Sequence record: MG752970.1 | Reading direction: 5' to 3' (one strand) | DNA: 64,000 bases | Shown here: positions 1 to 64,000 of the stretch, one piece after another | How the letters are laid out: the number at the start of each line of letters is the position of its first letter | Position numbering within the stretch: position 1 is the stretch's first letter | Notes under the pieces: model-generated | The model's input: only the letters and a program-made list of their open reading frames with translations | What the model was told of the DNA's origin: nothing | The model's database searches: none | Made by a program: the position numbers and the translations under genes

Positions 1-1038
1 GCCCTTTATTTCATGACCTAAATATGGTGAAAAATTTTTGATTCTTACTTTATTAGCGGCGAGAGCACAACCAAGAGAACTTCCGGCATCCCCTGGATTA
101 GGCATAATCCAAATTCGATGAGGATAGTTTCGTAATATTCTAGAATTAGCAACACAATTCAGCGCACATCCTCCAGACAAAATCAAATTGTCTTCTGGAC
201 GCGCAAACAAACAAACCAATTCATGTAAGGCATATTCAATGTTGAGCTGCGCGAATTTTGCAATTTTGCATTTCTGTTCAAAAGTTAGCTCACCATGTTC
301 CTTAAGAAAATCAGGTGAAACTCCCTTATGCATGTTCTTTATGTTTTGATAATTCGTAGATGCATACCTGAGTGGATCATCTTCCTTTTGAATGTATTTC
401 TTAAGAAGACGGATGGTACTATCCATGTTGAGTTGCTGAAGACTTTGATCACAAAATCCAGCCATTCCCATTAGGATATATTCTTCCTCATTTGGTTTCA
501 AACCCACTAACTGCGTCATTGCAGTGTAGAACAAACCATGACTAAATGGATATCGTCTACTAGCAAGCTTGGTTAAAGAATTACCTTCCGCTCTCCAGGC
601 ACTTACAGTGTCAAACTCCCCAATGGCATCCATAACAATGATGGTGGCAGCATCAAAGTTGCTTGTAAAGAAACCACCAGCAGCGTGTGATTCATGGTGA
701 TCTACATATTGAAGATTTTTAATCGCCTTAAGTATCTTTGGTGATTTGAAGTCAATGCTTTTCTTCAGGTATCGTTTAGGTAAATCACTCATAGCCAAGG
801 CATGTTTAAATTGCCCAGCGAGTAGGTGACGCAGCTTCTTCTTGTATGGATTTTCATACCATACCATCTTGTCAGGATCACCGAATTTCAAAGCTGCATA
901 TATCAAATCTGAATGCAGCTTATCATCGTTTTTTATTCTTGAATATCTTTCTGAATGAGCGGCAAAAAGAATCTCGTCATCTTTTAATACCGTGATTGAC
1001 GCGTCATGAGACAGCGCGGTAATTCCCCACGTGATCAT
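1..1038 (-). CDS. Carbamoyltransferase (NodU/CmcH/TobZ family), 3' end outside window
   Basis: Own translation (missed by ORF track): MITWGITALSHDASITV...HSERYSRIKND...HHESHAAGGF...LSGGCALNCVAN...PNPGDAGSSLG...SPYLG, open to base 1; ATG overlaps upstream TGA. Confidence 0.92.
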   Translation of the reverse strand, partial: MITWGITALSHDASITVLKDDEILFAAHSERYSRIKNDDKLHSDLIYAALKFGDPDKMVWYENPYKKKLRHLLAGQFKHALAMSDLPKRYLKKSIDFKSPKILKAIKNLQYVDHHESHAAGGFFTSNFDAATIIVMDAIGEFDTVSAWRAEGNSLTKLASRRYPFSHGLFYTAMTQLVGLKPNEEEYILMGMAGFCDQSLQQLNMDSTIRLLKKYIQKEDDPLRYASTNYQNIKNMHKGVSPDFLKEHGELTFEQKCKIAKFAQLNIEYALHELVCLFARPEDNLILSGGCALNCVANSRILRNYPHRIWIMPNPGDAGSSLGCALAANKVRIKNFSPYLGHEIKG

Positions 1039-1889
1039 ATGAATAGTTCTTTGTTTTTGTTGATGTGGTCTACTATGTATTCAGACCAAAGTTTGTGAGA
1101 TTCTTCTAATGGGTGATCTCTTGGGCCTACTGGAAGATTATTGTAATACAGGCAGTAATTTCTAAATGTGTGTGACCAATCCAAACCATTTTTCATGAGC
1201 CACTTTTCGTCCCATCCTATCCAGCGTTGAGGATCAAATAGCTTGAATAATGCGTTGCCATGAACAACCGGGTTATCTGATGGATTTTGTTCCATATTTG
1301 TTATCATTCCTAACGCTATTGAGAACAAATACTTTACGCCCAGTGCCTTCAAGAATGATTCCAAACCTGAAATCAAAACCATGGTTTGTTGAATGAGAGA
1401 CCTGGTATCAGTGAATCTGGTTAGATACATGTCTGACATAGATTTAAGCTGCTCATCTTGGTAATTCATAGTAAGATGAAGATCGAAAAATCTTCCAGCG
1501 GTCTTGTCATACATTTCTAGTCGTGCCATACTTGTAAAACCTATAAGCACGACAATGTTTTCGGGTTTCACCCCACGATTGATCATTTCCGCAACGTGAT
1601 GCATCGTGCGTCTGGCTATTCTAGAATTAGATCCACCACACATTGCATCATTCATAAGAGTGTGATCGGGAAATACCGAATTTCTAACTAGATAGGGATA
1701 GCTGGCTTTGATTCTACTATCGTGATAGTTTGACGGGACGTGAGATGGAAGATTGAAATATGGAGATGTCCAATCTGAAATTCCACACAGCTCTTGTCCG
1801 TACGTCATGGAACAACCATTGACGTACATTATCTTAGAGTCTTCGTTTAAAGATGAAACTAAATCTTCAAACTTCAAAGCGTAGTCCAT
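1035..1889 (-). CDS. SGNH/GDSL-like protein (paralogue 3)
   Basis: Block I-like NGCSMTYG, GGSN, C-terminal DHPLEESH; clearly similar to 1998-2849 and 4198-5043. Confidence 0.7.
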   Translation of the reverse strand: MDYALKFEDLVSSLNEDSKIMYVNGCSMTYGQELCGISDWTSPYFNLPSHVPSNYHDSRIKASYPYLVRNSVFPDHTLMNDAMCGGSNSRIARRTMHHVAEMINRGVKPENIVVLIGFTSMARLEMYDKTAGRFFDLHLTMNYQDEQLKSMSDMYLTRFTDTRSLIQQTMVLISGLESFLKALGVKYLFSIALGMITNMEQNPSDNPVVHGNALFKLFDPQRWIGWDEKWLMKNGLDWSHTFRNYCLYYNNLPVGPRDHPLEESHKLWSEYIVDHINKNKELFI

Positions 1890-1890
1890 C

Positions 1891-2001
1891 TTATTTGTAA
1901 ATGAAAGGATCCTGTTTTCTGATTTGATCGCGAATTTTTTCAGCTTCTGTTTTTTCTTTTACAAAGAAAGACTTCAACCAGTTAACCAATTTTTGAATCA
2001 T
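1891..2001 (-). CDS. 36-aa peptide MIQKLVNWLKSFFVKKKTEAEKIRDQIRKQDPFIYK
   Basis: Own translation; fills the gap exactly, with ATGA overlap to the upstream gene. Confidence 0.7.
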   Translation of the reverse strand: MIQKLVNWLKSFFVKEKTEAEKIRDQIRKQDPFIYK

Positions 2002-2849
2002 AGCAAATTTTCCTTATTCTGTATGCACGCAATTAGTGCGTCCGCCCATGCCTTGTGCGCTTCTTCAAGAGGATGATAATTAGGTCCAATAGGATATTGT
2101 TTTCTAATTGACCATGATCCAAAGTCAGTGGACCACATTGACTTTGTTTTGTTGAGAAGCTCTTCATTGTACATAAGCCATTTGGACATATCGATGGCTT
2201 TATACAATGGGTGATCTACTAATTGAATTCTGTCGTTATGCTCCACGCTGAGCATCGTCATTGGAATGCCCTCGCATAACGCATATTTTACTCCAACCGA
2301 TTTCAAAAAGCTTTGCATTTGCAAAATATTCATCAAAGCTTCTATTGCAACTGATTTAGGAGCAACGAAATTTTCCAGGTATAAATCTGCAAATTCGTTA
2401 TAGTGTTTTTCAGGACCACCATATTTTAGAGTTAAAAAGAGATCAATCCAATTTTCCTTTTTGGAATCATATAATCCCAATCTCAACATGTTTGTAAAAC
2501 TAATTACCACGAATATGTTTTCCGGTTTTACACCAAGTTGAAGCATAGAATTTATATGCGTCAATGTTACTCTGAATATTCGATGATTTGACGATCCACC
2601 CTGCGCGGCGTTAAAGAAGATGTGATCAGAAAATAGAGCCGAGTGCATGTGACCAGCCCAACATCTCTTCAATCTTTCATGATGATAATCTTGTGGAAGA
2701 AAATCAAAATGATTGAAGACATCTGTATATTCTGAAATTCCACACAGCTCTTGTCCGTACGTCATGGAGCAACCATTAACATAAAAGACCTTACTATCCG
2801 GAGTAAGGTCCTTCTCTAGTTCGCTGTATAGTAAATAGTCCTTACTCAT
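1998..2849 (-). CDS. SGNH/GDSL-like protein (paralogue 2)
   Basis: NGCSMTYG, GGSSN, YHPLEEAH motifs. Confidence 0.7.
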   Translation of the reverse strand: MSKDYLLYSELEKDLTPDSKVFYVNGCSMTYGQELCGISEYTDVFNHFDFLPQDYHHERLKRCWAGHMHSALFSDHIFFNAAQGGSSNHRIFRVTLTHINSMLQLGVKPENIFVVISFTNMLRLGLYDSKKENWIDLFLTLKYGGPEKHYNEFADLYLENFVAPKSVAIEALMNILQMQSFLKSVGVKYALCEGIPMTMLSVEHNDRIQLVDHPLYKAIDMSKWLMYNEELLNKTKSMWSTDFGSWSIRKQYPIGPNYHPLEEAHKAWADALIACIQNKENLL

Positions 2850-4228
2850 TGTTGAACTGTTATTGGAATAGTTTTTCTGATTTTAGCAAACCACTCTGCA
2901 AGTTCTGGAAAAGTAGCCGAAAAATCCTTGCCTCTACGAACATCGTATTGATCATAGAATGTCTTAAAATCTGCATGCAATAATTTCTTGTCAGATGTAT
3001 TTGCATGCGGAGTTTTGACAGCATCCAAATAATCAACCAGTCTCTGAGTTGCATCTATTTCCATTTCTGTCATCATCGGATGTGTGCGATTTGCATCCAA
3101 CCAATTTTTCAATTGCAAATGCCTATCCAAAATTTGATCTTCAGGAAGAGCCAATGGGCTCATGAATGACGGGAAACGCAATAGATTAAGAGACATAACT
3201 ATTCGTTGCTTACCAAATTTCTCTTTTAGGCCTAGAATGTATTCCATGAAATCGGTCATGCCATACAAGCATAGAGAATTGATAGTCATCATGACACCAA
3301 TTTTCTTAACATTTGATTCTTCTAGAACTCTTTCAAGGTTTTTCTGCCAATATGCATAATCTAAACCATCTCTTATGTATTCCGCCTTTGCACCAAATGT
3401 CTCACATGACGTATACAAATCTAGATTTTTTACGCCATGACTTTTCTCAATGAATCTGTCAATAAGAGCTTCCTTACCGCCCAAATTTGAATTCACTGCA
3501 AAGTTCATGTCTAACTGTTGTTCAGCAAACATATCAAACAATTTCCATACATCATCTGACATGAGAGGTTCTCCACCAGTAATTCGCAATTCTGTCAGAG
3601 ATTGAGATAGCTCTGGCCACCAATCCCAAAATGCCTTGATGTATGGATTCGCATCCTTGTCTTTCTGTGGGACAGCATCTGCCCATGAACCATCATGCGT
3701 GTAGGCGCCACCGCCATCACTGACTAAATCAGTATAAATTCCATTTTTCTTGATGTCATTTGCCCACGTAGTTGAGAATGATGCATTGCAGTAAGAACAT
3801 GCGAAATTACAGGTTCTGTCAAAAGCAATCTCTAGAGTTTTAAGATTCACGTCATCCTCATATCCACGCTGCATCGCTAATTGTAGATCTTCATCGGTGT
3901 AAATGACAGATTTCCAAACACGATCAGAAACGTTATCTCTAGAAACATCCTCAACCTTCCAACAATATTCGCATTCTTGTGGACGCTCACCATTCAGCAT
4001 CATGCGACGCATTTCTTTCTTATGCTTCGTGTTGTGAATGGCCGATGGATTGGTAAGAATTTCTTCTTTGTCGATGGGTTGCGCTGGAGGGTGATGACAG
4101 CTCGTGGTGCTTCCGGATCCCAGCCATATTGTTGCGTTGTACCACTTTGCCCCGCAAAACGTGGATGAAATTGGGTCTAATACCCGCTTCTTATAATCTA
4201 TGTATGATTCGTTTCTTTGTTTTGGCAT
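2846..4228 (-). CDS. Radical SAM protein with N-terminal twitch/SPASM-like Cys cluster
   Basis: CNFACSYC (CxxxCxxC), TGGEP; N-terminal FC...CHH...CEYCW. Confidence 0.88.
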   Translation of the reverse strand: MPKQRNESYIDYKKRVLDPISSTFCGAKWYNATIWLGSGSTTSCHHPPAQPIDKEEILTNPSAIHNTKHKKEMRRMMLNGERPQECEYCWKVEDVSRDNVSDRVWKSVIYTDEDLQLAMQRGYEDDVNLKTLEIAFDRTCNFACSYCNASFSTTWANDIKKNGIYTDLVSDGGGAYTHDGSWADAVPQKDKDANPYIKAFWDWWPELSQSLTELRITGGEPLMSDDVWKLFDMFAEQQLDMNFAVNSNLGGKEALIDRFIEKSHGVKNLDLYTSCETFGAKAEYIRDGLDYAYWQKNLERVLEESNVKKIGVMMTINSLCLYGMTDFMEYILGLKEKFGKQRIVMSLNLLRFPSFMSPLALPEDQILDRHLQLKNWLDANRTHPMMTEMEIDATQRLVDYLDAVKTPHANTSDKKLLHADFKTFYDQYDVRRGKDFSATFPELAEWFAKIRKTIPITVQQ

Positions 4229-5043
4229 CGTTTAGTATAGAACTCTATTAGTGAGTGCGCCCATAATTTATGCCCATCTTCAAGAGGGTGATCCCCTGAC
4301 CCAAATTGAACATTATGCCGGCGACTGTGGGCATTGAATGAAATTGCAAATTCACTTCTTTCACCCATCATATCCGTACCAGCGTATTTATCAAGGTCAA
4401 TGTGACCAAATGTCACCAAAGATTTGGCGGGTGTGTGACTAAATCCTTCAGCAAAATCCGGATATATGTCAAGGGAGTTACTGAATAGGTAATTTATTTT
4501 GTATTGCTTCAGAATGCTTTGAAGACTTAAAATTTGTTGATTAATTTTCCTGGCTAAAGAAACAGTGTCATAGAGCTCCATCATCTGAATTTCGGCCATT
4601 TTATTTGCCAATTCACTCTTTAACCATTTGGCACCAGGAACCACACTGTAATAATTTTTATTGATGCGTTCATATATTTCAAATCGCATCCCATGAGTCC
4701 ATCCTATTAATACAAATATGTTTTCAGGTTTTATTCCAAAATCAATTAAAGTCAACACATCATCGATGGTTGTTCTCATTATTCTATCATTGGCACTTCC
4801 ACCTTTTGCAGCATTGAAGTATCTATGATTTGGAAATAATGAGGATCTAAATATGCCAGGAAATGCGTTATTAATTCGATAATCATTATATGAAAATGAT
4901 TTATCATCTACCCACGTTGTTCCATCTTTTCCGCCCAATTCAGCGCCAAATACCATTGAACATCCATTGGTGTAGAACACTTTATCTTCTGGTGTCAGTG
5001 TTTTTATGAAGTCTGGAAGTGTCCAGATGAACTCAGTCATCAT
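4198..5043 (-). CDS. SGNH/GDSL-like protein (paralogue 1)
   Basis: NGCSMVFG, GSAN, DHPLEDGH motifs. Confidence 0.7.
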   Translation of the reverse strand: MMTEFIWTLPDFIKTLTPEDKVFYTNGCSMVFGAELGGKDGTTWVDDKSFSYNDYRINNAFPGIFRSSLFPNHRYFNAAKGGSANDRIMRTTIDDVLTLIDFGIKPENIFVLIGWTHGMRFEIYERINKNYYSVVPGAKWLKSELANKMAEIQMMELYDTVSLARKINQQILSLQSILKQYKINYLFSNSLDIYPDFAEGFSHTPAKSLVTFGHIDLDKYAGTDMMGERSEFAISFNAHSRRHNVQFGSGDHPLEDGHKLWAHSLIEFYTKRCQNKETNHT

Positions 5044-5062
5044 CGGTCTCCTTTTATGTGGG

Positions 5063-5070
5063 TATTTATA
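5063..5070 (-). promoter_or_regulatory. T4-type late promoter TATAAATA
   Basis: Exact TATAAATA on minus strand 20 nt upstream of the 4198-5043 start. Confidence 0.7.
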
Positions 5071-5075
5071 ACGTC

Positions 5076-5103
5076 AAAAGGGGCTCAGAGATGAGCCCCT
5101 TTT
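5076..5103. terminator. Rho-independent terminator
   Basis: ggggctca-gaga-tgagcccc stem flanked by A and T tracts, just after ligase stop. Confidence 0.85.
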
Positions 5104-5119
5104 AGTGAATTTCAGGTTT

Positions 5120-6403
5120 TTACTTATCGTCGCGGAATCTCACAAAGATAGGCCAACGTGCGGAGTATTCTCCCTTGGAAACAGAGATTTCACCTGCTTC
5201 AATTTCACAGGTAACATCGAGATAATCTTCTTGGTTTTTCCAAATAAGATCGCGCATGGCATCATCAAAACCAGATCCGCATTTTGCTTTGATGAAGGTT
5301 CCATTTTCATCATAACCTTCAAGGAAGACACCGCCAAGAGTATGCTCAAGACGGGTACCCTTGCGTCCTGGATAGAATCCAACAATCTTCAAATCCAAGG
5401 TGATGATGCCCTTCCATTTAGCCCACGAATTGGTTCGATCCCATTCGTAGAGAGCACCCAATTTCTTGACGATGATACCTTCACCAGGTTTCCCACCGAT
5501 CAATTCGCTACGAATCTTTTCAAAGAAGGCTTTGACTTCCGCATAATTATTGCAGTCAACACCTTCTGTTTTCATCAGCTTGTGATCGGGTTTCTCCTTC
5601 GTGAGTCGATCGATTACTGCCAAAACATCTTTAGTACGGTCTTCTTGAACGCGATCCCACTTCTTAGCTTCCCATGCATCGAGCGGCATCATGTCAAATA
5701 CATAGAGTCGCTGCTCAAGCTTTGCTTTAGCTCCTTTCGATTTGGATTTGGCATTCAATGCGCTCGTGAAATCCGTACCAAGAACTTCACAATCCAGAAT
5801 GAAAGGCTGGCCGATAATTTGCTCCAGCACGATGAGGTCTTCATCAAAGAGACCTTCAAGATGCGAATGTACCAAACCACTACGAGAGTAATGGATAACT
5901 TCGCCAGAGTTTACGATGGTGATGGAGCGAAGACCATCATGTTTGCGCTCGGCGCGACACGGGAATTCCCATTCGTAGTTGTCATCGACTTTTTCTGCCA
6001 ACATGACGTCAAAAGTCGGAATAGCATTTGGGTAAATCTTGTTGTAGGTGTCACCAGAGAAACCTGCTTTCGCATCCTTACCCAAAACTCGAGCCAGGAA
6101 AGAAGCAGTTTCTTCGGTATAAAGAGCAAGCGTTTGGGAGACAGCAGTCTTTGCTGCATTCCCGCGAAGCTCTTTGTTATGCAATTTGTCGAGAACAGCC
6201 AGCAGAGTTTCACCATTATCCACATCAACGTCTGCATGCTTCTCAATAGCATCCCATTTCCGCACGTGAAAGACACGATACGGGTTAAAAAGATTCCAGA
6301 AAAGCTTCTGCGCAACAGGACTCAAGTCCTTCAGAAGTTCCTGCTTAATGGCCTTCTTGTTGGTTTCTTCAACGGCCTTCAGAGTGGGAGCAAAATGTTT
6401 CAT
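5120..6403 (-). CDS. lig: ATP-dependent DNA ligase
   Basis: Motif I RKHDG, EGIIVK, WAKWK, OB domain GSGF, RWPIFVRFRDDK. Confidence 0.95.
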   Translation of the reverse strand: MKHFAPTLKAVEETNKKAIKQELLKDLSPVAQKLFWNLFNPYRVFHVRKWDAIEKHADVDVDNGETLLAVLDKLHNKELRGNAAKTAVSQTLALYTEETASFLARVLGKDAKAGFSGDTYNKIYPNAIPTFDVMLAEKVDDNYEWEFPCRAERKHDGLRSITIVNSGEVIHYSRSGLVHSHLEGLFDEDLIVLEQIIGQPFILDCEVLGTDFTSALNAKSKSKGAKAKLEQRLYVFDMMPLDAWEAKKWDRVQEDRTKDVLAVIDRLTKEKPDHKLMKTEGVDCNNYAEVKAFFEKIRSELIGGKPGEGIIVKKLGALYEWDRTNSWAKWKGIITLDLKIVGFYPGRKGTRLEHTLGGVFLEGYDENGTFIKAKCGSGFDDAMRDLIWKNQEDYLDVTCEIEAGEISVSKGEYSARWPIFVRFRDDK

Positions 6404-6735
6404 TATTCGTAGTGAGAACTAATTAGAGGAGCCACGTGATAGAGGCTTTCATGAAGTCCAGAAGTACCGCGCATGATCAAAGAATCCATGACACGAACAA
6501 CCACCTTTTCCAGGACTTCGTGATAATTATCATCCAAGATTTTGGATTTCTTAATCGACTTCTGTTCCATGATCCACGAATCGTAGGTATCAACAAAGTT
6601 GATAATCATGGTAGTGGCGGAACGCGAACCACCTTCAAGAAGTTTCAGGAAAATTTGATGCGTGAAGAATGGCACAATGTCGTTGCCAAAATTCAAATCC
6701 TTCAGCTTGATGCCGTTAATTTCCAGGTATTTCAT
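6403..6735 (-). CDS. Hypothetical protein
   Basis: Translationally coupled ORF in operon. Confidence 0.6.
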   Translation of the reverse strand: MKYLEINGIKLKDLNFGNDIVPFFTHQIFLKLLEGGSRSATTMIINFVDTYDSWIMEQKSIKKSKILDDNYHEVLEKVVVRVMDSLIMRGTSGLHESLYHVAPLISSHYE

Positions 6736-6750
6736 GACAATCTCCGGAGT

Positions 6751-7005
6751 TTAAACTTCGATGGCGCTTCCAATTGCAACCTGAAAACCCATTTCGCAAA
6801 GCTTGTTGATGACCTTATTTGCCAAGCCACGAGGAAGGATATCCTTAGTTCGAATTTCCCACGTCCAAGCTTGAGCTCGATTTGCATTGATCGAAAACTT
6901 GAAAGTGGAACTTTCAAAATTGTATTGTTCTTCACCCTTATTAGGGCCAGACTCCACATGTGTTTTGGAAACAAGAACCACGTGCGCAAGTTTCTTGGCC
7001 ATCAT
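6751..7005 (-). CDS. Hypothetical protein
   Basis: ORF with GGAG RBS downstream of a sigma70-like promoter. Confidence 0.6.
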   Translation of the reverse strand: MMAKKLAHVVLVSKTHVESGPNKGEEQYNFESSTFKFSINANRAQAWTWEIRTKDILPRGLANKVINKLCEMGFQVAIGSAIEV

Positions 7006-7034
7006 ATTCTCCGGGTTACATTGAGTATAGAGAA

Positions 7035-7063
7035 ATTATATCATGGATTCCCGAAATGTACAC
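7035..7063 (-). promoter_or_regulatory. Sigma70-like early/middle promoter GTGTAC-17-TATAAT
   Basis: Perfect -10 with 17-nt spacer; same TGTAC -35 variant recurs at 26987, 58745, 62198. Confidence 0.65.
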
Positions 7064-7100
7064 ACTATTACGCATACCACCAGGTGGTAAATCTGAGCGC

Positions 7101-7108
7101 TATAAATA
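7101..7108 (+). promoter_or_regulatory. T4-type late promoter TATAAATA
   Basis: Exact motif upstream of 7136 ORF. Confidence 0.7.
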
Positions 7109-7135
7109 ACTCAGCAAAGACATACGGAGAAACAC

Positions 7136-7564
7136 ATGGCAAAGAAGTCCCCACCACTGCATGTTGAGTTAGTGGAGAATACACAAAATTATCTGTATCT
7201 GTCTCTCATAGAATATAAGAGAACGACATACCTATGCGTGATTGACAACGTCAAAAAAGATGAGATCACCGCATACGTTATAGATAACATCACCGAAAAT
7301 TCAATCTCGCTTCAGGATTTCCTGAGCATCTGCAACATTTGGTACTACAAAAGCAGCGAAAAATATCCCATCTCTATGGAATTTAATCGCCTAGGATTGA
7401 ACGATAAAGTATACTCACTCGTCAAGACCTTCAATTCCGATTACGTAACCAGAATTGTTGGAAAGGTCTTTACCTTCAATCTTGATGTAAAACCGAAGGT
7501 AAAGAGAAAAAGAGCAAATCTGGTACCTAAAGGTGTTGAGATCAGAGTAAAAACACCAAAGTAA
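7136..7564 (+). CDS. Hypothetical protein with basic C-terminus
   Basis: ORF with GGAG RBS and late promoter. Confidence 0.7.
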   Translation: MAKKSPPLHVELVENTQNYLYLSLIEYKRTTYLCVIDNVKKDEITAYVIDNITENSISLQDFLSICNIWYYKSSEKYPISMEFNRLGLNDKVYSLVKTFNSDYVTRIVGKVFTFNLDVKPKVKRKRANLVPKGVEIRVKTPK

Positions 7565-8578
7565 TTATTTCTGATCTACACCGTACAGACTACGCACCGT
7601 GGATTCTAGGAATGCTTCGTATTCCTCTCTCAGTTCCGGTGTGTATCGACGTAGTTTATTTTCACCTTCGTGCAATGTTTGGATTCTATCCAAAATTTCA
7701 CTCAGATTATCTACCACCGTGTCAAACTCCATTTGACCCAATTTGATCTTCATTAGATATTCTAAACGATCTTGCTTGTATGGAAACATGATGCTACCAT
7801 TCGTAAGCAGGTCACATGCCTGAAGTGCAATTCTGCAGGCATGATGGAATGCCTTCCAATCTACACCACCATCCTTGGCAGATTTTTGACTTCTAGCACC
7901 ATATTTAGAAATCATGGTATTGATTCTACTCAGAGCTTCTTGAAGATCAATGTTAACAGGGAACATTTTTCCGGTAACATCAACGCAAAGTTGTGGTGCC
8001 TGTGTTGGACTACCTTCAACGGTTTTCATACGAATAAATTCATTAGTATTTTCAGCAACCCAGTCTTCTAGCACTGCTAGCTTAGTAGTAACATCCACAC
8101 CCGAATCAATCGTAGCAACCAACTTGTCCTTGAATTTATTCAGCGATGCTAGCCGAGCTCCCTTGTCTCCATACACATGGGCTTGAGCTTGTGCGTAGCG
8201 CACCATTGGCTTTAGATTATCATTCAAATATCGTGCTAAAGCCGTACGAATAAATTCCGTGAAACGCGGATCATGAACTTGTTTGGCCGAATGGTTGAAG
8301 CTGAGTACCGAGAATGCAAGCTCAACCGCATATGTTTGGCCTTCAATGAAATCACGAGCAAATTTCTGAAATGGAATCATTTCGTGATCAACGTCTTCTG
8401 CACTATTTTTCTGACCAAATTGATCATTAGTTTTCAGATTATGTACGTTGATTGGACGAACAGTAAGAACATCATCCAGGTCCGGAAGATAGATTGACTT
8501 ATAGTCGGTATCCGAATTTGGAGTAGTAGTACCGTAAAGCTTTGATCCAAATTCTGTTGTATATAAAATTTTCTTCAT
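7565..8578 (-). CDS. Pol-beta superfamily nucleotidyltransferase
   Basis: FGSKLYG...SDTD catalytic motif; C-terminal helical domain (DWKAFHHACR). Confidence 0.8.
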   Translation of the reverse strand: MKKILYTTEFGSKLYGTTTPNSDTDYKSIYLPDLDDVLTVRPINVHNLKTNDQFGQKNSAEDVDHEMIPFQKFARDFIEGQTYAVELAFSVLSFNHSAKQVHDPRFTEFIRTALARYLNDNLKPMVRYAQAQAHVYGDKGARLASLNKFKDKLVATIDSGVDVTTKLAVLEDWVAENTNEFIRMKTVEGSPTQAPQLCVDVTGKMFPVNIDLQEALSRINTMISKYGARSQKSAKDGGVDWKAFHHACRIALQACDLLTNGSIMFPYKQDRLEYLMKIKLGQMEFDTVVDNLSEILDRIQTLHEGENKLRRYTPELREEYEAFLESTVRSLYGVDQK

Positions 8579-9297
8579 GAATTGTAATATTCCCCTGTTT
8601 TTCTTTCTTGCATCATGTCGATGTGCGGCTTCTTCCTATAATGTTCCACCATCTTATGAGCGGAATGATGTGTGATAACGTATCCCCTCTTACCATATTT
8701 ACCAAGTCTAGCTAACGTGACCCCATCATCCGTAGTTTGACAAAATTCGTTAAACGTGAGATGTTGCGCCGCAAAATTCTTAATCGCTTTGGTACTGTAC
8801 AGGACAGATTTTCCATCAGTTGCCATCTGGCATAGATGAAAATCAAATGTATCCAACAATTCAGTTGGTCGAGGTTTGTACATCACTTTGACTACGTTTA
8901 ACTTGAAATTACCAACACTAAAAGTACTGGAATTGCTCGTATGGTTCAAGAGTGGAAACTTCAAAACATCTTTAAGATTATTGATGGCAGCGATGGCATC
9001 CGCAGAATCTGTGAAGAATAAATCAACATCTCCTTTCAACTTTAAACCGTGACCGCCATTGTGATCCCAAATATCTCCCTCTAGTACTCTAGAAAGAAAT
9101 CCGCCCGCGATGTATGCCGTACGTAGATCAAGTGGTATTTGGCATTGCTGTTGAATAACCTTAACCACATCCTTGATAATAGATGCTGGATTTTGGGTTA
9201 TTTTTCTAATTGGCATCTCATCCTTGTTTAATGTCATGAATGTCTCGACATCGCTGCGCCACTGCCACAATGGGCTTAAACGGTATTCTTGTTTCAC
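8575..9297 (-). CDS. CCA-adding/poly(A) polymerase-like nucleotidyltransferase head domain
   Basis: IAGGF...GDVDLF, TFDFHLCQ motifs. Confidence 0.7.
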   Translation of the reverse strand: MKQEYRLSPLWQWRSDVETFMTLNKDEMPIRKITQNPASIIKDVVKVIQQQCQIPLDLRTAYIAGGFLSRVLEGDIWDHNGGHGLKLKGDVDLFFTDSADAIAAINNLKDVLKFPLLNHTSNSSTFSVGNFKLNVVKVMYKPRPTELLDTFDFHLCQMATDGKSVLYSTKAIKNFAAQHLTFNEFCQTTDDGVTLARLGKYGKRGYVITHHSAHKMVEHYRKKPHIDMMQERKTGEYYNS

Positions 9298-9875
9298 TGT
9301 ACTTGAAATCCAATAATATGGAGCTGCAGCACGATCACCATTGCATAGGAAATCGAGTGAGCCCTTTTGAAGGAGTATGAGTCTTCAAACCGTTCATCCG
9401 TAAAGTAGAGAAGAGGTCTAGTCTTTTCTCTATCTCGAATGTAGTGATCTAATAGATTACGTTTACCCGGTCTAATGAGTGCCAAACAATCTGCTAATTC
9501 TTGTATTGATCGTGGCTGTACTTTATCAATTATATCGAAATGATTACCTATGTGGAACAACTTTTCAACAATGGATGGGGACTTAAGGAGTTCCCAATTA
9601 GGTTCTAATTCTATTAATTGCTCAATTTCTTCTCGAGACTGAAAGAAGTCATACACATGCACTGGAAGAAAATCAAGCTTCATGTATCCTAATTCTTCAG
9701 CTTCTTTGTATGGAATGGCCGCAAAACCGGTGATTGGATCTTTAGCAATTCCCTGTGGATACATGCCAACATTGTGCTTCTTATACTGACCATTTTGTAT
9801 TTGCGCAGCGCGCACCCAATCAACAAAAGTTCGTTCAGGAACGAAAGCGGTCTGTAAATCTATGTCGATGTCCAT
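9294..9875 (-). CDS. dnaE: Split DNA polymerase III alpha-like (DnaE), catalytic fragment
   Basis: Begins MDIDID; KHNVG, KLDFL, ALIRPG, FKRAHSISY match DnaE palm/fingers motifs. Confidence 0.82.
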   Translation of the reverse strand: MDIDIDLQTAFVPERTFVDWVRAAQIQNGQYKKHNVGMYPQGIAKDPITGFAAIPYKEAEELGYMKLDFLPVHVYDFFQSREEIEQLIELEPNWELLKSPSIVEKLFHIGNHFDIIDKVQPRSIQELADCLALIRPGKRNLLDHYIRDREKTRPLLYFTDERFEDSYSFKRAHSISYAMVIVLQLHIIGFQVQ

Positions 9876-9877
9876 TC

Positions 9878-10081
9878 TTACTCGGTGAGGATCTTATCTA
9901 TGTAATGACAGTACTTTTCATATTCACGCTGAGTCATAAATGCCAGAAGCTTACAGTGCCCTTTTGCATGAAGCTTCTGATTTAATTCAATGACTCCGAA
10001 TAGCGTGTAATAAAAGCGCTTGGCTGCCGCGAGATTATCCTCATCGTATCGGTTAGGAATTTTATGATGAGAATCCGCCAC
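9878..10081 (-). CDS. Hypothetical protein
   Basis: Short ORF in operon. Confidence 0.5.
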   Translation of the reverse strand: MADSHHKIPNRYDEDNLAAAKRFYYTLFGVIELNQKLHAKGHCKLLAFMTQREYEKYCHYIDKILTE

Positions 10082-10232
10082 TGTTTGTACCTGCCTTTTC
10101 GTATTTCTGATTTTCTATCAAGGCCTGAACAGTCTGTTTGAGTTCATAATTCTCTGCAAGCAGATTGTCAATGACGTCTGCCATGCGCTCAATGTCCTTA
10201 TTCAGCTTTTGCATTTTGTGACCTGATGCCAT
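10062..10232 (-). CDS. 56-aa coiled-coil-like hypothetical protein
   Basis: Own translation MASGHKMQKLNKDIERMADVIDNLLAENYELKQ...; GAAGGAA RBS and TATAAATA at 10266-10273. Confidence 0.6.
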   Translation of the reverse strand: MASGHKMQKLNKDIERMADVIDNLLAENYELKQTVQALIENQKYEKAGTNSGGFSS

Positions 10233-10282
10233 GATAGTTTCCTTCTAAAAAGAAATTAACAAACATATTTATAGCTACCGGA

Positions 10283-10969
10283 CTATATTCCAAGCTCCTT
10301 AGCTATAAGCTTCATTTCCTGAATCATGTGGGGCTGCTCATTAAACTTCTTTGCCCAATATGATGGCACAATCAAATTTTCGATTTCACCTCTCACCTGA
10401 GAATCTTCATCAACAATTGCAGCTAAACGTTGCTTGAATCTCGTAGACACCAGCATGAGCCATGGAGTGAAATATCTCTTACGAATAAGCTCAACAATGT
10501 GGTGGCCCGTCAACTTATCAAACACATCAGAAACCGGACATTCAAGGGATTCCGAAAGCTTGTACATGCACTCAATCATGATGTGCGCCTGATCGGTTGG
10601 AGACGTCTTTTTATCAATATGCTCCAAGTACTTTACGTACAATGCATCATTTCTCCAAATCGTTGGAGAAATATCCTCCGCAATCATAAGCTCAATGTAC
10701 TTCTTGATGTCAACCAAATCAACTTTTCTACAGAAGTGCGCGAAGTTAATGAACGCCAGATAATACCGGGATTCCACAAATGATTCAATTGGTGGAACTT
10801 TGTAATTACTCAGTTTCATCCATTCGCTGTAAATTTGATACGCTTGCTGACCGATTGGGCTTTTGATCTCATCCGCACGTTCCATCTGTTTACAGGTGTG
10901 CTTCATCATCCCATTTTCAGTCTTAAAATTCTTTAAGCAGAACTTGCATTCCCAAACGGCCTTTCCCAT
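10283..10969 (-). CDS. Hypothetical protein with N-terminal C2H2/C2HC zinc finger
   Basis: WECKFCLKNFKTENGMMKHTC. Confidence 0.65.
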   Translation of the reverse strand: MGKAVWECKFCLKNFKTENGMMKHTCKQMERADEIKSPIGQQAYQIYSEWMKLSNYKVPPIESFVESRYYLAFINFAHFCRKVDLVDIKKYIELMIAEDISPTIWRNDALYVKYLEHIDKKTSPTDQAHIMIECMYKLSESLECPVSDVFDKLTGHHIVELIRKRYFTPWLMLVSTRFKQRLAAIVDEDSQVRGEIENLIVPSYWAKKFNEQPHMIQEMKLIAKELGI

Positions 10970-10970
10970 A

Positions 10971-11426
10971 TCACTTCATTTCTTTCTTAAGTTGTTTAAG
11001 GTCAGCATCCTGATATCCAAGCTTAGTCGCAAGATCGGTGATGCCATCAATATTGAAGAAATTTAAAGCTTCTGTCGCTTCGCTCGACGAATAGTCGTAG
11101 TACTCCATCAGCACCTTGACCGCCAAATTTTGTTTCTTTGGTGCCGTCTTATATTTCTTGAATGCGTATCGCTTCTGACTACCATCTGAACATGCTGCTG
11201 CGAGCTTCAGAAGGAGGTCAGGATGCTTCGCAAGAGAGAAGGTGTATTGATTTAAGTACTCATTAACCGCGTGTAACTGGTACTCACTGGAGGTGCTAGA
11301 CATCCATCTTAGCATCATGTAAGTGGACAATTGCTTTCTTTCTTCCTCACTCATTCTTTCATACGTTTGATAGTCACCACTATCTAAACTACGAATAAGA
11401 GCAAAGATGTCTAGCTTATCAGCCAT
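10971..11426 (-). CDS. Clamp loader small subunit (T4 gp62-like)
   Basis: Helical ~150-aa protein (YMMLRWMS) coupled directly downstream of the gp44-like gene. Confidence 0.6.
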   Translation of the reverse strand: MADKLDIFALIRSLDSGDYQTYERMSEEERKQLSTYMMLRWMSSTSSEYQLHAVNEYLNQYTFSLAKHPDLLLKLAAACSDGSQKRYAFKKYKTAPKKQNLAVKVLMEYYDYSSSEATEALNFFNIDGITDLATKLGYQDADLKQLKKEMK

Positions 11427-12346
11427 TATCCAATCCTCTTAAGAGAAGAGAACAATGCGGACATGTTAATCTCTGGAACTGCAACTCTACCATGTTTGTC
11501 TAGATAGTCAGCAATCACGATTACCGATTCATCTGGTTTTTTCTTCATCAATGGACACTCCATCATATTCTCATAGATGAATCTGAAAACATCTTCATAT
11601 TCAGATGGAGCTACAGACTGCAGAATTAAATCTTTTAGAGCATCCAACTTGTTGGCTCTGAGAAGATCAAGAGCTTGAAATTTGTAGTCTGTTGAATTTT
11701 GTGCGTCAGCAGGAAGTAGAACCTTTTCAAAGGTGTGTTGCTGAACCGTATTGATAATCTTTCTGACATCTGGATATGCTGCGCGGATAAACTTGTCTAG
11801 ATCATCAACTTCAAATTGCACATTTTCATTGATAAGAATGTCTGCTACAGTCATATAGACTGCTTCAAGATTTGGCGCCTTGAAGAAGAATTGTTGCATA
11901 CGAGAACGAAGAGCGGGAATTACTTTGTTTTCGTAGTTGCAAGTTCCAATGAATCGACAGTTGTCTGATGCTTCTTCCATCAAATTGCGAAGAGTGGCTT
12001 GAGCATTCAGAGACAAATAGTCCATCTCCTCGAGACGAATAATTTTGAATCCACTAAACGCATATGATTCTGCGAAACCTTTAATCTTTTCACGAATCGT
12101 GTCAACACTGTTCTCATCTGATGCGTTAATTGTCATCACATCAGATTCATCCATTTCCAGTTCATTAACGATGATCTTCGAGAGAGTGGTTTTACCACTT
12201 CCTTGAATACCACTCAATAACAAATTTGGAATATCTCTCTTTGCAATCCATCCTTGAATAATCTTCTTTTGAGTTTCATCTTGGAAGATATATCCGGATA
12301 ATGACTTGGGACGGTAGGACTCGACCCACAAGGTATTAGTTGACAT
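11426..12346 (-). CDS. gp44: Clamp loader AAA+ subunit (T4 gp44/RFC-like)
   Basis: LWVESYRP, Walker A GIQGSGKT, INASDE, LRSR sensor. Confidence 0.92.
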   Translation of the reverse strand: MSTNTLWVESYRPKSLSGYIFQDETQKKIIQGWIAKRDIPNLLLSGIQGSGKTTLSKIIVNELEMDESDVMTINASDENSVDTIREKIKGFAESYAFSGFKIIRLEEMDYLSLNAQATLRNLMEEASDNCRFIGTCNYENKVIPALRSRMQQFFFKAPNLEAVYMTVADILINENVQFEVDDLDKFIRAAYPDVRKIINTVQQHTFEKVLLPADAQNSTDYKFQALDLLRANKLDALKDLILQSVAPSEYEDVFRFIYENMMECPLMKKKPDESVIVIADYLDKHGRVAVPEINMSALFSSLKRIG

Positions 12347-12361
12347 GTTTTGATTTTCTAC

Positions 12362-13564
12362 TTACTGATTGAAAATGGTTTTTGCTCCATCGACGATGCG
12401 CGTGGCCATTAGCTCTGAATGTCTAGGAGGGCCATGAAATTCTGCAGTCTTTGGTGGTTCAGGTGTTTTTATTTCTACAGTCTTTTCTTCATTTACCTGT
12501 TCTTCAGGTAGCAGAAAAAGCAAGTCTTTGACATCTTCCTTCGCCTTAAACTTACGGGCAGATTTAACGGTAGGAGTAGGTTCCTTGAGTTCTTCCTCTT
12601 CTTCGATAGGAACTAATTCAAGTTCAGCGGGTTCTTCAACTGGAACAACAGGTGCAAAATCCGGTGAGTTATAGAATGGAAGAATTTCAGCACAAGTTTC
12701 TTGTGGTTCTTCTACATGAAGAGCGACAGGCAAAACATCGGAATTGACAGAATTATCATCAACAGGAATACTATCATCGACATGATTGTGTGAATCATGA
12801 ACAGAATCAGTGGTGGACCCATCAATATCATGAACAAGGCTGCCACTATGAACAGGAATGTTTTCATTTTTCTTTTCCTTCTCTTCCTTTCGCCTTAACT
12901 CCAGCAGGAAGTTACCAATAATTAGAAGTACGACAGCCAATGGATCGAATACGAAAACAATTAGCGCAATAACATACTTCACCGCTGTTTCCATTGTAAC
13001 ACCAAATGCTTCCGAAATGAATGCAATTGGACCAATGTGCGCCTGGACTTCAACGTTCTTCGATTTAATGTCCGTGACTTGAGTTTCTAACTCACTGAGT
13101 CTTTTACGAATTGATTCTTCTTCTGGCTTAAATGAGTCAATAAGTTGTCGACGACCTCTTACCATGCTGGGTGGAAGCTGTGATATCTGTTTGTCAATAT
13201 CTATCTTTCGCTGTTCTAGTCGTGTCTTTTCACTCTCCAGAGCTTCCAACTTAATAGTGACATCCTTATTAGGTAGAACCGCTTTTTGAAACGATTGAGA
13301 CAAATATCCAGCGACACCGGCGGATGAAATTGTCATTAAAATCGCGACAGCAGGTATCACGTAAAACCGCAATAACCCGCTGAGTCTATTCCAATGCTTA
13401 TAGCTAACGGACACCAACATTATCTTTGCAAAGTCTAACGAGACAGCCATCAACATGATGATCGGATCCGAGGCAAATGCTGCCGCCAAACCTACAACAG
13501 AAATGTAGGTTCCCATTAATTCAATTGATAGTGCTGAAAGAAAGACTAGAAAGATAAAGGTCAT
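12362..13564 (-). CDS. Membrane protein with coiled coil and acidic tail
   Basis: Several hydrophobic segments, coiled-coil middle, FVFDPLAV, E/P-rich tail. Confidence 0.65.
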   Translation of the reverse strand: MTFIFLVFLSALSIELMGTYISVVGLAAAFASDPIIMLMAVSLDFAKIMLVSVSYKHWNRLSGLLRFYVIPAVAILMTISSAGVAGYLSQSFQKAVLPNKDVTIKLEALESEKTRLEQRKIDIDKQISQLPPSMVRGRRQLIDSFKPEEESIRKRLSELETQVTDIKSKNVEVQAHIGPIAFISEAFGVTMETAVKYVIALIVFVFDPLAVVLLIIGNFLLELRRKEEKEKKNENIPVHSGSLVHDIDGSTTDSVHDSHNHVDDSIPVDDNSVNSDVLPVALHVEEPQETCAEILPFYNSPDFAPVVPVEEPAELELVPIEEEEELKEPTPTVKSARKFKAKEDVKDLLFLLPEEQVNEEKTVEIKTPEPPKTAEFHGPPRHSELMATRIVDGAKTIFNQ

Positions 13565-13875
13565 ACGATTTGAATTTCTTCTTTTGAAGTTGCTATTAGT
13601 TTAGTATCATCGGTCATCCAATACTTTTGATCATCGATAACCGTGCTGGTAGACCACTGAAGAGATTCTATAAGAATGTAGTCACCAATGTTTAGATCTT
13701 CGCGTACATCAGGACCCATGTGAGTAATAATTCCCCAACGATGGTTGTAAGCATTAGCCTGATAATCCTGATTTGTTAGTAGAATTCCTGACTGAGTCTT
13801 CGTGATGAATTTACCGCCTGCGCTATCATCTACGAATTGAAAAAAGATTCTATTCTTTAATGGCTTCAACGTCAT
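13561..13875 (-). CDS. groES: Co-chaperonin GroES-like
   Basis: LKPLKNRI, KTQSGILL, G-x-I-x-x-x-GP. Confidence 0.8.
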   Translation of the reverse strand: MTLKPLKNRIFFQFVDDSAGGKFITKTQSGILLTNQDYQANAYNHRWGIITHMGPDVREDLNIGDYILIESLQWSTSTVIDDQKYWMTDDTKLIATSKEEIQIV

Positions 13876-14054
13876 TCTGCAACTTCCTCTGTTGAATCTT
13901 TCTTAGGCTTAGTAATTCCTTCCTTGATTTCAACAAATTCACGACGTGCTTGAACCTCTTGAGGTACTGGTGCTGCTGCAAGTTGTTGCTTGATCGCGAT
14001 TAAATCGAAATCAACAATCTCCCCACGAGCGCTTCTTGTAACTTTTTGAGACAT
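13872..14054 (-). CDS. Hypothetical protein
   Basis: Coupled short ORF (SARGEIVDFD). Confidence 0.6.
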   Translation of the reverse strand: MSQKVTRSARGEIVDFDLIAIKQQLAAAPVPQEVQARREFVEIKEGITKPKKDSTEEVAE

Positions 14055-14063
14055 GTAAAACTC

Positions 14064-14597
14064 CTATTTGAAAAATTCATTTGCTGGAATATCGTACTTG
14101 ATAGGATCAACACAATGTAAACCCATCAAGTACAGGATGTAAGACGCACAGCTTGATCCCCGTCCTACACCCCAAACTACTTTTTGTTTTCTAAAAGTAT
14201 CGATGATGTACTTGATCACTTTTAGAAGATCAAACAATCCCCGTTTCTCAAATTGTTCAATCTCATACATGAATCTTTCGACTCTTTTTTCGTAATCAGT
14301 ATTTATAGTCGAGATTCCGGAAAGAAGTTCACTAAAAAATTGAACCATATCCATGTTACGATATTCTTCGGGAATTTTCCACTCTAGATCTAACTCACCG
14401 CATTCACTTTTAGTTTTGAATGTATATCCCGAGTAGTTATTCAGATATTCAATTGCATCATTAATTTCGGTAACACAGATTTTATCGAGATTCACACCCT
14501 TCAAAATTAGATTTTCTAGATTATCTGGAGTTACCTCTACGATGCCATCATACCAAAGATTGTACTGTGGTAGTTCCGTCTTCATGAATTTGCTCAA
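14064..14597 (-). CDS. dnaE: Split DNA polymerase III alpha-like (DnaE), N-terminal fragment
   Basis: GVGRGSSCASYILYLMGLHCVDPIKYDI equals the DnaE GRGS...LDPLEFDL segment. Confidence 0.82.
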   Translation of the reverse strand: MSKFMKTELPQYNLWYDGIVEVTPDNLENLILKGVNLDKICVTEINDAIEYLNNYSGYTFKTKSECGELDLEWKIPEEYRNMDMVQFFSELLSGISTINTDYEKRVERFMYEIEQFEKRGLFDLLKVIKYIIDTFRKQKVVWGVGRGSSCASYILYLMGLHCVDPIKYDIPANEFFK

Positions 14598-15012
14598 CTA
14601 TTACTCCACACTCTAGAAGAGTGTTTATTCCATCTGATATACGATATTTTTCTTCAAAGACAACTCTTTTAATTCTAGCTGCTAAGATAGCTGAAACGCA
14701 ATTGGTGCATGGTGACATAGTTACGTACAGTGTTGATCCCTCCGCGCCACCACCCGATTCTGACATAGCAAGCTTTCCAATTGCATTCATTTCAGCATGA
14801 ATAACTCTTGGGTCGGTGGTGTGTTCATCTATTTCACATGCACCTTCCATTCCCGGTGGAAGTCCATTGTATCCGTCACCAATGATACGCTTGTCTTTGA
14901 CGATAAGAGCACCTACCTTTTTTCGTTTTGCTTTTGATCGGCGGGCCCAGACAGCAGCCATATCCATGTAGCTGCGATCTACTGTCGGTCTGTCTTCTAG
15001 TTGTTCAGTCAT
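14548..15012 (-). CDS. dCMP deaminase
   Basis: GYNG, HAEMNAI, SPCTNC zinc ligands. Confidence 0.92.
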   Translation of the reverse strand: MTEQLEDRPTVDRSYMDMAAVWARRSKAKRKKVGALIVKDKRIIGDGYNGLPPGMEGACEIDEHTTDPRVIHAEMNAIGKLAMSESGGGAEGSTLYVTMSPCTNCVSAILAARIKRVVFEEKYRISDGINTLLECGVIVEQIHEDGTTTVQSLV

Positions 15013-15230
15013 TAGAATTGTCTATCTTTATAGTGATCTTGTACTTCTTTATTTAACTTGATCACCATACGAGGGAGAGTGAACTGTAGGATATTAGGAA
15101 ATATTCCATGCACCAAAGAAAGCACTCCCATTCCTATAAGAAGACCTGCTTTCTTTGTTGCATACCAAAGATGTGGGAAGTATGCCTTCCCACTCTCCTT
15201 AAGATGCTTGCGTGCTTCTTGTAGCAGCAT
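15012..15230 (-). CDS. Small membrane-associated protein (DUF6356-like)
   Basis: HL...YFPHL...LVHGIFP pattern. Confidence 0.5.
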   Translation of the reverse strand: MLLQEARKHLKESGKAYFPHLWYATKKAGLLIGMGVLSLVHGIFPNILQFTLPRMVIKLNKEVQDHYKDRQF

Positions 15231-16653
15231 AATCAGCTTTGATTCGAACGTAATCCAGCTTCAAACCATTGTTATATTGCGTAAAATCAGCAACCTTCAT
15301 TACATCATCAAATGGATTGTCAATCTTTACCACTTTCTTGTCAGCTTCAAATGATGAGATTGCAGCATTCAGTTGATCGACAGTAAGGTCATCTCCCGTA
15401 TGGGCAACAACGTGTGCTACTTGTTTCTTTGATGGATCAATTACGTACTTGAATGATACAAACTGTGACCCATTGAACGCTCTAGATAACAAATAATCTA
15501 TTTCGAATGGCTGATAGTTATGAGATGTGCCATCATCGAAATGAACACACACAAATAAATTCTTTCTGCCTATGAAACGCGCAGGTGTGTCGTTAGTAAT
15601 GTTGTCACTCACTGGAATAGGATCTGAGGTGTAAAAACGTGGATGCTGAACGGTTTTGATAATCTTAGAGCTTGTAAGATTGGTATCCTCATATTCTATT
15701 GTTAAACCATCTACCATTTTATCAAGAGGATTTAACTCCGCCTGTGATTTCGTTGGAAGCGCTTCATATTCTTCACGTGTCCAGGTTTTCCACATAAGAG
15801 GGGTGCATACAGTTGTGTCACCGTACACGTTGTAAACGCTCTCTACATTTGGATTCGCCAAAAACATATCCATAGCGGCCTGATGTAGACGTACTCCACC
15901 TGTTAGAATGCGTGCAGATGGGGCAAGCATCGATTTTTCAGTCATTGCTGTCGAATGAACATTCTGCCAGTCAAATAACGTAACAATCGTTGCTCCTTTA
16001 TCATGGCCGTGCTCCAAATAATGCTCGTAGAATACGATTTCATTGGCCGTAAAGAGAGCTGGTAACCACGTGGTTGTTAAAATACCAAAATGGTTTAATG
16101 TGCTTCCTTCCATGAAGATAACCACATCATCTGCGGAGTAGAAATTCTTTGCCGATTGTTCGGATGCAAACAAAACGGAATCATGAGTATGATTGATGAT
16201 TGATGGTTTGTCTGAAGCGGTACCTGACGTAAAGAACGTAAATACGGCATCGGTCAAATGAGAATCATCTAAAACTGCAACGGACGTAGTGACTGCGTCT
16301 GGGGCTTCAGTAATGTCAAGAGTCTTGAAAGCAGTGACACCAAATCCAGAAGGATCCTGAGTACATAGCAGAAGCTTTACGCTGCCAAAGAATGCTGAGA
16401 AGAAATTTGGGTTCAGATAGTAATTCGTTGGAATATTGACCAATTTTAGATCACTTTCCAGCGCTGCTAAAATTGATGCAAGCGTTGAAGTGTTGTTCAG
16501 AAATCCGTAGAATCCAACTACGTCTCCAGACTTTAATCCTTCTGATTCAAACTTTGCTTGCCATGCGGCAACTAATCCCAAAAGATCATCGTGTGAATAG
16601 CTTTTTCCATCGCTGAATAATGTTAAGGATGGATTGATTTTATCTACGTACAT
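15199..16653 (-). CDS. Divergent adenylate-forming (ANL/AMP-binding) enzyme
   Basis: FFTSGTASDKP P-loop, YGDTT, SD...FIGRK. Confidence 0.68.
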   Translation of the reverse strand: MYVDKINPSLTLFSDGKSYSHDDLLGLVAAWQAKFESEGLKSGDVVGFYGFLNNTSTLASILAALESDLKLVNIPTNYYLNPNFFSAFFGSVKLLLCTQDPSGFGVTAFKTLDITEAPDAVTTSVAVLDDSHLTDAVFTFFTSGTASDKPSIINHTHDSVLFASEQSAKNFYSADDVVIFMEGSTLNHFGILTTTWLPALFTANEIVFYEHYLEHGHDKGATIVTLFDWQNVHSTAMTEKSMLAPSARILTGGVRLHQAAMDMFLANPNVESVYNVYGDTTVCTPLMWKTWTREEYEALPTKSQAELNPLDKMVDGLTIEYEDTNLTSSKIIKTVQHPRFYTSDPIPVSDNITNDTPARFIGRKNLFVCVHFDDGTSHNYQPFEIDYLLSRAFNGSQFVSFKYVIDPSKKQVAHVVAHTGDDLTVDQLNAAISSFEADKKVVKIDNPFDDVMKVADFTQYNNGLKLDYVRIKADYAATRSTQAS

Positions 16654-17028
16654 TTATGCTCGGTCCAATAGGTTATTCGGGTTATCGTATGATCCATGTC
16701 CGTAGGATACGCTCCCACGCATGACTAGATCATTTAGGGCTCCTAGAGACGCGGTGTATTGCTGAATATCTTGCTTGAATCGCGTCCATGGAAATGACTT
16801 GTATGAATCTTCATATTTTTTATGAAGATAATATTTCATCAAGTCGGGATACTTTTGCGCAAATTTAAGCATGCAAGGAATCACGTAGCGTGTTTTAGTC
16901 TGTGCTTCCAAAAACATACCAATACCGTCGTAATTTATCTGAAAACCCGCAGCCTTAATTACTGATTCGATATTTTTCAGATCGGATTCAATTTGCTTAC
17001 TTTCTTTTGATTCTCGGTTTGATTGCAT
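16654..17028 (-). CDS. Hypothetical protein
   Basis: ORF in operon. Confidence 0.55.
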   Translation of the reverse strand: MQSNRESKESKQIESDLKNIESVIKAAGFQINYDGIGMFLEAQTKTRYVIPCMLKFAQKYPDLMKYYLHKKYEDSYKSFPWTRFKQDIQQYTASLGALNDLVMRGSVSYGHGSYDNPNNLLDRA

Positions 17029-17518
17029 AGTAAAATCTCGCTGTTCTACTGACGGATAGTCTATTTATCAGCGAGCACACACCATTCTGGTCATAAGAAT
17101 AATACCGATTGTTAGTCAGGTTCATTAGATATTCGGTAACCAACGAATCCCAATCAACTCTTTCTAGTGTTCCATTAATGATGCACTTGAATGATGGATC
17201 GACTGCAATGTTGGTTAGCATGGTTTTTATTTCCTTGCTATCCTGATAATCCGTGAATTCATCCATGAGTACCAATGCATCCGTGTTTCCTATAACAGAC
17301 TGCGGCGCGGTATAGCAGGAATTGTAATAGTACGTTATGTTTGGGTGCTGACCGTTTACCTTATTCTTTAGCTTCTTAACAATATCGGCCGCCGCCGTTA
17401 TATGAGGAGCTATAACAAAAATAGATTTTGTGGATGAATGTATTGAGCTTACTACACTCTCTACGGCTCTTGTAGTTTTACCAGCACCACGATCAGAAAT
17501 CTCAATGTATTCTATCAT
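16997..17518 (-). CDS. Small P-loop NTPase (terminase/helicase-like ATPase lobe)
   Basis: RGAGKTT Walker A, LMDEF Walker B. Confidence 0.6.
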   Translation of the reverse strand: MIEYIEISDRGAGKTTRAVESVVSSIHSSTKSIFVIAPHITAAADIVKKLKNKVNGQHPNITYYYNSCYTAPQSVIGNTDALVLMDEFTDYQDSKEIKTMLTNIAVDPSFKCIINGTLERVDWDSLVTEYLMNLTNNRYYSYDQNGVCSLINRLSVSRTARFYYAIKPRIKRK

Positions 17519-18120
17519 GTCAGATCCTTAAAAAGAAATGAGTTTATTACTTCAACCGTATCATCGGCCTGAAGAACATCGTGGTGATTATGACTGAGCA
17601 CGACTTGCTTTATTCCTTTAAGTTTCGTCTGACTATCTACTGAAACAACCCCATCATTAGGATGCCACATAAGCGTGTCATTTCCCAAAGTGGTAATGAT
17701 GCTCAAGGTGTCAACAACTGCACCAATGTTGACACAGCGCACAATATTCTTGTTAGCTGTGCATACATTCCCATATAGAGGAATCTTCATGTAAATCCAT
17801 TTCAGAAAATCTGCTGCCTCACACCCACCAAAAGGGTTAGCTATCGTGACAATTTTTCTGAAATACGATGGCTGTTTTTGTGCAGCTATAGTCGCAACAA
17901 CGCCACCAAGAGAATGCGAAATCACATCTACTTGATGGCGCGAGGAATAACTTAGTCTCTCCAGTAATTCATCTGACAGCTTATCCAGATCAGATTCTTG
18001 ACCATACTCGAAATCTACCTGATTATGAGTTGGAAGACACTTCTTAATGTAGTTGAACGATGTGCAAGTGCTGTTAGCTCCGTGCACATACCAAATCTGA
18101 TCTGTCATCATGCTCTCCAC
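17515..18120 (-). CDS. Alpha/beta hydrolase (lipase/esterase-like)
   Basis: VHG, SHSLGG nucleophile elbow, NDGVV, NHHDVL. Confidence 0.85.
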   Translation of the reverse strand: MESMMTDQIWYVHGANSTCTSFNYIKKCLPTHNQVDFEYGQESDLDKLSDELLERLSYSSRHQVDVISHSLGGVVATIAAQKQPSYFRKIVTIANPFGGCEAADFLKWIYMKIPLYGNVCTANKNIVRCVNIGAVVDTLSIITTLGNDTLMWHPNDGVVSVDSQTKLKGIKQVVLSHNHHDVLQADDTVEVINSFLFKDLT

Positions 18121-18170
18121 TAAATCCTTTTCTATTTATCTTTCACAGTAGGATTTAATGTGTCAAACTC

Positions 18171-18503
18171 TTACAGATCTACGCTTAATTGATCATCATT
18201 GAAGTTAGTGTTTACGAAAGCTATAAGCTGACCAGCTGTCATCATACCAGTTTTGGTACCAGAAACCTCTCCATTTCTGATAGCTTTAAGCGTTGGCAGT
18301 CCTCTTACACCGTATCTATTAACTATCTCTGGCTGTTCATCTGCATTTACCTTTACAACAGTAACACCCGGAACATCCAGCGCTTCCACCATTGGCATCA
18401 ACTGCTTACATGGACCGCACCAATTTGCGTAAAAGTCCACTAATATCTTTTCATTGCTTCCTAGAAGCAGATTGAATTCTGCTTCTGATTTAATTTCGAT
18501 CAT
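18171..18503 (-). CDS. trxA: Thioredoxin
   Basis: WCGPC active site, GLPT. Confidence 0.95.
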   Translation of the reverse strand: MIEIKSEAEFNLLLGSNEKILVDFYANWCGPCKQLMPMVEALDVPGVTVVKVNADEQPEIVNRYGVRGLPTLKAIRNGEVSGTKTGMMTAGQLIAFVNTNFNDDQLSVDL

Positions 18504-18512
18504 GTTTTTTCC

Positions 18513-18797
18513 TTAAAATAGTTCTAACTGAGTCCATGACTTCTTTCGTTCACGCCGTATTTCTATATGTGGAACAGCATCAATTTCCGCATCTAAAGAC
18601 CACGTACAGGAATATTCAACACCATCCACTGCATAAACTTCTTCAATTACATGCAGTGAATGATCACAATCTACTGGAGCCTCACAGAGTTCCAGAATTT
18701 TTGTCCATATTTCTTTAGGATTTTCTACTTCCTCATATGTAAATGGAAATAGATCTGCTACCATGTCCGCATCAGGAACGCTGTAAGGAGTTCTCAT
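18513..18797 (-). CDS. Hypothetical protein
   Basis: Coupled ORF after nrdB. Confidence 0.55.
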   Translation of the reverse strand: MRTPYSVPDADMVADLFPFTYEEVENPKEIWTKILELCEAPVDCDHSLHVIEEVYAVDGVEYSCTWSLDAEIDAVPHIEIRRERKKSWTQLELF

Positions 18798-19939
18798 AGT
18801 TCGATTTCGTTTAGTGATGATTCGTCAATGTCATTTTTGATTGCCGCGACCTTATAATCGGTAATCTCAAGCTCTTGAGGAGCAACTTGCACCTTTTCAG
18901 ATTCCAGCCAACGAGATAACCAACCAAATGGATTGTGATTATTGGAATAGACTCCCTTCAATCCAACAGCCTTCATTCTCTTATTCGCAATGTATTCAAC
19001 GTACTGATGCAGAAGATTTTCATTTAGACCGATAATAGATCCATCCTTGAAGAGATATGAAGCCCATTCCTTTTCCTGTTGGACAACCTTATCAAAGATC
19101 GCATACAGTTCCTGTTCACATTCAACAGCGATCTGGGTCATCTCTGGATCATCGTTCTTCTTCTGCCAATTGCGCAATATATTGGTCGTGATACCGAGGT
19201 GCTGGGCCTCATCTCGTGCAATCAGCTTAATGATAGAGGCGTTGCCAACCATCTTACCTAGCTGACCGAATGCAAACGAGCAAACGAATGATACGTAAAA
19301 ACGAATAGCCTCTAGTGCAGAAACCGCAGCCATACACAAATACAGCTTCTTCTTAAGCTCACGCTTGTTAATATCAAACACTCTAACATCAGCTGAACCG
19401 GAACTCTTAACTTCATGATAACCTGGACCAAGCAGCAAATATGCACGGCCATACTCAATTAGGTCATCGTAATATTTCGTAACCTCATGTGCACGTTCGC
19501 GGATTTTTTGATCCACTAGAAGATCGTCAAGGGCGGCAGTCACATTTGGAAAAACATTCTGCATCAGATACTGATAGCTGCGCGCGTGGATTGCTTCGAA
19601 ATAAGACCACGTTACAACACAGCTTTCAAGTTCTGGTAATGACAGAAGCGGTAGGAACGCAATCAATGGAGAACGCTCTTGTACAGAATCTAGAAGAATT
19701 TGATATGAGATATTCTTCGTAAAAATATGACGCTCATGATCCTGTAATTGAGCAAAGTCTTCTTTGTCTTTTTGAAGATTAATCTCTTCGGGATTCCAGA
19801 AGAATTCATTTTGTTGCTTAGTTAACTTGTCAAAGATGGGATATTTTTGTTGATCGTATCTGACTGGACCAAGGTCTTCGCCAAGGAACATGGGTTGAAC
19901 AGACAGATCAACCTGATTGGTATTGAAAATTGTAGTCAT
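18794..19939 (-). CDS. nrdB: Ribonucleotide reductase class Ia beta subunit
   Basis: FWNPEE, LDSVQ, EAIH..SY, EAIRFY, RDEAQH, VAPQE. Confidence 0.97.
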   Translation of the reverse strand: MTTIFNTNQVDLSVQPMFLGEDLGPVRYDQQKYPIFDKLTKQQNEFFWNPEEINLQKDKEDFAQLQDHERHIFTKNISYQILLDSVQERSPLIAFLPLLSLPELESCVVTWSYFEAIHARSYQYLMQNVFPNVTAALDDLLVDQKIRERAHEVTKYYDDLIEYGRAYLLLGPGYHEVKSSGSADVRVFDINKRELKKKLYLCMAAVSALEAIRFYVSFVCSFAFGQLGKMVGNASIIKLIARDEAQHLGITTNILRNWQKKNDDPEMTQIAVECEQELYAIFDKVVQQEKEWASYLFKDGSIIGLNENLLHQYVEYIANKRMKAVGLKGVYSNNHNPFGWLSRWLESEKVQVAPQELEITDYKVAAIKNDIDESSLNEIEL

Positions 19940-20039
19940 CGTGCTTCGTGTGTTGTGATGTACTGTTATTTACATGGCCCGATAATTACGAAATGCGTCC
20001 CCATAAGCAAAAATCCAGCCTTTCGGCTGGATTTAAGGT

Positions 20040-22370
20040 TTAAATCTTGCATGCACCATCTGCGCATCCACCATCTCCATCATCTCCGGTTTCTGCTTCA
20101 TCTGATTGTTCTTCCTTTTTACCACCTTCACCGTTATCACCCATCACATTCTGATAATACAGTGTTTTGATTCCGTATTTTACAGTGAGAAGGAAATGCT
20201 TCAATAGAGTGTCCATTGAAATTTTGCCTTCAGGAAAGTGTTCTGGGTTGTAAGATGTATTAGTGCTTATAGATTGGCATACAAACTTTTGCCAAACCGC
20301 CATGCACTTAATGTATCCTTCGAAATGAGTAGGAGTCATGTCCCACAGCATGTCGTATTGATTCTTCAGCTTTCCAATTTCTGGAACAACCTGCTTGAAT
20401 GAGATTTTCTTGTTACCTTTATCAGCAACAAGTGCGCGTACAGGCTCAACACCGGATGTCGCATTTGAAACAACAGAGCTACTTTCAGATGGCATCAAAG
20501 CTAGAAGTGTTGAATTATAAACACCATACTTCTTAACTTCCTCACGTAAAGATTCCCAATCATATCGCAGGTTATTTGCCGTAATTTCATCCACCGCCTG
20601 CTTATACGTGTCGATAATGAGAGTTCCATCCGCATATTTAGTATGCTCAAGACCAGCAATAGCACCATTATCCTTGGCTAACTGCACAGTTGACTTCAAG
20701 GCAAAGTATGCCATTGCTTCAGCGAACTGATGCGTTAGATCCCATGCACCTTGATCATTGTAGCTAAAACCATTCTTCGCTAAGAAATACGCGTAGTTGA
20801 TTACACCAATTCCAAGCGGACGGAATAAATGAGTTGCCTCGCGTGCCTGCTTAACTGGATAATCCTGATAATCTAGGATTTCATTGAGGCCACGAACAAG
20901 CAGATTCATTCTGACTTCAATATCGTCAGGATGACGGCATGTTCCTAGATTAACTGCAGCTAGAGTACAAAGCTGAACCCATCCGTTTTGCTGCACGGTT
21001 CCTTCATACTCATTAATGATGTTTTCAATAGGAGCGGTTGGCAACGTGATTTCCGCGCACAAGTTGCTCATGTAAATTGGCTTCTTGAACGTTGAATGCG
21101 TATTAACGTGGTCTGCCATGAACGTATAGATGCGTGCTGTCTCTTGACGTTCAGTAAGAAGGAACAGCAATAGCTCACGAGCATTCACCACCTTCTTCAT
21201 TTTGATTGAAGAATCCTTTTCGTACTTTTCATACAGAGTTTCGAACTTGGTACGATCAGAATCAAAGAATGCATCATACAGATCAGGCACTTCATGTGGT
21301 GAGAACAGCGTCATATCCTTCTTTTGAACAGCGCGCTTCACCAAATAGGTATCCATTTGAATACCGTAATCCATCAGTCGAACTCGGTTATCCGCAGTGC
21401 CCTTATTGTTCTTCAATGGAAGAATAGATTCAATTTCAAAGTGCCAGAATGGAACGTATATAGTAGCAGATGCATCACGAATACCACCTTGTGAGACGCA
21501 TTTCAAGTCACCCTGCAACTTACGGAAATATGGAACAACACCAGTTGAAACCACTTCACCATTGCGAATCTTTGAACCGACTGCACGAAGTCTACCACCA
21601 TTAACACCAAGTCCTGCACGTTTTGCACCATATCTGGTGATTGCATTACCTGCAGCAGTGATGGACTCAAGAGAGTCACCCATATCAACTAGAACACACG
21701 ATGAGAATTGTTTAATTAGCGTACGCACACCTGCCATGATTGGAGTTGGCAGTGAAATATCAAACTTTGATAATGCATCGTAAAATTCCTTAACGTACTT
21801 CAGACGTGTGTTTGAATTGTACTTCTTATCGTAATTCTTGAACAATACAGCAGCGATAAGCATAAATGCATACTGCGGAGTTTCATAAACTGTTTTAGTT
21901 GAACGATCTTGAACTAAATACTTATCCTTCAGCTGTTTTACTGAGGCGATCGTCAACTTATCATCGCGCTTATGATTGATGAACGAGTTCAATAGATCCC
22001 ATTCGGATTCGGTGTAATAGCTTTCAAGTTGGGGATCATACAACCCCAATTCAACATTCTTACGAACCAGATCTAGTAGATGGATTGGGTTGTACCCTCC
22101 TAGAACCTTCTTACGAAGTTGGAATAGAGCTAGACGTGCAGCAACATACTGATAATTTGGTGTATCTTCGCTGATAAGATCTTCAGCGGCAGCAATAAGA
22201 ATATCGTGAATTGTTTCTGTTGGAATCAGATCATAAAACTGAATGTTAGCAGCCATCTCAATATCTGATACTGAAACACCAGTGATCCCTTCACAGGCCC
22301 ATTCCAACACTTTGTGAATCTTTTCTACTTCATGCGGCTCAGTTGCGCCGCCTCTCTTTAAAACACGCAT
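20040..22370 (-). CDS. nrdA: Ribonucleotide reductase class Ia alpha subunit
   Basis: ATP cone, QFSSC, SNLCAEI, LCTL, C-terminal CxxxxC; uninterrupted. Confidence 0.97.
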   Translation of the reverse strand: MRVLKRGGATEPHEVEKIHKVLEWACEGITGVSVSDIEMAANIQFYDLIPTETIHDILIAAAEDLISEDTPNYQYVAARLALFQLRKKVLGGYNPIHLLDLVRKNVELGLYDPQLESYYTESEWDLLNSFINHKRDDKLTIASVKQLKDKYLVQDRSTKTVYETPQYAFMLIAAVLFKNYDKKYNSNTRLKYVKEFYDALSKFDISLPTPIMAGVRTLIKQFSSCVLVDMGDSLESITAAGNAITRYGAKRAGLGVNGGRLRAVGSKIRNGEVVSTGVVPYFRKLQGDLKCVSQGGIRDASATIYVPFWHFEIESILPLKNNKGTADNRVRLMDYGIQMDTYLVKRAVQKKDMTLFSPHEVPDLYDAFFDSDRTKFETLYEKYEKDSSIKMKKVVNARELLLFLLTERQETARIYTFMADHVNTHSTFKKPIYMSNLCAEITLPTAPIENIINEYEGTVQQNGWVQLCTLAAVNLGTCRHPDDIEVRMNLLVRGLNEILDYQDYPVKQAREATHLFRPLGIGVINYAYFLAKNGFSYNDQGAWDLTHQFAEAMAYFALKSTVQLAKDNGAIAGLEHTKYADGTLIIDTYKQAVDEITANNLRYDWESLREEVKKYGVYNSTLLALMPSESSSVVSNATSGVEPVRALVADKGNKKISFKQVVPEIGKLKNQYDMLWDMTPTHFEGYIKCMAVWQKFVCQSISTNTSYNPEHFPEGKISMDTLLKHFLLTVKYGIKTLYYQNVMGDNGEGGKKEEQSDEAETGDDGDGGCADGACKI

Positions 22371-22411
22371 TAAAAATTATCCCTTGTTTTCTTTTCTTTG
22401 TAATGCAAATG

Positions 22412-22448
22412 AAAAATGGCCCAGACGTATTATATATGGGCCATTTTT
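22412..22448. terminator. Rho-independent terminator
   Basis: aaaaatggccca / tgggccattttt inverted repeat after endolysin. Confidence 0.75.
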
Positions 22449-22460
22449 ATCTTGGGTACA

Positions 22461-23042
22461 TCAAGACTTTGGTTGAGCTGCTAGCCAGGTCCTGAGTTTA
22501 TTGATGCGATCAAGCCACCCGGCTAGGAATCGCGCTTGTGATGGATTGTTTGTGACAATGTTTCTGAAAAACATTTCACGAATATCCAGATATTTTGAAG
22601 CAACTGCATATTGATCTGAATTTGCTAAAGCTTTAGCAGACGCTGGACCAAAAACACCATCATCGGCAATTCCTAGAGCGCGCTGAAGGAAAACTACGGC
22701 CCTAGTAGGGCCACTATTAACTGCTGCATCAAAAACGATGGCACTCAATGGGCTGTTGCACTTTGATGCGACGGTTGGAAGCCAATACTTGTTATAGTAA
22801 ATGCCTCTGGCCATTGGTAACGTGAGTGACTTGATGTCTACGCCACGATTTGCATTCGATGCAATACCAAATTTGGTCTCTCCGCCAGGATCAGCTGGAT
22901 CATTTACATATCCGCACTTCTTTTTCTGTAGAGGCGTGAGAATTCTGCCAGCAATAACGTCCGGATCATTGGGGTCATACCATGGTCCAACCTCGAATCT
23001 TAACGTCAAATCGAGTATGGAATCAAATGTAGGATCCATCAT
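22461..23042 (-). CDS. Endolysin, glycoside hydrolase family 108 with peptidoglycan-binding domain
   Basis: GYVNDPADPGGETKFGI, FDAAVNSG, LQRALG...DDGVFGP, FLAGWLDR. Confidence 0.9.
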   Translation of the reverse strand: MMDPTFDSILDLTLRFEVGPWYDPNDPDVIAGRILTPLQKKKCGYVNDPADPGGETKFGIASNANRGVDIKSLTLPMARGIYYNKYWLPTVASKCNSPLSAIVFDAAVNSGPTRAVVFLQRALGIADDGVFGPASAKALANSDQYAVASKYLDIREMFFRNIVTNNPSQARFLAGWLDRINKLRTWLAAQPKS

Positions 23043-23096
23043 AACTTATCTCCTAAAGAATGGAATATTTATTAGTTCCAAATCTAGGAGATAAAG

Positions 23097-23360
23097 CTAT
23101 TGATATATTAGATCCAAAAGAACATCACCATGGCACAGCTGAGGACTACAGAAACAGACGAGATCTTTTCCTTTTAATTCGTCCAATCTGCTCAGAAGTT
23201 TTTCATTCTGAAGAATCCATTCGTAGTATTTTTGAACTACTTCAGCCCTTGTTCCATCTTTACCAATAACAAAAGGATTTCCCCAAGACGAACCACGTCC
23301 AATGTAGACAGCATCTTGGGTAATATTATCCTTATGCTTATTGAGAATCCTACCTATCAT
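23097..23360 (-). CDS. DUF4326-like protein
   Basis: VYIGRGSSWGNPF, LKGKDLVCFC...CHGDVL. Confidence 0.85.
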   Translation of the reverse strand: MIGRILNKHKDNITQDAVYIGRGSSWGNPFVIGKDGTRAEVVQKYYEWILQNEKLLSRLDELKGKDLVCFCSPQLCHGDVLLDLIYQ

Positions 23361-23815
23361 TACTTCAATGAAGGACCTGCGTATCTAACATAGAAACTGT
23401 GCGTAAACGGCGTATCTACACCAGTATCAATCTGTTCAAATGTTTTAGGATCAACTTTATACCGGCCACCAGATTTCATTACAGAGGCATAGTAATATGC
23501 TACTGCCAACAAACCATTTTGTTTGGCATACTTAAATTCTTCTAAAAATTGAGCGTAAAAATCGTCAATAGTATCCGGAGTATTAAGCCGCCTTGATACG
23601 GCCATCAAAGGAATGCCAGGATCTAAACCATCTATTTCCCATAATCTAACAGGACCTTCCATATCAGGGAGAACTAATACGCCAGCATCTTCAGCCGCTC
23701 GTTTAAATGCTTTAGGAATTTCATTTAACATAACTTGCACATCCTCGGGCAGATGTGCATCTGTCGGGCTATAGGAAAATGCTTCCCTCTTTTGCCACTT
23801 TTCGTATTCTGTCAT
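23360..23815 (-). CDS. Hypothetical protein
   Basis: Coupled ORF. Confidence 0.55.
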   Translation of the reverse strand: MTEYEKWQKREAFSYSPTDAHLPEDVQVMLNEIPKAFKRAAEDAGVLVLPDMEGPVRLWEIDGLDPGIPLMAVSRRLNTPDTIDDFYAQFLEEFKYAKQNGLLAVAYYYASVMKSGGRYKVDPKTFEQIDTGVDTPFTHSFYVRYAGPSLK

Positions 23816-23818
23816 ATC

Positions 23819-24085
23819 TTACAAAGATTTAAGTTCATTGAGACTGTACCACATTGAAACATAGATACCAGTTGTATCTTCATTTCCTACCCATTCAGTA
23901 TGCTCATTGTCCATGCCATACCAAACTAAAAATTTGGCACGCTCGGGTTCGTAATATAGCCCATTGCCTGGAGTCTCAATCCCGATTAAAATGCCCGTGC
24001 CATGTGGAGTTTTAACCTGTCCCCACATTTGCAAACTAGCTACCTTATTCATTAACTCGGTACGCTTTAGTTTTTCTACACTCAT
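23819..24085 (-). CDS. Hypothetical protein
   Basis: ORF with AGGAG RBS. Confidence 0.6.
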   Translation of the reverse strand: MSVEKLKRTELMNKVASLQMWGQVKTPHGTGILIGIETPGNGLYYEPERAKFLVWYGMDNEHTEWVGNEDTTGIYVSMWYSLNELKSL

Positions 24086-24094
24086 TACATCTCC

Positions 24095-24619
24095 TTATGC
24101 GTACAGAATATCACCAACAACCGCGCCCGACAACCATTTTGCATAGAGATCATGTGGACCAATCATAACGCTGAGAACATTTTCAGGCTCATCAAAGCGA
24201 ACCTTTGGCGCAAGACCAACCGGGTGACACATCATGGTAGATTTTGGCACAACCGGATGCACACATGAATCTTCCTTAATGACATCCACAATCTTGATTG
24301 ATGCACTACGGAATTTAACATCCTTCGACGACATTAAAAATGCCTGGAACGTATTGCGTGTGCAGTTGATAAGAGGCATACAATCAATGCCCGCCGTTTC
24401 ACGATCGCAAATCAGAATATTCCATGAAGCAGGAACCTTAATGCGACTGCCTTCAATTTCTAGAACCAACGTAGGACCCGTGGTTTCTTCTAACTGAATT
24501 AGAGGAGATGGCTTAAAATCCATCAGAGGACCGGAGAATAACCAAAAATAATCAGCAACGATTGGGTCATCGAGAGATTCTAGAATAATTGGCTTCTCGA
24601 AGTCAGTGTAAATTAGCAT
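24095..24619 (-). CDS. Hypothetical beta-rich protein
   Basis: ORF in operon. Confidence 0.6.
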   Translation of the reverse strand: MLIYTDFEKPIILESLDDPIVADYFWLFSGPLMDFKPSPLIQLEETTGPTLVLEIEGSRIKVPASWNILICDRETAGIDCMPLINCTRNTFQAFLMSSKDVKFRSASIKIVDVIKEDSCVHPVVPKSTMMCHPVGLAPKVRFDEPENVLSVMIGPHDLYAKWLSGAVVGDILYA

Positions 24620-24639
24620 GTTGTTGTAATAGTGAGATG

Positions 24640-24927
24640 TTACTGCTGAGTAAAAACCCGGCCGATGGAATTACCATGCCTACGCTTAAGAGCGTCAAGC
24701 TGGTCTGTTGTAATTGTAATATCAAGCTGATCTATTGGTACACCCGAAATAACGGTTATCAGTATGTCAATATACTGCGCCGTCGTCAGTGGAACGCTTG
24801 CATTGGAATCAAATTTATGATAGGTATGACCAACCAATTCGTATTTGCCATCAGCGGTCTTCACCATTCTCGGCATTGGTGATGTGTCATAATGCCAGCC
24901 TTGATTCTTTTCTGTATTAGCCTTCAT
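24640..24927 (-). CDS. Hypothetical protein
   Basis: ORF in operon. Confidence 0.5.
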   Translation of the reverse strand: MKANTEKNQGWHYDTSPMPRMVKTADGKYELVGHTYHKFDSNASVPLTTAQYIDILITVISGVPIDQLDITITTDQLDALKRRHGNSIGRVFTQQ

Positions 24928-25204
24928 ATTCGTATTCCTTTAGAAATTCTTCTAGCATATTGACAACCGTTCTTAAATTTTTCATAGGAACATTTCTCAC
25001 ATCTATGAGAAACATCCGACGTCCCGTCGTCACATCTGGAAGTGGTGGAGAGAATGTCATAGTCCATCTACTTGCTGGAAGATTATAATCATCTATCTGA
25101 ACATCATGAACCGTAAACATTCCGTCCTTGTTAATACTTAAGCTTAACTGGTTTGTCATTATATGGATACCCTGCTTCTTTGTAGTAAGATTTACGTTCA
25201 CCAA
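24917..25204 (-). CDS. Hypothetical protein
   Basis: ORF in operon; true start probably the internal Met. Confidence 0.5.
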   Translation of the reverse strand: MVNVNLTTKKQGIHIMTNQLSLSINKDGMFTVHDVQIDDYNLPASRWTMTFSPPLPDVTTGRRMFLIDVRNVPMKNLRTVVNMLEEFLKEYEYEG

Positions 25205-26531
25205 GATGCTTCTTACTGTACTTCAAATTACTACTGATGTCAACCACGTGTACCTCGTTTTTGTCATGCGCTTTACGAAGGCCACGACCCACGGCTTGAA
25301 TCGATTTAGTAAAAGATTTACCACCATCAATCATAACCAAACAAAAAACTCTGCTGATGTCAATACCTGTTGATGCAATACCAAATGATGCAAAAACTAG
25401 AGCATCATTGGTACATTCGAATGATTCATAGTTGGTCTTTCGTACATCCTTTTCAGTTTCACCACTCATAAAGGACGCGTTATCAAACAGCTTAACAAGA
25501 CGCTTACCCAACTGAACAGAATTTACAAGAACCAGAGTGTTGCCATATTCACGCCGCTTTCTTTCAATTAGATCACAAATAACTTCCATTCGATCTTCAC
25601 TGCGTGAAATGAATGCCTTCTCGGATGAATAATCTGGAAAGTCTTCCATTCCCTTGCCTTCCTTGTCTTGAGTTTGAACCAACTCAATCTCAATCTTAGC
25701 AAGATAACCATTTGCAATCAGCCACTTGGCTGGATATTCACGTAAGATCTGGCCTATCGATGTCTTGAGTAAAAGTTGATCTGCTGGAGGCTTCGGAAAG
25801 GTCCCAGTTACACCGAATCGCCATGGTATATGGTTACCATAGTCATTGATCAGCTTTCTTATAACCTCACCTTTCACACCGTGCGACTCATCGATAATGA
25901 ACATCCCAAACTTAGACATTGCATCGGGATAATTCTGAAGAGACTGCCATGTGGCAACGACAGATGCATGGTTTAAATCCTTAGAAGAACCAGAGTATGT
26001 TCCGGTATCCAATCCTGCTGCTACGAAAGTATTAGCAGTCTGATCAACCAAATCTGATGAAGGAACTATAACCACGGATTGGTAACCCATCTTGTTGAAC
26101 TGATGACAGGTTGCAGCGCAAATTTGGGTCTTACCTGCACCAGTTCCCGCAATAATGAATCCCTGACCTGCTTCGATCATGGCATTCACGCAGTCTAACT
26201 GATAAGGACGCAGTGGTTTACCCTGAACGAGTTCCAACCCGTCAGGAGCAAAATCTGGACGTTGATGTGGTTTACGGTGATCGGTTAGATCAGGGACATA
26301 GCCCCACCCAATTAAGAATGGAACTATTTCATTTAGAAGAGCGTTGAATGTCTTTCCGTTTTTATCGTAGAATCTAGTACGACCATCCCATCTTCCAAGT
26401 TGGAAGGCGGGCATGTACCGATAACCTTCTACATATGGGGCAAAGTGGTCCCACAGAAATTTGACGTGCTCATCTTTGAGTCCGACGAGGCGGCAATACA
26501 CCTCATCTAAAATTTCAATCTTGCACTGCAA
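25131..26531 (-). CDS. uvsW: SF2 DNA helicase, UvsW-like (TTG start)
   Basis: LRPYQ, GTGAGKT, IIDESH, TGT, STGID, QAVGRGLR. Confidence 0.9.
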   Translation of the reverse strand: MQCKIEILDEVYCRLVGLKDEHVKFLWDHFAPYVEGYRYMPAFQLGRWDGRTRFYDKNGKTFNALLNEIVPFLIGWGYVPDLTDHRKPHQRPDFAPDGLELVQGKPLRPYQLDCVNAMIEAGQGFIIAGTGAGKTQICAATCHQFNKMGYQSVVIVPSSDLVDQTANTFVAAGLDTGTYSGSSKDLNHASVVATWQSLQNYPDAMSKFGMFIIDESHGVKGEVIRKLINDYGNHIPWRFGVTGTFPKPPADQLLLKTSIGQILREYPAKWLIANGYLAKIEIELVQTQDKEGKGMEDFPDYSSEKAFISRSEDRMEVICDLIERKRREYGNTLVLVNSVQLGKRLVKLFDNASFMSGETEKDVRKTNYESFECTNDALVFASFGIASTGIDISRVFCLVMIDGGKSFTKSIQAVGRGLRKAHDKNEVHVVDISSNLKYSKKHLGERKSYYKEAGYPYNDKPVKLKY

Positions 26532-26604
26532 TTTTTATTCTTCTTCTATCTTGTTCTTATTATGGGTACTGCTTTACTACGGTACTACCACAACTCAAAC
26601 TTGG

Positions 26605-26955
26605 TTAAAGGTCCGGGCGCACCATTCCATGATCATCGATGACAACTCGAATTTTATTCGACACTGGGATCCAACCACCAATGGTGGAATAGGTTACGCC
26701 ATTGTATTCGTATTGAATTTCAAAGCCACGTCGGACTTGATATCCATTCGGCTTGATTTCATAAGACGCTCTGCACGTATAACCGGGAATTCGATATCGT
26801 GTTACATTTGGTGCTTCGTTGGTATCACAAACCATGTTTACATCCGGTTGTGATACCATATGAGGTTTTACATTGATAATCTTTGCATAATCAAAGGTTT
26901 CTGCATGCGCAGCAAATGCAAGCATCGAAACCAGCAAAGCTGAAATTTTCTTCAT
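26605..26955 (-). CDS. Secreted/periplasmic protein with signal peptide
   Basis: MKKISALLVSMLAFAAHA signal; AGGAG RBS; two Cys. Confidence 0.7.
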   Translation of the reverse strand: MKKISALLVSMLAFAAHAETFDYAKIINVKPHMVSQPDVNMVCDTNEAPNVTRYRIPGYTCRASYEIKPNGYQVRRGFEIQYEYNGVTYSTIGGWIPVSNKIRVVIDDHGMVRPDL

Positions 26956-26986
26956 GATCTTCTCCTAGTTACAATTATACGATTCG

Positions 26987-27015
26987 ATTATATCACAAAT
27001 CTACGTCAAAGTACA
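26987..27015 (-). promoter_or_regulatory. Sigma70-like promoter TGTACT-17-TATAAT
   Basis: Perfect -10, 17-nt spacer, upstream of 26955 start. Confidence 0.6.
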
Positions 27016-27029
27016 TAGGAGATTTCATG

Positions 27030-27488
27030 TTACAAAATCGTATCTTCTAAATCTGCTACACGTATTTTTACGATGTGACTTAAGTTCCAACCCAAGTCCT
27101 TTAGAGCTTCAACGACGGCTTCGGCCTGTCGACGGACGCGTTGAACTTCGAATAGCAGTGTCTTGTGATCCATATACGTTTGATCACTCTGCACGTACAT
27201 TTTTAGATCACTTGTGGACAGTTTGAGTCCATTCTTTTCGTTGTAAAACTTATATGCAATAGATTCTGCTTCACTCGTTTTCATTTCCATGAGATTCTCT
27301 ATTACCTTGAGCTCACCTAGGAGTGAATCGTAAACATACAAGTCTTGTGCATGTTTCTTGCACATGTCTTCCAGCTTTTCACCTTCTAGTTGGAAGCAAG
27401 CCTTGGCTTCTCCAATCTTCTTGTCATAGTCATCAAGAATATTGATCAGATTGCCAAGGTTGTTTGAAAGATTGACGACATTAATCAT
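27030..27488 (-). CDS. uvsY: Recombination mediator, UvsY-like
   Basis: Helical ~150 aa, LSTSDLKMYVQSD, LKDLGWNL..IVKIR; in the UvsX/UvsW cluster. Confidence 0.65.
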   Translation of the reverse strand: MINVVNLSNNLGNLINILDDYDKKIGEAKACFQLEGEKLEDMCKKHAQDLYVYDSLLGELKVIENLMEMKTSEAESIAYKFYNEKNGLKLSTSDLKMYVQSDQTYMDHKTLLFEVQRVRRQAEAVVEALKDLGWNLSHIVKIRVADLEDTIL

Positions 27489-28338
27489 AGATATTACGTT
27501 TGATTACCTTGTTGCAGGTGGTTAGTGCTGTCCAGTAATCACCAGTAGAATGCTCGATAAGTGAGACGCCTGTCTCACCAACTCCAACATTCATATATGA
27601 TGCCATGAAGCTTCCTGTATCCGTGAAGATGTGATTACCAATCATATTTACCTTCCCATTCTTCTGAATGGTGTGACCCACATAAGTATTGGTAAGGTAT
27701 GGTGAGCAAATGCTGTAGATTTCTTCTTCCGTTCTATGTCTTGCGAAATTGTAGAGCTCACGACCCCAAAGAACGCTTTCTTCATATATTTGGAATGTAT
27801 CCGCATCTGCATAACCTGCATCCAGAAATTCATCACTATAGACACTTGGATCCCACGCATATGAGAGCTCTGCGTGCAGAACATTAAAGCGCTGAGGAGT
27901 ATCTTTACCAACCACTATTACATATGGCAGCTCTGAAAGTTTTTCAGCCAAATGTTGATTAAGATTCGGATCTGACTGATCATCCGCGATCCAAGTTCCA
28001 CCATTCGCCATCCAAGTTCCAAAATCTGTTGAGAAAGAAGAACCTTTGAATTTTCCAGGAAGAAAAGCATCCACCATCATACGCTCATGATTGCCCATGA
28101 CGCAATGAAACCAATCTGTCTCAAAAATGAGTTCAATACACGACCATGAATTCTTACCACGATCGATAAGGTCACCAACAGAAATAATTCTGTCAGTAGT
28201 ATGATCGAATTTTACAGCATCTAATAGCTGCATGAATTCATCATGACATCCGTGCAGATCCGACAATATAAAATCTCGACCTTTAGTATTCAGGTCTAAG
28301 TGTTTTACTCTTAGTGAAATTAGATCATTAGCAGCCAT
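27481..28338 (-). CDS. Ser/Thr protein phosphatase-like metallophosphoesterase
   Basis: SDLHG, GDLIDRG, GNHE, GHT motifs. Confidence 0.9.
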   Translation of the reverse strand: MAANDLISLRVKHLDLNTKGRDFILSDLHGCHDEFMQLLDAVKFDHTTDRIISVGDLIDRGKNSWSCIELIFETDWFHCVMGNHERMMVDAFLPGKFKGSSFSTDFGTWMANGGTWIADDQSDPNLNQHLAEKLSELPYVIVVGKDTPQRFNVLHAELSYAWDPSVYSDEFLDAGYADADTFQIYEESVLWGRELYNFARHRTEEEIYSICSPYLTNTYVGHTIQKNGKVNMIGNHIFTDTGSFMASYMNVGVGETGVSLIEHSTGDYWTALTTCNKVIKRNIYD

Positions 28339-28370
28339 AGTTATAAAGGGTGACTTCCGCCACCCTCTCC

Positions 28371-29429
28371 TTATTCAGTTTCAGTTTCGCTTTCTTCAGG
28401 AGTAGATTGTACACCTTCAAAAAGATCTTGATCTTGTTTGATCTTTGGATGCTGCATTATCTTCTCAAAGATTTCGTCATCAAGATTAGCTTCACGGAAT
28501 TTAATGCGTTCTTGTCCAGGGACTTCACATACCCATGAGTAACCTTCTTTGACTAGCACACCTTCTGCCTCCAGCATATCGCACAATCCACCGAACTTAT
28601 TCATTCCCTTATTGAAAGGAACTTCAATTTCGATCTTTGAACCGAGCTTCGCAAATCGTGATTTGAAAGCTTCAACTCTCATGCGAATACCAACAACTTC
28701 TGAATCTTCCTTAAGCTTCAACTTGGTAATTAGTGCGATCTGAGATGCCGAATAACGAACGGCTCCGTTAACGATCCACAGACCTTCACCATTTAGAAGA
28801 TCAGAGTTAGCATACACTTGGTGAGTACCGACGAATGTAATATTCGTTGATTTGGTACGAGAAACCATTGTGCGCAGGAAGTGTTTCATCTGCTTTGCAC
28901 GCTGACCTTGATCACCCTTTTGAACGCCCTTGTCGAAGTGTTCATTTTCGGTATCAGTGATCAACATGTCCAATGAGTCTAGAGCTATTAGAACTCTAGG
29001 TGCTGCCGGATTATAACGTCCATAATCCTTAATGTATGCCTTAATGAACTCAGCGCATACTTCAACAACATCGGAAATTTTTGTTACTGCGATTGGGATG
29101 AATCTGTTTTCAGAAATATCAACGCCAATACGCTTGAGATAATCGAAATCAAGTGCGTTTTCTGAATCCATCGCCAAGATGGTACAACCATCTTCCTGCG
29201 CATTCTTCATGATGTTGCCCAACAAGAATGACTTACCAGCACCTGATGGACCCGCCAGAATAGTGACACGACTTTGCGGTACACCCTTCTTGTAATGTCC
29301 TGATAGGATTTTGTTTAATGCATAGTTACCGGTGTGATACCAGTGCGAAGGAGGACTGAAATCCATCGAGACATCTTCCATCTTCTCGACTTTCTTTCTG
29401 AAATCCTTTAGAAATGACAAATCTGCCAT
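28371..29429 (-). CDS. uvsX: RecA-like recombinase
   Basis: TGNYALN, GPSGAGKS, LDSL, YSASQI. Confidence 0.92.
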   Translation of the reverse strand: MADLSFLKDFRKKVEKMEDVSMDFSPPSHWYHTGNYALNKILSGHYKKGVPQSRVTILAGPSGAGKSFLLGNIMKNAQEDGCTILAMDSENALDFDYLKRIGVDISENRFIPIAVTKISDVVEVCAEFIKAYIKDYGRYNPAAPRVLIALDSLDMLITDTENEHFDKGVQKGDQGQRAKQMKHFLRTMVSRTKSTNITFVGTHQVYANSDLLNGEGLWIVNGAVRYSASQIALITKLKLKEDSEVVGIRMRVEAFKSRFAKLGSKIEIEVPFNKGMNKFGGLCDMLEAEGVLVKEGYSWVCEVPGQERIKFREANLDDEIFEKIMQHPKIKQDQDLFEGVQSTPEESETETE

Positions 29430-29453
29430 TGGCTATCTCCAATAGAGGTGAAA

Positions 29454-29477
29454 AAGGGTAGACCTAGGTCTACCCTT
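29454..29477. terminator. Terminator-like perfect palindrome
   Basis: aagggtagacctaggtctaccctt after gp32 stop. Confidence 0.7.
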
Positions 29478-29492
29478 GGTACTGCTTGCTTC

Positions 29493-30371
29493 TTATTCTG
29501 ATTTTTGTGCAGCAGCTCTTTGACGAATCTGAGCTAATAGATCTGCAGTTGACTTACCACCGGTTGGTGCTGAAGTTGTTGCCACAGGAGCAGCTACAAC
29601 ATCTTGCACAGCTTCAGATACTGTGTCACTTACAGGAGCTGAGACACGCGTAACTGCTGAAGAGCTGGTATCAACTGGTGTACCGTTTAATGCCGCATTT
29701 AGCATCTGCTCAATGGTCTCAACTGGCATCTTCTTGGTTCTGAATTCTTCCAAGCTCTTGATGTTAAGTGATTCAACCAAACTTGGATCAACAGCAGTTG
29801 ATTTACGAACGAAGCTTGAATCGGTGTAGCTTGCGTTTTCACCTTGCTTCGTCTTGGTGATACGGAAGTCATAACCATTCTTCAGATCGGATGGATCCTC
29901 ATCGAGGTCACCTGACATGATAGATGATTGAATACGCTTGTAGATTTGTGGACCAAACGAAACCAGCTTGATTGGATCTTCATCGTCTTCAGTTTGGAAT
30001 GGAACGGAAACAGGAAGAACTTGAGCGATGTACTCGCGCTTCTTGTAGTACTTCTTTCCTTCAACCGAATTATCGCCGTCGCGCTTGTAAAATTCCTGTG
30101 ACTTGCGGCAGACTGGGCAGTCCTCATCATACATTGATAGGCAAGGAACGCGCTTCTTTTCACCATTGATCCATAGTTCATGGAACAGGTTTTCAATCAG
30201 GAACAAACGTGGATTATCTTGATTTGCGTCTGGTAGGAAACGAACAACAACTTGTTCATCGAACTGCATCTTCCAGAATGGAAGGTAACGCTTGAATGAG
30301 GAACTAACTTCGTTAGTTTTCTTTGCGAATGCTGCTTTGAGTGCGTCTAAACGTGACATAAAATTCTCCAA
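29493..30371 (-). CDS. gp32: Single-stranded DNA-binding protein (T4 gp32-like)
   Basis: VVRFLP, C...CPVC zinc site, GYDFRITK; TATAAATA at 30437-30444. Confidence 0.88.
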   Translation of the reverse strand: MENFMSRLDALKAAFAKKTNEVSSSFKRYLPFWKMQFDEQVVVRFLPDANQDNPRLFLIENLFHELWINGEKKRVPCLSMYDEDCPVCRKSQEFYKRDGDNSVEGKKYYKKREYIAQVLPVSVPFQTEDDEDPIKLVSFGPQIYKRIQSSIMSGDLDEDPSDLKNGYDFRITKTKQGENASYTDSSFVRKSTAVDPSLVESLNIKSLEEFRTKKMPVETIEQMLNAALNGTPVDTSSSAVTRVSAPVSDTVSEAVQDVVAAPVATTSAPTGGKSTADLLAQIRQRAAAQKSE

Positions 30372-30579
30372 AATTTATCTAAAATTGTTCAAAAGTTTAA
30401 CTAAAGTAGATTCAACGTTGCATCGAATCATACTGTTATTTATACGAGACCATCAATCAAGTGCTAGATTGTTTGAACATTTTTCAACATGCTAGGTGCT
30501 GCTGACCGAATATGTATATCCAGAACGTCGAGCAACATCCAAGTATGATAGGATAAATATCAGAAGGAGAACGAACACC

Positions 30580-31296
30580 ATGAAGCTTCAAGAAATTATG
30601 AGAGATGGTCCTGAACTGTTCAAGCAGAAAATGCAGACCATTAGCAAAGTAGATGCAGCCATGACACAATGGATTTATGATCATGTCACATATATCGACG
30701 CATCTGATGGGAGCGATGTGGCGCGGGATAATGTTAGAGTCAAAGATGGGATTATATACTTTGAAAACGTGAAACCCACCGACTGGGGTTTCAATATCCA
30801 AAATCCAGAGAATACAAAGCATGTGCACATGACGATTGATATGAGAGGAGCCAAATTAGATCCGCCTCTTCCTATCATTCACAATGATTCTATCTTCGTT
30901 GACGATGATGTTTTGATAGTTAACTCCATCATTGATGACTGGTCAAAACTTCCAATTTTAGAAGAACATCAAAACTACGATGTTCAGTTTGCCGTCGTTG
31001 GAAATAAAACCATCATCAAGTCGTGGAATGGTTTGAGAAAATATGATCTACACCGTCTGCATTTCAATTGGGAATCAAATGAATCTGTAAAAATAGAATG
31101 CGGTCTTCTCGAGCTTGTGGATTTCCCAAAGCATGCATTTTTTAGTTATTCAGCATACTCCAACAATACAGATCCTCTAGCCCATCAACTTGACGCAGCA
31201 TTTGAGTTTCTTGCGCAATTAAGACGTGATGGTGGAGATGTCTTTGAATTCCAGGAATATCTAATAGATCATGGACTTGAGCAATTTGCTAGGTGA
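30580..31296 (+). CDS. FDxQDW-domain family protein, long form (dispersed copy)
   Basis: Probable start MKLQEI at 30580 (AGGAGA RBS, GATAAATA at 30552); C-terminal DVFEFQEYLIDHG. Confidence 0.75.
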   Translation: MKLQEIMRDGPELFKQKMQTISKVDAAMTQWIYDHVTYIDASDGSDVARDNVRVKDGIIYFENVKPTDWGFNIQNPENTKHVHMTIDMRGAKLDPPLPIIHNDSIFVDDDVLIVNSIIDDWSKLPILEEHQNYDVQFAVVGNKTIIKSWNGLRKYDLHRLHFNWESNESVKIECGLLELVDFPKHAFFSYSAYSNNTDPLAHQLDAAFEFLAQLRRDGGDVFEFQEYLIDHGLEQFAR

Positions 31297-31387
31297 TCCC
31301 AGAGGTGTTCTCAAACAAATCACATAGAAACATACATCTTATCGACCTGATGTGATCTGGGCCTCAAGTTTAAGCTCTCAGATATGA

Positions 31388-31413
31388 AAAAGGACTGCAT
31401 TTGCAGTCCTTTT
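31388..31413. terminator. Bidirectional Rho-independent terminator
   Basis: aaaaggactgca / tgcagtcctttt between convergent genes. Confidence 0.8.
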
Positions 31414-32521
31414 ATCCATTGGCAAGTTTTACTAACTTATTTGTTGAATCATACAGAACGTACGTATTACCACCGTAAATCGTATAATCCCATACCGTAT
31501 CTGTAACATTGTAAGGTGTAACAATTCTACTAAAGCTCAAATCAGATCTATGGAATGCCCATAGCTCATGCAGATTTGGGTCTGCAGAGGTGGCCTGTCG
31601 GCTCACTGTAACGTAAATCTCGTCAGTAACTGGATTGTATTTAACAGGACCGTTTACATAGGCTTGATATTGCGTATTGTAATCCAGTCTGGAATCACTC
31701 AAATCAACATTAAGAATTACCGCACCCGTTAGCGCATTATAACGGGTGATGTTGTACAAATTATTGTTAGGATTTTGCGCCACTATTACGAGTTCGTCAC
31801 CAGATGTTGGTCTAATAATCTGGCCGGCGCTTAAATCACCGTATGGAGTTATCGTAGTAGATAGAGTTGGCGTGTATGTGCCAGAATCCAGCGTATACAG
31901 ATCCATGCTGTAGGAAACGCCATTGCTAGACGTTCCCCATAAGCGTAAGTTAACGCTATCGTAAACCATAGAACCATACAACTTTGCCAAAGTATATTCA
32001 TTTACTATAGCCCCACTAGTTATGTCTATTTTGGCTAATTTTCTGACTGTTCCACTGTCTCTGTTTTCATGAACTCCCCAGACATAGTTTGTCGTTCCAT
32101 CTCCACAAATGTTGAGGAAATCATTTGTCATTCTATATGTGCCTCCGAACAATCCATCTTTGATAGTTCCGGTAGCTGTGTCAATACGAATGATGGCTGG
32201 TTGAGTGGTATGATAGCTGCTGCGAGATAGCAACCACAAAACGCCATTAGAATCTACAGCATAGATGTCACTGACGTTATTGGTCACTCCTAGGTATGCA
32301 TTTAGATCTATCGTTGTAACAAGAGAACCATCAGAAATGTTGTACGATTTTACAGTCGCGTTGTCACAGAGCCAAATTTTCCCACCATGAACTGTCATTG
32401 ATAGTTGACCCTCGTCTCCAGTACCAGTCACGGTGTTCGTCCATGAGAATGGATTAGAAACTACAACATGCATATTAGATAATACACCGAGTATCCAGCT
32501 ACTAATCATTACTTTCTCCAC
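31412..32521 (-). CDS. Beta-propeller-like protein, probably virion-associated
   Basis: Repeated xYD/xxW blade motifs, S/T/N-rich; TAAATA at 32535-32540. Confidence 0.6.
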   Translation of the reverse strand: MEKVMISSWILGVLSNMHVVVSNPFSWTNTVTGTGDEGQLSMTVHGGKIWLCDNATVKSYNISDGSLVTTIDLNAYLGVTNNVSDIYAVDSNGVLWLLSRSSYHTTQPAIIRIDTATGTIKDGLFGGTYRMTNDFLNICGDGTTNYVWGVHENRDSGTVRKLAKIDITSGAIVNEYTLAKLYGSMVYDSVNLRLWGTSSNGVSYSMDLYTLDSGTYTPTLSTTITPYGDLSAGQIIRPTSGDELVIVAQNPNNNLYNITRYNALTGAVILNVDLSDSRLDYNTQYQAYVNGPVKYNPVTDEIYVTVSRQATSADPNLHELWAFHRSDLSFSRIVTPYNVTDTVWDYTIYGGNTYVLYDSTNKLVKLANG

Positions 32522-32569
32522 GTTACGTTTTAGCTATTTATCCAGATCAAGTATGCGGAGAAAAGAAAA

Positions 32570-32590
32570 GGGACTATCTAAGATAGTCCC
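32570..32590. terminator. Rho-independent terminator
   Basis: gggactatct-a-agatagtccc with upstream A tract (U tract on minus strand). Confidence 0.75.
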
Positions 32591-32613
32591 GTAAATTGAA
32601 AGGATACGAAATA

Positions 32614-33639
32614 TTAAGCTAAACCATTTGGTATAACGGCTCTACCATGCATCCAATGCTTTTGTGTCTGAACGTGATCTTTACGCACAAACTTTGCCAC
32701 ATGAGATTTAAACTGTCCATAATTAAATCCATCGGCAGTTCTCATTACCCATCCTTCGCAGTTTTTCCAATCTTTGTCATTCCACAGTGAGCGAATCTTT
32801 TGCTCATCATAGATGCCATCGTATAGGACCTCTACTGGAGTGATGCCCATTACTTCAAAATACAACATCGTGTCATCCCATGAAAGACAATTGTTGCGAT
32901 CATCCCACATGGAAAATCCGTAGAAGTATGATTTCAAATCATCGTAGTGAATAGAATGTTCAGCATACAAATTCTCTCCACATACTCTCCATCCTTCATC
33001 GATGTGATGACAGATAGTAGACCAGAAATTTTTAACCCAATTTCTACTTGGATGATTACGAGAATCCACACTTCTTGCGTGGATGTAATCACGATACATG
33101 GTAGTATTTTCACCATCCATTTTCACGGTAACGATGACTCTGTTACCTTCGAACGCTGACATATCGAGGATAACTCGATCGTCATCATGAATATTTTCAC
33201 TCCATGCAACGTGGTTTGTTCGATGGTATTTGACGAGGTAGGTGAAAAGATCCAGCACACCACCCTGCTTCATCACCTTCTGAACCGACTCATCGTAGAA
33301 AAGCTCACCACGTAGACGTTGTCCGTTTGGCATGACAGGATTACCCCACTTATCGTAAGAGGTATCGTCATACATGTGAGGAGGAAGAATGATCTTGGTG
33401 ATGCCACATTGATGACGAACGTCTTCAACGCTGATCACTGTTTGCTCACACAACATGTGGTGTTCATCGCACACCGTTGCGCCATTCTCCATATAGTATC
33501 CACCATCGGGCCAAAGCCGTCTTTCAATGATATGGTGGGCGTCTAGCTTTTCTTTCTTACCGCAAAATACGCAGGCGTACTTATCTCTTTTGAATACGCC
33601 TTCTCTGAATTCATCTCTTGTTAGTAGCTCGAAAGCCAT
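32614..33639 (-). CDS. HNH domain - RNA ligase (Rnl2-like) fusion
   Basis: N-terminal CVFC...AHHI...N..TVC..HH; C-terminal KMDGEN, EGWVMR, AKFVR. Confidence 0.82.
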   Translation of the reverse strand: MAFELLTRDEFREGVFKRDKYACVFCGKKEKLDAHHIIERRLWPDGGYYMENGATVCDEHHMLCEQTVISVEDVRHQCGITKIILPPHMYDDTSYDKWGNPVMPNGQRLRGELFYDESVQKVMKQGGVLDLFTYLVKYHRTNHVAWSENIHDDDRVILDMSAFEGNRVIVTVKMDGENTTMYRDYIHARSVDSRNHPSRNWVKNFWSTICHHIDEGWRVCGENLYAEHSIHYDDLKSYFYGFSMWDDRNNCLSWDDTMLYFEVMGITPVEVLYDGIYDEQKIRSLWNDKDWKNCEGWVMRTADGFNYGQFKSHVAKFVRKDHVQTQKHWMHGRAVIPNGLA

Positions 33640-33680
33640 TTTTCATCTCCGTAAGTTGATCCTCCGGAGATGGAACGACA

Positions 33681-33863
33681 TTAATAGTCGTAGTAATCGT
33701 AATCCCAGTCATCGTCTTCACTTCCAATATAGCAGTCGATAACCATGACTATAACGAAAGATGCAAACACTGACAGATAGGGACCGAATTCCAAATACCG
33801 AAGGAATAATGCACACAGCGCCATGCACACTAGCATGACAATCAGTTTGATTGTTCTACTCAT
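33681..33863 (-). CDS. Small two-TM membrane protein with acidic tail
   Basis: Two hydrophobic stretches, GGAG RBS. Confidence 0.6.
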   Translation of the reverse strand: MSRTIKLIVMLVCMALCALFLRYLEFGPYLSVFASFVIVMVIDCYIGSEDDDWDYDYYDY

Positions 33864-33931
33864 TACATTTTGCTCCCCTTCGGGTATTTGGTTGTTTACT
33901 TAATTTATTTCTTTATTGGTCTTGGAAAGAA

Positions 33932-34216
33932 TCAGAACTTTAGCAAATTCTTATTCATGATGTCTTTCCACACAGCTTCAATTTCAGCTTCGCTAATATC
34001 CGCTATTTGATGCTTTAGTCCTATGCGTATTAAATTATACACTGAGCTCGAACCATGTGTAGTGTTCAAGCCCCTATAATCGTCCCACATGGGGAATCTA
34101 GCAAATAAACTCCCTTTGACATCCCAAAGTACTGCATAACCAACAGGGCCAAAGGGTTCAACTATCACATCAAACCCACCACTTCTATTTCTAGGGCTGA
34201 ATTGAATAGTGTTCAT
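33932..34216 (-). CDS. Hypothetical protein
   Basis: Coupled ORF. Confidence 0.55.
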   Translation of the reverse strand: MNTIQFSPRNRSGGFDVIVEPFGPVGYAVLWDVKGSLFARFPMWDDYRGLNTTHGSSSVYNLIRIGLKHQIADISEAEIEAVWKDIMNKNLLKF

Positions 34217-34725
34217 AGTCGATCTGCAAGCTGATTCTTTGCGTGTTCAACAATGATTCTTTGCAATTCAGCCGTCGTCTGAAGAGCATTTACGTGAAGG
34301 ATGCCAATACCACCCTTCTCTGTCCACATCTCAATGTTCTCCGGATGATCATCAATCAAGATGGAGTTTGAATCTGCGTACTGCGCCTTGTCCTTTCGCT
34401 TTGTCACGATCACCGGCATCTTACGCATCTCACGGTGAACCCATTCCGTCTTCTCGCGAATGCCCTTTTGATCACCAACAGGCCAACCCGTAAGCATTTG
34501 AATAGAGTGGAATGCCTGTTGGTTGGCTCGAATAGTATTCCACAGCTCAGGACCATCGGGAAGCCATTCAAGCTGCGCCCAGAATGTTGCAGCCTTATTG
34601 ATCTTCTTCCAGATCAAACCCTTGTCTGTCGTTGTACTAAAATCAAATCCACACAGGTCGCGAACACCTTTTTCAAAGTTGACAAAGACGCCATCCATGT
34701 CAAGATACAGTTCTAATTTATTCAT
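34213..34725 (-). CDS. HAD-family 5'(3')-deoxyribonucleotidase-like
   Basis: LDMDGV, ILIDD motifs. Confidence 0.85.
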   Translation of the reverse strand: MNKLELYLDMDGVFVNFEKGVRDLCGFDFSTTTDKGLIWKKINKAATFWAQLEWLPDGPELWNTIRANQQAFHSIQMLTGWPVGDQKGIREKTEWVHREMRKMPVIVTKRKDKAQYADSNSILIDDHPENIEMWTEKGGIGILHVNALQTTAELQRIIVEHAKNQLADRL

Positions 34726-35273
34726 ATTTTTAGATTATAGGTTTTAACTATGTCAGGAAATTCGCCGAAGCTTACGTACTCTTGGATTTTATCTCTAAGA
34801 TGCGAGCTTCCTTCCATAGTATTGAAAGTTCGCGTATCATCAGTCCAAATAATATCCTTTCCATATTCTAAGCAGAACATGTAGAATTCAAATGCACGAT
34901 ACAGGAAAATGTTTACCGTAACGTCAATGAATGCTTTAGGATTTTGTCGGCTTTCCATGATTTTAACCATCGAAGCTGCAGCACCTATCAGATTGCGACG
35001 AGAAACAAAGTAATCAGATTGCTGGAGAATAAGGTGATGAGCGCTGTGATCTAGAATAACGTAATCGTCTCTACGATCATAGTAGTCAATCACATCCATG
35101 AATGACGTTGATTCTACGGCAGGTCCTTTATACTCATGCCACGCTGATTTTGGACCTGAATATCCTCTCCAATTCCCATCGATAATCTGATTTCCAAATT
35201 TGAGACCCAATTCCTTTGCTTTTTCTACACAAAAGATTGTACTAGCTGATCGCTGAGTTGCAGATACTATCAT
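34722..35273 (-). CDS. Hypothetical protein, weak sulfotransferase-like N-terminus
   Basis: TQRSAST resembles the 5'-PSB loop; apparent paralogue of 35270-35737. Confidence 0.45.
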   Translation of the reverse strand: MIVSATQRSASTIFCVEKAKELGLKFGNQIIDGNWRGYSGPKSAWHEYKGPAVESTSFMDVIDYYDRRDDYVILDHSAHHLILQQSDYFVSRRNLIGAAASMVKIMESRQNPKAFIDVTVNIFLYRAFEFYMFCLEYGKDIIWTDDTRTFNTMEGSSHLRDKIQEYVSFGEFPDIVKTYNLKI

Positions 35274-35737
35274 GATACTTTCAATCCGTATGCGTCAATA
35301 ATGGGCTTGAGATATCCAGCATTCTTGTCAATGAAGAATTTCAGTTTGTCTACGACGAATGGATCGATTGCGTGCTTGCATTCATGCCATTCAACCCACA
35401 CATTTTTAGTGTAGCAATAGATGAGAAAGTTGAAGAACCGAGAGATTTCAAGCTTCAGATATCCTTCAGCAGCCTCAACGCCTAGCAAGATGACATACGC
35501 GTTGTATTCTTCAGTTAGAGCTGCAGCGACGTCCTTTGTACCAACGTAAACATCGGCTACAGATAGAGCTGCAATATTATTGCTGAAATCCATGAAGACA
35601 CAATTCTCATCATTGAATTTTTCAATGCGTTCCTTGATACTGCTACCGGGGGAATTCTTAACGATACAATACGAATTCGCACGAGCATGTTCTTCAATGC
35701 TCTTCGTTCCAACATGACACATGAGACTTACTTTCAT
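35270..35737 (-). CDS. Hypothetical protein, paralogue of 34722-35273
   Basis: Shared RxFxFxxxCxxxxxxxxW and C-terminal YxLK patterns. Confidence 0.45.
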   Translation of the reverse strand: MKVSLMCHVGTKSIEEHARANSYCIVKNSPGSSIKERIEKFNDENCVFMDFSNNIAALSVADVYVGTKDVAAALTEEYNAYVILLGVEAAEGYLKLEISRFFNFLIYCYTKNVWVEWHECKHAIDPFVVDKLKFFIDKNAGYLKPIIDAYGLKVS

Positions 35738-36165
35738 AGTTCCTCCAGCGCTTTGATTACCATTTTTCGTGATGCACTGATGCTCAATGTGTTATCTATT
35801 CGCACATCATAAATGAGTGGAGGAACCCACATTGAATTGGTATCCTCAAATCTACTTTCCTTGATTCTATCCATCCACACAACAAAAGCAGACCCAAATG
35901 CATTTCTACATTCGGGTCTCGGGCAAACAAAGTCCGCAATAACCGGCGTATTTGTGGTGAGAACTTGATCACAAAGCCAGCGCATTCTCCTAGCTTGTTC
36001 AATTCGATCATCAAGACTAAAACCCAAATCCTTATTTAGGTTCTGTCTGACTCCATCGGCATTCCAATGCACAGCACCAAGGAGACGCGCTAATTCTTTA
36101 GCCAGTGTCGTCTTTCCAGAGCCAGGAAGTCCCATCACTAGGATGGGTTTATTCAACAATTTCAT
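35734..36165 (-). CDS. Adenylyl-sulfate kinase-like P-loop kinase
   Basis: GLPGSGKTT, NADGVRQ..NKDLGFS..DR. Confidence 0.78.
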   Translation of the reverse strand: MKLLNKPILVMGLPGSGKTTLAKELARLLGAVHWNADGVRQNLNKDLGFSLDDRIEQARRMRWLCDQVLTTNTPVIADFVCPRPECRNAFGSAFVVWMDRIKESRFEDTNSMWVPPLIYDVRIDNTLSISASRKMVIKALEEL

Positions 36166-36523
36166 GGGTGAATTCTATTTGAATTGGTGGATCAATCTTC
36201 ACCCAAATACTTTCATCCTTTGCTACATCGCCAGCGTGCATAGGCTTCACACCAGCCGCTCTATCAATAGACCAGGTAATGTGATATGGTTTTCCATCGG
36301 GACGATAAGTTTCACCGTCAACTTGCACGATGAATGCTTCGCATCCTTTTGTATCATCCACATATGCCACCACGTCAGCCATCTTTACATTAGGCTGAAC
36401 GTAGTTCTTTCCTACGCCGAATTTAATCGTGACGTGATGCCCGATTTCATCTGTGTAAACCGGAGGAAAGATTGCGAGGAGTTCATTCCTCGTCTTCTCT
36501 GAGAGTATGAGTGCGTCGTACAT
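36149..36523 (-). CDS. 2H phosphoesterase-fold protein
   Basis: Two HxT motifs: HHVTI and YHITW. Confidence 0.7.
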   Translation of the reverse strand: MYDALILSEKTRNELLAIFPPVYTDEIGHHVTIKFGVGKNYVQPNVKMADVVAYVDDTKGCEAFIVQVDGETYRPDGKPYHITWSIDRAAGVKPMHAGDVAKDESIWVKIDPPIQIEFTHEIVE

Positions 36524-36571
36524 AATATAATTGTATTATGTACGAACTCTAAGTAGAAATTAGACCCCAAA

Positions 36572-36593
36572 AAGGGTAGCATTAGCTACCCTT
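36572..36593. terminator. Rho-independent terminator
   Basis: aagggtagc-atta-gctaccctt. Confidence 0.75.
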
Positions 36594-36610
36594 AGGACTT
36601 ACAAAGACTT

Positions 36611-37426
36611 TCAGTGGACTGTGTTGATCAATCCGTTGATGGCAGATTTTAGCATACTGATTCCACCATCCACTCTCAGCATTCTGTCGCCTGCTGCAGA
36701 TTTTGCAGTTTGTTCATGTGAATGACTGATGAACTTTGTCATCATGATGGTGTAATCGGCATCTCTGCATACCACTTTCAGTTGATGTGGATTTTCATCG
36801 ACAGTCCAAAATTTGATTTGTGCTTTGTCTCTGAACTCGTTTTCGACTTCAGTGATTTGATGTCCTTTCAACCCCGCGACCACTATCGTTGGCAGCTTAA
36901 CTCGAGCAGGTCTCTTCATCGCAGCCGATAGAGATTCAGTTGCTACCTTCAATAGAGGATTCGGATCTACAGTTGTTGGAGCCAGCTCACCCATCCGTTG
37001 GATAAACTTATCAACAACCTTTGTTGCAAAAGCATCAGCGAAAACTTCCACCAAGGTTGTCATCGCCATACCAATATCTGCATGTAGCGCCATCGATTGA
37101 AGCGATGAGAGATTTACAGGATCAAATGGCGAATGATCGATGGGTTCTTGGGGTGGAGGTGCTGGTTCGTCTTGTAGTTTCTTAAATCTCTTGAATGCAT
37201 CCGAAACTACATCCTTCACCATGGTGACGGTCTTGATCGCTCTTTGTCGTTCTGCCGGAAGCACTTTGGCCTGGGCTTCTTGTACTGCGTGTAGCGTAGA
37301 TTCCCCAGGGCTCTTCATCATGCGATTGGCAATCTCGATAGACACCAGTTCCTTTTCTCGTGTCGTCCAAAATACCTTGGGTTTCTTGGCGGCCACAGCC
37401 ACTTTTGATTTAACTTTGGTTGCCAT
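36611..37426 (-). CDS. Protein with C-terminal DUF2325-like domain
   Basis: C-terminal ADYTIMMTKFISHS...DGGISML; basic N-terminal domain. Confidence 0.65.
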   Translation of the reverse strand: MATKVKSKVAVAAKKPKVFWTTREKELVSIEIANRMMKSPGESTLHAVQEAQAKVLPAERQRAIKTVTMVKDVVSDAFKRFKKLQDEPAPPPQEPIDHSPFDPVNLSSLQSMALHADIGMAMTTLVEVFADAFATKVVDKFIQRMGELAPTTVDPNPLLKVATESLSAAMKRPARVKLPTIVVAGLKGHQITEVENEFRDKAQIKFWTVDENPHQLKVVCRDADYTIMMTKFISHSHEQTAKSAAGDRMLRVDGGISMLKSAINGLINTVH

Positions 37427-37447
37427 TTCGATCTCCGGTTAAAGAAA

Positions 37448-37472
37448 ATGGGTCTCCAATCTAGAGACCCAT
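37448..37472. terminator. Rho-independent terminator
   Basis: atgggtctc-caatcta-gagacccat directly after 37484 stop. Confidence 0.7.
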
Positions 37473-37483
37473 CATGCCAACAT

Positions 37484-37900
37484 TTAGCGAGATACCCGAG
37501 TGCGACTCACCGTAGCTTTCTTTGCTGTGGATTTAGCCGCCCTACCTCCAGGCTGTAGATGAACAGGGAGTGGTGTGCGATGATGTGATTCATCGAATCG
37601 AGACATGTCCAGACCTGCAAGGCGGGGTGTCTTCTTGAGAACCCGTTGCAGCTTGGCCCATGTTCCATTGTTTTGCCATTCGCGCAGGCGTCGCCAGCAC
37701 GAAAGACCGCTTCCAGCCCCAACTTCAGTGGGCAACCCGCTAAATGGAATCCCAGTCTTTAAGACAAACAGAATCCCATTCAATGCCGCCCTGTCAGGAA
37801 TCGGTTGTCGGCCTCGCCCACTTGCCGATTCCTTTGGTGGAATGACCGACTCCACCGAATTCCACAGCTTGTTATCGACGATTGGCTTCATTTTCATCAC
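37484..37900 (-). CDS. IS5-family transposase N-terminal (DUF4096-like) HTH protein, no DDE domain
   Basis: LWNSVESVIP...GR..IPDRAALNGILFVLKTGIPF..LP...GSG.SCWRRLREWQ..GTW. Confidence 0.8.
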   Translation of the reverse strand: MMKMKPIVDNKLWNSVESVIPPKESASGRGRQPIPDRAALNGILFVLKTGIPFSGLPTEVGAGSGLSCWRRLREWQNNGTWAKLQRVLKKTPRLAGLDMSRFDESHHRTPLPVHLQPGGRAAKSTAKKATVSRTRVSR

Positions 37901-38106
37901 CCTTTAAAACTATTTTCAATCAAAGGTATTGGTCAACGACATATGATATTTGTGTTAGTAGCCGCCAAATCCATTGCTGAATCTCTAAGTGCTCCTTGTA
38001 AAGAGATTTTCAGTTACCTCACCAAGTATAGGCAACGTTGCCTATGTAAGCAATTATAAGTAAGTTCTTAGGAAAAATGATCAATGTTGTCGAATTTTTA
38101 CGCTTT

Positions 38107-38177
38107 GTTACATTTGAAAGTAACATTCCAGTGTCACCGGATCTAATGCTGGCATAGGAATGTTACTTCAGTGTAAC
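38107..38177. repeat. Imperfect inverted repeat with perfect 12-bp core
   Basis: aagtaacattcc (38118-38129) / ggaatgttactt (38157-38168), plus outer gttaca/tgtaac. Confidence 0.7.
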
Positions 38178-38650
38178 TTTTTCTCTTCGAATAAACCTTC
38201 GAAAAGATGAATGAAATCTTGCATTATGTCGAGCTCTTCTTTAGAATAAAACCTGACAGTTCCATTCTTTTCGACGCTTGGTTTATACACGAAAATCTTT
38301 ATTTTGCCGTTCATTTTGAACGTTATGAGGATTGCGGTGGGCAGTTTTTCGATGTTTTCCTCTACCAACTTCTTGGCTTCAGCAGGAGAATCCGCTTTTG
38401 CAATGATGACCTCATGAGCAAAAGCACCAGCAATAAGAGATTCGTTATGCGTTGCTTCAATCACTTTAACAAGTTCATCGATATCCTTCTTGGGATTATC
38501 TCTTATTGGTGATTGGTACACCGTGTCAGCACCTAGCAAATAGATGAGTGATGGGGTTCCGGCCTGTAGTGTCCTAGAAATCTCCATGTGCTCGCACATC
38601 GATTCCTCTACATACCGAACAAAATTGCTGAAGACATTACTCATGACCAT
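38168..38650 (-). CDS. Hypothetical protein
   Basis: ORF with GAGG RBS. Confidence 0.6.
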   Translation of the reverse strand: MVMSNVFSNFVRYVEESMCEHMEISRTLQAGTPSLIYLLGADTVYQSPIRDNPKKDIDELVKVIEATHNESLIAGAFAHEVIIAKADSPAEAKKLVEENIEKLPTAILITFKMNGKIKIFVYKPSVEKNGTVRFYSKEELDIMQDFIHLFEGLFEEKKLH

Positions 38651-38752
38651 TCCTCATGTCAGAAGCGCACGTGCGCTATTTATTGTAACATAGTTTAGAT
38701 GAGTTGGGGCCAAAGATAAATATTTCACAATATGAAATAAGGTCTCTAACTC

Positions 38753-40330
38753 ATGGTAAAGAATGATGCACTAAAGAAGCCGAACGCCGTGTGGGAGTAC
38801 ACGCCTGAACAAATCCACGAGCTAAATATTTGCCGTAAGGATCCAGTATACTTCATGCGTAAGTATGCAACCGTTCAGCATCCAACTAAGGGCCGCGTTC
38901 CTTTTGATCTATACGATTATCAAGTCGAGATGGTTAAAGCCATCCATGAAAACAGATATACCCTTGCGCTGCTATCACGTCAAATGGGTAAAACAATCAC
39001 CATCGCCATCTACATGTTGTGGTATGCAATGTTCCACGACGATAAAGGATGTCTGATTGCTGCTCACTTGAACGCGCATGCTATGGAAATTATCGATCGC
39101 ATTCGCTACTGTTATGAAGAACTGCCAATGTGGTTGAAGCCTGGCGTAACTAGCTACACAAAACACGAAATCATTTTCGATAACAAATCATCTGTTGTTT
39201 CTCAGGCAACTACAGAAAGAACTGGCCGTGGTTTGTCAATTGCTAAATTATACGTCGATGAATTTGCTTTCATTTCTCCAAGCATTCAACGTAAGTTCTG
39301 GCTATCAATTTCACCAACCCTGTCAACAGGTGGATCATGTGTCATCTCATCTACTCCCAACGGAGATACAGAGATGTTTGCAAAGTTCTACCGACAAGCA
39401 CTCACTAACAGCGGAACGCTGAACTGGAAGTTAGTAGAGTATAAGTGGGATAGCCACCCAGACAGAGATGAAAAATGGGCAGAGCAAACCAAGTTTACGA
39501 TGAGTGAACTTGAATGGGCACAGGAACATGAATGCCAATTCGTATCAAGTGATCCATTGCTTATCGATTCGCTTGTTCTTCAATCAATTCAAACACGCAA
39601 ACCTCTTCTTGAAAGAGAAGGATTTAAATTTTGGATTAAGCAACCAGATCCGACCAAGTCCTATTTCGTTGCAATCGATATCGCAACTGGCGTAGAGAGA
39701 GATTATTCTACAATACAAGTTATTGAAGTACCTACACTGAAACAGGTAATCGAATATCGATCAAACACCGTGAAGACAAATGAACTTTACGCTAGAATGA
39801 AGTCAGTTCTGCAGTTCCTGACTAAACCTAGCATGCAGCATGGTGTTATGAAGACCGCTGAGGTGTACTGGAGCTTCGAGAATAACGGAGTAGGTCAGTC
39901 TATTGATGCACTATATCGAAACGACGAATCATTCCCAGAGGCTTCTATTGTGTCCACAAAGCCAGGTAAACACGGTATTGTTACATCCGATAAGAGCAAG
40001 CTTGCAGCATGTAATGATTTGAAACAGCTCATCGAGAAAATGAATGGCGGACAGCTTATCAACTCAGAGGATCTATTAAACGAGTTGAAGAACTTTGTGG
40101 TGAAGGGAGGTGGATATGCAGCTAAAGCCGGATCAACCGATGACTTGATCGCCGCACTTTTGGTTGTGATGCAGATGTTTAAGAAGTATTCTTCATACGA
40201 ACCTGAGCTTCATCAAACATTGTACAGTCATGATAAGTTCGATCTTGAGAAAGACATCATACTTCCAGATGCAATAGCTCAAGCTAAAAAGGACCAGTTC
40301 GGTGAAGAACCAGTCCCATTCATTATGTAA
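38753..40330 (+). CDS. terL: Terminase large subunit (T4 gp17-like)
   Basis: SRQMGKT, YVDEFAF, SSTPNG, IDIATG, TDDL; GATAAATA at 38715-38722. Confidence 0.95.
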   Translation: MVKNDALKKPNAVWEYTPEQIHELNICRKDPVYFMRKYATVQHPTKGRVPFDLYDYQVEMVKAIHENRYTLALLSRQMGKTITIAIYMLWYAMFHDDKGCLIAAHLNAHAMEIIDRIRYCYEELPMWLKPGVTSYTKHEIIFDNKSSVVSQATTERTGRGLSIAKLYVDEFAFISPSIQRKFWLSISPTLSTGGSCVISSTPNGDTEMFAKFYRQALTNSGTLNWKLVEYKWDSHPDRDEKWAEQTKFTMSELEWAQEHECQFVSSDPLLIDSLVLQSIQTRKPLLEREGFKFWIKQPDPTKSYFVAIDIATGVERDYSTIQVIEVPTLKQVIEYRSNTVKTNELYARMKSVLQFLTKPSMQHGVMKTAEVYWSFENNGVGQSIDALYRNDESFPEASIVSTKPGKHGIVTSDKSKLAACNDLKQLIEKMNGGQLINSEDLLNELKNFVVKGGGYAAKAGSTDDLIAALLVVMQMFKKYSSYEPELHQTLYSHDKFDLEKDIILPDAIAQAKKDQFGEEPVPFIM

Positions 40331-40331
40331 A

Positions 40332-41087
40332 TTAGTTAACGTACCAATGATCCAGGTGTGACTTGATGTAGTTCATTGAGTGAATACCTGGATCAAGCGT
40401 CTTCATTCCGCTTCCTTTCATTCTCTGAATGGTGCGAGCACCTATAGGATTCTCAACACCTGAAGTAAAGAAGCTACTCATTCTGCGATATGCAGCCTGA
40501 ATTGCTGAATCAGTTAATTCACCATCATTGTTATCTACTTCAAGGAATGTATGGAACTTTGCCTTGTAGTATTTTTTGTTAGCATCTGCTAAAGCATAAA
40601 CCGAACGAATGAATTGCTCATTCACGTGTCTGTCTCTAGTAGCAGCTCTCTTTAACGCAGTTTCAATATCAGTATTGATCCACACCATCGCGGTGTCATA
40701 TCCGAATGATTCAAGGATACCATTTCTAGCAACCAATGCTTCAATATTGGAGCTTGTGCTATCAATGAAAAGAGGAAGCATGCCGTTAATATACTGCGCC
40801 AACTGTTCTTTGGTTATTTGCTTCGCCTTATCGAGGAAGAAATTCTGAAATGATTCCTTTTCCTGCTCAAAACTTTGGCCTATAGAAATACCAGCATGCT
40901 TTGAAAGAAATTCAAATGCAATGTCAGTGTTTACTATGCGTGGTGAAATAGAACCAGATGAAAGAGCTTTAGACACATATGTCTTGCCTGCACCGGGAGT
41001 ACCAGCAAAGAATACAGATTTGAAAATTCCACGATCTTCAATGCCTTCTAACAGGTATTCTTTAAATGTTGTCATGGCATACCCCAC
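40332..41087 (-). CDS. P-loop kinase (zeta/AAA_33-like) with capsid-targeting-like N-terminus
   Basis: MTTFKEYLLE; GTPGAGKT; IDST; ALKRAATRDR. Confidence 0.72.
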   Translation of the reverse strand: MGYAMTTFKEYLLEGIEDRGIFKSVFFAGTPGAGKTYVSKALSSGSISPRIVNTDIAFEFLSKHAGISIGQSFEQEKESFQNFFLDKAKQITKEQLAQYINGMLPLFIDSTSSNIEALVARNGILESFGYDTAMVWINTDIETALKRAATRDRHVNEQFIRSVYALADANKKYYKAKFHTFLEVDNNDGELTDSAIQAAYRRMSSFFTSGVENPIGARTIQRMKGSGMKTLDPGIHSMNYIKSHLDHWYVN

Positions 41088-41797
41088 AATTCTATCTTCA
41101 GTTGATGAATGAAGCTTGATTCTTTAGATGAAAATCTTCGATTCTTACCTGCATTGATAGCGTAATATTCATCAGTCAACAAATAAATTTCGTGCTTACC
41201 ATGGAAAGGATTGCTTGATTCATCGTAATGCTGCTCTAAAACATTTTTAAGCTCGCTGACCATGTATTCGAATTCGTCTGGATCTAAAATGTTTTGTGCT
41301 GCTTGTAGAGGTACCTGCTGAATCTGAGAATTTTGTTTCATCAATCTATTCCACACAGCCTCTACATGTATAAATGAATCATAAACGTCTTCATCCCACA
41401 GCATATCGTATGGACCAATAGGGAATACAATGTACAAACTGCCACTATTTCCGGCATATTCCATTGCTTGCTCACGTTGATTGGTGGTGAACACCGCTCT
41501 ATCGCGCGCGCCCTTTATACCAGTTTTGTCTTCAATGATTTCATTCCACAAATCGTGCAACCATTGTGGTGAATCAGTAGGAATTCTGTTCTTTGCTGCT
41601 GCAAACCGATGCATGTCACCGAACTCGTCGTTAAATTCGGCTCTTATTCCTCTGTAAAGAAAATTACCGGATTGCGAGTCGCGCAAATATTCTTGGCAAT
41701 CCCGCTTGATAAGCTTAGAGATTGCCGAAAGTTTATTCATGTCATCTACATCGACGACAGGAGTTTCAGTTAAAAATTGCTTGAACGTTTGATTCAT
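41072..41797 (-). CDS. Putative ADP-ribosyltransferase-fold protein with capsid-targeting-like N-terminus
   Basis: MNQTFKQFLTE; LYRG, FTTN, HEIYL (R-S/T-E triad pattern). Confidence 0.5.
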   Translation of the reverse strand: MNQTFKQFLTETPVVDVDDMNKLSAISKLIKRDCQEYLRDSQSGNFLYRGIRAEFNDEFGDMHRFAAAKNRIPTDSPQWLHDLWNEIIEDKTGIKGARDRAVFTTNQREQAMEYAGNSGSLYIVFPIGPYDMLWDEDVYDSFIHVEAVWNRLMKQNSQIQQVPLQAAQNILDPDEFEYMVSELKNVLEQHYDESSNPFHGKHEIYLLTDEYYAINAGKNRRFSSKESSFIHQLKIELWGMP

Positions 41798-42216
41798 TGT
41801 TGCTCGTCATCATCCTCATGTGGATCTTCTTCAGTGATACCATCACGCAGCTTCTTAAGCTTCTTCTGTTCGTAAATATCCTCTAGACCCAGATATTCCT
41901 TAGTATGATTGACAACGAAGCGGTGCTGTTCATCCGGCACCTTAACATACGTTGAGTACCCCTCACCACGTACTACGACTCTGTCCTTTTGGCGGTGATT
42001 CAATAGCTCATATGCTAGATGATGGAACCCATCAACAACCAGATAAGATCCATCATCCATTTGCCAAACACCAATAGGCTTATCAATGTTAACATTGCGA
42101 TCGTAATAAAGATCATCAATAGCTTGTTTCAATTTGGACTTTGGTATTACGAGTTCAGCGAAGTCCTGATCTGGAATTTTGTCTAGTGATTCTAGAATAT
42201 AATCCGAAAATTTCAT
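41794..42216 (-). CDS. ParB/Srx-like domain protein
   Basis: MKFSDYILE; PIGVWQMDDGSYLVVDGFHH. Confidence 0.6.
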   Translation of the reverse strand: MKFSDYILESLDKIPDQDFAELVIPKSKLKQAIDDLYYDRNVNIDKPIGVWQMDDGSYLVVDGFHHLAYELLNHRQKDRVVVRGEGYSTYVKVPDEQHRFVVNHTKEYLGLEDIYEQKKLKKLRDGITEEDPHEDDDEQQ

Positions 42217-42234
42217 TTGATAAGCCTTGTTTAA

Positions 42235-42771
42235 TTATTCTGCGCCTACAACAGGGGTTGAAGTGCCTGAAGATGGAACAGCATCACCTTGATCAACTTC
42301 ATAGATATGAATAACACGATCTAGAAGAGAGTTGATGATAACCGATAGTTGAGATAGTGACATCACCTTATAAGAGGTAACGATAGGTTCGCCGTCATCA
42401 ACATCATTTACTGCGTAGAAGTTGTTCATACCAACTGCAACGGTTGAATCGAGGCGCTTGATTAGTTTCTCATTCGTAGTAAACATGTAGCGAACATGAT
42501 CTTCACCCTTCTTGCCGTGTACAATGACAGTAGCATTTGGGTTCTTTGTTGGATTGTAGTTAGCCCACATCCAGGTTGCTAGCTTGTATGGGCTATTAAT
42601 AACTTCGTCAGTGTATGAGAAGAGTCTGTCATTGTCAACAAACACTCCAGTCTGCTCTAGACGTGAAATTAACTGAGCAGACAACTTAACATCTCCCATA
42701 CCAGCATTTTCTGAAAGCTGACCATCTTCCGTAATAGGAGCATTGATCAGACCTTTAAGCATATCAAACAT
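42235..42771 (-). CDS. Hypothetical protein
   Basis: ORF with GGAG RBS. Confidence 0.6.
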   Translation of the reverse strand: MFDMLKGLINAPITEDGQLSENAGMGDVKLSAQLISRLEQTGVFVDNDRLFSYTDEVINSPYKLATWMWANYNPTKNPNATVIVHGKKGEDHVRYMFTTNEKLIKRLDSTVAVGMNNFYAVNDVDDGEPIVTSYKVMSLSQLSVIINSLLDRVIHIYEVDQGDAVPSSGTSTPVVGAE

Positions 42772-42816
42772 GGTAATTCTCCAATAAGTAATTAGTTTTA
42801 TTTAAAGTATTCCAGT

Positions 42817-43473
42817 TTAACCTTTGGCTGCAGCCATGAGAGCATTTGCCGCTTTCATTGCCTTGTTCTGAGCTCTACGAACTTTACCAAAACACTCTTT
42901 AATTTTGTGTGCAACTTGCTTGACTAGATCCATAATGTTGGCTTCATCTAGAGGGCCGTCTGATACCACTCCCTTAACATGTGCAAGCATAGAAATCAAC
43001 TCATCATTTGACATAACCTTGATGTCTGATGCGAGCTTTGCTAGCTTAGGATCAATCAGATTCAATGACTTCTTTGTATCGCTTGTAGTCATTGCTTCTT
43101 TATACTCTTCAAGAACCTTTACTTGTTCTTCATTGACAAGCTCCAATGCTCTTGCATAAATTTTAGAATATGCTACGCCTGTTGTCTTGCGGCTTTTAAA
43201 CTCCAGCATTGCGTTCTTTACCAATAGCGTTTTTGATTCTTCCTTCTCAACAACTGGAAGTAGAATCGATTCTAGCTCAGTTGAACGCGCTGCTATTTTC
43301 TTGGTGAGAGCCGTAAGAACTTCTGTTTGAGCTTGAAGAAGCTTCCATTCTTCTGTAAGCTTCGCAATTTCTTTCTTAGTAAGCTTAAGCTCCTTAGCTT
43401 CTTCTGCTTCCTTAGCTGTCAGCTCATCCTTTTTCTTGGCTGCAGCTTCCATTAGAAACTGTTTGAGTCTCAT
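42817..43473 (-). CDS. Helical hypothetical protein, possible internal head protein
   Basis: MRLKQFLME N-terminus; K/E/A-rich. Confidence 0.6.
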   Translation of the reverse strand: MRLKQFLMEAAAKKKDELTAKEAEEAKELKLTKKEIAKLTEEWKLLQAQTEVLTALTKKIAARSTELESILLPVVEKEESKTLLVKNAMLEFKSRKTTGVAYSKIYARALELVNEEQVKVLEEYKEAMTTSDTKKSLNLIDPKLAKLASDIKVMSNDELISMLAHVKGVVSDGPLDEANIMDLVKQVAHKIKECFGKVRRAQNKAMKAANALMAAAKG

Positions 43474-43913
43474 TGATCTAGTCCTTGTAGGGATTTTAAT
43501 AGGGTATTTCTGTCAGTCACGATCAGATTGTTATTGATCGTACCTGCTTCTTGTTTTGGTTGACTACGTAGACGATCCTTATTTGCCTTATTGGTAGAAC
43601 GCTGTGACGTGCTGTCAAGAGCGATCTTAAGGAACTGGGCCGCAACTTCGGCGTTACGGGCTGCCTTAGATGGATCGATTGTAGCTGCTATCTCTTGCTG
43701 ATACTCATATGCTTCCATAGCGGTTTCAAATACCGTCTGAAGCTGTTCCTTGATTACTCCATCTTCTTCATCAGGAACAATTGGAACATCCTGCTGAGTA
43801 GCAACAGGCATAGTAGCCTGAACTGGGGATAAAGTGGTACCCGATTCGATGTTCAAAACATCTTCGAGCGGTGATGACATGAATTTTTGGATTTGTTCAT
43901 TCATAGGATGCAT
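43470..43913 (-). CDS. Terminase small subunit-like protein
   Basis: Helical core, AEVAAQFLKIALD, C-terminal NNNLIV.DRNTLL; near terL. Confidence 0.55.
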   Translation of the reverse strand: MHPMNEQIQKFMSSPLEDVLNIESGTTLSPVQATMPVATQQDVPIVPDEEDGVIKEQLQTVFETAMEAYEYQQEIAATIDPSKAARNAEVAAQFLKIALDSTSQRSTNKANKDRLRSQPKQEAGTINNNLIVTDRNTLLKSLQGLDQ

Positions 43914-43954
43914 CCTTTCAACTACGTATTTATTAGTCTGAAAGGATACTGTCG

Positions 43955-44389
43955 CTATTTCTTGGTAAGGAACATGTCGTTCTCAGTAAGGATTCTAAAA
44001 TTCCAACCATGCTGTGCACAAAATTGCTGTGCTGCTTCGAATTTTGCATGATTAATTGCTATAGCCGCAAGATCATATGCAGAAGATTTCTTAGTCTGCT
44101 TGACGTGCTTCATAGGTTTAACCTCGCATAGATCGCATTTTACGTTACCATCCTTGTCTTTGTACACTATAAAGAGATCCGGGATGTACTTGTGAACCTT
44201 TCCGTCAGTAGGTTTAATATACGGAATGCTTATCTCTTCTGATGCCCATCTGAGAATGTTTACATTGCTGTCTAGGAATACGAACGCATTTCTTTCCCAC
44301 GAACTCATGTAGCGTATCGTTGATGGATCACCTAGATACTTCTCAGGATGTTTCGGTACGAATGTTCCTTTTGCCGTTCCCATAATCAA
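43955..44389 (-). CDS. gp4: Head completion nuclease (T4 gp4/TnsA-like)
   Basis: PEKYLGD..IRYMSSWE, WASEE..IPY, YIPD, EVKP, NHAKFEAA, LTEND. Confidence 0.88.
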   Translation of the reverse strand: MIMGTAKGTFVPKHPEKYLGDPSTIRYMSSWERNAFVFLDSNVNILRWASEEISIPYIKPTDGKVHKYIPDLFIVYKDKDGNVKCDLCEVKPMKHVKQTKKSSAYDLAAIAINHAKFEAAQQFCAQHGWNFRILTENDMFLTKK

Positions 44390-45630
44390 CCAAATAGATC
44401 TGAAATGTCAGACTTAAATGAACTTGCAGTATCCTGTGCAATCGTTTTAATCTGACTCTGAATGTCATTAACCGTTGTATTGACACCGGCTACTGCCTGA
44501 TTAACCAAACCTTTAGCATCCAATAGACTGTTTTTCATCTGCGCTACTATAGGGGATATACTGGAATTAACAACACCGGATCCACCTGCTGCACCAAAAA
44601 CATCTGCTAGACTATCCAACCCAGTAGTACCACTTGAACCACCAGAGCTGCTCTCACTAGCGATTGCCGATTGAGATGGAAGATTCTGATTTTCAACTGG
44701 AACAATACCACCTGGGGTATTCCCTAGAATGTCATATGCTCCCCAGTTAGTCATAGGAGTTCCTGTAGGAGTTCCATCTAGCATTAGCAATGCGTCATAA
44801 CTGAATTGACACGTAATCATGTTACCCTGAGAGTCTTCATGATCTACCGTATCAAAATCAAAGCTCTCAATACGTGGATTAACGAACTGAAACACATTAG
44901 CTCTCTGTCCATTTGCATACACCTGAGTAATAGACAATGATCGCAGAACGTTGATGTTACCATTCTCTAATGGTCCTAAGCTAGCAGAGGATCCAAAAGC
45001 ACCTGGTGGAACAAATGACATACCACTATCCTCGTACATAATGGGATCAACTCCACCTCTAGAGATAGGTGAGTAAGCCTGTCTGTAAGCTTCAAAGAAG
45101 TCCATTACCTTATTCTGAATGTCATCGTAGAACGTCATGGACAATGGTTCATGTCTTATTGCACGAAGAACCTTCGTCTTGAAGTTGTACATGTTGACGT
45201 CTTCATACTCGAAACTAATCTTAGGACGATCAACCATCTTAACGACATAGGTAAACTCCTGACCTATTCTTTGGTTGTACGGATCATTGAAGCTGAACAT
45301 TACCTTGAAGATAAACTTCTGTTTTGGTGCGTAGATAAGAGTATCAGATGCATAGTTAGGTGCACCTGTAGTGTTATCCGTTCCTTGAGAGATAACACCA
45401 AACACCCCAGAGGTAGCAGAGTTGATGGCCTCTCCTAAAACATTCTGTCCTGCTTGTTTCAAAGCACCAGTAAAACCTGAACCACCATTCATTATGGAGT
45501 TGGTTATTGAACCAGCTGCTAAACCAAGACCAGAATCACGCATGAACTCATCTACCTGAGCTCCAAATGCCTGAAAAGCCTTCTGCTGTAGTTGAACACC
45601 TTGTCCACTTATAAAATCGGAGACGTCCAT
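44386..45630 (-). CDS. Tail tube/baseplate protein (T4 gp19/gp48/gp54 superfamily)
   Basis: PKQKF.F.V.F, VDRPKI, EPLSMTFYDD, NPRIESFDFD. Confidence 0.72.
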   Translation of the reverse strand: MDVSDFISGQGVQLQQKAFQAFGAQVDEFMRDSGLGLAAGSITNSIMNGGSGFTGALKQAGQNVLGEAINSATSGVFGVISQGTDNTTGAPNYASDTLIYAPKQKFIFKVMFSFNDPYNQRIGQEFTYVVKMVDRPKISFEYEDVNMYNFKTKVLRAIRHEPLSMTFYDDIQNKVMDFFEAYRQAYSPISRGGVDPIMYEDSGMSFVPPGAFGSSASLGPLENGNINVLRSLSITQVYANGQRANVFQFVNPRIESFDFDTVDHEDSQGNMITCQFSYDALLMLDGTPTGTPMTNWGAYDILGNTPGGIVPVENQNLPSQSAIASESSSGGSSGTTGLDSLADVFGAAGGSGVVNSSISPIVAQMKNSLLDAKGLVNQAVAGVNTTVNDIQSQIKTIAQDTASSFKSDISDLFG

Positions 45631-45694
45631 TTTTCGTCCTTTAAATAGATAAGGTATTTATTCTATGTACATCAATTCATTTTGGAAGACTTTT

Positions 45695-46243
45695 ATGGTA
45701 AAGAAACTATTAGTGGCAGCTATTCTAGCATGCAGCACTACCTCATTTGCAGCAATGCAAGAAGACGTTTACTTCTCACCAAACGGTGGAGTAGAAGCTC
45801 AGATCGTTAAGTACATCGGTGAAGCTCAGACTTCTTTGTACATTGCGGCCTACAACTTTACGTCAGATGCTGTAGGTGATGCTCTAGTTGCTGCTAGCAA
45901 GAGAGGCGTCAAGGTACATGCCGTTATTGACAGCAAGGCAGCGGTTCAACGCAACAATCAAGTCTGCAAAATTGCTGCAGCGGGTGCAGATGTTCTTATA
46001 GACAACAAACATCCAATTCATCACAACAAGTACATCATCGTTGATGAAAAGAATGTTGAGACCGGCAGCTTCAATTATTCAGGAAACGCTGAACATAAGA
46101 ATGCAGAGAACGCTCTCTTCCTAAGAGGAGATCCTACTCTAGCAGCAAAATATATTCAAGCTTTTGGTACTCACTACGCGCATTCGATTAAACCGAATTG
46201 CTCATCAAGTGCTACAAGCTCTGGATCAGCAGGCGATTTCTAA
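45695..46243 (+). CDS. Phospholipase D-family nuclease (Nuc-like) with signal peptide
   Basis: MVKKLLVAAILACSTTSFA signal; YFSP; single HNKYIIVD...GSFN motif. Confidence 0.85.
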   Translation: MVKKLLVAAILACSTTSFAAMQEDVYFSPNGGVEAQIVKYIGEAQTSLYIAAYNFTSDAVGDALVAASKRGVKVHAVIDSKAAVQRNNQVCKIAAAGADVLIDNKHPIHHNKYIIVDEKNVETGSFNYSGNAEHKNAENALFLRGDPTLAAKYIQAFGTHYAHSIKPNCSSSATSSGSAGDF

Positions 46244-46248
46244 TCAAC

Positions 46249-46275
46249 AAGGGAGCTTCTGCTCCCTTTCTTTTT
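46249..46275 (+). terminator. Rho-independent terminator
   Basis: aagggagc-ttct-gctccctt plus T tract. Confidence 0.8.
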
Positions 46276-46310
46276 GCTAACTAGGCGACTAGTTAATCGC
46301 ATTTCACCAA

Positions 46311-46745
46311 CTAAATATCCACATCTGTACCGCAAGGTAATAGTGACCCCATGCTGTGGTTGGATGCAGACGAATAGCAGCATTCGCTTTGGTTCAAGCG
46401 ATCGGTAACGATTAAGACACGAGTTAAAAGCTAAGTTAGAACGCTCCTATCGATTACGAATCGATCGTAATCATGCGCGGGCTGGGAGTCTGAAGTGTAA
46501 GGGCACCAAGAATAAACAGGATAGCTCATAATCCATTCGTCGAGAGACGTGGTAGGTCACGAACCGAATTTCGTCCTGATAATTTACTGGCTAATGTTGA
46601 GGGTGTGGTGAGACTCGACTGATCTAGTCAGACCCTTAATCGAGTCGTCTACCTTTTGATTCGATTGCATTCTGAGAGCGTTTAACATCCTCTTGAATGA
46701 ATCTCTTAATATGGTAAGAGATAGCCCGCGCTGTATCCGGATGCT
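46311..46745 (+). ncRNA. Candidate large structured non-coding RNA (family unknown)
   Basis: No ORF of 60 aa or more; CTAAATA at 46311; three GNRA-capped hairpins; 9-bp long-range helix; predicted pseudoknot. Confidence 0.55.
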
Positions 46746-46751
46746 TTTGTT

Positions 46752-47060
46752 CTAAGCACGAAACGCATCTAGCTGCTGATCGTAAGAGTAAATGAATCGT
46801 GTAGCCCACTTTTCAGCAATCATGATGCTGTTCCACGATGATTTAACAACCTCAACATACGCGTCATCCACTATCTCTATGATGTACAGCATCTTCCCAT
46901 CCTCATGATAGCTGTAGGAATAGTCAACGCATAGTTCGTTCAATAGTTTCTGATGAGAAGTGTAAGCGTCTGAGACAAAGAAAGGTTCAGCCCTATTCAT
47001 TCGCCGAATTGTTTTACTTAGTAATTGCATTTTAATCTCCCTCCATAACATGGCATCCAT
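46752..47060 (-). CDS. Hypothetical protein
   Basis: ORF in operon. Confidence 0.5.
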   Translation of the reverse strand: MDAMLWREIKMQLLSKTIRRMNRAEPFFVSDAYTSHQKLLNELCVDYSYSYHEDGKMLYIIEIVDDAYVEVVKSSWNSIMIAEKWATRFIYSYDQQLDAFRA

Positions 47061-47521
47061 ATAACAGGTTCTGCTTGTGCAGCCGCATCGTGAAGTATCT
47101 TCACGTTAATAATGAAATTGTTGGTACCTACTATGTCATACACTGTCTCACCAACTTTAATTCCTTTGATGAGATTGTTGGGTGAGATGCAAGCAGTAGT
47201 TTGAAAATGATTCTCTCTGATATCAGGAGTGCGATGAGTATGAGGCTTGACACCAATACCAGGAGGAACGCAATATACGAGCATGAAGTCAAGATACTCC
47301 AGACCCAGTGCTTCAACAACTCTCATTGGAAGATCATTTTCTAATTCATGCGGCTCGTATACGTTTCGATTCCTGGCGGCTGCTCCCAGATCTTTACCGG
47401 AGAAATTAACTGCTATGAGAGGTGAATCACAAGAAGGATCTTTCTTTCCCACTAGACCTTTGAAGTAATCGAATTCTGATTGGTTAAACTCGATTGCAAT
47501 TGGATTTCGAAGCACTAACAT
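47018..47521 (-). CDS. Cupin/2OG-Fe(II) oxygenase-like protein
   Basis: PPG..VKPHTH and distal LHDA metal-ligand pattern. Confidence 0.5.
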   Translation of the reverse strand: MLVLRNPIAIEFNQSEFDYFKGLVGKKDPSCDSPLIAVNFSGKDLGAAARNRNVYEPHELENDLPMRVVEALGLEYLDFMLVYCVPPGIGVKPHTHRTPDIRENHFQTTACISPNNLIKGIKVGETVYDIVGTNNFIINVKILHDAAAQAEPVIWMPCYGGRLKCNY

Positions 47522-47522
47522 A

Positions 47523-48137
47523 TTAATTCAAGACCGTAATGTTGCGGTCAACAAACCATTCTTGGAGTTCAAACACCGAATCAAAATCAATTATCTTCGT
47601 TCCACCTAGTTCTATGATACGAATCTTCCCTGTATTTACGTCCTTGAATACTCGATAACCGGTTTTATCTTCATCGAAATTAATTCTGAATCTGTATTTG
47701 GTATCTAGCATTCGATACACATCGTCAACATGCAAACTGCAGTTTGACATGTAAATTTCGGTTTTATCTGATGGAAGCTCTTCCAAATAATCAATGAACT
47801 TAGGAATGTCAAGAATGCTTTTACGAATGTAAATTCCACCATTGATTTTCTTGGGTAACGATGAAAAATCCAAAATAGAAATCTGTCGTATACTAAGTTC
47901 AAAGCACTCAAGCACATCAAATGGAGCAGGTTTAAGCACATCGTACGCAATTCCAGAACCATATCTAATCACTCTTCCTGGAAAACCAATGGCATTATGA
48001 TCCTTAAGCTGCTTCTTAATGCTATCCCACTCCATATCCGTCACATCATTGTCTCTAAGATCCAGAATCTGTATGTTGTGAGCAATCCAGTCCAATTGTT
48101 CCTGCAATTTGTCGGTTGCAATTTCTAATAGCTTCAT
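47523..48137 (-). CDS. FDxQDW-domain family protein, long form (dispersed copy)
   Basis: MKLLEI; LRR-like ILDFSSLPKKI; SVFELQEWFVDR; TAAATA at 48158-48163. Confidence 0.75.
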   Translation of the reverse strand: MKLLEIATDKLQEQLDWIAHNIQILDLRDNDVTDMEWDSIKKQLKDHNAIGFPGRVIRYGSGIAYDVLKPAPFDVLECFELSIRQISILDFSSLPKKINGGIYIRKSILDIPKFIDYLEELPSDKTEIYMSNCSLHVDDVYRMLDTKYRFRINFDEDKTGYRVFKDVNTGKIRIIELGGTKIIDFDSVFELQEWFVDRNITVLN

Positions 48138-48206
48138 AACTATCCTTATGTTTGAAATATTTATGCCATGATTAGACTGTAAATATTCCTACTAAGAGGA
48201 ATTAAA

Positions 48207-48665
48207 ATGACAGAAATCAAAGAGATAAGCTGGGAAGAAATTCAGGCAGTATGGTCGACAAAACTGTGGCCATCAAGAGAGTCTGCTATTGAGCCAGTAT
48301 CGGCCATGCGTTACCTAGGAGGATATACTTCTGATTTAGGAGCACCAACTTTCTTAGGGTTGTTCGTAGATGATGCTCTAGTGGGTGTTAATTCGTTTCA
48401 CAAAGTAGAACGAGCGTATCGAAGCCGTGGTCTGTGGGTAGATGAACAGATGAGGTCCAGAGGTTACGGTATTCTGCTGCTTAAGGAGACTATAGCTAGA
48501 GTGGATCGGTGCATCTGGTCCTTTCCTAGAAGCTCCAGCGTATCCACATATACGAAAGCAGGATTCGTTATTACGTCTGGAGAGATGGGCAACCCAGACA
48601 TAGGTGCTACAAATTACTATGCCCTGTGTGAGGATAAGAAACCAAGTGGTTGCAACTGCACCTGA
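48207..48665 (+). CDS. GNAT-family acetyltransferase
   Basis: RGLWVDEQMRSRGYG..LL acetyl-CoA motif; YTKAGF. Confidence 0.82.
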   Translation: MTEIKEISWEEIQAVWSTKLWPSRESAIEPVSAMRYLGGYTSDLGAPTFLGLFVDDALVGVNSFHKVERAYRSRGLWVDEQMRSRGYGILLLKETIARVDRCIWSFPRSSSVSTYTKAGFVITSGEMGNPDIGATNYYALCEDKKPSGCNCT

Positions 48666-49052
48666 TTATAATCGTTTTTCAATAGCAGCTTCTAAGTCAT
48701 TATCAATAATATATTGCTGCAGATCGAAAACATTGTCATATACATAGACTGGTCGCACTCCTTTGTATATATAACCCACGCCAGCACTTCCATTTATGAA
48801 GATTTTTTCTTGATAGTAATTAAAACTGCATGTAATAGTAATATGGCGCGGCGCGATAGAGATCAAATCACACACAAAGTTTATATCTAATCCACTACAC
48901 CGCCTAAAAGTCACGATGAGAGATTTGCGGAGATTATTTTCAAGATACCATTTAACACTTTCTTGATGAACTCTCATATTCTCGGACCATATTAGGTCCT
49001 TTGGTATGCGGTGCAGCATTGCTAGTCGTTCAGTATCACTGTATTCTTTCAT
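48666..49052 (-). CDS. FDxQDW-domain family protein, intermediate form
   Basis: C-terminal NVFDLQQYIIDND. Confidence 0.65.
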   Translation of the reverse strand: MKEYSDTERLAMLHRIPKDLIWSENMRVHQESVKWYLENNLRKSLIVTFRRCSGLDINFVCDLISIAPRHITITCSFNYYQEKIFINGSAGVGYIYKGVRPVYVYDNVFDLQQYIIDNDLEAAIEKRL

Positions 49053-49084
49053 CGAATTGCTTCTCCATAGTGCATCATGGTGTT

Positions 49085-49681
49085 ATGATTGAATTATACT
49101 CTCACCCCTCAACTATGGAGATAGCGTTGGATTCCTTTCAGATTAATCTAATGAACAATTCGCTAAGTGATTTGACGCCAGATCCTCTGGCTGCTATTCA
49201 ACATCAGCCTCATGTATATTCCTCTTCGCAAATCCAGCTGAAGAGCTCTGGTCATAACACTCTAACAGGTTATCATAGCCCTGAAGAAGTTGAGCTTGAG
49301 CTAGCACAGCTCACTCTGATCCGCCCGAATGTTAGCCGTTACGAATCTATTGATCAGCGTATGAAGGTAATGGAAAAGGCGGTAAATAAGCTGCAACAAG
49401 ACAAACGTGCGGATGCGGTTGTCAATAATCTTTGTAATTTCATTGTTGCAACGTATCCATTCATTGACCAGGTGGATGCTAAAACACTGGCTACACTGAT
49501 CGTTACGTGCAAAAACAACAATGAAATCTCGTTGAATATTCTGTCAACACAGCTCGTCAGCGTTCCACCATATGCAGATATGATGAGTCAAACGCTGACG
49601 GCAATGAGCTGGATTAATTTCTTCCAGACACTCTCAATGGATTCAGGACTAAGCATCCGCTTAGATTATCCACCACAATGA
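49085..49681 (+). CDS. Hypothetical protein
   Basis: Long ORF, probable start at internal Met. Confidence 0.55.
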   Translation: MIELYSHPSTMEIALDSFQINLMNNSLSDLTPDPLAAIQHQPHVYSSSQIQLKSSGHNTLTGYHSPEEVELELAQLTLIRPNVSRYESIDQRMKVMEKAVNKLQQDKRADAVVNNLCNFIVATYPFIDQVDAKTLATLIVTCKNNNEISLNILSTQLVSVPPYADMMSQTLTAMSWINFFQTLSMDSGLSIRLDYPPQ

Positions 49682-50058
49682 AAAAGAAAACAGCTAAAGA
49701 GTTAAACGCCGAAGCGCAGCTTAAAGCATTTCACAGCCTCGTCTCTACAATGACGGGGCATCATCCTTGGCTCTCTCAGTCGGCGGCCATCTATATCGCC
49801 GCGGAAATAATCGCTGCTAATGAAGCAGGTGATCACATCGAGATCATACCTGAATCTATCCTAGCATTCCCAAGAACTGAAAAGGAGTATGTTGGCTCAA
49901 CATGGGACAACTTACTCAAATGGTTGCGTTCAGAGATTGGCAGACCAATCTACGTCATGTTTAAGAAGCCAGCTTATGACGACGATATTGCAGAAGAAGA
50001 TTGCGTGAAGTCTGACGATTGCGATGAAATTGGAACTAAGGATGATTCAGGACCATAA
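49678..50058 (+). CDS. Hypothetical protein with acidic tail
   Basis: Coupled ORF. Confidence 0.55.
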   Translation: MKKKTAKELNAEAQLKAFHSLVSTMTGHHPWLSQSAAIYIAAEIIAANEAGDHIEIIPESILAFPRTEKEYVGSTWDNLLKWLRSEIGRPIYVMFKKPAYDDDIAEEDCVKSDDCDEIGTKDDSGP

Positions 50059-50076
50059 CAAATACGGAGATACCAT

Positions 50077-50772
50077 ATGACAACCACAGTTACCACAACT
50101 ACAGTAACGACTGTAACAACTACGACTACAACCCCAACAGATGTAGTAGCTAGACTCGTGTTCATTCTAGATAGATCTGGATCCATGCAGGACGTCAAGT
50201 CTGACGCAATCGGTGGATTCAATTCATTCGTTGAGTCCCAAAAGAAGGTGGAAGGTGAAGCCACGATGACTCTCGTTCTGTTCGATGACGTCATCACCAC
50301 TGTACATGATCGGCTGAACCTCTCAGAGGTTCCTACACTTACTGATGAGGTCTTCATTCCTCGTGGTATGACTGCTTTATTCGATGCTGTAGGCAGAACC
50401 ATTGCCGACATTAAGGCTACCAAGCAGCCAAATGAAAAGGTCATCCTCGCCATCCTTACAGATGGATACGAGAATGCTTCCAAAGAATATGGTGGTCAGC
50501 AAGTCGCAGACCTCATTAAGGAAGTTGAAGATGAGATGGGTTGGGAAGTTCTGTTCCTCGGTGCGAACATTGATGTCACTAAGATTGCTCAGCAGCTCAA
50601 TATTAAGGGCGGCAAGTTCGCAACATTTGCAGCATCTAGCGCAGGTATGGACGGCGCAACGAAGGCTGTAGATGCAGCATTTACAAATTACCGCAATGCT
50701 GCATATTCTGGAGCTGCTGCAGCAGCCGATTTTGATCTACAAGACGCTTATACTTCAAACGTGACTAAGTAA
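50077..50772 (+). CDS. von Willebrand factor A domain protein with Thr/Val-rich N-terminus
   Basis: ILDRSGSM MIDAS, GMTALFDA, LTDGYEN, FLGAN. Confidence 0.88.
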   Translation: MTTTVTTTTVTTVTTTTTTPTDVVARLVFILDRSGSMQDVKSDAIGGFNSFVESQKKVEGEATMTLVLFDDVITTVHDRLNLSEVPTLTDEVFIPRGMTALFDAVGRTIADIKATKQPNEKVILAILTDGYENASKEYGGQQVADLIKEVEDEMGWEVLFLGANIDVTKIAQQLNIKGGKFATFAASSAGMDGATKAVDAAFTNYRNAAYSGAAAAADFDLQDAYTSNVTK

Positions 50773-50773
50773 A

Positions 50774-51007
50774 ATGGAAACAAATAGAGTACCATATCGC
50801 TTAACGAATGTTGAAGGTCCATATAAAGCAGATTATTGTGGTTATCCACTGTCTGGAGTAGTAAGAGGTCCTGGGGATTTTTGGCAACCAGGACACACTC
50901 TAGAAAAAGCTAGAGAGATTGCAGGTATGCTAAACACCGCATATCTGTTGGGATTTGGTGATGGCAAATTTGATTCATTAACGACACAGATTGACGACTC
51001 AATTTAA
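50774..51007 (+). CDS. Hypothetical protein
   Basis: Coupled ORF. Confidence 0.55.
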   Translation: METNRVPYRLTNVEGPYKADYCGYPLSGVVRGPGDFWQPGHTLEKAREIAGMLNTAYLLGFGDGKFDSLTTQIDDSI

Positions 51008-51335
51008 TTCTATGACACACAACATTGTAAAAGTAAAGGTGAGACCTGCTACGGCAACTGTATCCATGGGTAATGGATTCTTTTATGCACCGTATAATCC
51101 CCTGACTGAAATGAATAAGAATCGGTCATTCGAGTTTAAAGGCCATAAACCTGAAATTAGGTTCTTAGAGACTTCATTCTTTGATCAACCCACCATTTAT
51201 CCCGGATATTTCAGCTTCAACGATTCCATGAAGATAATGGGTATTGATGCTGATACAATCTTGAAAGATATGGATAGCATCTACGAATATCAGATAAAGA
51301 AACGACAGCCCTCATTTACTATATCGCAGGGATAA
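50991..51335 (+). CDS. Small protein with gp23-like FYAPY motif
   Basis: GFFYAPYNPL resembles the T4-type major capsid C-terminal motif. Confidence 0.45.
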   Translation: MTTQFNSMTHNIVKVKVRPATATVSMGNGFFYAPYNPLTEMNKNRSFEFKGHKPEIRFLETSFFDQPTIYPGYFSFNDSMKIMGIDADTILKDMDSIYEYQIKKRQPSFTISQG

Positions 51336-51337
51336 AC

Positions 51338-51363
51338 AAAAGGAGACCTTAAGGTCTCCTTTT
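51338..51363. terminator. Bidirectional terminator, perfect palindrome
   Basis: aaaaggagaccttaaggtctcctttt between convergent genes. Confidence 0.8.
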
Positions 51364-51944
51364 TATTGCTTAAATTTTGCTGGATCTTTATCGTATCCGT
51401 TTGATATCATAAAATCCTGGAATTCAAACACATCATCTAGCATAATTTCCGTAACACCCCACATGACATGAATTCCTGCTAGAGTTGCATTCACTATACA
51501 TTTCGTTCCAACGCTGTACACAAATCTGTCTAGATCCATTTGAAGCATTTTTTCAACATCATTGAATGACAGCATCGTGTGGTGGGTGTCTACAAAATTC
51601 ACATGATGTGATTCAACTAATGTTGACAGATCGGTGTCTAGTTCGCAGTTATATAGACTTAGATTCCCAATCGATTTGAAAATATTAAAAGAAGAAATTT
51701 TTCGGCGATGGATTGTGAGTCCATTAAGATCACTAAAAGTAATTGGTGAATCTAATAACTTAAGAGCATTCTTTGTCTGTCCTATGCCAACATGTATATT
51801 GGATGGCAATACCAATTCAGATGCAATCAGATACTTAGTCAGCTCAGCTCCTAGAACTGATTTCTGTTTTTCCAAATCCCAGGCACTTAGATTCTGTTCT
51901 ATCCAATCGACTAAAATATCTCTTTTAATTTCTGAAAGCTTCAT
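51363..51944 (-). CDS. FDxQDW-domain family, long form, array member 11
   Basis: MKLSEI; IGNLSLYNCEL; DVFEFQDFMISNG. Confidence 0.8.
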   Translation of the reverse strand: MKLSEIKRDILVDWIEQNLSAWDLEKQKSVLGAELTKYLIASELVLPSNIHVGIGQTKNALKLLDSPITFSDLNGLTIHRRKISSFNIFKSIGNLSLYNCELDTDLSTLVESHHVNFVDTHHTMLSFNDVEKMLQMDLDRFVYSVGTKCIVNATLAGIHVMWGVTEIMLDDVFEFQDFMISNGYDKDPAKFKQ

Positions 51945-51947
51945 TCA

Positions 51948-52556
51948 TTAGCCTCTCTTGAAGCAGTCCACACGATCGAACCACTCATTATCGATAAGCC
52001 ATTCTTGAAATTCAAACTCATCATTGAATTTTTCTTGCAAAGAATGACGGTATTCTTCATCAGGATACTCAGCAATTATAACATCACCTGATCTATTAAT
52101 GATTAGATCTACAGTAGAATACACCCATTGTCTAAGATTAGATCCTAGTAGCACGCCAAAATCTTCAAACGTTAGCAATGTGCTTTCAAATCTAACATCC
52201 CTACAAGCATGAATGGCCCATTGAACAAGTGCGCCATCATACGTGCAGTACAAAATTTCTGCTCTATCCTGAACAACCTTTGGCAGTTTACTAATACCTT
52301 CGGCAGTCAGATGAAATGAATTCAATCTCAGAATTGACACTGTATTCATGCCGATTGGTGGCGACCAAGTCGTAGGGTTATCAAAGCTTCCAGTAAAGTT
52401 AGCAGTCAATCCAGTAGCATCTAACACTGAATTCTTGATGCGTGAGATCCATTCTTGACCACCAGTCGCATCACTTGTTAAATACCCCAACTTTCTAAAC
52501 TCTGCGGCTATCTGTTGATCACTCATGCCTTCACTCAACCATTTCTTAAATCTCAT
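51948..52556 (-). CDS. FDxQDW-domain family, long form, array member 10
   Basis: MRFKKWLSE; ISKLPKV; EFEFQEWLIDNE. Confidence 0.8.
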   Translation of the reverse strand: MRFKKWLSEGMSDQQIAAEFRKLGYLTSDATGGQEWISRIKNSVLDATGLTANFTGSFDNPTTWSPPIGMNTVSILRLNSFHLTAEGISKLPKVVQDRAEILYCTYDGALVQWAIHACRDVRFESTLLTFEDFGVLLGSNLRQWVYSTVDLIINRSGDVIIAEYPDEEYRHSLQEKFNDEFEFQEWLIDNEWFDRVDCFKRG

Positions 52557-52602
52557 ATTACGCCTTAAAATTTACCAATCGCATTAGTAGTCCAATATTT
52601 TC

Positions 52603-53223
52603 TCATTCACTAATCTCAAAGTAAGTAGAATTATCCGACACACCGAGATTAATTAATTCATTCTGCAAATCAAACACGTCTAGACCAGACAGGTTATGTG
52701 TGTCATATTTTAATCTGAGTCCTTTCGACTCTGTATTTGATATCTCGAAATTCTTTCCTATAGAGTATATCACTTTAGTTCCTGAAGATATCAAATCTAT
52801 TAGATCATTCTCACGTATTTTGGTATCGCCAAGCAATATTTTCTTTCTACCCTTTAGGTAATCCAAATAAAGACCCGTTAATTTACAATCATAAATGAAC
52901 AATTCAATAGGATTTCCAAGCAGTGATATGTTGTTTATGGTGAAACCTCTTACGAAGACGGTCTCTATATCCGGTAGTGTGTTAGGAATATTAAAAGGAG
53001 TTCCCTTTCTTTTGGAATACAGCTCAAGATATGTAAGATCTTTTTGAGTTGTGCGTCCTGCCAGAACCTCATGCGCATTATAATTGCCGCCCAAATATGG
53101 ACCAAAACCCTTTCCTTCAAATCTATATCTCTTCAAGCTGTCAACAAAGTCAGCCCACTGGCGCATGATGTCATCATTCTTTATTTCACTCAACCTCATA
53201 TTATGCCTTGAAGAGTTTATCAT
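52603..53223 (-). CDS. FDxQDW-domain family, long form, array member 9
   Basis: Internal MRLSEI; IELFIYDCKL; DVFDLQNELINLG. Confidence 0.8.
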   Translation of the reverse strand: MINSSRHNMRLSEIKNDDIMRQWADFVDSLKRYRFEGKGFGPYLGGNYNAHEVLAGRTTQKDLTYLELYSKRKGTPFNIPNTLPDIETVFVRGFTINNISLLGNPIELFIYDCKLTGLYLDYLKGRKKILLGDTKIRENDLIDLISSGTKVIYSIGKNFEISNTESKGLRLKYDTHNLSGLDVFDLQNELINLGVSDNSTYFEISE

Positions 53224-53791
53224 GCAGATCTTTTTCGATCAAATAATTCTGAAATTCAAACACATCACTGGTTGTCCAGCCCGCAGGATTACTAGAACCT
53301 GTATCATGTACAAAATAATTTGACTCATCAAAACCAATCAGGATACCATTTACATTGTACATAAGATCTATCTGAGCTTCAAGCAGTTTGTCAAACTCAG
53401 CGAGACTTAGCTTTGAATCATGCAGCTCTACATACTTCACATTAGCTGTAACATAATCAGCAAACCCTGGTGCCACCTTGCACTTACCAATAACAAGCTC
53501 ATTTACTTTAGGCCAATCACCGTAGTTTCCTATTTCTGATCCACGAGTGACAGATAGTTGATTAAGCTTATCGAATTTGACAGGCCATTTTAGGAGTGAT
53601 ATGTTCTTCTTAGCATCAAGAATCCAGGTCTCAGTATCAACTGTGAGTTTACCAGCTTTCAGCATCTTGTGCGAAATAAAATTAATATGATCGATTTCAC
53701 CGGTGTCATCGGCTATCGCAAAGTTGGCAAACAACCAATCAATTAACGCATCATCTCTTTTTGCTGGAGATAGTATCTCATCTAGTTTCAT
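53201..53791 (-). CDS. FDxQDW-domain family, long form, array member 8
   Basis: MKLDEI; WPKVNELVIGKCKV; DVFEFQNYLIEKD. Confidence 0.8.
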   Translation of the reverse strand: MKLDEILSPAKRDDALIDWLFANFAIADDTGEIDHINFISHKMLKAGKLTVDTETWILDAKKNISLLKWPVKFDKLNQLSVTRGSEIGNYGDWPKVNELVIGKCKVAPGFADYVTANVKYVELHDSKLSLAEFDKLLEAQIDLMYNVNGILIGFDESNYFVHDTGSSNPAGWTTSDVFEFQNYLIEKDLHDKLFKA

Positions 53792-53800
53792 TTGATTCCC

Positions 53801-54403
53801 TTATTGAACGAAATAGCGTTCATCGTCTAACTGCATCTGCATAAGCGTGTCTTGCAAATCAAATACTGATTTAACCACTATGCGCTTAATAGAATTTGAT
53901 TTATTATCTCTTACTGATATTTCTAAAACATCGTACTTGTTGATGGTTAAATTAATTCCTCTATCACTGTCAGAGATAAAGTAACTAACTTCAAGCGGCC
54001 CAGATTCGATAATCAAGCACAAATCATTTAGTCTTATTTTAGAGTTTGACAGACGCAAGAGATCCTTGATATGAGACTTGGCATATTGTACTATTCCAGG
54101 TCCTAGGTTGCACAACAGAGCTCTAAACTCATCTACTATCGGCATCTTAGAATACTCATTCAATCTGCATGTCGTCATTTTCAGTGCAAAGAGCCTTGGT
54201 ATTCTACTAGGAAATTCAATAACCTCATCATGACCGTCCATGACTATTTGCGTTTCTGTTAATGAATATCCGGTATTCAGCCTACCGACAATTTCACCCG
54301 ATGTCAGATGGCCACCATAATGCTGATCGATTCCACTTACGTCATACTTATAAACGAATTCTTCCCATGCATTTTCGGTAGATCCTATCTCACGCAGCTT
54401 CAT
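53801..54403 (-). CDS. FDxQDW-domain family, long form, array member 7
   Basis: MKLREI; MPIVDEFRALLCNL; SVFDLQDTLMQM. Confidence 0.8.
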   Translation of the reverse strand: MKLREIGSTENAWEEFVYKYDVSGIDQHYGGHLTSGEIVGRLNTGYSLTETQIVMDGHDEVIEFPSRIPRLFALKMTTCRLNEYSKMPIVDEFRALLCNLGPGIVQYAKSHIKDLLRLSNSKIRLNDLCLIIESGPLEVSYFISDSDRGINLTINKYDVLEISVRDNKSNSIKRIVVKSVFDLQDTLMQMQLDDERYFVQ

Positions 54404-55044
54404 GGCTTGAATCCTTTACTTATTAGATCGTGTGACAGCAGATAGTCCTGTAGTTCGAAAGGATCATCAAACGCTATGTGAGTAACGTTATGAGGGTTTG
54501 TAGATTTCGATGAATCGATCGCGTTCGCGCTGTGTGATATTTTATATTTGTCGTTCACGTACATTACGGTTATAGAACCGGGACTGTAGTTAAATTCCTT
54601 TCCACTAGCAAGCATGAGCTCAAAATCTGCATATGATATCAGCGTGCCTCTGAGTACCCACTTACCAACATCCTTCGTTACCCATTCAGCAAACCCCTTG
54701 CGCACGTTGCAGTCTATTAACACCAGATGTTCTAGCTTAGGATAGTTCTGAAAGCCCTCTAGATAGCAATCCTCTAGCTGCATTCCAATTGCTTGTCCCA
54801 TCTTAACCGGAAAGGTAACAGTTCTGTTAGGAAAGTTTCTAGCATTCACTCGTATCGTCATGTGCTCTAGACCAACTAACTTTCCATTCCTGACTAAATG
54901 GCCGTAGTCTTTCTTCTGAATCGCCTGAGTTGTTCCTGAGTCTATGTTCGTAGATAGAACCAAATGATCTAACGTCCACTTTAGAAGTTCATAATCCTCC
55001 GAATCTTCTTTCAACCATTGCTTGAAGCTCATCTCTAATTCCAA
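54400..55044 (-). CDS. FDxQDW-domain family, long form, array member 6
   Basis: Internal MSFKQWLKE; YPKLEHLVLIDCNV; DPFELQDYLLSHD. Confidence 0.8.
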   Translation of the reverse strand: MELEMSFKQWLKEDSEDYELLKWTLDHLVLSTNIDSGTTQAIQKKDYGHLVRNGKLVGLEHMTIRVNARNFPNRTVTFPVKMGQAIGMQLEDCYLEGFQNYPKLEHLVLIDCNVRKGFAEWVTKDVGKWVLRGTLISYADFELMLASGKEFNYSPGSITVMYVNDKYKISHSANAIDSSKSTNPHNVTHIAFDDPFELQDYLLSHDLISKGFKP

Positions 55045-55056
55045 AAAGTTATTGTT

Positions 55057-55647
55057 CTATTTAAACCATTCGCTGGTATCCACGTTATCAATCAACCATT
55101 CCTGAGCATCAAACTCATCATCAAAGTACTGAATTCCATTATCATACGCTGATGGTCCCTGATATGAGACTCTACATTTATGTTTGATGTCGCTCACTAT
55201 TCTAAGCCAGTCGCCATCGATATTCACGTAGTAGGTAAAATCTATTACGGGCAGGAATGCTAATTCAATAACATCTCCAATTCGCAGCAATGAGTTAGTC
55301 ACACCAACCTGCTTCGCTATCTTATTCTTTATGTACTCAGCAAACCCATCTCCTAGGTTACACTTATCGACTGAAAAGATATCAGTAATAGGTAAATTAG
55401 TATAATCGTTAATCGTCAGTCGGTCCACATTCAGCTCATACAGGTATCTAATCCCATCCGGTAACCTCAACACCTCTCCGTTACCAGAAAAGGAAGCCGT
55501 ACAGTTACCAGTATTATCGTCAGCAGCCTCTTCTAGGAATTCATCTAAAGTGAGCTCCTTTGCATACGCACCGTTAGGCATCACGTATATAAATTCGGTG
55601 CGGATTCCATCAAATGCGTTTGACTTAGCAATCTCATTTAACTTCAT
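55057..55647 (-). CDS. FDxQDW-domain family, long form, array member 5
   Basis: MKLNEI; LPITDIFSVDKCNL; DEFDAQEWLIDN. Confidence 0.8.
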   Translation of the reverse strand: MKLNEIAKSNAFDGIRTEFIYVMPNGAYAKELTLDEFLEEAADDNTGNCTASFSGNGEVLRLPDGIRYLYELNVDRLTINDYTNLPITDIFSVDKCNLGDGFAEYIKNKIAKQVGVTNSLLRIGDVIELAFLPVIDFTYYVNIDGDWLRIVSDIKHKCRVSYQGPSAYDNGIQYFDDEFDAQEWLIDNVDTSEWFK

Positions 55648-56279
55648 TTGAAGTACTCCGATCCAGTAAAGCCGTTCTGGATCATCCAGTCCTGCATTTC
55701 AAAGACATCATCAAAGAACTGAAGTGCAGGAGCACCTCGGGCGTCAGCCAAGGGCGTCATCACCACGATCTTTGCGGTTTTAGAGTATCCCTTTTGCTGC
55801 ACCGCTTCACCCGCGGTAACTTTTAATATGGTGTTTCCTATATGATACTCTAGACTTCGAATGCCGCTTACGAGATGGTAGAAAATATCCTCCTTAATCT
55901 TCGTAGAATATGATCTTAAGGCTTGATCGCTACGAATGTTGTTCACAACCGAATCGGGTACCACGCAGTTCGTAAATTGATACCCATACACTGAATCAAA
56001 GGGGACGTCAGGAACTATGTAGTTAGCAACCGATAACCATCTTACTCTAGGTAGGGCGTACGGAAGTTCTAGCGGCGTCTGTGAATTAGGTTTACCATCT
56101 AAATGAACGGCAGCCTCTGACATTCTATCTTGATCGAGAAGCTTCAGCAAGCGTTCTCGTTGCTTGATGTATCCAGATCCAAAGTGCACCTGCGCGTTCT
56201 GCATCAACCAATCGCACAAGGCTTCATTATCCTGAGTTATTTCTTCTAGTTTCATAGCTGCGTAAAGAAGGTTTTCCAC
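55644..56279 (-). CDS. FDxQDW-domain family, long form, array member 4
   Basis: Internal MKLEEI; LPRVRWLSVANY; DVFEMQDWMIQNG. Confidence 0.8.
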   Translation of the reverse strand: MENLLYAAMKLEEITQDNEALCDWLMQNAQVHFGSGYIKQRERLLKLLDQDRMSEAAVHLDGKPNSQTPLELPYALPRVRWLSVANYIVPDVPFDSVYGYQFTNCVVPDSVVNNIRSDQALRSYSTKIKEDIFYHLVSGIRSLEYHIGNTILKVTAGEAVQQKGYSKTAKIVVMTPLADARGAPALQFFDDVFEMQDWMIQNGFTGSEYFK

Positions 56280-56839
56280 TTATCGGTTGACATCAAGTAA
56301 TCCTGTAGCTCAAATACGTCCGTGAGCTTGACATCAGGATTCTTTCCTTTAATCACATATTCATGACCGCTATACATCAGAAGTTCCTTTCCAGCTCTGA
56401 ACTCAAACATAACATCAGCATCTAGAATCTTCTCAAAGTCGTCCAGGTTTACGAGTGAATCTGAAACCGAAACCGTCGGTCTATTCTCCTGAACGTACTC
56501 TCCAAATCCCTTTGCAATGTAGCAGCGCTTCAGAAACAAGGCAGCAGTTTCAGGCCAGTTAGCATAGTTCTTGATAGTGACTTCCTTGAAATCGATGAAG
56601 CGTACCTCATAGATCTTTATTGGAAACTTAATCTCTATCTCGGTCTTCTTGTTCTCAATCCCACATTCTGTCAACCCGTAAATGACACCGTTTCCATGTA
56701 TCTTAGCTCGCAGTACGTCCTCAGTCATGGGCTGAATCATTCCCATATCGGTGAAACCAATCTTAAAGTTAGCAACCAGATCCTTGATCTCCTGCTCATA
56801 CTTATTCTGTATCTCTGTCAACCTCATGTACGACCTCAA
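56252..56839 (-). CDS. FDxQDW-domain family, long form, array member 3
   Basis: Internal MRLTEI; WPETAALFLKRCYI; DVFELQDYLMSTD. Confidence 0.8.
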   Translation of the reverse strand: MRSYMRLTEIQNKYEQEIKDLVANFKIGFTDMGMIQPMTEDVLRAKIHGNGVIYGLTECGIENKKTEIEIKFPIKIYEVRFIDFKEVTIKNYANWPETAALFLKRCYIAKGFGEYVQENRPTVSVSDSLVNLDDFEKILDADVMFEFRAGKELLMYSGHEYVIKGKNPDVKLTDVFELQDYLMSTDKWKTFFTQL

Positions 56840-56845
56840 ATAAAA

Positions 56846-57469
56846 TTACGCATCTAAAAATACCTCTGACGGCAGATTCAAACCTAGAATATATTCCTGC
56901 GCGTCGAAGATATCGGTAACCTGGGTTTGCTGAGAGGCTGCACCGTGCTGATTACGCCAAATTCGTATGTAACCGTCAGCCCCTTTCTTTACTTGAAATA
57001 TGATATCGTTCAACGTCCAGAAGTACTCAAGCATTCCCGTGTCAACCAACTCCAGAACCTCATGCATGCGCATAGGAACATTATTGAGTCTTGCAGAGTT
57101 AGAAACCTTGTTCTTAAGGTACTCGTATACAGCAGGACCGCAGTCACAGTTACGCATGATAAGGTCTTCAACGCTAGGCAGATACGAAAAATCCTGTATT
57201 CTGAATTTCTGCAGAGTAAGTTCCCTTAGGGTTGGAATAGGTACCGGCATGTCAAACAGTTCCTTACCAGCAGTATTTCCAACTAGGGTTAGATTCGTAT
57301 AGTCTAAATCACTCAAATTCTGAATTCGGCGCAGTATGAGCCTAATCTCATTCTCGTCCAGCGGGTCCTTACTTACTTGACCCTTCCTACAGTGATCCAT
57401 AAACCAGTCAAAAATCTCTTCACTCTCATCTTCTCTTATCTCCGTCAACCTCATTTTCCCATTCCCCAA
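56846..57469 (-). CDS. FDxQDW-domain family, long form, array member 2
   Basis: Internal MRLTEI; LRELTLQKFRIQDFSYLPSVEDLIMRNC; DIFDAQEYILGLN. Confidence 0.8.
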   Translation of the reverse strand: MGNGKMRLTEIREDESEEIFDWFMDHCRKGQVSKDPLDENEIRLILRRIQNLSDLDYTNLTLVGNTAGKELFDMPVPIPTLRELTLQKFRIQDFSYLPSVEDLIMRNCDCGPAVYEYLKNKVSNSARLNNVPMRMHEVLELVDTGMLEYFWTLNDIIFQVKKGADGYIRIWRNQHGAASQQTQVTDIFDAQEYILGLNLPSEVFLDA

Positions 57470-57511
57470 TTCGAATAAAACTTAAAACCTACCAGATCTT
57501 CCCGGATAAAA

Positions 57512-58072
57512 TCACTGAGAAAAGAACTTCTTCCAGTTGTCATCAGACATCAAGTACTCTTGAAAGTCAAACACATCCCGAAACACCGCACCTGTCTCCC
57601 AGCCATCAAACGTGACATCGTAGTCAGAACCCCAATACGTGAGCTGACAATCCCCTCGTTTAATCTCAAACTGCTTTCCGCTTCCCAGTATTACATCAAA
57701 CTCAGATAACGGTATCACGCACTCCTCGATCTCAACCTCATCGACCTTCTCTGATATGTACTTTCCCAACCCATTCTCAAACTTAGTATTAAACAGACGC
57801 AGTCTCTCAGCCTTCGGCCAATTGAAATAATCTAGAATTCTGCAGTTTGCTAATGAAACCACTCTAACTGAATCTACTGGAAAGTAAAACCTAGCAAGCT
57901 TACCATTACTTCCTAATGTACACTCATGTACATCGGTTAATACGCCATCTTTTATTCTAGAAGCTATATCTGCTAAACTTAATACACCTGCATTCCGAGT
58001 TACAGTAAACGTTTCTTTAAGCTTTTTAGCTAACTGTTTACTATTCTGACTCTTGATTTCTCTTACAAGCAT
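57512..58072 (-). CDS. FDxQDW-domain family, long form, array member 1
   Basis: MLVREI; VRVVSLANCRILDYFNWPKAERLRL; DVFDFQEYLMSDD. Confidence 0.8.
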   Translation of the reverse strand: MLVREIKSQNSKQLAKKLKETFTVTRNAGVLSLADIASRIKDGVLTDVHECTLGSNGKLARFYFPVDSVRVVSLANCRILDYFNWPKAERLRLFNTKFENGLGKYISEKVDEVEIEECVIPLSEFDVILGSGKQFEIKRGDCQLTYWGSDYDVTFDGWETGAVFRDVFDFQEYLMSDDNWKKFFSQ

Positions 58073-58354
58073 CCTAAACCTTTATCCTTACCGAATAAAA
58101 CATTTTCATCTTTTATTTACTGTATCTTATATACCAGAATCCCTAATACATAAGCCGCGAAGCGGCCCCTACACTCCCCGGATGTTTCTATAGCTCAGAA
58201 ACATTCCCGATGTATATAAGAACCTACAAACTCTGGTCTCGCGGTCTATGGTATCACACCGTCTCAGCGCTCAGGCGATTCAAAACGGTCCCAAGCGAAT
58301 TCTAGAATGTATAAAACCTAGGTAAAGGATGGAAAGGATTTCGAAAATGGGCGT

Positions 58355-58362
58355 TATTTATA
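58355..58362 (-). promoter_or_regulatory. T4-type late promoter TATAAATA
   Basis: Exact motif pointing into the long-form array; second TAAATA at 58114-58119. Confidence 0.6.
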
Positions 58363-58744
58363 GGGAGAAAAAGTGAGGGTTGGATAACGTTTGGAAAGCA
58401 TCGGAAAACCTTGGATATGAGCGCGTAAAAACGAAGGCCTCACACTCACACAGGATAACACTCGGCCGTCTACAAACCATCCCCCTAATGCACATCTGTT
58501 CCTGTATGTACGAGGCCACTAATCCCGGAGAGTTTCGCCCAGAAAACTAAGGGGTCTGGAGGCATTTTGTGTATCGTTTCGATGATTTCATACCTCTGCA
58601 GACTTACCTGAGGTACTCAGAGATGATTCGTTATGCTTGTTGATGTGCACAGTATCGAAATGTAGTAGATGATCTGAGCATCGTCTGTATGTTTCGAGTG
58701 TTCCATATAGTGCCGGAACACTTTGCACACTATTCCATAGATAC

Positions 58745-58774
58745 ATTATACACTACTGGTTTCGAAATGTACAC
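58745..58774 (-). promoter_or_regulatory. Sigma70-like promoter TGTACA-17-TATAAT
   Basis: Perfect -10, 17-nt spacer; no convincing ORF downstream. Confidence 0.6.
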
Positions 58775-59017
58775 TTTAGGCACATTCTTTTCGAACTATG
58801 ATACAGAATTTCAACAATTATCAAACCCATGGCATATTGTTTCACAGAATTCCTAGATCATAGTCAAATATTCTACAGAATTTCGAACTAGGATCCCCTG
58901 TTACACTTTAAATTTCTACTATGTACAAAAGTATGGTACAATATTAATAATGGAAAAGGGACGTCCCTCGCCGGGCCCCTCCTTCTGGGTTCTTCTGAAT
59001 GTTTGGTATAGACCCAG

Positions 59018-59203
59018 TCAATTTTTCTCTACGGGTTTGCACATCTCATCTACGATGAAAGCAAATTCTAGAGCTTCTCTGCTAGCTTTTTCGATCTTGA
59101 TGAGCTTGTTCTGCTGATACTTAGGTAGATCGTTGAAGCTCTTGCCTGTTTCCTTCTCATACAGACTTTCGGCAGCAGCTCGATCCTCAGGTAGATGGTT
59201 CAT
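59018..59203 (-). CDS. Hypothetical protein
   Basis: Last ORF of the mini-gene operon. Confidence 0.55.
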   Translation of the reverse strand: MNHLPEDRAAAESLYEKETGKSFNDLPKYQQNKLIKIEKASREALEFAFIVDEMCKPVEKN

Positions 59204-59204
59204 G

Positions 59205-59441
59205 TCAGTATGCGGAGAAGAAGTCGATCATCCATTCTTGAAAATCGAAGATGTCGTCCATGCAGACAGAGTATGTAACATATCTGTTAGGATGAACCTC
59301 GACATATTCATCGTGCAAAGTGATCTGAATTAGTCCGTTAATAAAGACCACAAAGCTGCTGGGAGCGACCACGTTCAGAGTCTTGGTTGTCAGAGCATGA
59401 CAATCAGTAACCACCTCCAAGATGTCAATGATCGTAATCAT
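59205..59441 (-). CDS. FDxQDW-domain family, stand-alone mini protein
   Basis: DIFDFQEWMIDFF. Confidence 0.75.
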   Translation of the reverse strand: MITIIDILEVVTDCHALTTKTLNVVAPSSFVVFINGLIQITLHDEYVEVHPNRYVTYSVCMDDIFDFQEWMIDFFSAY

Positions 59442-59485
59442 TTGAAGAAAAGTGAATGTGAGAACGGGCCTCCGGACAATTCTTC

Positions 59486-59701
59486 TTACTTCTTGATCGT
59501 GAACAGATGCAGTGTTTGCTCGAGATGTCGATGGGCGTAGTTCATACCACCGTATTCTCGAAGCGGTTCAGGTACATGACGATCGTAAATCTCTTTGAGA
59601 GCAATCTGTCGAAGACGTTCTTCCTCGGGTTTGTCGTTGGCTTCGATGGCGTCGAGGATCTTAGAAACCAGAGTGAGGAGGGTGGTGTTCTTTACAGGCA
59701 T
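59486..59701 (-). CDS. Hypothetical protein
   Basis: Short ORF. Confidence 0.55.
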   Translation of the reverse strand: MPVKNTTLLTLVSKILDAIEANDKPEEERLRQIALKEIYDRHVPEPLREYGGMNYAHRHLEQTLHLFTIKK

Positions 59702-59728
59702 GGGAGTTTTGGTATAGCGCCGGGTGAA

Positions 59729-59827
59729 TTACAGATGAACTGGAGATACGTACATGAGACCGAGAATCAGACCGATGTAGATCATGAAGACGATCGATGC
59801 ACCGATTGCAAAGTGAATGTCTTTCAT
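59729..59827 (-). CDS. 32-aa single-TM peptide
   Basis: Own translation MKDIHFAIGASIVFMIYIGLILGLMYVSPVHL; ATGA overlap with upstream gene. Confidence 0.55.
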   Translation of the reverse strand: MKDIHFAIGASIVFMIYIGLILGLMYVSPVHL

Positions 59828-60060
59828 TTTGTCAGATCCTCGATGAACTCGATCTCGGCGTTGATTCGTTCCAGCTCTTTGTCGTAGCCGAGACGAACAA
59901 ATTTCGAGTGAGCATCGTTTTGCGCGTACTCATCGATCAAAAATGCGGGATAGCTGGTTGTAGGATACGCTTTAGCCGCTTTCTCTACAAAGTGCTGGTA
60001 CATTTGATCGAGAAAACGCTTTCGACCTTTGAGGATCAGGAGCTCAGATGAGAGGGTCAT
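59824..60060 (-). CDS. Hypothetical protein
   Basis: Short ORF downstream of TATAAT at 60090-60095. Confidence 0.55.
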   Translation of the reverse strand: MTLSSELLILKGRKRFLDQMYQHFVEKAAKAYPTTSYPAFLIDEYAQNDAHSKFVRLGYDKELERINAEIEFIEDLTK

Positions 60061-60131
60061 GATTAGAATCCACTGGGTTTGTAGATTCTATTATACACTG
60101 GGTTCGAACTTATGGTTACGTTGTTACAATT

Positions 60132-60314
60132 TCAGTAGAGTTCCAGAGCTTCTTGACGAACGTCTTCCTTCTGGGTTTGACTGTTGATCTTATCAACAGC
60201 AACGTTTGCGTCTGCTTCAGTATCGAACTCGATGACTGAGGTATGGATCGAGCAGCCTGCACCGCTAGGGTAATCTGAATACACCATGCGAGTAGTAACT
60301 AGAATCTTGAACAT
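60132..60314 (-). CDS. Hypothetical protein
   Basis: AGGAG RBS; IEFDTEADANVA. Confidence 0.6.
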   Translation of the reverse strand: MFKILVTTRMVYSDYPSGAGCSIHTSVIEFDTEADANVAVDKINSQTQKEDVRQEALELY

Positions 60315-60324
60315 CTGGAAACTC

Positions 60325-60552
60325 CTATAGACGGTTGGTGATGATCCAATCTTGAAGATGAAAGATGGACTTTAGGCTGAAGACTTTGTGAACTCGTTGA
60401 TCAAACAGAAAAATTTCGTCATACACGAAGATTCGAATCTTTAGCAGCGGAAGATCGATTGTTCTCTGGCGAGTATCTACACAGGTGTCTTCTGTTGGTA
60501 CTAGATCTACCAGACATTCCAACACGTCAATGAGAGCCTGATGCGTAGACAT
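60325..60552 (-). CDS. FDxQDW-domain family, stand-alone mini protein
   Basis: SIFHLQDWIITNRL. Confidence 0.75.
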   Translation of the reverse strand: MSTHQALIDVLECLVDLVPTEDTCVDTRQRTIDLPLLKIRIFVYDEIFLFDQRVHKVFSLKSIFHLQDWIITNRL

Positions 60553-60553
60553 T

Positions 60554-60784
60554 TCAGCAGAAGGTCGTAACTATCCAGTCCTGCAGATCGAACAGAGATT
60601 CAAAGCGCAGTGGTATATTCGTTCCCAATAGTTGACCATGATACGTAGTAATAGAATGTCCCTGGTTGTACAGCGTAAATGTTGGAAGCTCTACGTTTAG
60701 GCAATCGAGACTTGGTACTTCATACACAACCGATTTAGGTAGAAGATCCCGTACGCAGTCTGCAATTTCTGTTAAGCTGAACAT
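60554..60784 (-). CDS. FDxQDW-domain family, stand-alone mini protein
   Basis: SLFDLQDWIVTTFC. Confidence 0.8.
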   Translation of the reverse strand: MFSLTEIADCVRDLLPKSVVYEVPSLDCLNVELPTFTLYNQGHSITTYHGQLLGTNIPLRFESLFDLQDWIVTTFC

Positions 60785-61012
60785 TTATAGTAAATTGGTT
60801 ACTATCCAGTCCTGCAGATCGAAGAGAGACCTGAAGAGCACTGGATTCATCAATGATTGTCCATGAAACAGTGAAATGTGATTGTCATAAATGTACAGAC
60901 TCAACGGCGGAACATCTACACCCACCTTGTCCAGATTCGGTATCTCGTATACGATAGATTTAGGTAGAAGATCTCGTATACAGTCTGCAACCTCTTTAAC
61001 GGTGATATTCAT
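60785..61012 (-). CDS. FDxQDW-domain family, stand-alone mini protein
   Basis: SLFDLQDWIVTNLL. Confidence 0.8.
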   Translation of the reverse strand: MNITVKEVADCIRDLLPKSIVYEIPNLDKVGVDVPPLSLYIYDNHISLFHGQSLMNPVLFRSLFDLQDWIVTNLL

Positions 61013-61238
61013 CGCAATGGCTTATTACCCAGTCTTGAAGATCGAATAGTGATGATAGCATTTCGTGTTTCTGTAATCCCATATCACGCCAGTAGACCTG
61101 CACATTGTCGGCGCAAATGTAGATAATTAGTTCTGGACAACCTACATCTACACGTCTTAGATTCTCGAACTCATAGATGGCAGCACGTGGAAACAAATCC
61201 TGCATGCATTGACCGAGTTCCTTCACCGTACAGATCAT
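60996..61238 (-). CDS. FDxQDW-domain family, stand-alone mini protein
   Basis: SLFDLQDWVISHC. Confidence 0.8.
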   Translation of the reverse strand: MICTVKELGQCMQDLFPRAAIYEFENLRRVDVGCPELIIYICADNVQVYWRDMGLQKHEMLSSLFDLQDWVISHCDEYHR

Positions 61239-61471
61239 AACAGATTAGTAACCACCCAGTCTTGGAAATCAAACAGGTCTGAGAACGTTCGTGGTTCTCG
61301 AAATGGGATTGTGTTGTAAACCGAAATCAAACCATTCATCAAGAAGATGGTGATCGGAATTCCCTTGATCCACTGAGTTGCTGGAAGTCCTAGCATCATC
61401 GGAGTAGCAGCATTCCTAAACTTGTCACCAACGATGCTGGCTAGAACGTCGTTAATTTCGTCTGCTGTCAT
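61235..61471 (-). CDS. FDxQDW-domain family, stand-alone mini protein
   Basis: DLFDFQDWVVTNLL. Confidence 0.8.
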   Translation of the reverse strand: MTADEINDVLASIVGDKFRNAATPMMLGLPATQWIKGIPITIFLMNGLISVYNTIPFREPRTFSDLFDFQDWVVTNLL

Positions 61472-61474
61472 TTG

Positions 61475-61708
61475 CTACACCATGTTAGCTATCACCCAGT
61501 CCTGAAAGTCGAAGATGTCGGTAAAGATTGTACAGTGTCCGCGGACGCCGGCGTCATACACTCGAATTTGATGATCAACAAAAACAGAGAATGGACCCTT
61601 TTCAAACCAAATGCTTTTCGTGACGTCATTACTACCTTCGCCTAGGTATACCTTGTTCTTATTTCCAAGGGCATCTTTTAAGATACTAATAACTTCTTCG
61701 GGGTTCAT
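61475..61708 (-). CDS. FDxQDW-domain family, stand-alone mini protein
   Basis: DIFDFQDWVIANMV. Confidence 0.8.
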   Translation of the reverse strand: MNPEEVISILKDALGNKNKVYLGEGSNDVTKSIWFEKGPFSVFVDHQIRVYDAGVRGHCTIFTDIFDFQDWVIANMV

Positions 61709-61998
61709 TTAGTCAGGTAGTGGCTCGAACCTACGCACACGATACAAACGAGAACGTTGAAGATGAGATTGTAGAACTGCATCTTCTTGATGTGATCCTT
61801 CAGCTTGTTAAACCGAGTACTGAACGCTCCACCATCCGAGAACACATCGTTGATCCTGTTCTCGATCTTACCAAGAACGCATAGATAGAAAACCTGTGCG
61901 ATCAAGAGAATCGCCGTCAGGATGAACGTATACATCTTCAGGTTTTCGATCGTGAAATGGTCGTACATGATTGTTAGGTCGGGTTTGTCAGGTATCAT
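61705..61998 (-). CDS. Two-TM membrane protein
   Basis: Two hydrophobic helices. Confidence 0.6.
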   Translation of the reverse strand: MIPDKPDLTIMYDHFTIENLKMYTFILTAILLIAQVFYLCVLGKIENRINDVFSDGGAFSTRFNKLKDHIKKMQFYNLIFNVLVCIVCVGSSHYLTK

Positions 61999-62104
61999 TG
62001 TAAGTTGTATACACTCCTAAGAACATCGCAGGAACCCGGCTATATCTATATAGCGCAGTCCAGAATGTAACGGAAACGAACACTCCGGAAAAAGTGTAAC
62101 AACC

Positions 62105-62226
62105 TAGACATTTTCCTGGAGTTAGGTTATAATCTTCTTAACGCAGGAAAACAAAAACCTGCAAGCAGTAAATCAGATTAACGGTTACACTTTCAGATTG
62201 TACAAAACCGGGAATCTTGATATAAT
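62105..62226 (+). promoter_or_regulatory. Tandem sigma70-like promoters
   Basis: TAGACA-17-TATAAT (62105-62133) and TTGTAC-17-TATAAT (62198-62226). Confidence 0.7.
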
Positions 62227-62260
62227 TACCTACATCAACAAACGAAACGGAGAATTCCAA

Positions 62261-62893
62261 ATGACTTTCAAGTTCGCAGTTGGTCAGATCGCTCAAGTTA
62301 CTTCGGTTAAGGGTACCCGCACCGGTGAAATCGTAGCTCGTCGGATGGTCGGTCCCGAAGGTGAACAGAAAGCGGAATACAAGCTCAAGGGCGACAAGAA
62401 CTACCTCGCTGAAAAGAGCATCTCCGTTTCGACGGCAGAACATGCAGCACCCGAAGCTTCGGCTCCGGCAACCACGAATCAAGTTGTAGAAACCCCGGCT
62501 GCAGCACCGGCTCCTGCTGCAAATACCAACCCCGGTGCTAAGCGCCAACGCAAGGAGAAGACCATGAAGACCGATGCAGAAAAGACCGCCAAGGAACTGG
62601 TGAACGATTTCCTGGTTGCCAACGGTGTCGCAGTCAACCCGAAGTTCGCCGACGAGTACATCGGCAACCACAAGGTGTCGCTGGACGGTTTCGAACTCAC
62701 GATGCCGAAGCTGAACTTCAACGCCGTCGTGAAGCGTGTCGGCAAGGCGATCGGCAAGGAAGGTACCCAAGCTGATCTGCAGGCCGAAGACGAAACGATC
62801 GTCGGCACCGAGTACAGCTGGAAGGTGAAGGGCAAGACGCTGACCCTGCACAAGGACTACAACACCGGCGCCTTCACGGTGCAAGTGCAGTAA
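62261..62893 (+). CDS. GC-rich early protein: SH3/KOW-like N-domain, Ala/Pro linker, C-domain
   Basis: GGAGA RBS before ATG 62261; PAAAPAPAA linker; GC-ending codons. Confidence 0.7.
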   Translation: MTFKFAVGQIAQVTSVKGTRTGEIVARRMVGPEGEQKAEYKLKGDKNYLAEKSISVSTAEHAAPEASAPATTNQVVETPAAAPAPAANTNPGAKRQRKEKTMKTDAEKTAKELVNDFLVANGVAVNPKFADEYIGNHKVSLDGFELTMPKLNFNAVVKRVGKAIGKEGTQADLQAEDETIVGTEYSWKVKGKTLTLHKDYNTGAFTVQVQ

Positions 62894-62966
62894 TTCTGAA
62901 AGCGGCCGAGGGTTGCTGGTTCTGACTAACGTTGGAACCAGCCCTTTTGGCATCTAGGAGCAGGAA

Positions 62967-63335
62967 ATGTATTTTCCTATGGGCAAGACCGATGCTTTGG
63001 ACACAATTCGGAAGTATGAATCCGGGTTTGTCAGTGATAGCATGGTGGAAGCATGTATTGATTTCTTCATCATGCTACATCCCGATCCACAAAGCCCTTT
63101 TCCTGAAGTTCCATACCAAGAGCTGCAGGAACGCTTCAAAACCGAAATTGAAACCGCCAAGCGCATGGTTGCTCAGTATGGATCTCAGATCCAGCCTCAA
63201 ACCCTTCCTCACATGCGCGGCGAGTTTTACAGGTTCTCTAACAGCATGAAGTACCTGTACAACAGCGAGACAATCGCTGTAACCAGGAATCTGCTGAACG
63301 AGTGCTGGAATGGTATTGGCCCCTGGAGAGAATGA
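62967..63335 (+). CDS. Hypothetical protein
   Basis: AGGA RBS. Confidence 0.6.
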   Translation: MYFPMGKTDALDTIRKYESGFVSDSMVEACIDFFIMLHPDPQSPFPEVPYQELQERFKTEIETAKRMVAQYGSQIQPQTLPHMRGEFYRFSNSMKYLYNSETIAVTRNLLNECWNGIGPWRE

Positions 63336-63778
63336 TGAACATCCGCTGGAACTTCGAAGCACTGATGGGCGATATCGAGAAGAATATCGCAAAGCACGGT
63401 TTCATGACGATCGCGGTAGGTGGAACCCGTCGACAACCTGGTTTTCACTACACCATCGGTCTGACTGATACCTTCGGGTTTGAGATCATCATCTTTGGTT
63501 TGTCGTTCGAAATCGGTCACATCATTCTGAACGACATCTACCGACATGGCAAACCTGAGCTTGACATTCCTCTTGATACGGTCGGAAGTCATCCGGTCAT
63601 GTTCAAGGAATGCAATGATGCTCTCGCCAAGCAATACGCGGTTCAGGCATTCAACTATTATAACGAACCGCTCAAGATCGTACAGATGGTTATCAGTGAT
63701 CGGGCAGGTAAGCTTCCTGGTGATCCTGAATTCAACCATATGTACATGGACGCCGCTCAACCTCTTCTGTACCGGTGA
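63332..63778 (+). CDS. DUF4262-like protein
   Basis: IAKHG...GFHYTIGL...EIIIFGL...SDRAGKLPGDP. Confidence 0.8.
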   Translation: MMNIRWNFEALMGDIEKNIAKHGFMTIAVGGTRRQPGFHYTIGLTDTFGFEIIIFGLSFEIGHIILNDIYRHGKPELDIPLDTVGSHPVMFKECNDALAKQYAVQAFNYYNEPLKIVQMVISDRAGKLPGDPEFNHMYMDAAQPLLYR

Positions 63779-63782
63779 CAAC

Positions 63783-63995
63783 ATGACGTATCAAGAAATC
63801 AAAGGTCAGATTCTCAAGCACCTGCGGCAAGCTATGGAACCCGGTCAAACAAAAGACGATCTCATCGGTCATATCGACAGCATCGTCACTCAGCAGGGTA
63901 ACGCCGAGTTGCTAAATCGGGCTGAGTCATATAACGCTAAACGTCTCGGTGAAGAATCCATCAGGGTGATTCTGAGACTTCTGCTGGACGTATAG
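63783..63995 (+). CDS. Hypothetical protein
   Basis: MTYQEIKGQILKHL, coupled ORF. Confidence 0.6.
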   Translation: MTYQEIKGQILKHLRQAMEPGQTKDDLIGHIDSIVTQQGNAELLNRAESYNAKRLGEESIRVILRLLLDV

Positions 63996-64000
63996 GAGAT

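Follow-up and report, generated by a model that had tools for sequence, protein, structure and literature searches.

A run of eleven similar genes in a jumbo phage raises the question of what a virus does with so many versions of one small protein. We analyzed a window of 64,000 nucleotides corresponding to bases 124001-188000 of the 344-kb genome of Ralstonia phage RsoM2USA (MG752970.1). The run occupies positions 51363-58072 of the window and comprises eleven minus-strand ORFs, which a preliminary description had read as a diversified repertoire of binders delivered with the genome. The ORFs are 100% identical to the annotated genes RsoM2USA_274-284, every one of which is labelled 'hypothetical'. 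None contains an internal stop, and the eleven paralogues can be aligned end to end, with pairwise identities of 15-30% (mean 22%). The tandem arrangement described earlier is thus real. Together, the eleven genes form a single operon-like block within a lineage-specific family whose members, about 50 in number, are small and acidic.

The first gene of the block, g284 (RsoM2USA_284; 57512-58072), encodes 186 residues and starts with MLVREI. It is followed on the same strand by g283 (56846-57454; 202 residues counted from the conserved MRLTEI start), g282 (56252-56827; 191 residues), g281 (55644-56255; 203 residues), g280 (55057-55647; 196 residues), g279 (54400-55032; 210 residues), g278 (53801-54403; 200 residues), g277 (53201-53791; 196 residues), g276 (52603-53223; 206 residues as annotated and 198 from the conserved MRLSEI start at 53199), g275 (51948-52556; 202 residues) and the final gene, g274 (51363-51944; 193 residues). 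The stop codons of g282, g281 and g279 overlap the start codons of g281, g280 and g278, respectively, as ATGA (56252-56255, 55644-55647 and 54400-54403), and two further junctions have spacers of 1 and 3 nt. The translational coupling claimed for the array is therefore present.

The genes of this block are genuine, but treating them as an eleven-gene array was too narrow a scope and understated the size of the family about four-fold. Using a family profile, and counting as a full-length member any match over at least 120 of the approximately 200 profile positions, we found 48 full-length members in the genome. These make up 8.4% of the DNA, and 45 of the 48 lie at 171-213 kb. The median length is 198 residues, and all members are acidic (pI 4.2-6.8). 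Each starts with an N-terminal tag of 6-10 residues, continues with a variable part made up of a helical cap and LRR-like repeats (two to four of them), and ends in a constant C-terminal module. The module is an alpha/beta unit of about 70 residues whose final helix carries an invariant F-x-x-Q, and it aligns to the last 72 residues in every member. A model of the stand-alone module had a pLDDT of 94.3, and the best match in a fold search with it had an E of 0.35. With no detectable structural relative, the 70-residue module is a candidate new domain.

The window contains several relatives of the array genes. RsoM2USA_265 (47523-48137, minus strand) is its twelfth full-length member, with an RTAAATA motif 27 nt upstream of the start. 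RsoM2USA_267 (48666-49052, minus strand), an ORF of 128 residues, has only the C-terminal module, and a plus-strand ORF of 238 residues (30580-31296) combines an MKLQEI start and the C-terminal motif with a different middle. Six tandem genes of 75-80 residues, RsoM2USA_288-293 (60325-61708, minus strand), each encode a stand-alone module, as does a seventh, RsoM2USA_285 (59205-59441, minus strand); none of these stand-alone genes carries an N-terminal tag. The C-terminal motif occurs in 21 ORFs of the window versus 0.47 in shuffled sequences, and M[KR]LxEI in 10 versus 0.06. Across 22 proteins, M1, F178, Q181 and F194 (g277 numbering) are invariant, and D176, P70 and C104 are conserved at 91-95%, in agreement with the conserved ends noted previously. 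Because codon choice is randomized at the synonymous sites beneath the conserved residues, the ends are conserved at the level of protein; gene conversion and an RNA-level signal are ruled out as the cause.

The family is confined to this lineage in the collections searched. No Pfam, PHROG or NCBIfam family, those of the T4 internal proteins included, matched any member tested. Two word-based protein searches returned almost nothing beyond the phage's own proteins, and tblastn with two members (one at E ≤ 0.001, one up to E = 5) against 50,697 phage records found RsoM2USA alone. A degenerate DNA pattern of the C-terminal motif matched 2 IMG/VR, 48 JGI and 42 GTDB loci; none contained a member as judged by HMM, and these were discarded as chance matches. 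In XacN1, whose portal protein is 42% identical, no member was found in the 215-265 kb scanned. The paper describing RsoM2USA does not mention a gene family, duplication or LRR (PMC8504454).

The assignment of the variable part to LRR proteins is supported as a likeness by profile and model comparisons. The pattern L-x-x-L-x-L-x-x-(N/C)-x-L appears as two clear units and one or two degenerate units per protein; in 22 proteins, Cys occupies the N/C position in 91% and Pro precedes the first unit in 91%. Curated LRR models gave no match at E ≤ 1 in 10 members or at E ≤ 0.05 in 31 members, and ORF89, a distant relative, matched LRR_4 at an E of 0.091 (13.5 bits versus a cut-off of 27). In the reverse search, of the family profile against 1.84 billion proteins, there were about 30 long multi-stretch matches with E values of 3.5e-11 to 8e-4, and 10 of the 10 that were checked are bona fide LRR proteins carrying Pfam LRR_4 or LRR_8. 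The matching region spans approximately positions 45-120 of the family profile, its single stretches being individually non-significant.

The AlphaFold model of g277 was confident overall (pLDDT 89.3, pTM 0.84), with a pLDDT of 63 for residues 1-10. It predicts regular strands at residues 75-82, 95-102, 118-124 and 142-147 with helices in between, a spacing of 20-24 residues. In a Foldseek search of the PDB with this model, LRR domains were the commonest recognizable fold among the top matches, at a best E of 0.074 and TM scores of 0.36-0.43. The best matches in sequence and fold, albeit weak, were short bacterial and eukaryotic LRR domains, namely those of ANP32A, dynein light chain 1 and Listeria internalin-type proteins (E 0.07-1.5, non-significant). 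About 100 residues aligned with the ANP32A LRR at a probability of 0.94 and an rmsd of 3.2 Å, with a non-significant E, and PDB profile matches were to Lmo2470 and internalin H. Unlike the short LRR domains, the family has only two clear and one or two degenerate repeats, and its N-terminal helix and C-terminal module have no counterpart in them. The earlier term 'LRR-like' thus stands on the reverse search and the model, but neither curated LRR models nor a significant fold match bears it out. The variable part may form a curved solenoid with a parallel beta-sheet, given the spacing of the modelled strands and the non-significant fold matches above.

Comparison with L002, a metagenomic relative, revealed both divergence and gene turnover. 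L002 also has an eleven-gene array, in which eight genes are collinear orthologues and three are unshared, as are three in RsoM2USA (g283, g278 and g276); it has a 23-member block in addition. The array orthologues are 46-78% identical, with g279 at 78%, versus 72-97% for most neighboring genes; three neighbors are at 41-55%. The dN of the family is 0.317, five times higher than the 0.060 of the neighbors, and omega is approximately 0.2 in every region, which shows the genes to be under constraint rather than pseudogenes. No region had a dN/dS above 1, at dS values of 1.3-1.9, close to saturation, and positive selection was accordingly not demonstrated. Orthologues are 77-80% identical at the two end motifs versus 49-57% elsewhere, and the LRR strands are slightly more variable than the rest (52% versus 59.5%). 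The middle therefore diverges faster than the ends, though with no dN/dS above 1, and the array differs between the two phages. Overall, the divergence and the unshared members support the description of a diversified repertoire.

The signals flanking the array were also evaluated. A perfect palindrome of 11 pairs with T runs on both sides (51338-51363) abuts the last stop codon on its 3' side and is 100% conserved in the relative, which confirms the terminator that had been proposed; it lies between convergent genes and is a two-way terminator. Upstream of the array is a non-coding leader of 0.9 kb (58073-58993, minus strand), 80% identical to that of the relative and without codon periodicity; it contained no Rfam family and no tRNA, and its folding z-score was -0.63. 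Late promoters had been placed at two sites here. The first, an RTAAATA at 58114-58120 (minus strand), lies 48 nt upstream of the g284 start and is a candidate late-type promoter. The second, TATAAATA at 58355-58362 (minus strand), lies about 285 nt upstream of g284 within this conserved non-coding stretch and also matches RTAAATA. The exact TATAAATA is unenriched in the window (6 occurrences versus 3.4 expected), and none of its 17 copies genome-wide precedes structural genes, which rules out the exact T4-type sequence as the late promoter. RTAAATA fits instead: it occurs 150 times in 344 kb, and lies within 60 nt of the start at 17 of 26 heads of structural genes and 10 of 15 family heads, against a chance of 1.3% per such interval. 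From its position, we consider RTAAATA to be a candidate late promoter, although its presence at 5 of 23 heads within 1-36 kb speaks against such a role. The two promoters proposed earlier are confirmed in part, in that both sites share RTAAATA with the structural genes.

The N-termini provide a link to the virion. An FK-type tag is present in 12 ORFs versus 0.26 in shuffled sequences; its positions 4 and 7 are aromatic, position 8 is Leu and position 10 is Glu. It heads g275 and g279 as well as ORF89, ORF132 and ORF438; the last three are among the ten proteins that were matched to gel bands of the virion from mass spectrometry together with predicted mass (PMC8504454). The capsid-targeting sequence of T4 spans about 10 residues, with determinants of targeting at positions 4 and 7 and of processing at 8 and 10, the Glu being at the cut (PMC9026906). 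By the position rules printed in that review, as distinct from the letters of T4 propeptides, the same format is found in g275, g279 (one residue shorter), ORF61, 81, 89, 385, 403, 404 and others, ORF132 and ORF438 among them. Tagged ORF403 and ORF404 sit between neck and tail genes. The phage also has a T4-type prohead protease, ORF379, as annotated by its describers (PMC8504454).

The other nine array genes start with M[KR]LxEI or a close variant, which has only Leu-x-Glu at positions 3-5 and lacks the aromatic positions; cleavage there would therefore remove only five residues. Thus, the capsid-targeting-like N-termini attributed to the array as a whole apply to two of the eleven genes, g275 and g279. 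The neighboring ORF88, ORF89 and ORF90, a group carrying the FK-type tag, encode LRR-like proteins of greater length that share the C-terminal motif; of these, ORF89 is weakly linked to the family (HMM E 0.026; profile-profile probability 48%). As to the virion itself, ORF274-284 are not among the ten named proteins of the published analysis, which covered the strongest gel bands only (PMC8504454). Because that analysis was shallow, this absence is weak negative evidence.

Because the blocks lie behind the promoter-like motif of the virion genes, it is possible that the particle carries the family as a variable set of binding proteins. We tentatively favor this reading, at somewhat short of an even chance. 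The blocks would be transcribed late, alongside particle genes. In each member, the variable LRR part would bind a partner protein of its own, and the constant module and tag would link every member to one common partner, most likely the assembling head. The proteins would then ride in the particle and be released into the next cell, as T4 internal proteins are, where they may encounter variable host proteins such as defense factors. A more specific version is doubtful: that the capsid holds a combinatorial repertoire of some 50 diverged LRR-type binders, which a shared tag or module would load and which would leave the capsid along with the DNA, to counter many alternative host defense proteins.

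Among the closest precedents are the T4-type internal proteins IPI, IPII and IPIII, which are likewise small, unrelated or highly diverged, and share only a short N-terminal tag. Their rapid divergence has been read as an arms race with host defenses (PMC9026906, PMC3012670). However, RsoM2USA has about 50 homologous members rather than about three unrelated ones, and the family is further set apart by its LRR-like fold and by the constant module at the C-terminus. Most members have a different and shorter motif in place of the T4-format tag. Moreover, the members are acidic, whereas T4-type internal proteins are basic according to the review (PMC9026906), which is evidence against packaging.

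That acidity would suit proteins that are made late but remain in the cytoplasm, an alternative we consider possible, if on the unlikely side. The binders would act in the producing cell, where they might, for example, hold phage proteins or block host proteins of late-acting defense or abortive infection; the conserved ends would then be fold caps or the place where a cytoplasmic partner docks. The lack of any member in the published virion analysis, a commonest N-terminal motif without the positions that define the FK-type tag, and untagged stand-alone modules are all consistent with this, and fast change with turnover suits any arms-race binder. However, a cytoplasmic role leaves unexplained why g275, g279 and ORF88-90 share a tag with virion proteins and why the tag is swapped in one orthologue pair, the L002 orthologue of g281 carrying the other of the two tags. 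In addition, the first six residues are 77% conserved between orthologues yet fall in the part of the g277 model with the low pLDDT, so a signal is likelier there than a fold element.

It is improbable that the proteins decorate the exterior of the particle, the C-terminal module docking on or polymerizing with a virion component while the LRR part samples the host surface. Such a design has been proposed for Goslar (Chimalliviridae), in which about ten virion proteins, at very high copy numbers, share a DUF7941 module, combine it with variable binding domains, LRR included, and form a 'fiber cloud' (bioRxiv 10.64898/2026.04.21.720040). The late-type RTAAATA motif, the visible virion band of ORF89, the location of tagged ORF403 and ORF404 and a host range of three Ralstonia species (PMC8504454) would fit it. 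However, no Pfam family was found at E ≤ 0.05 in 31 members, and hence no DUF7941 if the library holds it; the module is a different one, C-terminal where that of Goslar is N-terminal. RsoM2USA belongs to a lineage related to XacN1 and Rak2-like phages, which, unlike Goslar, has no phage nucleus. Its micrographs were described with only a baseplate and 70-nm tail fibers, fifty distinct 22-kDa surface proteins would need numerous docking sites, and the T4 capsid-targeting format of the tag suggests a place inside the head.

Finally, it is very unlikely that the family has no repertoire function and is instead a bulk structural or scaffolding component, or a cassette that has duplicated neutrally or selfishly. 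Blocks of this kind arise most simply by tandem duplication, and both phages have exactly 11 genes in theirs. However, that equality conceals the unshared members, a structural protein required in bulk would have no use for 50 diverged versions and would be expected among the strong virion bands, and paralogues that are this divergent, all intact and at an omega of approximately 0.2 indicate that each copy is kept by selection.

Among eukaryotic viruses, the ankyrin-repeat/PRANC proteins of poxviruses and other repeat-protein families of giant viruses are also large, clustered and fast-evolving, and join a variable scaffold to a short constant C-terminal element, through which they dock on a common partner. 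In contrast to the poxvirus proteins, those of RsoM2USA have LRR-like rather than ankyrin repeats and no F-box-like sequence (no Pfam match), and the bacterial host has no ubiquitin system.

Approximately one tenth of the genes in this 344-kb phage encode variants of a single small protein whose ends are constant and whose middle is variable and of binder type. The candidate late promoter RTAAATA should aid the annotation of a poorly understood phage group, and the tag common to known virion proteins predicts further particle proteins in it. If members of the family are packaged, the T4 'internal protein' idea, which now covers a few unrelated proteins, would extend to a large repertoire of homologues, and the phage would offer a directly testable system for how a jumbo phage copes with diverse hosts. 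Were the more specific version true, the T4 internal-protein strategy would have been enlarged into the likeness of an innate-immune receptor repertoire, encoded by a bacterial virus.

The array (51363-58072, minus strand) was 100% identical to bases 175363-182072 of MG752970.1, the 343,806-bp genome of the jumbo myovirus Ralstonia phage RsoM2USA; the window thus spans bases 124001-188000 of the record. The array comprises eleven minus-strand ORFs, RsoM2USA_274-284 (g274-g284), all annotated as 'hypothetical protein', whose products align end to end at pairwise identities of 15-30%. The preliminary description of an eleven-gene array was thus borne out, as were its coupled stop and start codons (three ATGA overlaps, with spacers of 1 and 3 nt at two other junctions) and the terminator at the array's end, a perfect palindrome of 11 pairs (51338-51363).

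The family is much larger than this array. A profile built from the eleven genes revealed a twelfth full-length member at 47523-48137, and the C-terminal motif occurred in ten further ORFs of the window. The remainder of MG752970.1 was then scanned with the profile, each piece separately, taking as full-length any match over at least 120 of the ~200 profile positions. By this measure, the RsoM2USA genome holds 48 members, 45 of them within 171.5-213.4 kb of the record; RsoM2USA_301 to _336 form a nearly continuous run. Together the members occupy 29 kb, or 8.4% of the genome. The paper describing RsoM2USA mentions no gene family, duplication, or LRRs. Two window ORFs carry the C-terminal motif on other bodies: one (30580-31296, plus strand) starts with MKLQEI but differs from the family in its middle, and the other (48666-49052, minus strand) has a different or shorter middle. 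Their sequences suggest that end modules may have been shuffled onto other proteins. Separately, the protein at 50077-50772 (plus strand), 91% identical in the relative described below, has a Thr-rich N-terminus followed by a D-x-S-x-S stretch, which we take to resemble the von Willebrand A metal-site motif (candidate).

An AlphaFold2 model of g277, calculated from a 31-sequence alignment, was confident (pLDDT 89.3, pTM 0.84). Specifically, an N-terminal helix is followed by four strands with intervening helices (strands 75-82, 95-102, 118-124, and 142-147, spaced 20-24 residues apart), a small beta-meander, and a C-terminal helix bearing the invariant F-x-x-Q. Seven proteins of 75-80 residues, encoded on the minus strand by six tandem genes (RsoM2USA_288-293, 60325-61708) and by RsoM2USA_285 (59205-59441), align to the last 72 residues of every family member. 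The stand-alone module was modelled as a compact domain of helix, five-strand meander, and helix (pLDDT 94.3) and had no significant fold neighbour in the PDB (best E 0.35), making it a candidate new small domain. Based on these alignments and confident models, the family consists of a short tag, an LRR-like cap and repeats, and a constant module that also exists alone.

The LRR assignment held in part. Searched against 1.84 billion representatives, the family profile matched ~20 non-self full-length relatives and ~30 long proteins, the latter in several stretches each and at profile positions ~45-120; all ten of the long proteins checked were true LRR proteins by Pfam. LRR domains were the commonest recognisable fold among the top Foldseek matches (ANP32A, probability 0.94; dynein LC1, internalins, SKP2, LRRC8, and NLRP3), and the only PDB sequence matches were two Listeria LRR proteins (E 0.15 and 1.5). 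However, no member reached the threshold of a curated Pfam LRR model, and no fold match of the family model had E <0.07. 'LRR-like' is the fair term for the family, whose members have two clear repeats plus one or two that are degenerate.

Among 50,697 phage records, BLAST detected no family member in any other isolate, and the stretch of phage XacN1 that was scanned (215-265 kb) contained none. The BFVD search returned 14 unnamed entries and nothing else; these are probably RsoM2USA's own proteins. An uncultured close relative occurs in several ENA and Logan assemblies (contigs L002, 6908-13616, and L017), with unchanged gene order around the array. L002, a 28.5-kb metagenomic contig syntenic with the window, also has an eleven-gene block. 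The array is not invariant: eight collinear orthologues are 46-78% identical (mean 56%), and three members in each phage lack a counterpart. Identity is 72-97% for most of the non-family genes nearby and 41-55% for three of them; dN was 0.317 for the family versus 0.060 for neighbours. With dS near saturation, omega was ~0.2 for the family versus 0.06 for neighbours. No region of the family had an omega above 0.26. The reported constancy of the ends was recovered in the orthologues (identity 77% in the first six residues, 80% in the C-terminal helix, and 49-57% elsewhere). Codons under the conserved residues are chosen at random, so it is the protein on which conservation acts. The relative's second contig holds 23 members in 15 kb.

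In nine of the eleven array genes the start is M-[KR]-L-x-E-I or close to it. In its exact form this motif is present in 38 ORFs genome-wide, comprising 34 full-length members and four family-related ORFs. The other two, g275 and g279, carry a tag of the form M-x-F-K-x-W-L-x-E (FK-type), which also heads otherwise unrelated RsoM2USA proteins. The pattern M-x(0-3)-[FL]-K-x-[FWY]-[LI]-x(1-2)-E matched 12 ORFs versus 0.26 in shuffles, N-terminally in 11 of the 12, and a looser form added ORF90, ORF132, ORF337, and ORF438. Tagged genes adjoin the terminase (40332-41087, 41072-41797, and 42817-43473, minus strand); elsewhere in the record they are ORF61, 81, 89, 90, 132, 337, 385, 403, 404, and 438. 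ORF385 adjoins the capsid gene, and ORF403 and ORF404 lie between neck and tail genes. The tag is common to ORF89, ORF132, and ORF438; these are among the ten proteins to which the authors describing RsoM2USA, using mass spectrometry together with predicted mass, assigned bands of the virion gel (PMC8504454). According to a review of T4 head assembly, capsid targeting in T4 depends on residues 1-10 of IPIII, in which residues 4 and 7 mainly direct targeting, 8 and 10 direct processing, and cleavage follows Glu (PMC9026906). The FK-type tag resembles this sequence in format: positions 4 and 7 are aromatic, position 8 is Leu, and position 10 is Glu, the tag being one residue shorter in g275 and g279. 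Capsid-targeting-like N-termini, claimed for the whole array, are supported by format for g275 and g279 but not for the other nine. In the orthologue pair g281 and m5 (L002), the tag types are swapped, which hints from sequence that they may be interchangeable.

ORF88-90 (record 65163-67654, L015:25163-27654, minus strand) encode a trio of longer LRR-like proteins ending in a variant of the family C-terminal motif, also present in ORF61 (record 47317-48027, L015:7317-8027, plus strand). The link of ORF88-90 to the family is only suggestive. ORF61, ORF88, ORF89, and ORF90 form a small LRR-like group of 236-288 residues, and ORF89 is a visible band in the published virion gel (PMC8504454).

The exact TATAAATA was rejected as the late promoter, being rare and not upstream of structural genes. 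RTAAATA, which lies 48 nt from the start of g284 and 27 nt from that of RsoM2USA_265, has just 150 copies in the 344-kb genome, both strands counted. Of 26 heads of structural genes, 17 have it no more than 60 nt from their start codon, as do 10 of the 15 heads of family blocks and 5 of the 23 heads at 1-36 kb; 1.3% of such windows would carry it by chance. Examples in the window are 58114-58120 and 48158-48164 (minus strand). Judged by position, RTAAATA is a candidate late-type promoter of this phage group. The 0.9 kb upstream of the array (58073-58993) has no ORFs and shares 80% identity with the relative, rising to 90-94% at 58405-58704, and is better conserved than most coding DNA of the array; mismatches lack codon phase, and the segment had no Rfam match, no tRNA, and a folding z-score of -0.63.

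We tentatively favour binders that are made late and would most probably travel in the head. The proteins would be made from RTAAATA-headed blocks, with the variable LRR face binding and the constant part loading or docking. Counting against packaging, none of g274-g284 is among the published virion bands (PMC8504454), all family members are acidic (pI 4.2-6.8), and the aromatic positions are missing from the N-terminal motif that is most frequent. Binders made late that stay unpackaged in the cytoplasm are a possible, somewhat less likely reading. That the proteins decorate the outside of the particle and recognise the host, in the way proposed for the Goslar DUF7941 family, is doubtful. The least probable reading is neutral expansion or a structural role in bulk.

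Large eukaryotic viruses have multigene repeat-protein families with a constant docking end. The RsoM2USA family shares repeats and a constant end with these, its repeats being LRR-like. Tagged internal proteins were already known in T4 (PMC9026906). In the papers and libraries searched, no 50-member LRR-like phage family with its own C-terminal module is described. The uncultured relative (L002, L017) would lend itself to evolutionary comparison at finer scale, and the FK-type tag predicts further particle proteins.

Follow-up and report, generated by a model that had tools for sequence, protein, structure and literature searches.

Organisation of the locus

The window (the whole stretch of DNA analysed, 64,000 nucleotides) comprises bases 124001–188000 of the 344-kb genome of the jumbo phage Ralstonia phage RsoM2USA (MG752970.1), and all positions without a contig name refer to it. 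The latent period of this phage is 270 min (PMC8504454). The window contains seven intact minus-strand ORFs of 75–80 aa, without a single stop or frameshift, which are annotated in GenBank as the hypothetical proteins RsoM2USA_285 and RsoM2USA_288 to _293 and are here called minis (Table 1). A preliminary description of the locus, made from the DNA letters, had reported seven stand-alone genes of ~75 aa, six of them back-to-back and one at position 59205, and all seven were indeed found at these places on the minus strand. The six contiguous genes (the six-pack) are tightly coupled: neighbours overlap by 4 or 17 nt or are 0–3 nt apart. They form the continuation of a coupled string of which RsoM2USA_294 is the first gene, overlapping mini 7 by 4 nt. 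A clear ribosome-binding site is absent upstream of most minis. At the DNA level the six-pack is also a direct repeat of 6 copies spaced 223–240 nt apart, and a copy at 59227 belongs to the same repeat family. Since this spacing leaves no room for a leucine-rich repeat (LRR) between the copies, the minis represent compact genes and not the wrecks of long genes. They lie upstream of, and on the same strand as, a tandem array of long genes (the first long array).

Table 1. Members of the gene family and neighbouring genes in the window, with the orthologues of the minis in related metagenomic phages (L002, L003, L015).
Feature	Position	Strand	Size and remarks	Orthologue	Identity (%)	dN/dS
Divergent long-type member	30580..31296	+	leader and terminal motif; read from an internal Met of ORF 30496-31296			
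Isolated long form	47523..48137	-	204 aa; leader and terminal motif; A2 HMM E 2.9e-14 over full length			
RsoM2USA_267	48666..49052	-	128 aa; leaderless intermediate with C-terminal module			
First long array (RsoM2USA_274-284)	51363..58072	-	11 tandem genes, 186-214 aa			
Five unrelated small ORFs, six-pack to mini 1	59018..60314	-	60, 78, 32, 71 and 61 aa			
Mini 1 (RsoM2USA_285)	59205..59441	-	78 aa, pI 4.1; separate from the six-pack	L002:629-865	85	0.23
Mini 2 (RsoM2USA_288)	60325..60552	-	75 aa; last gene of the six-pack by transcription direction	L015:682-909	60	0.46
Mini 3 (RsoM2USA_289)	60554..60784	-	76 aa	L015:453-680	74	0.48
Mini 4 (RsoM2USA_290)	60785..61012	-	75 aa; modelled with AlphaFold	L015:229-456	88	0.21
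Mini 5 (RsoM2USA_291)	60996..61238	-	80 aa; 17-nt overlap with mini 4	L003:766-993	61	0.32
Mini 6 (RsoM2USA_292)	61235..61471	-	78 aa; 4-nt overlap with mini 5	L003:306-533	68	0.30
Mini 7 (RsoM2USA_293)	61475..61708	-	77 aa; first gene of the six-pack by transcription direction	L003:72-302	74	0.46
RsoM2USA_294	61705..61998	-	97-aa hydrophobic protein; outside the family			

Five small ORFs unrelated to the minis occupy the span between the six-pack and mini 1, a span within which mini 1 itself also lies. None of them has a Pfam match, and the 32-aa ORF is hydrophobic and unannotated. Homologues of the 60-, 78-, 32- and 71-aa ORFs occur in the related metagenomic phage L016; L002 has homologues of two of them, the 78-aa and the 71-aa ORF. 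The label ‘early-type’, which had previously been given to this neighbourhood, is not established: sigma-70-like sites are no commoner than in shuffled sequence (15 found vs 10.0 ± 3.7 expected). One conserved copy of the T4 late-promoter octamer is located upstream of the long array. However, this octamer is rare (17 copies in 344 kb), is absent near the structural genes examined and shows no genome-wide use, and no timing can therefore be inferred from the copy at the long array. A 10-nt box repeated around the cluster was considered as a general promoter element and ruled out, with 5 exact copies genome-wide. A comparison of three sequences gave no support for an RNA structure in the conserved spacer.

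The gene family in RsoM2USA

The RsoM2USA genome encodes 54 long forms, one intermediate of 128 aa (RsoM2USA_267) and the 7 minis, which together make up ~13% of its genes. Each gene of the first long array encodes a leader, a short LRR and a C-terminal module, and a second, larger array, which includes ORF309, ORF313 and ORF320, is located outside the window. The AlphaFold model of the long form ORF274 has a mean pLDDT of 91.9, and positions 35–114 of the long-form profile match LRR_4/LRR_8 proteins and LRR proteins in the PDB. The leader conforms to Met, Lys/Arg, Leu, x, Glu, Ile/Val in 44 of the 54 long forms and is of the type Phe-Lys-x-Phe/Trp-Leu-x-Glu in 6 more (50/54 in total); it ends in L-x-E. 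Residues 31–122 of the intermediate align to positions 127–208 of the long-family HMM, and the mini HMM matches this protein as well. An F-D/E-x-Q motif is present within the last 36 residues of 59 of the 62 members, including all seven minis.

That the minis lack both the MKLxEI leader and the LRR, as had been noted before, holds on closer comparison. Scored against a profile of 38 long-form leaders, their N-termini rank 14th to 731st among 995 background N-termini, i.e., at background level, and the minis are too short for an LRR and have no LRR match in Pfam or the PDB.

No relatives of the family outside RsoM2USA were encountered in INPHARED phages, IMG/VR or JGI metagenomes. Word-indexed protein searches yielded little, and the third of them returned nothing that would extend a 180-kb Logan contig leftwards. 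The family is not discussed in the genome paper (PMC8504454), and full-text searches of the literature revealed no description of it.

Sequence and predicted fold of the minis

In the preliminary description two helices were said to be common to the minis, and both are present. The N-terminal one (H5–15) is seen in the AlphaFold model, in which it is followed by four to five strands and the terminal helix (H63–73), and an F-D/H-x-Q-D/E-W helix closes all seven proteins, the Asp being replaced by His in mini 2. The model of mini 4, with a mean pLDDT of 93.7 and a pTM of 0.82, has the order helix, five strands, helix. Four columns are invariant in the alignment of the 7 minis; one is an Asp located in the first helix, and the other three are the F, Q and W of the last helix. 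The conserved F, Q and aromatic residues may have a structural task only, the packing of the helix on the sheet, and form no binding site.

Comparisons with known proteins gave little. The minis have chance-level matches only in Pfam and PHROGs, and 11 minis had no match in NCBIfam or in PADLOC (defence-system families). With Foldseek the best PDB match of the mini model had an E value of 0.8, with no IPI* among the 50 matches listed, and that of the long-form model an E value of 0.23; the mini profile found nothing below E 1 among PDB sequences. An Sm/Hfq-like fold, suggested by the order of one helix and five strands, was also considered, and no such PDB match came up. In BFVD the only significant Foldseek matches are RsoM2USA’s own minis. 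The weak leads in that database are small proteins of T4-like and other phages, for example Aeromonas phage phiAS5 (E 0.05–0.35).

Relationship between the minis and the long forms

The minis had been described as matching the C-terminal domain of the long array. This match has statistical support for their last 33–40 residues but not for the domain as a whole. An hhalign comparison of the minis with the long forms gave a probability of 95.8% (E 6.8e-9) over 33 columns, and the long-family HMM matches 17 out of 17 minis of RsoM2USA and its relatives, the match in mini 1 covering residues 37–73. The minis certainly keep the last two strands and the helix of the module with its F, Q and aromatic residues, and they are domain-only paralogues within a lineage-specific RsoM2USA family. 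Their closest long partners are not in the adjacent array but in the second array (ORF309, ORF313 and ORF320).

The whole mini is probably the equivalent of the helix, four-strand, helix domain predicted at the C-terminus of the long forms (H127–135, E140–145, E149–154, E157–162, E165–169 and H172–181 in the AlphaFold model), as suggested by the order of the secondary-structure elements and by a few longer pairwise alignments. Pairwise alignments with genes of the second array span 49–82 columns; residues 2–72 of mini 3, for example, align to residues 111–192 of ORF309 in BLAST, and 68 residues of the mini 7 orthologue of L003 align to the long-family HMM. Superposition of the mini on the long-form models with Foldseek is weak (39 columns, rmsd 1.9, E about 0.2). 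In their N-terminal half the minis are not significantly similar in sequence to the long forms anywhere, and the similarity between the helix of that half and the helix that opens the C-terminal domain of the long forms does not rise above background. By eye, the two opening helices may share a pattern of residues (Ser/Thr, hydrophobic, x, acidic, hydrophobic).

Conservation and copy number among related phages

For each of the seven minis an orthologue exists in a related metagenomic phage, with 60–88% identity and dN/dS values of 0.21–0.48 (Table 1). Relatives are represented by genome fragments in the samples ERZ23578823, ERZ23872309, SRR33780678, SRR27675933 and DRR836200. The 17 C-terminal codons are the most constrained (dN/dS 0.15 vs 0.44 elsewhere), and no omega above 1 was seen in the minis. 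The minis are thus intact genes under purifying selection. The sets of minis differ, however, among the close relatives L002, L003, L015 and L011. L016 has kept both long arrays, with 11 or more long forms within 12.7 kb, and its syntenic place lacks any detectable mini: the homologue of RsoM2USA_294 (L016:5979-6245) is followed directly by that of the 60-aa ORF, with no six-pack in between. The presence of both long arrays in a phage without detectable minis argues against the minis being an obligatory partner of the long forms.

Potential packaging of the long forms

RsoM2USA encodes a Gp23-type capsid protein (E 2e-97, 327 bits) and a Peptidase_S77, i.e., a prohead protease of the gp21 family (E 4.8e-24, 85.4 bits; cut-off 27). 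Cleavage by the gp21 protease takes place behind L/I-x-E, and for targeting the N-terminal 10 residues of IPIII are enough (PMC9026906). The virion proteins of RsoM2USA identified by mass spectrometry include ORF89, ORF132 and ORF438 (PMC8504454), which share an N-terminus of the type Met-Lys/Leu-Thr-Phe-Lys-Gln that is related to the long-form leader; ORF89, a distant member, also has the terminal motif of the family. Neither a mini nor an MKLxEI-type long form is among the proteins of the ten virion gel bands analysed in that study (PMC8504454). Because the leader ends in L-x-E, the phage possesses a gp21-type protease and three virion proteins carry a related leader, the long forms are plausibly packaged, and the minis, judged by their N-termini, plausibly are not.

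Possible function of the minis

The preliminary description suggested that the minis act as decoys or competitors, a role that our results neither support nor refute. We tentatively favor a scenario in which leaderless minis, resident in the cell, act through the shared module as competitors or modulators, of the microprotein type, of packaged long forms, although we regard it as possible and not as probable. The leader of the long forms would be a T4-style capsid-targeting propeptide that is cut after Glu by the gp21-type protease of the phage. The long forms would be taken up into the head and delivered along with the DNA; their LRR surfaces would differ from one protein to the next, on a C-terminal base that is the same in all. 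The minis would stay behind in the infected cell. Our best guess is that the shared module serves them for binding and that they may thereby occupy whatever it contacts in the long forms, either a common partner or the long forms themselves. Because their copy number changes between close relatives, the minis would be accessory and not essential. A bolder version, which we consider improbable, is that the ~54 long forms constitute a capsid-loaded, injected library of LRR binders, with a leader of five to nine residues cut by the gp21-type protease, and that the minis serve as microprotein regulators in the producing cell, acting on loading or preventing premature action.

The minis may also have no functional link to the long forms and be independent small effectors, in which a stable scaffold carries variable strands and loops directed at host targets of their own in takeover or counter-defence. 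The N-terminal and middle parts of the minis are variable, with a rate of evolution about three times that of the terminal helix (omega 0.44 vs 0.15), the proteins are acidic (pI 4.1–5.4) and are encoded among small ORFs without assigned function, and both the turnover in gene content between close relatives and the ability of L016 to do without minis would fit such a role. However, with no omega above 1 there is no sign of diversifying selection, neither the defence-related library (PADLOC) nor the solved folds provided a match, and the most constrained part of the minis is a motif that they have in common with ~55 other genes, which this explanation leaves unaccounted for. We give it the same weight as the competitor scenario, possible and not probable. 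The minis could also be assembly helpers or chaperones that fold, stabilise or load the long forms, since they share the module with them and precede the long array on the strand common to both, but L016, with its 11 or more long forms within 12.7 kb and no recognisable mini, and a mini copy number that differs among close relatives, make this very unlikely.

We attach equally little credence to the minis being packaged internal head proteins comparable to IPI* of T4, with a non-canonical targeting signal. The phage does have a T4-type head and a gp21-family protease, and mature IPI*, with 76 residues and beta sheets that lie between N-terminal and C-terminal helices (PMC3012670), resembles the mini model in outline. 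Among the first 12 residues of most minis there is also a hydrophobic-x-Glu/Asp-hydrophobic pattern, but this marks the start of the first helix and may fit the opening helix of the C-terminal domain of the long forms equally well; the N-termini do not exceed background against the leader profile, and IPI* was not among the PDB fold matches listed, all with E ≥ 0.8. The least credible explanation, to which we assign hardly any weight, holds that the minis are functionless by-products of array recombination, gene fragments that are open by chance. The minis did arise in a region of tandem duplication and turnover, and most are without a clear upstream ribosome-binding site, yet none of the seven is broken, each has an orthologue (dN/dS 0.21–0.48), their length is uniform, their compact fold is predicted with confidence, and the overlap of starts with stops is of the kind typical of translational coupling.

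Comparison with known systems

About one gene in eight of a 344-kb phage belongs to a single undescribed family. If its leader is a capsid-targeting signal, RsoM2USA would possess an unusually large repertoire of deliverable binding proteins, and the minis would be the first hint of its modulation. Regardless of how the leader is read, the minis represent a compact, 75-residue predicted fold with no solved counterpart and under clear selection.

The internal head proteins of T4 (IPI, IPII, IPIII and Alt) are comparable in that RsoM2USA also has a gp23-type capsid and a gp21-family protease, and in that the leader of its long forms is short, highly conserved and ends in L-x-E, which is the gp21 motif (PMC9026906). 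As in the IP loci of the T-even phages, diverse proteins follow the leader (PMC3012670), and in size the minis come close to mature IPI*. In contrast to the T4 proteins, however, the minis have no leader, no sequence or fold similarity to IPI* or another solved structure was found for them, the RsoM2USA family comprises ~62 members instead of a handful, and the packaging of its MKLxEI-type members is putative.

MicroProteins, single-domain paralogues that occupy the interaction domain of multi-domain relatives, resemble the minis, which are stand-alone copies of a module in the same genome. That concept derives from eukaryotic transcription factors, whereas in RsoM2USA any binding is putative. 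Large paralogue families in which a repeat domain is combined with a short conserved terminal docking helix are found among the poxvirus ankyrin/PRANC proteins and the F-box-LRR effectors (Ralstonia GALA). The long forms of RsoM2USA, with a variable repeat, a conserved terminal helix and tandem arrays, have a similar architecture, although they have no Pfam F-box or PRANC match and no fold match, and the resemblance concerns the long forms and not the minis. A lineage-specific expansion in a jumbo phage has also been described for Bacillus phage G, which has ~35 copies of a zinc ribbon (PMC7824862). Although the RsoM2USA domain is a different one and occurs in two size classes and with a leader, here, too, a small domain family has been massively, and tandemly, expanded in one jumbo-phage lineage.

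Organization of the Mini Genes

The window corresponds to bases 124001-188000 of MG752970.1 (100% identity over the 5 kb compared), the genome of RsoM2USA, a lytic jumbo myovirus of Ralstonia solanacearum (343,806 bp). It carries seven minus-strand ORFs of 75–80 aa, here called minis (ORF285 and ORF288 to ORF293), of which six lie back to back (60325-61708) and one apart (59205-59441), as the preliminary description had reported; none is interrupted. Neighbors in this six-pack overlap by 4 and 17 nt or are otherwise separated by 0–3 nt, and the first mini overlaps by 4 nt with the preceding ORF294, a hydrophobic protein of 97 aa outside the family. The DNA of the six-pack is a repeat with a period of 223–240 nt, which excludes an origin as remnants of the 600-nt long genes. 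The minis are acidic (pI 4.1–5.4) and share four invariant alignment columns, i.e., an Asp in helix 1 and a Phe, Gln, and Trp in the terminal helix. Comparison with a leader profile did not detect at their N-termini the leader of the long forms, in agreement with the earlier observation that they lack it. All genes in and around the cluster are annotated as “hypothetical protein” in GenBank. For the minis, family libraries gave no curated match, fold and PDB profile searches gave no solved structure, and the literature search gave no publication; a term search of the genome paper (PMC8504454) found no mention of paralogues, gene families, or duplication.

Relationship to the Long Forms

The minis had been proposed to match the C-terminal domain of the neighboring long array. 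Profile–profile comparison aligned them with the 11 long forms of this array over 18 columns (E 1.6e-6) and with 46 long forms over 33 columns (probability 95.8%, E 6.8e-9), whilst the HMM of the long family matched 17 out of 17 minis of RsoM2USA and its relatives, mostly across the last 32–48 residues. Longer pairwise alignments connect residues 2–72 of ORF289 with 111–192 of ORF309, and 19–75 of ORF293 with 148–195 of ORF313. AlphaFold models of the long form ORF274 (pLDDT 91.9, pTM 0.87) and the mini ORF290 (pLDDT 93.7, pTM 0.82) were confident from just 11 sequences each. The former ends in a helix (127–135), four strands, and a helix (172–181), the latter consists of a helix (5–15), four to five strands, and a helix (63–73), so the elements follow one another in the same order in both. 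In Foldseek searches of BFVD the mini model matched other minis (TM 0.76–0.79) and long forms over 39 columns only (rmsd 1.9, E about 0.2). A common strand-strand-helix is thus proven, but equivalence of the mini to the whole C-terminal domain is only likely, and the closest long partners are genes of the second array rather than of the adjacent one.

Family Census and Surroundings

Profiles of the minis and the window's 11 long forms were used to scan the rest of the genome piece by piece. The family extends far beyond what the window had revealed: it comprises 62 members, about 62 of 486 annotated genes, i.e., 54 long forms (at least 150 aa), one 128-aa intermediate, and the seven minis. Most long forms beyond the first array belong to a second, larger array set and a few are solitary. 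The leader Met, Lys/Arg, Leu, x, Glu, Ile/Val starts 44 of the 54 long forms, a Phe-Lys-x-Phe/Trp-Leu-x-Glu type occurs in six, and four have neither; Phe, Asp/Glu/His/Lys, x, Gln is found within the last 36 residues of 59 of the 62 members. A variant terminal helix marks a distant branch of the family made up of ORF88-90, ORF61, and ORF81.

Unrelated small ORFs (60, 78, 32, 71, and 61 aa) lie between the six-pack and ORF285. Downstream, an ORF-free spacer separates the small-gene cluster from the long array, which is likewise on the minus strand. Its mean column identity across three phages is 76%, the flanking proteins being only about 25–60% identical. Within it, a 7-bp hairpin is fully conserved, and an extended -10-like box and a single T4 late-promoter octamer are conserved as well; the spacer has no Rfam match and no tRNA, and RNAalifold found no covariation support in the three sequences. 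The 10-nt box AAAGTGTAAC occurs in five exact copies in the genome, three of them around the cluster; of these three, two are oriented toward one another within the divergent region (62.1–62.2 kb). Scans for sigma-70, T4 late octamer, and 10-nt box motifs gave no expression timing for the cluster.

Coordinates of features in the window, in the MG752970.1 record (“record”), and in fragments of related phages (L002, L003, L011, L015, L016)
Feature	Location	Strand	Remarks
ORF267	48666-49052	minus	128 aa; no leader or LRR; family C-terminal module; size between minis and long forms
First long array	51363-58072	minus	11 genes
Spacer	58073-59017	minus	about 945 nt; also L011:826-1826, L016:7562-8518
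32-aa ORF	59729-59827	minus	hydrophobic, unannotated; start overlaps stop of 78-aa ORF (ATGA); ORF and overlap kept at L016:7201-7299
78-aa ORF	59824-60060		
AAAGTGTAAC	58900-58909	minus	
AAAGTGTAAC	62091-62100	plus	
AAAGTGTAAC	62184-62193	minus	
Second array set	record 188617-210056 (L004:617-22056)	both	ORF301-336; just outside window
ORF89	record 66030-66791		virion, mass spectrometry
ORF132	record 87582-89606		virion, mass spectrometry
ORF438	record 309479-311161		virion, mass spectrometry
Second ORF285-like copy	L002:867-1103		replaces 61-aa ORF; absent from window
Extra mini type	L003:530-769; L015:2-232		different insertion sites; absent from window

Conservation and Turnover

Relatives are known only from metagenomic or Logan fragments. 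Six minis occur together in L002 and L003 (ERZ23578823), four in L015 (SRR33780678), and one at the visible edge of the 180-kb contig L011 (DRR836200), where 20 long forms come next. In L016 (ERZ23872309), both long arrays, an ORF294 homologue, and the small neighbors are present, with no detectable six-pack or ORF285 homologue. All seven window minis have orthologues (60–88% identity, dN/dS 0.21–0.48), with the strongest constraint in the last 17 codons (dN/dS 0.15 versus 0.44). Relatives also differ in gene order and possess additional mini paralogues, which shows that the cluster gains and loses genes rapidly. The minis are, therefore, functional yet dispensable and fast-turning.

Possible Roles of Long Forms and Minis

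The middle of the long forms is a short LRR: searched with their profile, a set of 1.84 billion representatives yielded multi-repeat LRR_4/LRR_8 proteins and the PDB yielded LRR proteins at a best E of 2e-4, and Foldseek gave LRR matches, all weak. In T4, gp21 cleaves L/I-x-E behind the Glu, the ten N-terminal residues of IPIII are enough for head targeting, and similar leaders front diverse proteins in T4-related phages (PMC9026906, PMC3012670). RsoM2USA encodes a Peptidase_S77 protease (T4 gp21 family) and a Gp23-type capsid protein. Mass spectrometry of its virions (PMC8504454) identified ten proteins, of which three, ORF89, ORF132, and ORF438, begin alike with Met, Lys/Leu, Thr, Phe, Lys, Gln, Phe/Tyr, a pattern compatible with a capsid-targeting propeptide given the gp21-family protease; ORF89 is a weak family member with the terminal motif. 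Two genes of the window's long array have the related leader type. Considering the protease, the T4 precedent, these N-termini, the membership of ORF89, and the related leaders in the array, packaging of the long forms in the head is plausible.

The leaderless minis may instead stay in the cell and, if their module has a binding role, would compete for or modulate whatever the common base of the long forms contacts. We propose this with low confidence, and give equal weight to the possibility that the minis are small effectors independent of one another, each built on the shared scaffold. It seems less likely that the minis are packaged, as their N-termini do not resemble the leader, that they act as chaperones, as L016 keeps the long arrays with no detectable mini, or that they are junk, as all seven are intact and have orthologues with dN/dS 0.21–0.48.

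The minis are domain-only offshoots of a paralogue expansion in a T4-type jumbo phage. The nearest concepts are microProteins, to which the minis would belong if they bind the long forms or a partner of these, and the T4 internal-protein loci, whose defining leader they do not have.
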